From Promethearchaeota archaeon (GTDB lineage Archaea; Asgardarchaeota; Lokiarchaeia; Sigyniarchaeales; SOKP01), in contig JAEOTS010000187.1 of NCBI GenBank assembly GCA_016839745.1, positions 1 to 22,285 on the forward strand: a stretch of DNA of 22,285 bases, given 5' to 3'. Of this stretch, positions 1-22,285 are shown piece after piece. Position 1 is the stretch's first letter. The number at the start of each line of letters is the position of its first letter. Made by a program: the position numbers and the translations under genes. A model generated the notes under the pieces. That model did not search any database, was not told the origin of the DNA, and saw only the letters and a program-made list of their open reading frames with translations.

Positions 1-215
1 CTATTGTTTTTGGGTTAGTTCATTATTCGACTTCGAAAAATTGGGGTCATGTAATCAGTACTCTAATATCTTCCTTCATATATTCATTTGCTATGATTCA
101 ATTGGGAATATTATATCCTTGGTTATTTCATCTATTAACGAATCTACTTGTCCTATTATTTTACCATCAACAACGGAAGAAAATTAAAAATAAAGAAAAT
201 TCAGAGAGGATGTAA
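1..215 (+). CDS. CPBP (CAAX protease/Abi/Rce1-like) intramembrane metalloprotease, C-terminal part (5' truncated by the window)
   Basis: Not in the ORF track. The frame starting at nt 3 reads IVFGLVHYSTSKNWGHVISTLISSFIYSFAMIQLGILYPWLFHLLTNLLVLLFYHQQRKKIKNKENSERM*, with stop TAA at 213-215. It has the FGxxH and HxxxN motifs of the CPBP family within hydrophobic helices. Confidence 0.8.
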   Translation, partial: IVFGLVHYSTSKNWGHVISTLISSFIYSFAMIQLGILYPWLFHLLTNLLVLLFYHQQRKKIKNKENSERM

Positions 216-331
216 GGTTAACCAATTTCCCACTATTGATATTGGAAAGGTAATTATACTTTTGACGCCTTCAGACTTTATAAATTCTTAACTTCTAATT
301 GTGAACCTAAAAAGTTATTAGTTGTTAATTA

Positions 332-339
332 TTTATAAA
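332..339 (+). promoter_or_regulatory. Putative archaeal TATA box for the 372..626 gene
   Basis: TTTATAAA ending about 33 nt upstream of the ATG at 372. The AT-rich background limits specificity. Confidence 0.4.
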
Positions 340-371
340 CACAAATATCAATTATATTTAGAGTTATTAGA

Positions 372-626
372 ATGGCTGAAGAACCTCAATTTCCACCACT
401 TCCGGATTTAGGAGAAATACTCGATCGAAAAGATCGCTTTAAACCGAAGAAAACAACAATTTTAAAGTGTAATGAATGTAAAGCTAAATATCCTCGCGAA
501 TTTAAAGCTGGGGATTATGTTTTCAAGAAGGTGAGCGATGAAAAATGTAAAGAATGCAATCGTAGTACGACTCTTATTGTCGAAGAAATTTATTCTGAAT
601 GGATTGATCCAAAGAAAGAAAAATAA
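372..626 (+). CDS. Small zinc-ribbon protein (two CxxC), conserved archaeal hypothetical
   Basis: CNEC...CKEC with the intervening REFKAGDYVFK and terminal IEEIY-like pattern (IVEEIY), typical of a small archaeal Zn-ribbon family. Pro-rich N-terminus. Confidence 0.7.
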   Translation: MAEEPQFPPLPDLGEILDRKDRFKPKKTTILKCNECKAKYPREFKAGDYVFKKVSDEKCKECNRSTTLIVEEIYSEWIDPKKEK

Positions 627-643
627 TGATTTTTAATTACTTT

Positions 644-1270
644 TTAGCTTTTTGTTCGTATTCGATTTATCCCAATATACAGGCTTCCTAAAACTAAACC
701 TACCCCTATTAAGAGACTAACGCTTAAAGCATAACCTGCAATGCCGAGGTAGTTTATGTTTAAAAAGTGATATAGATAATCACCCGTGAAGGTACCGTGT
801 ATAAAAGAAAACAATAAATAACATAGCGGGTATATTGTCCAATAGGGTAAATATTTCCACTTATACTTAATTTTCGTTTCTGTTAATAACCAATCGACAA
901 TGAATAAGATAGGGGTAAGATAGTGTAATACAATATTAGAAAACCACGCAAATCCAGTCGGATGGTAAAGTCCTTGTAACAGAATTGCAAAGAAGATGAA
1001 AGTTGTAGTTATATAGAGTGTGAAAGCCCCTTTTAATGAGCCAGATATCTTTTTGAGAGCCTCTGGTTTTTTATACCACACAATCGCGAGTATTAACCAT
1101 GCCGAAACCATAAGATTTGTTTGTATTGTGTAGTATTTAAAACCGCTTAACCATATGAAAGGTATCTCCGATTCAATAGCGCTGATAGACCAACCCGCTA
1201 CTATTGTAAACAAAGTTAGAACGACAACACAAATTCGATAAACCAGTATTATTATACTTATATTTTTCAT
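644..1270 (-). CDS. Pr6Pr / FAR-17a-AIG1-like integral membrane protein (possible lipid ester hydrolase)
   Basis: About 6 hydrophobic helices. The motifs FKYYTIQTN, VLHYLTP...DW and YLYHFLN match the Pr6Pr/FAR-17a pattern (F.Y.T.QSN, H...P, YPY.FL). Confidence 0.75.
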   Translation of the reverse strand: MKNISIIILVYRICVVVLTLFTIVAGWSISAIESEIPFIWLSGFKYYTIQTNLMVSAWLILAIVWYKKPEALKKISGSLKGAFTLYITTTFIFFAILLQGLYHPTGFAWFSNIVLHYLTPILFIVDWLLTETKIKYKWKYLPYWTIYPLCYLLFSFIHGTFTGDYLYHFLNINYLGIAGYALSVSLLIGVGLVLGSLYIGINRIRTKS

Positions 1271-1357
1271 TTTTTAATCTTTCTCAATATAAATTAATAA
1301 ATCTAAGAGACGAATAAAAATTATCTTTTACCTTTTTATACTGAAAAAAAATCATAA

Positions 1358-2350
1358 TTATTCTATTCCTAACAATTTAATAATCAAGTTTGCCATAGAA
1401 TAAGGATCGAGGCTTTTATCCATAACTAACCGCAAATACTCATCAATAGTGGGATTTGAATGAATTAAACCTTCGACTTTTTTTGAGATTTTATGTTTTA
1501 GAATTTGAAGCGTTTCGCTTTTAATTCGGTTTTTCTGGTAAATAAGAGAAACTCCAGATTCTTTTAGAAAATCTCTATGTTTATTGATAAGCTCAACTAA
1601 TTGTTCGAAGTTTTCACCTTTTATCGAATTAACTTTGATGATTTCGGGAGTCCATTTCGATTTGAGCAAGTCGTTTTCTTCGTGGGTTTCAGATTCGTAT
1701 TTATAATTCATTCTCAATTCTAACATTTGCATAACATCGGAAATCTTTTTATCGGCACCTGCTAAATCCATTTTATTTACTACAAAAATATCTGTAATTT
1801 CCATGATCCCGGCTTTTATGGCCTGAATATCATCTCCTGATCCCGGAACTAAGAGTACAATTACAGTTTGAGCAGATTTAAAGATATCTACTTCAGATTG
1901 CCCTACTCCAACGGTCTCCACAATGATTATATCGCAACCATACGCATCCAAGATTTTTACTGCATCCTCCGTTGCTCTTGCTAATCCCCCTAACTGTCCC
2001 CTATTGGCCATGCTCCGGATAAAGACATCCTTCAGCGAGAAATTATCTTTCATCCGGATCCTATCACCTAATATTGCACCACCAGTTATAGGGCTGGTTG
2101 GATCGACACAAATAATTCCTATTTTCTTGCCTTGCTTAGCAAACAGTTTAGTTAAGGTAGAAATAAAAGTCGATTTTCCACTTCCAGGTGATCCGGTAAT
2201 GCCTAAAATATACGCATTTCCCGTGTGGCTATAGATTGCATTAATGATGTGTTCTGCGGCTTCAATATCATTTTCCACTAAGGTGATAAGCCTTGCAACC
2301 GCTCTAGAATTTCCATTTAGCAGTTTTTCAATTAAATCGGAATAATCCAT
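1358..2350 (-). CDS. meaB: Acyl-CoA mutase-associated GTPase metallochaperone MeaB/ArgK
   Basis: GITGSPGSGKST P-loop, VDPTSPITGGAILGDRIRM, FIRSMANRGQLGGL, ETVGVGQSE, GDDIQAIKAGIME and VNKMD. Lies 6 nt downstream of the B12-binding subunit gene. Confidence 0.95.
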   Translation of the reverse strand: MDYSDLIEKLLNGNSRAVARLITLVENDIEAAEHIINAIYSHTGNAYILGITGSPGSGKSTFISTLTKLFAKQGKKIGIICVDPTSPITGGAILGDRIRMKDNFSLKDVFIRSMANRGQLGGLARATEDAVKILDAYGCDIIIVETVGVGQSEVDIFKSAQTVIVLLVPGSGDDIQAIKAGIMEITDIFVVNKMDLAGADKKISDVMQMLELRMNYKYESETHEENDLLKSKWTPEIIKVNSIKGENFEQLVELINKHRDFLKESGVSLIYQKNRIKSETLQILKHKISKKVEGLIHSNPTIDEYLRLVMDKSLDPYSMANLIIKLLGIE

Positions 2351-2356
2351 CGTACG

Positions 2357-2758
2357 CTATCTTTTCAAATTGTTTTTAACAAATTCTACTATTGTTTTTA
2401 GCTCTGTACCCGGCCCGTAAAACCCTTTTAATCCGTGTTCTTCTAAAAAAGGTTTGTCTTCGTCGGGTATGATGCCACCCACACTGACAAGAACGTCGTC
2501 AATTTCGTTTTCCTTGAGTTTATCCATGATAACAGGACACAACGCTTTATGAGAACCAGATAACATGCTTAACATAACAGCATCTGGATCTTCTTGAAGA
2601 ACAGTCTGAACTATCATGTCCGGAGTTTGATGGAGTCCCGTATAAATAACCTCCATACCCGCATCTCTCAACGCTCGAGCAAGGACCTTCGCACCCCTGT
2701 CATGCCCATCTAATCCTGGTTTACACACTAATACTTTTATCTTTCTATTCTCTGTCAT
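2357..2758 (-). CDS. Acyl-CoA mutase small subunit, cobalamin-binding domain (IcmB/McmB-like)
   Basis: KPGLDGHDRG (DxHxxG base-off/His-on motif), SMLSGSH, GGIIP and FYGPGT. Confidence 0.95.
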   Translation of the reverse strand: MTENRKIKVLVCKPGLDGHDRGAKVLARALRDAGMEVIYTGLHQTPDMIVQTVLQEDPDAVMLSMLSGSHKALCPVIMDKLKENEIDDVLVSVGGIIPDEDKPFLEEHGLKGFYGPGTELKTIVEFVKNNLKR

Positions 2759-2772
2759 AATAATAACCTAAT

Positions 2773-4407
2773 TTAAAATATTGAATCTTCTCTATATTCT
2801 CCAAACACTTCCTTAAGAGCAGACATTACTTCCCCTATCGATGCATATTCTCTTATAGCATCCATTATATATGGCATTAAATTTTCAGTGCCCTTCGCAG
2901 CTTTTTTTAACTCTTTCAATTTCTTTAAAACGCTTTCATTATTCCTTTGGTCTCTAACATGTTGTAAAATCTCAATTTGTTCTTCAGCAACTTTTTCATC
3001 AATTTTTAATAAAGGAGTGGCGCAAGGTTCTCTTAATTGAAAATCATTTACTCCAACGATGATTCGATCCTTACTCTCAATTTCTCGTTGGTATTTGTAT
3101 GAGGAGTTTGCAATTTCTTTTTGGAAAAAGTTAGCTTTAATAGCAGGGATTACGCCACCTAACGCTTCTATCTTTTCGAAGTAATTTTCAGCTTCTTCTT
3201 CCATCTTATTCGTAAGCCATTCAACATAATACGAGCCAGCGAGTGGATCAACCGTATCCGCAACTCCTGATTCGTTAGCAATAATCTGTTGAGTTCGTAA
3301 AGCTATTTTTGCTGCTTTTTCAGTAGGCAAGCATAAAGCCTCATCAAAAGAGTTTGTATGAAGCGATTGAGTCCCTCCTAAAACAGCAGCTAAACCTTGT
3401 ATTGTAACTCTAGCTATATTGTTTTCTGGTTCTTGAGCACTTAACGATACGCCCGCAGTTTGAGTATGAAAGCGTAACCTCATGGATTCTTTCTTTTCTG
3501 CTCCGTATTTGTTTTTCAATCGTTTAGCCCATATGCGTCGAGCTGCGCGATACTTACAAACTTCTTCAAAAAAATCATTGTGAGAATTAAAGAAGAAGGA
3601 AAGTCTGGGAGCAAAATCGTCCACATCTAAACCTCGTTCCATCGCAGCTTCAACATAAGCAAAACCATCGGCTAAAGTAAAAGCGAGCTCTTGAACTGCT
3701 GTAGAACCAGCCTCCCGGATGTGATAACCCGATATAGAAATTGTGTACCATTGGGGAATATTTTTAATGCAGTATTCAATTGTGTCAATAATTAAACGCA
3801 TGGAGGGTTCAGGTGGAAAAACCCAGGACTTTTGGGCTATATATTCCTTAAGAATATCATTTTGAATTGTCCCTCTTAGTTTATCAGCGGAATGTCCTTG
3901 TTTTTCGGCTGTCACTACGTACATTGCTAATAATATAGATGCTGGAGCGTTTATCGTCATTGAAGTAGAAATTTTTGACAAATCGATACCACTAAACAAA
4001 CTTTCCATGTCCTTTAATGTATCGATTGAGACACCTTCCTTTCCAACCTCGCCCAAAGCTTTTTCGTCGTCAGCCTCGTAACCATAAATAGTATGTAAAC
4101 TAAATGCTACGCTTAAACCTGTTGTTCCATGCTCCAACAAAAATTTATACCTTTGATTAGTTTGCGCTGCAGTACCAAATCCAGCAAATTGTCTCATTGT
4201 CCATAAACGACCTCGATACATGTTAGGATAAGCCCCGCGAGTAAAAGGGTATTCTCCAGGTTCCCCTAAATCCGTACTGTACTTATTATCTTTAATGTCT
4301 TCAGGGGTATAGAGCGATTTTATCTCAATACCCGAAAGGTTCTCAAATTTCTCTCGTCTTTCGCTCTTAGTCGGTTTTAAGGTTTTACTTTCATCAATTT
4401 CAGTCAT
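2773..4407 (-). CDS. Adenosylcobalamin-dependent acyl-CoA mutase large (substrate-binding) subunit; methylmalonyl-CoA mutase family, isobutyryl-CoA mutase-type signature
   Basis: PGEYPFTRG, WTMRQFAGFG, GTIQNDILKEY, ISISGYHIREAG, PRLSFFF, RFHTQTAG, GGTQSLHTNSFDEA and DPLAGSY. Specificity positions are F74 and Q192. Confidence 0.95.
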   Translation of the reverse strand: MTEIDESKTLKPTKSERREKFENLSGIEIKSLYTPEDIKDNKYSTDLGEPGEYPFTRGAYPNMYRGRLWTMRQFAGFGTAAQTNQRYKFLLEHGTTGLSVAFSLHTIYGYEADDEKALGEVGKEGVSIDTLKDMESLFSGIDLSKISTSMTINAPASILLAMYVVTAEKQGHSADKLRGTIQNDILKEYIAQKSWVFPPEPSMRLIIDTIEYCIKNIPQWYTISISGYHIREAGSTAVQELAFTLADGFAYVEAAMERGLDVDDFAPRLSFFFNSHNDFFEEVCKYRAARRIWAKRLKNKYGAEKKESMRLRFHTQTAGVSLSAQEPENNIARVTIQGLAAVLGGTQSLHTNSFDEALCLPTEKAAKIALRTQQIIANESGVADTVDPLAGSYYVEWLTNKMEEEAENYFEKIEALGGVIPAIKANFFQKEIANSSYKYQREIESKDRIIVGVNDFQLREPCATPLLKIDEKVAEEQIEILQHVRDQRNNESVLKKLKELKKAAKGTENLMPYIMDAIREYASIGEVMSALKEVFGEYREDSIF

Positions 4408-4615
4408 AATTTTATCCTTCCTTTAGGAATGAACACCAGATTATGTAAATAATAACTTGATTTTTCCTAATTCTTGATAGGAATCTAAATATATTAACTT
4501 TTTTCATAATATCTCTTAAAATAGAATTTAGTATAGTGTTTCTCCAAAATCGGTAAAATTTCAGTTAAAATTAGATTTCGTATAGAACTTATATTAAAAT
4601 CTTATTTGAAAGAAG

Positions 4616-5752
4616 CTACAGACTTTTGTAAGCATCATTTATTGCTGAACAACCGCCACATCGTACGCACCCAGCTTTACTTTTTAAAGGATTTACTCCG
4701 TATGCTTTCATTAATTTAGCTGCTTTACTATAAATATCTACCATTATGTTAGGATTTGTGACGGGTAAATTATTTATCCCTGGTATAGATCTTACCGGTG
4801 TAATATACGGTATCACACCTAAAGAAATTACTTCTTCGACTCCTAAGATAAAGTCATCCGATGTTTCGCCAAAACCAGTTAAAAGATAGGTAGAAACCTG
4901 ATTTTTACCGAAAACTTCAAGTGCGTGCTTCCAGTTTTTTTCATATAACTCATAAGTAATACGAGATTTACCAGGAGTAATTATATCCCTAATGTGTTGA
5001 TCGAGAACTTCAAGATGGATTCCGATGGTATCCGCACCAGCATTTCTTAAATCGTCTATATAAGATAATTCTTCTAGTGGTTCGATTTGTACGTGTAAAG
5101 GAAGGTTTGGGTAATTATTTTTAACCCCTTTTAAAAGTTCGATGTATCGCTTAGCACCTTTGTCTTTTGTTTCGTCGGTTCCGCTCGTTAAAGTCATGTG
5201 GTTACATCTCCCCTCTTTTTTCGCTGCCGCGATTACCTCGGACATTTGAGTATAGTTCTTTTCTTCTATAGTTGCCTCATTCTCTAAACTTAACTCGATA
5301 CCACAAAATTTACACCCTTCACCGCATCCATGATAAACACATTTTTGATAAATAGTACTTGATAAGCAGTCTATACCATGGACCAATGCAATTTTCTTCA
5401 TCAGGATACCGTCGGAGGTTTTGTATTCAGGGCTGTAAAAAAGCGGGTTTTGAACCAATTTCAATTTACTATGCTCAATTTTATTATTAGTATCATATAT
5501 CTCAAAATATCCATTAATATTTTCTTTTATTACGAGGTTTGATTTTTGAGGGTCGTTCCAAAGAGCTGCGTTTACGATAGTTCGGTTTTCAAAAAGGAAA
5601 TACCTCCCTCCTGATGGTCCAGCACCTCCTTTACGACCGTACGATATCTCGATCCCCTGATTTCTATAGTGATCAAGTAAATTTTCATCTAAATATAATC
5701 CCTTACACAATATCTCCGTTTTCTTTACAAAAGCAGTATAGTTATCGAGCAT
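4616..5752 (-). CDS. Radical SAM protein, MSMEG_0568/NitD-like (biotin-synthase-related)
   Basis: RKGGAGPS N-terminal motif, KIALVHGIDCLSST, CVYHGCGEGCKFC cluster motif, LTSGT, STYLLTGFGE and C-terminal AGCVRCGGCS (CxxCxxC), all characteristic of this family. Confidence 0.85.
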   Translation of the reverse strand: MLDNYTAFVKKTEILCKGLYLDENLLDHYRNQGIEISYGRKGGAGPSGGRYFLFENRTIVNAALWNDPQKSNLVIKENINGYFEIYDTNNKIEHSKLKLVQNPLFYSPEYKTSDGILMKKIALVHGIDCLSSTIYQKCVYHGCGEGCKFCGIELSLENEATIEEKNYTQMSEVIAAAKKEGRCNHMTLTSGTDETKDKGAKRYIELLKGVKNNYPNLPLHVQIEPLEELSYIDDLRNAGADTIGIHLEVLDQHIRDIITPGKSRITYELYEKNWKHALEVFGKNQVSTYLLTGFGETSDDFILGVEEVISLGVIPYITPVRSIPGINNLPVTNPNIMVDIYSKAAKLMKAYGVNPLKSKAGCVRCGGCSAINDAYKSL

Positions 5753-5822
5753 AATACTATTTTTTGCTGCTAAAAATGTAATTTTAATAAAATTTTTTAA
5801 CTATTCTTCATAGATTGAATTT

Positions 5823-5838
5823 AATAACCTTTTATAAT
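5823..5838 (+). promoter_or_regulatory. Putative BRE/TATA promoter of the uL16 gene
   Basis: AATAACCTTTTATAAT about 50 nt upstream of the ATG at 5887, in the divergent intergenic region. Confidence 0.45.
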
Positions 5839-5886
5839 TTTATTTCTTATTGATTGTAAATGGTATGCTAATAAAGTGATTTAGAT

Positions 5887-6513
5887 ATGGCTCATAAAAG
5901 ACCGTGGCACTGTTACTCTAAGTGGACTAGAAGACCTTACCAACATAAGCGTAGTGCTAATCATAGGAGAGAGTATGCTCGAGGAGGGGCCCAAAGTAAA
6001 ATAGTTCGCTTCTGGGGCGGAAACAAGGAGGTTCCTTGGGAAGATTGGGAAATAGTAGCGGGATTAAAGGTAGATTCGCAAATTCAAATCTCGTCTAATA
6101 CGCTTGAAGCAATCCGTATTACAGTAAACGGTGCCTTACAAAAGTACTTAGGTAGGGCAAATTATCGTTTTCGAGTAAGACCAAAACCTTTCCAGAAATA
6201 TAGAGAAAATAGAATGTTGGCGTTCGCAGGGGCTGACCGTGTACAATCAGGAATGAGGAATTCTTTTGGTAGATCAACAGGAGTATGTGCCCGAGTGCGG
6301 GCAGGAGCAATTATTTGTGATGTTGGGACTAGCTTGAAAAACCTGCCCATCGTAAGAGATAGATTAAGGGTTGCTTCTATGAAAATCTCTAGTCACTGTT
6401 CAATTGTTGTTCTTAAATACAAGACACCCGAAATATTTAAACAATCCGGATTACCTCTCTATGACGATAAAAAGCGACGAGAAGTCCCAATGTTCGAGTT
6501 TGCTGTTGCTTAA
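5887..6513 (+). CDS. rpl10e: 50S ribosomal protein uL16 (L10e/L16, archaeal-eukaryotic type)
   Basis: QISSNTLEAIR, YRFRVRPKPFQKYRENRMLAFAGADRVQSGMRNSFG and ARVRAG match the L10e signature RENKM...AGADR.Q.GMR..FG. Confidence 0.95.
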   Translation: MAHKRPWHCYSKWTRRPYQHKRSANHRREYARGGAQSKIVRFWGGNKEVPWEDWEIVAGLKVDSQIQISSNTLEAIRITVNGALQKYLGRANYRFRVRPKPFQKYRENRMLAFAGADRVQSGMRNSFGRSTGVCARVRAGAIICDVGTSLKNLPIVRDRLRVASMKISSHCSIVVLKYKTPEIFKQSGLPLYDDKKRREVPMFEFAVA

Positions 6514-6609
6514 ATCGCTCTAAAATCAAGTCTTATATATTTAATTTTATTATCTTATCATTTTATCACCAAAGATATTCTGTTACAAAAATTATAATAT
6601 ATTCAGATT

Positions 6610-7614
6610 ATGGCTTTAAAAATAGGAATAGTAGGAGCAGGCGGTTTTGGAACTATACATCTATCGGGATTTTCCAAAAATCTAGATTGTGAATTAGTGG
6701 CGATTGCATCCAGAACCGAAGAACACGCAAAGGCAGCATCTGAGGAGTTTCATGTTCCGAAAGTATATGCTGGTAATGATAGCTGGGAACAAATGATTGA
6801 TATCGAAAAATTAGATGTTGTTAGCATCTGTACTCCTAATTACTTACACGCTCCAATAATATTAAAAGCTATCGAGAAAAATTGCCATATCTTGTGTGAG
6901 AAACCTATTGCAATTTCAAGGGAAGAATTGCACCAAATCGAATCGGAACTAGCCTCTAAGGACTTAATTTTCTTTACATCATTCCAGAAGCGATATAATC
7001 CAATTTTTAAGTTAATAAAAGGTACTATAGATGAAGGAATTCTTGGTAAAATCACTTTAGTAAGATATTATTTCAGTCATTATGGGCCTTATAAATCGTG
7101 GAAGGCTCTTTCTGAAGAAAAGTGGTTTTTTGACTCTAAAAAAGCAGGTGGAGGTGTATTATTAGATCTTGGGGTACATTGCATTGACATCTTACGATAC
7201 TTAATAGGAGAATACGATAAAGTTAACGGAATAAATTTTAGCACCTCTTGTATAAAAATGGAAGATGAGGATAATTGTAATGTTCTTTTTCAATTTAAGA
7301 ATGATGCATCAGGACTTATCAGCGTTTCTTGGTGTAGCGAACCTTCAGAAACAATAGATATCTTTGGAACAAAAGGTTTTATTAAAATAGATTTAAGTGG
7401 AAGGATTTCCCCTTCTTTTGGTCCAAAGAGCTTGAAAAGAAACAAACAAATTAAAGATCTACTAAAAGTTAAGCCACCTAGAGAATCTGCTCAAAACAAG
7501 TTAATTGATCATTTTATTAATTGTATTCTAACTAAAAAACAAGAAAGTCCTAACTTCCGTGACGGAAAAAAGGCGGTAGAATTTGTATTAGAAGCGTATT
7601 CTTTCAAGAAATAA
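6610..7614 (+). CDS. Gfo/Idh/MocA family NAD(P)-dependent oxidoreductase
   Basis: GIVGAGGFG Rossmann motif, ICTPNYLH, ILCEKP and GGGVLLDLGVHCID. Confidence 0.92.
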   Translation: MALKIGIVGAGGFGTIHLSGFSKNLDCELVAIASRTEEHAKAASEEFHVPKVYAGNDSWEQMIDIEKLDVVSICTPNYLHAPIILKAIEKNCHILCEKPIAISREELHQIESELASKDLIFFTSFQKRYNPIFKLIKGTIDEGILGKITLVRYYFSHYGPYKSWKALSEEKWFFDSKKAGGGVLLDLGVHCIDILRYLIGEYDKVNGINFSTSCIKMEDEDNCNVLFQFKNDASGLISVSWCSEPSETIDIFGTKGFIKIDLSGRISPSFGPKSLKRNKQIKDLLKVKPPRESAQNKLIDHFINCILTKKQESPNFRDGKKAVEFVLEAYSFKK

Positions 7615-7704
7615 AGCCAAAATTTAAAAAATAAACATTAAATTTTTAACGATTATACCTCTCATATTTATTAGCAAAAATAATAGAATCATGAAGGATG
7701 TACC

Positions 7705-9057
7705 TTGAAAGACTTACAACCATTTTTTAACCCAAAAAGCGTACTTATAATCGGAGTTTCTCGGCAAGCTCTTTCTTTTAGCTACACCGTCTTGAAAAAC
7801 TTGCTAGAGATTTTTTACAAAGGTAAGCTTTATATTTTAAATCCCAACGCAAATGATATTTTAGGTGTAAAATCTTACCACTCATTTGAGGAATTACCTG
7901 AGATTCCAGAATTAGCCGTAATTGTTTTAGGAAAAGATATTCTTGAAATTGTAGAAAAATTAGGCCAGCTTGGTGTTAAATATGTTGCGATACAAACTGA
8001 ATTAAAACCGGGAACAAAAATTAACGATTTAACTCTTAAATTACATGATACTTGCATCAAATATAACATTACTTATTTAGGACCGTCAATGCTCGGTATC
8101 ATCAATTTTGGAGATAACTTCACTACATCGATAATTCCCGTTCGACAGCATATAATGCGGGGGAATAAAGATGTGAAAGAAGGTATAAGCTTCATAGCTC
8201 AATCTGGCGGGTTGGCAGGAGCAATGGGTTGGTGGACGCCTTCACAAAGATTACCAATTTCGAAGGTAATACATTTAGGTAAAGGTTTCCACATTAATGA
8301 AGCTGATGTGTTAGAATATTTCTTACATGACGATACGACTAAAGTTATTTCACTCTTTATTAGAGATATTACAGACGAATTAATTGAAGCGGTGCAGAAA
8401 GTTAGCACTGAAAAACCTATACTATTTTATTACGTAGGTAAAGACGAAGCTCAGGAGATTAAATTGAAGAAAGTCGGAGGAATATCCGTTCTGAATTATA
8501 TCGAACTTTTCGAAACTGCAAAAATATTTTTATGGTGTCCTGAACCTAAAGGAATTAATTTAGGCATAATTGGTCCTAGTTCAGGCGCAATTCATTTAAT
8601 TATTAAAGAAATGAGAAAGCAAAATTTAGCACTTGCCAAACCTAGCGAAATTTCAAGGAATATAATAGAAGATAAAGTTGGAGGATCCACTTGTGCTTTT
8701 GGAAATCCGGTTGATTATTGGCCTCCAGAAAAATTTGTTGGAATTAAAATTTGTGGTATATATAATACAGCTTCAGAAGCTTTATTAAAAGATAAAGCTG
8801 TCGATGGATTAATTTTAGCTTTAGAGTTCTTTACTGAAATCGAATTTGACTTCAATATTTATTCTTCTCTTATTAATAATTATCCAAATAAACCAATAAT
8901 CACCATTCTAATTCAAGCCGAGCGTGAAGGGGCAAAAAGAGTGACCAAATCCGCAACAGAATTGAAAATTCCTGTGTTTGAAAACGAAATAGAACGAGCT
9001 GTTCGCGGTTATAAACTTTTATACGATTATTACTCAAAAATTAAAAAAAGAAAATAA
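7705..9057 (+). CDS. CoA-binding protein, ADP-forming acyl-CoA synthetase alpha-subunit-like (apparently lacking the catalytic His segment)
   Basis: FFNPKSVLIIGVS, LNPN...ILGVKSY, PELAVI, LGPSMLG, SFIAQSGG, DDTTKVI and NPVD follow the AcdA layout. TTG start with AAGGA upstream. Confidence 0.85.
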   Translation: MKDLQPFFNPKSVLIIGVSRQALSFSYTVLKNLLEIFYKGKLYILNPNANDILGVKSYHSFEELPEIPELAVIVLGKDILEIVEKLGQLGVKYVAIQTELKPGTKINDLTLKLHDTCIKYNITYLGPSMLGIINFGDNFTTSIIPVRQHIMRGNKDVKEGISFIAQSGGLAGAMGWWTPSQRLPISKVIHLGKGFHINEADVLEYFLHDDTTKVISLFIRDITDELIEAVQKVSTEKPILFYYVGKDEAQEIKLKKVGGISVLNYIELFETAKIFLWCPEPKGINLGIIGPSSGAIHLIIKEMRKQNLALAKPSEISRNIIEDKVGGSTCAFGNPVDYWPPEKFVGIKICGIYNTASEALLKDKAVDGLILALEFFTEIEFDFNIYSSLINNYPNKPIITILIQAEREGAKRVTKSATELKIPVFENEIERAVRGYKLLYDYYSKIKKRK

Positions 9058-9059
9058 GA

Positions 9060-10331
9060 TTAACTTAAAAAAACATCTTTTAGCTCTTCAGGAATAGAAT
9101 CATCTTCGTCCATCAAAGAAATAGCGTATATTTGATCGCCACATTTACATTGTCTACCTTCAAATAAGTAAAACTTAAACTTATTTTTCCAATTGCATAC
9201 ATTAACAGTTTCAATTTTAGCAATTTCACCACATATACAATAAATCGCGGCGTCACTAGAGTAATTAGGTATAATTTTGCTAAACTCGAGATCGGATTCA
9301 GTAAATTCGGATTCACTTAACATTTGGTTGATTTTATCAGCAAGATTGTCCTTTAATCTGGGAAGAAAACTCGTAATAATTCCTTCTTTACCTTTCATTT
9401 CGGTCAATACAACGAAGTTTTTCTCGAGTTTATCGCCCTTTTTCTTTTCTGGAAATATAGGTTGGTTGTATTGTTGCTGAAGGGCCGTAGGAATAGGAAA
9501 AGCCTCCATACCTTCGGGATATTCAAATGAGACGTAATATTCTGTAAGTCCTCTCATTTGTTTCTGGTTTATCACATTTAAATCCTCATAATCTCTGTGA
9601 AATAGAGAAAACTTAATTAGTTCCAGTGGAACTTTTAACTCTATTAGGTTTGATCGAACGTTTGATAAAATTTCACCAACATAACTCTTTAAGACCAGTA
9701 TGTCATCGCGATTTTTTGTATAAAGTTCATCTCGATTTTCTTCTTTAAATCGAAACCATTTTTTAACAGTGGAGTTCCTCACAAATTGAGGTACCATACA
9801 AAACACACACAATAGAGGTAACATAAAAAATGAGATGTCTATACCAAAAAGTGGGAGGATAAAAAATAATAAAGCAATACCTAATAAGGGCGCAGTAATA
9901 ATCAAATTTAGATTTCGCAATCTTTTTTCTACTGGCTTATTGATTCCTTTACTTATCGCTAATTCCTCGGTTTTAATTTTTATCCGTTCAACTGCTTCAA
10001 GGATTTTCTTATCTTCAAATCCTTTTTTAAGGAGTTTGTCTTCTTCCCCAGCAGTATCAAATTTATCTATTCTTTCTGTTATTCTTTTTATGTACTGGTC
10101 AATAGAACGTTCCTTAAAAGCAAAATCTAAAGGTTCTTCTGAAAAATAATCTAAAAATTTTATTACTGATAATTTTCCTTCAATGTCTTTAAGGTCGTCT
10201 GGCTGAATACCTAATGCTTCTTGCAATGCTTGGCTTTGTGTTTTTTTGGTGGGTCTGGCGCGCCTTGAATTCTTTTTTGGTTCTTCGATTCCTTCCGGGT
10301 GTTCACTATTTTTGTTCTCGTTTTCGTTCAT
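9060..10331 (-). CDS. Hypothetical two-TM membrane protein with C-terminal Cys (Zn-ribbon-like) domain
   Basis: 423-aa ORF with a charged N-terminus, a hydrophobic hairpin (LIITAPLLGIALLFFILPLFG / ISFFMLPLLCVFCMVP) and C-terminal YCICG...QCKCG. Confidence 0.7.
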   Translation of the reverse strand: MNENENKNSEHPEGIEEPKKNSRRARPTKKTQSQALQEALGIQPDDLKDIEGKLSVIKFLDYFSEEPLDFAFKERSIDQYIKRITERIDKFDTAGEEDKLLKKGFEDKKILEAVERIKIKTEELAISKGINKPVEKRLRNLNLIITAPLLGIALLFFILPLFGIDISFFMLPLLCVFCMVPQFVRNSTVKKWFRFKEENRDELYTKNRDDILVLKSYVGEILSNVRSNLIELKVPLELIKFSLFHRDYEDLNVINQKQMRGLTEYYVSFEYPEGMEAFPIPTALQQQYNQPIFPEKKKGDKLEKNFVVLTEMKGKEGIITSFLPRLKDNLADKINQMLSESEFTESDLEFSKIIPNYSSDAAIYCICGEIAKIETVNVCNWKNKFKFYLFEGRQCKCGDQIYAISLMDEDDSIPEELKDVFLS

Positions 10332-10474
10332 ATTATTCTCAATAATTTCATGCGTTTATTAATTGGGTAATAATTAAGATAATGTAATTAACTTTTTGAA
10401 AATAGTTCCTTTAAAAAATAACTAATCTTATTCTCAAAAAGAGATTTTAATAACTATTTATCAATATACAAATT

Positions 10475-11311
10475 ATGAGTAAAAGAATAACTCTTAGGAC
10501 AGAAGTGTTACTTGAAGGACTTAAATTTCCCGAAAGTCCCAGGTGGCACGAAGATAAACTCTGGTTCGTTGACATCGACGGTCACAAAGTATTAACGGTT
10601 GATTTGAATGGAATTTCTGAAACAATACTTGAGAGAGATGATCAAGTATCAGGATTAGGATGGCTTCCTGACAATAGATTATTAGTAGTATCGATGGGAG
10701 ATAATACCCTATTACGACTCGATCCTGAAGGTGTCAAAGTAGTCGCAGATTTAAACAAGTTCAAAACCGTATTATGTAATGATATGGTAGTAGATAAAAT
10801 GGGCCGAGCATATGTAGGGAATATGGGATTCGATTACTTTAACGGTAAACCATACGCGCCATCAAAGCTTATACTTGTAGAACCAAATGGATCCGCAAGA
10901 ATCGTCGTGGAGAACATGGCTTTTCCTAACGGAACTGTTATCACACCAGACGATAAGACCCTTATAATAGCAGAAACCTTTGCTGCCAAGTTAACTGCTT
11001 TTGATATATTGGAAGATGGGTCGCTTACAGGACGTAGACTCTGGGCCAACCTCAAATCCTTAGCTCCAGATGGTATCTGTTTGGATGCAGAAGGAGGTAT
11101 TTGGCTAGCTGCACCTGGAAGAGGAAGAGTTGTTCGTGTTCTTGAGGGAGGAAAAATTACGCATATAGTAAAAGTAGAAAATGACGCCTATGCTTGCATG
11201 TTAGGTGGTCCAGATCGTCAAACTCTTTTTGTCGCAACATCAAAGCATACAAGAGACGCCGGTAGAATTGAATTCGTTGAAGTCGATATTCCGGGAGCAG
11301 GACTTCCCTGA
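10475..11311 (+). CDS. SMP-30/gluconolactonase/LRE family protein
   Basis: FPESPRWH, CNDMVVD..GRAYVG, FPNG, PDGICLDAEGGIW and GGPDRQTLFV beta-propeller motifs. Confidence 0.92.
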   Translation: MSKRITLRTEVLLEGLKFPESPRWHEDKLWFVDIDGHKVLTVDLNGISETILERDDQVSGLGWLPDNRLLVVSMGDNTLLRLDPEGVKVVADLNKFKTVLCNDMVVDKMGRAYVGNMGFDYFNGKPYAPSKLILVEPNGSARIVVENMAFPNGTVITPDDKTLIIAETFAAKLTAFDILEDGSLTGRRLWANLKSLAPDGICLDAEGGIWLAAPGRGRVVRVLEGGKITHIVKVENDAYACMLGGPDRQTLFVATSKHTRDAGRIEFVEVDIPGAGLP

Positions 11312-11400
11312 ATCCTACTATTAAAATAAAGTATAATTAAAAAAAATAATTAAAAAAAACTTATCGCTTAGGATTCTCCTAATAAATTAGCGCTGTTGCC

Positions 11401-11640
11401 TTAAGCGACATTCTCTACCCGAATAACTTCAGGTACAAACTGTTTGATAGCTCGTTCGATCCCAAATTGTAGGGTTTGTTGTGCGTGTGCACATCCCGCG
11501 CAGTGACCTTGTAATCTCACTTTAACGATACCATCATCTGTAATGTCTACTAGTTCAACATCGCCGCCGTCCATTTGGAGTTGGGGTCGAATCTTCTCCA
11601 GAACTTCTTTAACTTTTTCTTTATCAACCATTTTAATCAT
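11401..11640 (-). CDS. NifU-C/Nfu-type Fe-S cluster carrier protein
   Basis: IRPQLQMDGGDVELV and VRLQGHCAGC (CxxC), TLQFGIE. Alternative start ATG at 11631. Confidence 0.92.
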   Translation of the reverse strand: MIKMVDKEKVKEVLEKIRPQLQMDGGDVELVDITDDGIVKVRLQGHCAGCAHAQQTLQFGIERAIKQFVPEVIRVENVA

Positions 11641-11664
11641 TTTAGTAATTTTTTAATCTTAACA

Positions 11665-11672
11665 TATATAAA
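11665..11672 (-). promoter_or_regulatory. Putative TATA box of the Nfu gene
   Basis: TTTATATA on the minus strand, 25 nt upstream of the ATG at 11640, compatible with a leaderless or short-leader transcript. Confidence 0.45.
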
Positions 11673-11859
11673 TTGTTTAATCTATTTAAAACCCAGCTCT
11701 TTAAAATATGAATGTTCATCACTAATCGTTTAATTCTGAACGATGATTTCATGAAAATTGCTATAAAAAAAATATGGTTCTATCAATTTATTAAAATTAA
11801 CCTAAAAACTCTTATTTCTCAAATCTTTAGATGATCTCAAAGTTAAAACAATTTAAATA

Positions 11860-12249
11860 GTGCATTTCATAATGGACGCTAACCATTTTGTAAAAGATTT
11901 AAACGAAGCTCAAGAATTAATGAGAAACGAAAAGTATCAAGAAGCTTTAATCCTATTAGACAAATTAAAAGAAGCTGATAAAGCGGGAGATTTTGATTAT
12001 AACCTCACACATAAACTTTATCAGTTAATTTCAAATTCGCAGTCGCTCTACAATCAACAGAAGGTTTTAAGCGCGATCCAGAAAATATCTCAAAAACAAA
12101 AGTCGATATCTTTTCTGGAATTAAAGGAAGTAGTAAATGAACATGAAAATTTAGATATCGACGAGCAAGTTTTAAGAAGAGAAGTTGAAATCCTTATCCT
12201 TAGGTCTTTATTAGAAGTTAAGTTAGAAGGAAACGATTTAATCTTTTGA
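11860..12249 (+). CDS. Small helical-repeat plus winged-helix protein, PCI-domain-like
   Basis: N-terminal TPR-like hairpin (LNEAQELMRNEKYQEALILLDKL) and C-terminal SISFLEL...LRREVEILILRSLLEVKLEGNDLIF, which resembles the PCI winged helix. The likely real start is the ATG at 11872. Confidence 0.55.
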   Translation: MHFIMDANHFVKDLNEAQELMRNEKYQEALILLDKLKEADKAGDFDYNLTHKLYQLISNSQSLYNQQKVLSAIQKISQKQKSISFLELKEVVNEHENLDIDEQVLRREVEILILRSLLEVKLEGNDLIF

Positions 12250-12278
12250 TCTATATCAACCTCTACAGGATTAATAGT

Positions 12279-12292
12279 AAAAAAAAAAAAAA
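12279..12292 (-). terminator. Oligo(T) terminator-like tract (T14 on the minus strand)
   Basis: A14 run 7 nt beyond the stop of the 12300..12593 minus-strand gene. Archaeal transcription terminates at oligo-U tracts. Confidence 0.5.
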
Positions 12293-12299
12293 TTAATTT

Positions 12300-12593
12300 T
12301 TAACTCAAAATCTTTAAGGCATCTCTAGCACTGACGAGGACTTCAAATTTGCCTTCTACACTTTCATGGTCTAAAAAAGGCCTGAACATTTTTGAGACTT
12401 CAACAATGGCATCATCTCCATGGCCTTTTTCAGTAAATATAATATTATAATGTTTTATACCCTTTTTTCCTTCCCCTGTTTGGAAAGTTAACCATTTTTT
12501 TACATAAGACGGTGGTTTTCCCATTTTTTTCACAAGTTCTACAAGTTCTCTTGCTTTTGAAGATGGATACCAAAGAATAAAATTAAAAATCAT
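12300..12593 (-). CDS. Small hypothetical protein, probable ferredoxin-like (beta-alpha-beta-beta-alpha-beta) fold
   Basis: 97-aa ORF with an alternating strand/helix pattern, a TATA-like TTAAATAT upstream (12661-12668, minus strand) and a poly-T tract downstream. Confidence 0.65.
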   Translation of the reverse strand: MIFNFILWYPSSKARELVELVKKMGKPPSYVKKWLTFQTGEGKKGIKHYNIIFTEKGHGDDAIVEVSKMFRPFLDHESVEGKFEVLVSARDALKILS

Positions 12594-12672
12594 TTATCAT
12601 CAACTCCATTTTTCAATAATTAATTAGATTCAAAATTGGTATGAATATTATTGTACAAAGATATTTAAGATT

Positions 12673-12697
12673 TGACATTTGTGTCATTATCAAATGT
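12673..12697. promoter_or_regulatory. Overlapping inverted repeats (TGACA-N4-TGTCA and ACATTTG-N9-CAAATGT), candidate operator
   Basis: Read directly at 12673-12686 and 12675-12697 in the divergent intergenic region, adjacent to a minus-strand TATA box. Confidence 0.35.
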
Positions 12698-12802
12698 ATT
12701 GTATTCTAATAGAATTCGACAGTTAATAAATGTGCTACCAAAAAAATCGGCTTTTTTAAACTTATTTTAATATCTACATAAAAGCAAAAAAGTAATTTTA
12801 CT

Positions 12803-13396
12803 ATGATAATAGATCAATTAACACGGAGTATCCAGCTAAAAATTTGTTATTTTGGTCCAGCGCTTTCGGGAAAAACTACGTCTATAAAAGCGTTGTTCAA
12901 CCATTTTGGGAAAAAAGATCGCGTTTTGAGCATAGATAGTAGCATCCGCCGGACTTTATTCTTCGACTATGGTACAATAGATTTTGAAAATCAGCAGTGG
13001 CATCTAAAGATTCACCTCTATTCTACAACTGGACAGGATTTCTACATTATTACGCGACCTGTTACGTTACAAGCAATCGATGGAATTATCTTTGTAGCAG
13101 ATTCGCAACAAGAGGTATATTACCGAAATTTAACTTCATGGAACGAATTATGCAATTATTTCGAAGATGCTATTATTACTCTTCCTAAGCTTATAGCATT
13201 TAATAAACAAGATTTGCCAGATAAATTTAGTCCTGCAGTATTTTTAGACAATATCAATTATTTTAAATTTAAAAACATTGACTTTAAGAAAACAATTGCA
13301 GTGAACGGGGAGGGGATTTTAGATAGCTTTGAAGAAATTTTAAGTCTTGTTTTTAAAAATCTGTATAAAAGTCAGATAGTATCTGCTCTTCAATGA
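12803..13396 (+). CDS. MglA-type small GTPase (Ras superfamily, Arf/MglA-related)
   Basis: KICYFGPALSGKTT (G1), RRTLFFDY (MglA switch I), LYSTTGQDFY (MglA-type G3 without the Asp of DxxG), DGIIFVADSQ, NKQDL (G4) and IAVNGEGI (G5). Confidence 0.9.
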   Translation: MIIDQLTRSIQLKICYFGPALSGKTTSIKALFNHFGKKDRVLSIDSSIRRTLFFDYGTIDFENQQWHLKIHLYSTTGQDFYIITRPVTLQAIDGIIFVADSQQEVYYRNLTSWNELCNYFEDAIITLPKLIAFNKQDLPDKFSPAVFLDNINYFKFKNIDFKKTIAVNGEGILDSFEEILSLVFKNLYKSQIVSALQ

Positions 13397-13409
13397 GATT
13401 AACCCTAGT

Positions 13410-14618
13410 TTAAAAAAAGTCTGACGATAAGGGGGTTTGGATTCTGATTGTTTTTTGAGAATTGTCTTCTAACACACAGATCAACGCTGTTATATTTTGT
13501 TTAGTTTTATAAACAATTTCCTTTTCTTCGCCGGCTTCCCAACGATGAAAACCGGTTAGAGTTGGAGCTGTCTCGAATAGACCCTCTTGAAGCCCCGAAA
13601 CATTAACTGAAACGCCATTTAAGGCTTCTTTAGAAATGTTCTTTATTTTAATATTGTATTTTTCTATATCAGAATCTATTGAAGAAATTTTATATACTTT
13701 CTGGAACTTTGAAGAGACTTCGTCAAAGATTGATGGCGCTCCCGCAGAACTTTTAGAAAATAGATCAGTACCTAATTCATCTTCCCCAACTGGTTTTGCT
13801 ATTATCGTAATAGGAACCTCAAGCTTAATTGGTTCTTTTCCAAATTCGGGTTTAGGCTTTCCAATAAACATTAAAGACCATTTTACATAAGAACCGTATT
13901 TCATTCCCCAATATTCTTTTTCGTGGGGTTCCCATAAGTAGTTATGGCTTGGTTGTGCAATCTCAGGCACTTTTAAAAGTAAGAAATCTTTATTCATATC
14001 GGAGGTTCGAGCATCTCCCGCAATTGCAGGGGGTAATTCTTCAACCTTGCTACATGTTTGTCCATAGGCTTCACAATAGCAAATTATATTAGCTTTTTGT
14101 AAAAGTCTGATTTCGACTTGTTTAAGCTCATCAGAAGAAAAGTTGATTTTAATTGTCTCTCCTGGTTTAAATATATCTTTTGATAAACTCACATTTAACC
14201 CAGAAATTGAAAGTGAAAGAGGGTTTGGTTTCATTACTTGCTGATCTGTATCTTTCGCCTTGATTTCAATTTTTTGCGTTTTATTAATTACCAAATCATC
14301 ATCTGGATTATTGGGATGAGGTTGCCTTAAAATTAATTTAAGTTCGTATTCTAAATCTCTATTTTTAATGGTAGGAATAACATTGTTCTTGATTAAAAAC
14401 GATTTTTCTCGAATATACTCCCCCTTTTCAAAATTCCCCTTAGAGAATATATCTTCTTTAGTGATTTGAAGCTCTTTTAAACATGGAGGATGAGTTAAAA
14501 GACGAATCCCAGACCATAATATTGACGAATCTTCCTCGAAATTGAATGTAGTCCTAACTTTTAGTTTATCCCCTAAGAAAACGTATCCGTTATTTAAATC
14601 ACTAAGGTTTAATTTCAT
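13410..14618 (-). CDS. Arrestin/Vps26/SpoOM-fold protein (tandem arrestin N and C sandwiches) with an extra C-terminal Ig-like domain
   Basis: N-domain pattern: VFLGDKLKV...GEYIREKSFLI..NVIPTI...LEYELKLILRQP. C-domain pattern: VSLSKDIFKPGETIKI...VEIRLLQ...LKVPEIAQPS...YVKWSL...LEVPITII. Residues ~307-398 show a further beta-rich pattern (YNIKIKN..LNGVSVNV..WEAGEEKEI). Confidence 0.65.
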   Translation of the reverse strand: MKLNLSDLNNGYVFLGDKLKVRTTFNFEEDSSILWSGIRLLTHPPCLKELQITKEDIFSKGNFEKGEYIREKSFLIKNNVIPTIKNRDLEYELKLILRQPHPNNPDDDLVINKTQKIEIKAKDTDQQVMKPNPLSLSISGLNVSLSKDIFKPGETIKINFSSDELKQVEIRLLQKANIICYCEAYGQTCSKVEELPPAIAGDARTSDMNKDFLLLKVPEIAQPSHNYLWEPHEKEYWGMKYGSYVKWSLMFIGKPKPEFGKEPIKLEVPITIIAKPVGEDELGTDLFSKSSAGAPSIFDEVSSKFQKVYKISSIDSDIEKYNIKIKNISKEALNGVSVNVSGLQEGLFETAPTLTGFHRWEAGEEKEIVYKTKQNITALICVLEDNSQKTIRIQTPLSSDFF

Positions 14619-14720
14619 AAGATTTGCTCTAATATGTCAAAAAGAACATATTAAAATTTAATATATTAATATTAATTGTAGAACTCTATTAATATTTTTT
14701 TTACTATTTAAAGTAATTTA

Positions 14721-14760
14721 CAAACTATTAAAACTTTATTTCAAACTATTTCAAACTAGT
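14721..14760. repeat. Four AAACT-core direct repeats, including the tandem TATTTCAAAC x2
   Basis: caaactatta aaactttatt tcaaactatt tcaaactagt, in the divergent promoter region between the arrestin-like and HAD genes. Confidence 0.4.
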
Positions 14761-14830
14761 TTAAGAAAGATAAATGACAAATTATAATTGCTACTATGAT
14801 TTAGATTTATATTATAGCATTTAATTCAAT

Positions 14831-15538
14831 TTGCGTAAAATTATGAGACAACTTAAAGCAATCTTATTCGACTTAGATGGAACCTTAATAGATGTGGATT
14901 TAAACCAATTCGTTCCAGGATATTTAAAATTATTAGCGAAGAATGTAGCTCACTTAATCCCTCCTAAAAAGATGGTTCCAGCCATTATAAAAGCGTCTGA
15001 ATTCGTAAATAGAAACAACGGTAAAAAATCAAATGAGGAAGTGTTTTTAAACGCTTTTTTTCCTGTTGAAGGCTATGAAAAGGACCAGATCCAACCACTC
15101 TTTGATAAATTTTACGAGGAGGACTATAAGGAATTACAGAAATTTACAAAAAAGAAATCGGAAGCACGAAAAGTCGTTCAAACCGCTTTTGACAAAGATT
15201 ATAAGGTTGTAATTGCAACAACTCCCGTTTTTCCTCTAACTGCTATAGAGCAACGCCTTGATTGGGGCGGAATTGCTGATTTTCCATACGATCTCATAAC
15301 CAGTATTGAAAACTCATGTGCTACTAAACCAAATCTCCTTTATTATCAATTGATATTTAAATATCTCAATCTATCTGCCAAAGAATGCATTATGGTAGGG
15401 GACGAAGATAAGGATATGGTATGTGCCAATTTAGGCTCGCAAACCTTCTTAGTAAACAGTTCAAATACAAAACTGAGCACTGAAACTCCTGAACCAACAT
15501 TTAGTGGAGATTTGAAAGATTTAATCGATGTTCTATGA
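14831..15538 (+). CDS. HAD-superfamily hydrolase
   Basis: LFDLDGTL (motif I), IATTP, KP and MVGDEDKD (motif IV). The likely start is the ATG at 14843. Confidence 0.92.
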   Translation: MRKIMRQLKAILFDLDGTLIDVDLNQFVPGYLKLLAKNVAHLIPPKKMVPAIIKASEFVNRNNGKKSNEEVFLNAFFPVEGYEKDQIQPLFDKFYEEDYKELQKFTKKKSEARKVVQTAFDKDYKVVIATTPVFPLTAIEQRLDWGGIADFPYDLITSIENSCATKPNLLYYQLIFKYLNLSAKECIMVGDEDKDMVCANLGSQTFLVNSSNTKLSTETPEPTFSGDLKDLIDVL

Positions 15539-15568
15539 TCATTTTTATTAAAAAAGAGGTATAAAGAC

Positions 15569-16510
15569 ATGAAAGGAGATCAACACAAGCAGATAACAAT
15601 AGATAACTTGGTTTATAGAAAATTAACAAAGGATAATATTCAGAGCATATATCAGTTATTTGAGACTAATTCCCGCTTTTTTTCATTACCTTTTGATTAT
15701 TTTCAGAGAGGAACTTTAGAAGACGATGGTTTTGATCCGACTCTGTCCTTGATCTTATTTAACCCAGTTACTAGTAAGCCGATCGCCGCTTTTATAGTTG
15801 TGAAGAGAAACGAAATAAGTGAAAGCTATTGTTTCTTTAAGGGATGCGTAGTTGATGAACAATACAGGCGACAGGGACTTGGTTCAAAGATGTTTTACGA
15901 ACTTTTAAAACGAGCTAAAGAGAAAGAGTTAACTCAAATAATTTATGGTCCCAGTGTGCCCGAATATTGGCAACCCGGTGTAGACATACGCGACACGAGC
16001 TTATATTTCTTCTTAAAAAAGCATGGATTTAAAACCCAAAAGGCTATATTTAATCTCACCGTTTCTCTGGACATCATTAAAAGAGAACCTCTAACGAAAA
16101 AAGATGGATACAAATATGGACGCGTTCAACCCGATGATTTTGATAAAACTCATGATTTTGTAAAACAACATTTTCCTGATGGTACCTGGCCTGAAGAAGT
16201 CAAATTTTCGTTTAAACTTCATCCACCAACAACTTATATAGCAAAAGATTCGAATAATGAGATTGTTGGTTGGGCTACTCATAGTCTGTTTTTTCCCGGC
16301 TCGTTTGGACCAACGGGAGTTGTGGAGTCGTTACGTGGAAAGGGAATTGGAACCGAACTATTCTTATGGTGCTTATGGGACATTAAACAAAATGGATTAG
16401 ATACATGTGAAATTATGTGGGTAGATGGAGATGCTATTAAATTTTACTCTAAAGTAGTTGGAGCTTATATTTCACCTATTTTCTATCCCATGTATAAAAA
16501 AATTAAATAG
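15569..16510 (+). CDS. Tandem-domain GNAT family N-acetyltransferase
   Basis: Two acetyl-CoA motif A copies (VDEQYRRQGLGSKM and VVESLRGKGIGTEL), plus FFLKKHGF and AIKFYSKV. Preceded by the GAGGT Shine-Dalgarno-like site. Confidence 0.9.
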   Translation: MKGDQHKQITIDNLVYRKLTKDNIQSIYQLFETNSRFFSLPFDYFQRGTLEDDGFDPTLSLILFNPVTSKPIAAFIVVKRNEISESYCFFKGCVVDEQYRRQGLGSKMFYELLKRAKEKELTQIIYGPSVPEYWQPGVDIRDTSLYFFLKKHGFKTQKAIFNLTVSLDIIKREPLTKKDGYKYGRVQPDDFDKTHDFVKQHFPDGTWPEEVKFSFKLHPPTTYIAKDSNNEIVGWATHSLFFPGSFGPTGVVESLRGKGIGTELFLWCLWDIKQNGLDTCEIMWVDGDAIKFYSKVVGAYISPIFYPMYKKIK

Positions 16511-16543
16511 AATTTTTGATATAATCCGACTATCTTTTCTTTA

Positions 16544-17785
16544 TTAAATTCGGAGTGCATGAAATAGAGTTGGGATAAGTTTCATACTATTCTTAATACC
16601 TAGCAATTTTGCTAGTTTCCATTTACGAGACATCATAACCTCCCAGCTTTGCTTCCTAGTTTCGCTTCCCGTAAATAATGCGATCGTTGATTGCATCATT
16701 TCTGGATCGTCTTGAGCCATGGAATAGGACGCTTCGATAATTCGTTCTAAGAGACCACTGTGATACAAAAGGTGATGAAATTTATAGGAATATCTCAAAT
16801 CCTCTTCGTAAAGATGTTCTAATAGAAGCTCGCTGTATCTAGCAAGACTAGATTCTCCAAAATCCTCTTTTTCAAGTGCTTGAAGAAAAGCTTCAGCTGC
16901 GAGCTTACCAGATAATCTTGCTTGATAAATACCTTCGTATAAAATAGGATCCGCGGTTCCACAAGCATCTCCGATAACCATAACTCGCTCACGATAAGGT
17001 TTTGTGATCATCCGATCAGGTATAGGAGCTGCCCATATTTTCCGACCTCCAAAAACTTTCATTTCTCTTCCTTCAATCTTCTCCTTTATAAACGGATTCC
17101 TGAGAAAAGCTTTAAAATGAGCCATTTTTACTCCATTCCCTAAAACACCGATACTTAATGTTTGAAGTTTAGGAAACACCCACGCAATCCCGTGATCGAT
17201 TAAATTGCGATCGAAGAATTCCCATACGCGATTACCAAATTGTTCGTCTATAACAGATTCGGGGACGCTAATTTCCGCTTGTATTCCGCCCACCATTGGT
17301 GGAATTGCAAGACCAAGAGTTCTTTGTAGCTGGGCTCCCCCCAATCCGGTTGCGAGGATCACACATTCGCTTTGATATTCTTTTGGACCTAATATCTTAA
17401 CAACCTTGTTATTAACTATCTCGATTCTCTTTACTCGAGATTCATAAATAACTTGGGCACCGGCATCTCGGGCATTATCAAGTAAAAACTTATCGAAATC
17501 AGTTCGAAACATGCAATAACCTTTATTATTTTTTCCAGAAGCTTCGAATTCCATGGCTCCGCTTTGTGGAGTAAATAACACCCCCCCTGTAATTTCTCGA
17601 TCTCCAACTCCTTTGGGAATTGGTGTAAATTCTTCGTTTCTAATAGGAATTCCCCCCGCACAGCATTTATATCTACCTTCTTCGTTAGCTTCAAGCAGAA
17701 GCACATTTACATTATTCTTTGCCGCAATTTTTGCAGCGGTTGCTCCACCTGGACCACCACCGATAATAATCAAGTCATATTTCAT
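16544..17785 (-). CDS. Geranylgeranyl reductase-family FAD-dependent oxidoreductase
   Basis: IIGGGPGGATAA, KCCAGG, RTDFDKFL, AWVFPK, VIGDACG and DPILYEGIYQA. Confidence 0.88.
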   Translation of the reverse strand: MKYDLIIIGGGPGGATAAKIAAKNNVNVLLLEANEEGRYKCCAGGIPIRNEEFTPIPKGVGDREITGGVLFTPQSGAMEFEASGKNNKGYCMFRTDFDKFLLDNARDAGAQVIYESRVKRIEIVNNKVVKILGPKEYQSECVILATGLGGAQLQRTLGLAIPPMVGGIQAEISVPESVIDEQFGNRVWEFFDRNLIDHGIAWVFPKLQTLSIGVLGNGVKMAHFKAFLRNPFIKEKIEGREMKVFGGRKIWAAPIPDRMITKPYRERVMVIGDACGTADPILYEGIYQARLSGKLAAEAFLQALEKEDFGESSLARYSELLLEHLYEEDLRYSYKFHHLLYHSGLLERIIEASYSMAQDDPEMMQSTIALFTGSETRKQSWEVMMSRKWKLAKLLGIKNSMKLIPTLFHALRI

Positions 17786-17924
17786 ATAAATACACTTAAA
17801 AAAAAAAAAGAAATTAATTTATTTTAATATTAAATTTCTTAATTTATTAAAAATGTGGATATTCAAGTATCGATTAATTTACATTAATACATAAAAAAAG
17901 CAGTTTTCAAAAAATGGTAATATC

Positions 17925-20597
17925 ATGAGTAAGAAAGAATTTGGTTCTGGGTATTTTGGAGAATGGGTTGAAGACGAGTTTGATTTGCCTGCTTACCGTT
18001 ATAAATGCGATCAAATCAACGATCCCAAAGCAATAACTCCAATGAATGAAAAATGGCGATCAAATAAAGAACACCTCCATCAAGTTGGGAATGATAGATT
18101 GGTGGGTGTAGCGTCCAACTACGGATATATCCAAGTACGACAGGACGAGGGGAGTCCTAAATATTTAAATGAATTTAATCCCGAACAAGGACAATTTGCT
18201 GGGGGATTTGGATATCTTACAGATGGTGCTAATCATTTAAGTACGTATTATCCAGGTAATGCGGACTCCTTTGAAAGAATTTTTGGGATAGGGTATATCC
18301 GAAAAAAAGTTATTGGACAGGGGTATACCGTTGACCATAATATCTTTGCTCCATTTGGGGATGATCCTGTCTTGGTCTCTCAAGTTAAAATAACTAATAA
18401 TCGAGACACTCCAGTTGATTTACGATGGATAGAGTATTGGGGCTGCCATATGTATCAATTTTCTTCTTCTTCTTTTGCTGCAGTTCTTACAGGCAAGCCC
18501 GGAAAACATCCGAGAGATAATCGTCACGATTTTAGTAATAAATTTAAACATAAGTTTGAAGCGATTCCGAATAGCCTAGGACTTCAGGAAAGTAAATATC
18601 TAGAAGATCAGAAAGAGAGTTACGATCCAACTTACCTTAGACCCACTTTTGTAGATAATTTCCCACCTAAAACCTTTTTAATTTCTTTAGATGCGAAAGC
18701 TGATGCATTAAGTACCAATAGTAAAGTTTTTTTTGGGCAAGGTGGTGTCGAAATACCAGATAATGTGAATCGCAAGTTAAAGAATGATCTGGATTCTATA
18801 GCTGATGAAAGCGCTATGCTTTTGGAGCGAATATTTAAGTTAAAACCCGGAGAAAGTCAGGTTTTATCATTTTTATATGGTTACATTCCTGAGGGATTTG
18901 AATTAGAATCCTTAATTATCAAATACCAACAAAATTATACTAATATATTTGAAGAATCCTGCCAACAGTGGAATAGTAGTAAAATGGAACTCCATATTCA
19001 GGAGGAACCTTGGATCAATCGCGAGCTATTCTGGCACTATTATTATTTACGAGGAGCAATGACTTATGATAACTTTTTTAAAGAACATATACTATCCCAA
19101 GGGCATGTCTATCAATACATAATCGGGTTTCAAGGAGCAGCTAGAGATCCCTTACAACACGCTTTACCTTTTATCTATAGTGACCCAAATATCGTCAAGA
19201 ATATAATCAGATACACTCTAAAAACTGTCAAAAAAAATGGAGAAATACCGTGGGGAATTACAGGAAGTGGTCAAATATTACCCGTCCCAATTAAGCCAAG
19301 TGATCAAGGATTGTGGCTACTTTGGTTAATAAGTGAATATATTCTCGGAACGAGAGATGTTGATATACTCGATGAAGAAATTACAAGATATCCTTGTTAC
19401 GGATCGAGAGTGGAAGTTATAACGGTTAGAGAGATAATTACCCGTTGTTATAATCATATTACAAAAAAAATAGGAACAGGAAAGCACGGGCTTCAGAGAT
19501 TATCTAATGGAGATTGGAACGATAATGTTATCTTTGGACATATTTCACCTGAAAACCACGAAGAGATTAAAAAGCATGGAGAAAGCGTTTTGAATGCATC
19601 CATGGCAAGTTTCGTACTCAAAACTTATTCCGATATGTTGAATTACATTAATGAAAATGAGGCGGCGGAGAGTGTTCTTAACTACTCTAAAACTCAAAAG
19701 GAAGCCGTTCGAGCTCAATGGACCGGAAATTGGGTCAGGCGGGCCTGGCTAACTGAAGCATTAGGATGGATTGGTGATGATCTAATGTGGTTAGAGCCAC
19801 AACCTTGGGCAATAATTGGAAATGCTTTGGAACACGATCAAAAATCAATTTTAGTGAAAAATATTGACGAATTAGTCCGAAAGCCTTCAAAAATTGGTGC
19901 GATGCTTCTGAATAAAGGACTTAAGGTGGATTCTCCATTAGGACAAGGACCAAACGGAGGGATATGGCCATCTATAAACGGTACTTTAATATGGGCATTA
20001 TCTTTAGTAAACAGAGAAATGGGTTGGGATGAATGGAAAAAAAATTCGCTCGCATATCACGCTGAGAATTTTCCAGATGTTTGGTATGGAACTTGGAGTG
20101 GACCAGATGTTTATAACTCAAGCTTGTCAAAATATCCTGGACAGACTGCTTTTGCTGAACCTGTACTCACTAAGAAAGTTGTACCAGCTGATGATGAGGT
20201 GGTTCTTGGGTACGAGACGATTAACTGGACAGACTTTCCAGTTTTTAACTTACATCCTCATGCGTGGCCATTGTATGATGTAACCCGTTTAATAGGGATA
20301 ACTTTTACACCTGAAGGAGTAGAAATAAGACCTACTCTCCCACAAGATAACTACAAGTTCAAATCTACTCTAATTGGATTAGAAAAAACTAAAACTAGCT
20401 ACTCTGGATGGTATAGCCCTGAGAAAGAGGGCATCTGGAAATTATCAGTTGAACTACCGAATAAAGATCTTGAGAATGTTGATTCTATATTAATAAACGG
20501 AAATGGAAGTGAGCTCACTATAATGGGAAATCGAGTTATCTTAACTGGTGTAAATAAGCTTAATAAACCCTTATCATGGGAAATTAAATTAAAATAA
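17925..20597 (+). CDS. GH94-like (cellobiose/chitobiose phosphorylase-related) (alpha/alpha)6-barrel glycoside phosphorylase or hydrolase
   Basis: N-terminal beta-sandwich (VKITNN..VDLRWIEYW), GFQGAARD, SDQGLWL, GKHGL...GDWND (catalytic-acid motif), GESV and NGGIW. No signal peptide. Confidence 0.75.
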   Translation: MSKKEFGSGYFGEWVEDEFDLPAYRYKCDQINDPKAITPMNEKWRSNKEHLHQVGNDRLVGVASNYGYIQVRQDEGSPKYLNEFNPEQGQFAGGFGYLTDGANHLSTYYPGNADSFERIFGIGYIRKKVIGQGYTVDHNIFAPFGDDPVLVSQVKITNNRDTPVDLRWIEYWGCHMYQFSSSSFAAVLTGKPGKHPRDNRHDFSNKFKHKFEAIPNSLGLQESKYLEDQKESYDPTYLRPTFVDNFPPKTFLISLDAKADALSTNSKVFFGQGGVEIPDNVNRKLKNDLDSIADESAMLLERIFKLKPGESQVLSFLYGYIPEGFELESLIIKYQQNYTNIFEESCQQWNSSKMELHIQEEPWINRELFWHYYYLRGAMTYDNFFKEHILSQGHVYQYIIGFQGAARDPLQHALPFIYSDPNIVKNIIRYTLKTVKKNGEIPWGITGSGQILPVPIKPSDQGLWLLWLISEYILGTRDVDILDEEITRYPCYGSRVEVITVREIITRCYNHITKKIGTGKHGLQRLSNGDWNDNVIFGHISPENHEEIKKHGESVLNASMASFVLKTYSDMLNYINENEAAESVLNYSKTQKEAVRAQWTGNWVRRAWLTEALGWIGDDLMWLEPQPWAIIGNALEHDQKSILVKNIDELVRKPSKIGAMLLNKGLKVDSPLGQGPNGGIWPSINGTLIWALSLVNREMGWDEWKKNSLAYHAENFPDVWYGTWSGPDVYNSSLSKYPGQTAFAEPVLTKKVVPADDEVVLGYETINWTDFPVFNLHPHAWPLYDVTRLIGITFTPEGVEIRPTLPQDNYKFKSTLIGLEKTKTSYSGWYSPEKEGIWKLSVELPNKDLENVDSILINGNGSELTIMGNRVILTGVNKLNKPLSWEIKLK

Positions 20598-20616
20598 ATA
20601 CTTAAAATCTCTTTTT

Positions 20617-21798
20617 CTAGTTAGAATCTAAGGGAGGCAAAGGAGGAACTTCAAAATCATTCCAACTTTCTACAATTGGATAATCCCACCAATGATCGGG
20701 AATTTTCGAGTAATCCCCATATTTTTTAAGTCCTTTTGTAAATGCTCTAACATTCTTTAGTGGTGCTTTAATTACTTTTGGTTCATCATAGAAATAAGCC
20801 CCGAATCCCCCATTCCTTGTCCCTAAATTGCGTACCATATGCCAAACTTCACGTTCTACTTCTTCTGGAGTTCCTTTCCAATAAATAGATTGAATATTCA
20901 CGCAACCCCAAAACATTATCTTTCCCCTATATTGTTTCAAATCGTTGTATCCGCTCATTCTTGGACTATCAAATTCTATAGCATCTAAACCACATTCAAT
21001 AAGTACTGGAAGAAGTTTATCTACCTTACCACAGCAATGAAGATGTGTTTCACTTCCAAATTCATGAGCAATGTCAAAAATTTTCTTATAATATGGCAAG
21101 TAGAATTTTTTAAAAAGACGAGGACTGAAGAAAGGACCAGTTTGTTCTCCTAAATCGTCAGCAAATATAATTCCATCGGGATTAAGTCCGAGTTTAAAAG
21201 ATGTTTTTATAGTTTCTACGATAAAATCAGTTACATGTTCTAATAAGCGTTTTAACTCTTCTGGATGCTTAGAATGATCAATTAGGTAATTAGAAAAACC
21301 TCTCATTTCAGAAACTACATGAGAAGGACCTCGCGATCCTATAAGTAACATATTGTAGAATTCATTACTGAATGATTCTTTAAACTGAAACGCAGATTCG
21401 TAGCGACTCTTATCTTCAGGATCTAAAGTATATTGCTCGATATATTCATCAATATTTTTTAAATCTGGTAAAGAAGGTCTCCCGGGATGTCCCATATTCC
21501 TATCTTTTCCTTTCATATCCCAGATACATCCCCATTCATCCACTTCTTCATGTGGAATCTTTTTCCAATTCCCGTCTATAAATTCTGGGCGTTCTTTAAC
21601 CCAATCGGGTTCATTCCAATTATTAGGGCTCATACCATGAGGAAATAATCCGATTTCATTGTCTATGTGACCCGGATTCCAATGTTTTGAGTAAGTTAAA
21701 GGTAAAGGAACAACATCTCCTTTCGTAAAATTATAAATAGGCACTTTATCTGGATTATTAAAGTGTATTGCTGCTTTTACTCGTTCTTTCGGATTCAT
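20617..21798 (-). CDS. Uroporphyrinogen decarboxylase / methylcobamide:CoM methyltransferase (MtaA-like) family protein
   Basis: MNPKERVKAAI..PDKVP start, DEWGCIW, MRGF, FADDLG.Q.GPFFSP, HLHCCG, GLDAI and GTPEEV. Confidence 0.85.
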   Translation of the reverse strand: MNPKERVKAAIHFNNPDKVPIYNFTKGDVVPLPLTYSKHWNPGHIDNEIGLFPHGMSPNNWNEPDWVKERPEFIDGNWKKIPHEEVDEWGCIWDMKGKDRNMGHPGRPSLPDLKNIDEYIEQYTLDPEDKSRYESAFQFKESFSNEFYNMLLIGSRGPSHVVSEMRGFSNYLIDHSKHPEELKRLLEHVTDFIVETIKTSFKLGLNPDGIIFADDLGEQTGPFFSPRLFKKFYLPYYKKIFDIAHEFGSETHLHCCGKVDKLLPVLIECGLDAIEFDSPRMSGYNDLKQYRGKIMFWGCVNIQSIYWKGTPEEVEREVWHMVRNLGTRNGGFGAYFYDEPKVIKAPLKNVRAFTKGLKKYGDYSKIPDHWWDYPIVESWNDFEVPPLPPLDSN

Positions 21799-21937
21799 AA
21801 TAAAATATTTTAATTTAAATGAGGTTAGGAGAAATTAATTTATATTTATTTTAGAAACTTTTTATATTAAAAAAAGTCAGTGGTGATAATGAAATATGGG
21901 ATGAAAATCGTGTGAGTTAAGAAAAGTTAAATGTTTA

Positions 21938-22069
21938 TTATAAATTAGTTTCTTTAGTTTCTCCCAGTTCTTCTTTAAACTCTTGAGGGGCATTTTTGTC
22001 GATTTTCGATTTTACACAATCTTCGCAGTACGTTAACCAAACATCTTTTTCGGAGTTTTTACCATCCAT
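21938..22069 (-). CDS. Small 43-aa CxxC peptide (hypothetical)
   Basis: Not in the ORF track. Reads MDGKNSEKDVWLTYCEDCVKSKIDKNAPQEFKEELGETKETNL*, and is more GC-rich and codon-like than its flanks. Confidence 0.5.
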   Translation of the reverse strand: MDGKNSEKDVWLTYCEDCVKSKIDKNAPQEFKEELGETKETNL

Positions 22070-22225
22070 GTTAGCTCAACAAGTTAAGTATTAAAACTCA
22101 TGATAAAAATGTTATTAATTCATTTTAAAGTTTATTAAATTCCATCTATTTTTACATTAGAGTAGAACAATTTCTAAATATAGAAATCAATAAAAATATT
22201 TTACTTTTTAGAGGGGGTGGGGTGA

Positions 22226-22285
22226 TTGAAATTAAAAATAAAAAATCGCAAAATTAATTCTCAAAGGTATCACCAAATGATTATA
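22226..22285 (+). CDS. Possible 5' end of a gene running off the window
   Basis: The G-rich SD-like sequence GAGGGGGTGGGGTGA directly precedes a TTG at 22226. The frame stays open to the window end (MKLKIKNRKINSQRYHQMII). Confidence 0.3.
   Translation, partial: MKLKIKNRKINSQRYHQMII

Follow-up and report, generated by a model that had tools for sequence, protein, structure and literature searches.

The convergent genes for an MglA-family GTPase and a 402-aa arrestin-fold protein are probably not a dedicated pair. They lie in the window, the whole stretch of 22,285 nucleotides of contig JAEOTS010000187.1 analysed here. The 402-aa protein is probably the arrestin-fold member of a gene unit that also holds an FrhB-like gene and a Rag-like GTPase gene, and MglA is probably a separate switch that is syntenic with it. 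As described in the initial annotation, the GTPase gene and the 402-aa gene converge with their stop codons 13 nt apart, and both open reading frames are present at the positions listed here.

11872–12249, + strand: p129 (cluster c7), conserved protein of about 125 aa, three helices and a winged helix
12300–12593, − strand: 97-aa open reading frame (p97), inserted between p129 and the MglA GTPase; no family match
12803–13396, + strand: MglA-family small GTPase, 197 aa, catalytic motifs all intact
13397–13409: 13-nt spacer separating the two convergent stop codons
13410–14618, − strand: 402-aa three-domain protein (predicted as two arrestin/Vps26-type lobes, then a C-terminal beta-sandwich tail domain)
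14259–14618, − strand: predicted arrestin N-lobe, residues 1–120 (AlphaFold2 strands, pLDDT about 90; structure matches)
13803–14219, − strand: predicted arrestin C-lobe, residues 134–272 (sub-threshold Pfam Arrestin_C; invariant C180, C182, and C189; model)
13431–13694, − strand: predicted third beta-sandwich "tail" domain, residues 309–396 (reciprocal profile searches)
14831–15538, + strand: HAD-family hydrolase, divergent from the arrestin-like gene

The arrestin fold of the 402-aa protein is revealed only by structure prediction. Its sole Pfam match, Arrestin_C, is sub-threshold (E = 1.6e-4; score 22.4 bits, cut-off 27.7), the N-lobe has no Pfam match, sequence searches of PDB and NCBIfam return nothing, and a few orthologues have a precomputed PF02752 match. 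The AlphaFold2 model, computed with 28 orthologues in the alignment, has a mean pLDDT of 81.5 and a pTM of 0.72. Residues 1–277 of the model match Vps26 (2fau) with Z = 14.5 over 242 aligned residues. The model also matches Spo0M (Z = 14.2), Rgp1 (Z = 13.8), the N-lobe of ARRDC3 (Z = 13.6, rmsd 2.4 over 123 residues), the beta-arrestins and visual arrestin (Z = 12.5–13.1), and the N-domain of TXNIP (Z = 12.0). In Foldseek, VPS26C and Vps26 are matched with E = 1e-10 to 6e-10, and many arrestin-clan chains at E ≤ 1e-8. In the model, the protein is built of two consecutive curved beta-sandwich lobes, the arrestin-clan (arrestin/Vps26/Spo0M) fold, and the earlier call of a tandem arrestin/Vps26 fold agrees with these matches over residues 1–277. 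The third beta-sandwich domain (residues 309–396) had been missed. Four cysteines (C46, C180, C182, and C189) are conserved without exception among orthologues of 26–89% identity.

The arrestin-like gene is present as a single copy in each genome. The 402-aa protein aligns over its full length, with 26–60% identity, to the genes downstream of a Rag-like gene in f3, f4, f10, f20, f21, g4, g8, and g9 (f1 is the window's own family; g numbers are genera, G numbers are genomes, and G000 is the window's genome). Judged by these alignments, the 402-aa protein is orthologous to the arrestin-fold gene of compact FrhB-like/Rag-like units.

The Rag-like gene encodes a protein of about 302 aa that matches Pfam Gtr1_RagA with E = 1.4e-25 and Gtr1 of the PDB with E = 1.8e-20. 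PF04670 scores of 90.5 and 65.9 bits lie well above the cut-off of 22. The length and an alignment envelope that extends to residue 278 of Gtr1 hint at a C-terminal roadblock dimerisation domain. A Rag-like orthologue is found on the contig of the arrestin-like gene in 50 of the 70 arrestin-carrying genomes, always upstream and with the two genes on one strand. The distance between the two genes is less than 300 nt in 20 genomes and less than 6 kb in 38; outside f1, the gap is 27–116 nt in 14 of 14 genomes. The Rag-like gene is co-directional with, and directly adjoins, the arrestin-like gene in six Asgard families. At compact loci, it is without exception the Rag-like gene, and not the FrhB-like one, that stands next to the arrestin-like gene.

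The window has no Rag-like gene directly upstream of the arrestin-like gene. In the window's genome, the Rag-like orthologue and the FrhB-like gene are on contig C83, the former at G000 C83:8530–9447, which suggests that the arrestin-like gene here is a displaced member of the unit. Within the window's genus, the unit is split over at least 6–24 kb or over separate contigs with all parts kept; the Rag-like gene lies at least 6 kb from the arrestin-like gene, and MglA is still close.

The tail domain is restricted in the window's genome. A profile of this domain matches just three ORFs, namely the arrestin-like gene, the FrhB-like gene on C83, and a gene for a 347-aa protein on C101. The reverse profile, made from 23 FrhB-like tails, picks out these three from 9,535 ORFs and matches residues 312–395 of the arrestin-like protein with E = 2.8e-5. 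The FrhB-like carrier of the domain adjoins the Rag-like GTPase gene on C83, and no tail domain is found in the MglA GTPase with the FrhB-tail profile.

The arrestin-like and Rag-like genes are both present in f1 (57 of 68 genomes), f3, f4, f10 (5 of 5), f20, and f21 (6 of 6). Neither gene was found in the other sampled families, save f24, which keeps a related Rag-like gene and lacks the arrestin-like gene. Beside the f24 Rag-like gene, a divergent arrestin-like gene was looked for and not found; the neighbours are an MFS transporter gene, FrhB-like genes, and another gene for a Rag-like GTPase. Four f1 genomes have a Rag-like match without an arrestin-like gene, and in these the Rag-like gene is truncated without a P-loop (G019 and G030) or split (G156 and G276); the FrhB-like gene is intact in G156 and G276. 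Seven more f1 genomes are without both genes. Related genomes are not independent, and the co-decay therefore amounts to about two events. In four carriers of the arrestin-like gene (G171, G177, G162, and G258), no Rag-like orthologue was found with all candidates scored; in G171, the contig has just 2.5 kb of sequence upstream of that gene. MglA is found in 176 of 301 genomes, including those of f9 (73 of 76) and f14 (19 of 19), both families without the arrestin-like gene. Four families that carry the arrestin-like gene (f4, f10, f20, and f21) give no MglA match at E ≤ 1e-30, and neither do the carrier genomes G144 and G261. The two genes are not co-distributed.

Gene order, phyletic match, co-decay, and the tail domain of the FrhB-like neighbour all fit the Gtr1/RagA-like GTPase as a far better candidate partner of the arrestin-like protein than MglA. 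The initial annotation's general idea of a small GTPase as the associate of the arrestin-fold protein thereby gains support, with the Rag-like neighbour in that role; its choice of MglA as the partner does not.

The GTPase of the window is an intact MglA-type protein, as proposed earlier. In phmmer searches of the PDB, it matches Myxococcus and Thermus MglA with E = 9e-27 to 2e-25, whereas Rab/Arf proteins are matched at about 1e-6, the next best after MglA being Ypt31/Rab11 (E = 2e-6). Sequence and PDB alignment place G1 at G18-PALS-G23-K24-T25, and R50-T51 of switch I is aligned opposite R53-T54 of MglA. The G3 motif, S74-TTGQ78, is without the canonical Asp of DxxGQ, as is TVPGQ of MglA, and the switch-II Gln is Q78 within HLYSTTGQ, facing HLYTVPGQ of MglA (Q82). 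G4 is N134-KQD137. The window's genome has two close MglA paralogues, the second copy being G000 C17:43052–43639. An adjacent Roadblock/MglB gene is typical of bacterial mglBA operons, although not strictly defining; no neighbour of the window MglA has a Robl_LC7 match. Two neighbours were considered and rejected in this respect. The p129 gene, the usual co-directional gene upstream of the linked MglA paralogue in f1, does not encode a Roadblock/MglB protein but three helices and a winged helix whose structural matches are generic only (best E of 0.03 in Foldseek; VIA Z ≤ 9.3). The p97 open reading frame has no family match that would make it a Roadblock protein and, among the loci compared, stands at this position in the window's genome alone. 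MglA-like GTPases have previously been predicted in Lokiarchaeon MK-D1 (PMC10933270).

MglA lies within 4 kb of the arrestin-like gene in 46 of 70 genomes, all 46 of which belong to five genera of f1 (g1, g2, g5, g6, and g9 only). The orientation is always convergent, and the distance is less than 150 nt in 23 genomes and 0.15–4 kb in the other 23. Within f1, 56 genomes have a near-full-length arrestin-like gene, and the linkage is found in 46 of them; for g1 and g2 together, the figure is 41 of 42. The syntenic block of f1 has the order NifU-like, p129, MglA, c4 (where present), arrestin-like, HAD. The HAD, p129, and NifU-like genes are as syntenic as MglA; the HAD gene is as conserved beside the arrestin-like gene as MglA is, and it stands where the Rag-like gene would be. 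Half of the linked genomes have from one to three unrelated genes in the gap (c4, a gene with HEAT repeats, a CoA-binding gene). In most sister genomes, the intervening gene is c4, of about 270 aa, with or without others; c4 has no Pfam family, and its Atlas lead is cupin-like only (0.93–0.94). Direct abutment of MglA and the arrestin-like gene (12–132 nt) arose in several genera following loss of the intervening gene, and MglA probably abuts the arrestin-like gene here only because c4, normally between them, was lost in this subclade. The arrestin-like gene is without a linked MglA in g4, g7, g8, and two g6 genomes, and two of these genomes are without any MglA at E ≤ 1e-30. Where the arrestin-like gene has been lost, the syntenic MglA is intact beside a decayed Rag-like gene. 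Near the distant arrestin-like orthologues, nothing apart from the Rag-like neighbour matches the window MglA within about 6 kb, even at E < 1. The neighbourhood survey across Asgard genomes that the initial annotation called for thus finds the adjacency confined to five genera of f1, convergent and often interrupted; support for its GTPase/adaptor module of MglA and the arrestin-fold protein is limited to synteny at the family level.

We propose that the Asgard unit would encode an iron-sulfur flavoprotein (FrhB-like), a GTPase (Gtr1/RagA-like), and an arrestin-fold protein, with the three genes head to tail in most carrier lineages. In the window's genus, inserted genes would have pulled the unit apart, and here the FrhB-like and Rag-like genes lie on C83 and the arrestin-like gene in the window. 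The arrestin-like protein may still act in trans as a putative binding or adaptor subunit alongside the Rag-like GTPase, and the complex may be held through the tail domain common to the arrestin-like, FrhB-like, and C101 347-aa proteins. MglA would be a separate switch within the same f1 syntenic block. The genus offers a natural experiment, in that the unit is split yet complete and that the Rag-like gene decays where the arrestin-like gene is lost; together these suggest functional dependence without need for co-transcription. A more tentative extension, possible but somewhat doubtful, is a Rag-like signalling complex in which the arrestin-fold protein is the GTPase-binding subunit and is joined to the FrhB-type flavoprotein and the C101 347-aa protein via the tail domain. 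Such a complex might link redox or energy state to a switch of eukaryotic type and would be encoded in trans in this genus, with the MglA paralogue kept alongside in f1 as a possible second input.

A different role for MglA, as a paralogue recruited in f1 to be a second or replacement GTPase partner, with the tail-to-tail arrangement kept by selection (e.g., for shared 3' regulation or co-localised expression), is unlikely. The convergent linkage in f1, above all in g1 and g2, and the abutment in several genera once the intervening gene was lost speak for it, as does the retention of MglA in the window's genus, where the Rag-like gene moved at least 6 kb off. Arrestin folds can bind small GTPases, as in Rgp1/Rab6 (PMC11618376), and selection for linkage could, like drift, produce the closeness and abutment in f1. 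However, convergent genes are not co-transcribed, unrelated genes intervene in half of the linked genomes, and g4, g7, g8, and two g6 genomes do without the linkage. Moreover, MglA outlives the loss of the arrestin-like gene, the HAD, p129, and NifU-like genes are equally syntenic, and MglA has no tail domain.

Two further explanations dispense with a GTPase partner. The 402-aa protein as a free-standing cargo or membrane adaptor of Vps26/alpha-arrestin type (proto-retromer), with no dedicated GTPase and with coincidental neighbours, is improbable. Its best structural matches are indeed Vps26, VPS26C, ARRD-6, and TXNIP, and arrestin-domain proteins are among the Asgard eukaryotic signature proteins (bioRxiv 10.1101/2021.04.02.438162). 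Yet its identity to eukaryotic arrestin-clan proteins is 10–18%, mapping of the neighbours at 70 loci shows no Vps35- or Vps29-like gene, and the co-direction with the Rag-like gene, phyletic match, co-decay, and common tail are hard to call coincidence. Because bacterial Spo0M matches about equally (Z = 14.2), the arrestin fold alone is no sign of trafficking. Very unlikely is a protein that chiefly serves the FrhB-like flavoprotein as a redox or metal-binding accessory through its four cysteines, the Rag-like gene being incidental. The invariance of these cysteines, the sharing of the tail domain with the FrhB-like protein and not the GTPase, and what we take from the sequences to be HdrA- and MvhD-like genes near several arrestin-like loci point that way. 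They are opposed by the Rag-like gene standing next to the arrestin-like gene at all compact loci and decaying with it, by the intact FrhB-like gene of G156 and G276, and by the lack of a match to any metal-binding family.

The preferred reading, with the 402-aa protein in the FrhB-like/Rag-like unit, removes a tempting but weak MglA/arrestin-fold "adaptor" pairing and supplies specific candidate partners, namely the C83 Rag-like GTPase, its FrhB-like neighbour, and the C101 347-aa protein. Asgard small GTPases are rarely in operons with their regulators (PMC10933270), so that pairing them with partners is an open problem. A literature search found nothing linking archaeal arrestin-like proteins with Rag-like GTPases. 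If the binding is true, arrestin-fold/GTPase partnerships would be older than eukaryotes.

Among known systems, MglA of Myxococcus xanthus and Thermus thermophilus, a polarity GTPase (PDB 6hjh and 3t12), aligns over the full length of the window GTPase (E = 9e-27) and shares its P-loop, switch-I Arg-Thr, switch-II Gln, NKxD, and Asp-less G3. Unlike bacterial MglA, the window GTPase is archaeal, has 2–4 paralogues per genome, and is without a Roadblock/MglB neighbour, the usual upstream gene encoding a helical and winged-helix protein. The Asgard gene upstream of the arrestin-like gene resembles eukaryotic Rag/Gtr (RagA and Gtr1), scoring far above the Gtr1_RagA threshold and matching solved Gtr1/RagA structures, and, like eukaryotic Rags, the Asgard Rag-like GTPase comes with several non-GTPase partner genes. 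Its FrhB-type flavoprotein partner is without a eukaryotic counterpart, and we know of no arrestin-fold subunit in the eukaryotic Rag machinery.

For the arrestin-like protein, Vps26/VPS26C (retromer and retriever) and the alpha- and beta-arrestins have the same two-lobed beta-sandwich fold over residues 1–277. Unlike them, the 402-aa protein adds the tail domain and the four invariant cysteines, has no Vps35 or Vps29 among its mapped neighbours, and has a conserved neighbour that is Rag-like, not Rab; its identity to them is low (10–18%). Spo0M of Bacillus subtilis (PDB 5cl2) is a prokaryotic arrestin-clan fold (Z = 14.2, rmsd 1.8 Å), but it aligns over just 120 residues and is without the third domain or a GTPase context. 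Rgp1 of the Ric1-Rgp1 Rab6 exchange factor (PDB 9ayr) has an arrestin fold (Z = 13.8) in complex with a small GTPase, the likeness being at the fold level only, with a high rmsd of 8.4 Å over 251 residues. In contrast to Rgp1, no Ric1-like propeller/solenoid partner is seen here and the GTPase is Rag-like. The arrestin-C subdomain of Rgp1 binds the C-terminal tail/hypervariable domain of Rab6 (PMC11618376), and Rgp1 offers, by analogy, a precedent for an arrestin fold engaging a GTPase.

The MglA-type GTPase and the arrestin-like protein are encoded by convergent open reading frames whose stop codons are separated by 13 nt. The features of the window are as follows:

644–5752 (−), metabolic cluster: MeaB GTPase, B12-binding subunit, methylmalonyl-CoA mutase large subunit, radical SAM protein
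11872–12249 (+), p129, ~125 aa, well conserved, model pLDDT 94
12300–12593 (−), p97, 97-aa ORF between p129 and the MglA gene
12803–13396 (+), MglA-family GTPase, 197 aa
13410–14618 (−), arrestin-like protein, 402 aa

In a phmmer search of the PDB, the 197-aa GTPase matches Myxococcus and Thermus MglA at E = 9e-27 to 2e-25, and its best Rab/Arf matches are at ~1e-6; by sequence, membership of the MglA family is clear. Alignment to the MglA structures identifies the P-loop (G18...G23-K24-T25), switch-I residues R50-T51 (MglA R53-T54), the switch-II residue Q78 in S74-TTGQ, and N134-KQD137. S74-TTGQ lacks the usual Asp, as does MglA. Genomes of f1, the family of the window, carry 2–4 MglA paralogues. 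The second one in the window's genome (C17:43052–43639 (−), 71% identity to the first) has no neighbour of clear family and no Roadblock neighbour at its locus (L070), and the linked copy of one genome (G252, C15:5543–6124) contains an in-frame TAG.

The arrestin-like family is strongly conserved and near-constant in length in Loki-type Asgard archaea (429 database matches, the best 120 of which share at least 66% identity). The 402-aa protein scores 22.4 bits against Pfam Arrestin_C, below the cut-off of 27.7, and a PDB sequence search gives no match. The AlphaFold2 model, built on an alignment of 28 orthologues (26–89% identity), has a mean pLDDT of 81.5 and a pTM of 0.72, and shows three all-beta domains (residues 1–120, 134–272, and 309–396) with a disordered linker at residues 278–306. 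In structure searches, residues 1–277 match arrestin-clan structures: Vps26 (Z = 14.5 over 242 residues), Spo0M (Z = 14.2), Rgp1 (Z = 13.8), the ARRDC3 N-lobe (Z = 13.6), and arrestins (Z = 12.5–13.1), as well as VPS26C and Vps26 in Foldseek (E = 1e-10 to 6e-10). Given the reading frames, the MglA matches, and these structural matches, the initial annotation's description of a small GTPase converging on an arrestin/Vps26-fold protein is confirmed; the third all-beta domain is an addition to it. Four cysteines are invariant in the 28 orthologues: C46 of the N-lobe and, within the C-lobe, C180, C182, and C189, spaced as C-x-C-x6-C. Model confidence dips at residues 185–188. The four could make up a metal or redox site that links the two lobes. 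Canonical arrestins are not known to have anything comparable. In one genome (G113, C27:190626–191918), overlapping match pieces (residues 1–261 and 235–402) lie within one 462-aa frame, suggesting a short internal duplication.

The initial annotation further proposed that the two proteins form a GTPase–adaptor module, which finds no support beyond family-level synteny. Among 301 genomes sampled across the phylum, 72 carry the arrestin-like gene: f1 (57/68), f3, f4, f10 (5/5), f20, and f21 (6/6). We mapped 70 arrestin-like loci, with coordinates tabulated from three phylum-wide searches. MglA lies within 4 kb in 46 of the 70, convergent in every case, and all 46 belong to five f1 genera (g1, the window's genus; g2; g5; g9; and g6, with two of its four genomes). 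The linkage is missing from g4, g7, g8, and all 14 genomes outside f1; no homologue of the window GTPase occurs in ~6 kb around the distant orthologues at E < 1. Even within the syntenic block MglA is not special, since the HAD hydrolase gene on the other flank of the arrestin-like gene, p129, and the NifU-like gene persist equally as neighbours.

The gap between the two genes is <150 nt in 23 linked genomes and 0.15–4 kb in the other 23, where it is filled by a ~270-aa gene (c4) that has no Pfam family and for which Atlas gives only a cupin-like lead; a HEAT-repeat or CoA-binding gene sometimes joins c4. In most f1 genomes c4 comes next after the arrestin-like gene, in the same orientation (for example, L047:5137–5979 (+)). 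It is lost from the window's subclade, with no tblastn match at E <= 1e-10 in the window's genome, and the window's compact spacing is derived. The regular co-directional neighbour of MglA in f1 is p129, which remains beside c4 and the arrestin-like gene in genera without MglA (L031, L032, L042, L045). Its modelled fold, three helices and a winged helix, is not that of Roadblock/MglB. The listed GTG start of p129 is probably wrong, orthologues starting at ATG 11872. The p97 ORF has no family match, is found at its position only in the window's genome among the loci compared, and sets MglA apart from p129. The metabolic cluster is ordinary; beyond it the window encodes ribosomal protein L10e and GFO/IDH/MocA oxidoreductase, CoA-binding, SMP-30/gluconolactonase-like, and NifU-like proteins.

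The phyletic pattern also separates the two genes. MglA-family genes occur in 176/301 genomes, including families in which no arrestin-like gene is found (f9, 73/76; f14, 19/19; f5; f17; f2). MglA is not detected at E <= 1e-30 in f4, f10, f20, f21, or two f1 genomes (G144 and G261); the arrestin-like gene is present in all of these. MglA and the arrestin-like gene are not co-distributed.

A different GTPase accompanies the arrestin-like gene. In every distant lineage, the gene immediately before it, in the same orientation, encodes a ~303-aa protein with a P-loop at its start, which matches Pfam Gtr1_RagA (E = 1.4e-25) and solved Gtr1/RagA structures (E = 1.8e-20 to 1e-15). Upstream of this Rag-like gene is a ~500-aa FrhB/FdhB-like protein with ferredoxin-type iron-sulfur motifs. 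The Rag-like orthologue has the family distribution of the arrestin-like gene (f1, 57/68; f3; f4; f10, 5/5; f20; f21, 6/6), with a more distant form in f24. In all 50 genomes with both genes on one contig, the Rag-like gene precedes the arrestin-like gene in the same orientation. The gap is 57–116 nt in the 14 genomes outside f1, 27 nt in g4, 167 nt in g8, 244 nt in g9, and 0.9–5.7 kb in g2, g5, and g6; in g1 it is 6–24 kb, or the genes are on separate contigs. In the window's genome, contig C83 (5.2–9.4 kb) carries HEAT-repeat, FrhB-like, and Rag-like genes, then an ordinary DRG-type GTPase gene, and the arrestin-like gene is in the window, on C177.

Four f1 genomes have a Rag-like match and no arrestin-like gene. 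In the g3 pair the Rag-like gene is reduced to a P-loop-less frame (266 or 93 aa), and in the g2 pair it is split in two frames; both genes are missing from a further seven genomes. The syntenic MglA of the g3 pair is intact (199 and 201 aa) beside the decayed Rag-like gene, indicating that MglA is independent of the arrestin-like gene. The Rag-like gene, unlike MglA, appears to depend on the arrestin-like gene, but this co-decay represents approximately two independent events and is therefore suggestive, not statistical.

In f24 (L057–L061), a related Rag-like GTPase gene (47–51% identity) is convergent with an FrhB-like gene, near a second Rag-like GTPase gene and an MFS transporter gene. 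No arrestin-like gene accompanies them; the same GTPase may be wired differently there. In f21 (L034:476–5768 (−), L035, L049, L050), four tandem ~425-aa paralogues, each ending in a V4R domain (Bet3/TRAPP-related fold), follow the arrestin-like gene on the same strand, giving the row FrhB-like, Rag-like, arrestin-like, and four V4R genes; upstream are a Peptidase_C25 gene and a ~320-aa tail-domain protein.

Of the 9,535 open frames in the window's genome that reach 60 aa, exactly three match a profile of the arrestin-like family's tail (residues 305–402). One is the arrestin-like protein; the other two match at their C-termini and are the C83 FrhB-like protein (E = 5e-5) and a 347-aa ORF (C101:26497–27537 (+), E = 3.2e-5). 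A reciprocal profile of 23 FrhB-like C-termini from other genomes matches the identical three frames and none besides, aligning to residues 312–395 of the arrestin-like protein (E = 2.8e-5). Neither profile matches MglA, p129, p97, or the GNAT gene.

The best interpretation of the arrestin-like gene is that it is a displaced member of a Rag-like GTPase unit, with a putative partnership between the two products; MglA most likely acts as a switch of its own. The analysis shows the folds, the gene order and its decay, the co-distribution, and the shared domain, and we infer joint action with the Rag-like GTPase, in which the arrestin-like protein would serve as a binding or adaptor subunit. The arrestin-like, FrhB-like, and C101 proteins may belong to one complex through their common tail domain, and in the window's genus the arrestin-like protein would work with the Rag-like GTPase in trans.

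Earlier work has reported arrestin-domain proteins, MglA-like GTPases, and Rag-like GTPases from Asgard genomes, and Tran et al. describe the MK-D1 GTPases as mostly without operon partners (PMC10933270). Our literature search found no paper tying arrestin-like proteins of Asgard archaea to Rag-like GTPases. The window adds the negative finding on MglA, the broken-up operon, and the pattern of co-decay. In the Ric1–Rgp1 exchange factor, the arrestin-C subdomain of Rgp1 binds the Rab6 tail (PMC11618376), giving a precedent for contact between an arrestin fold and a small GTPase.
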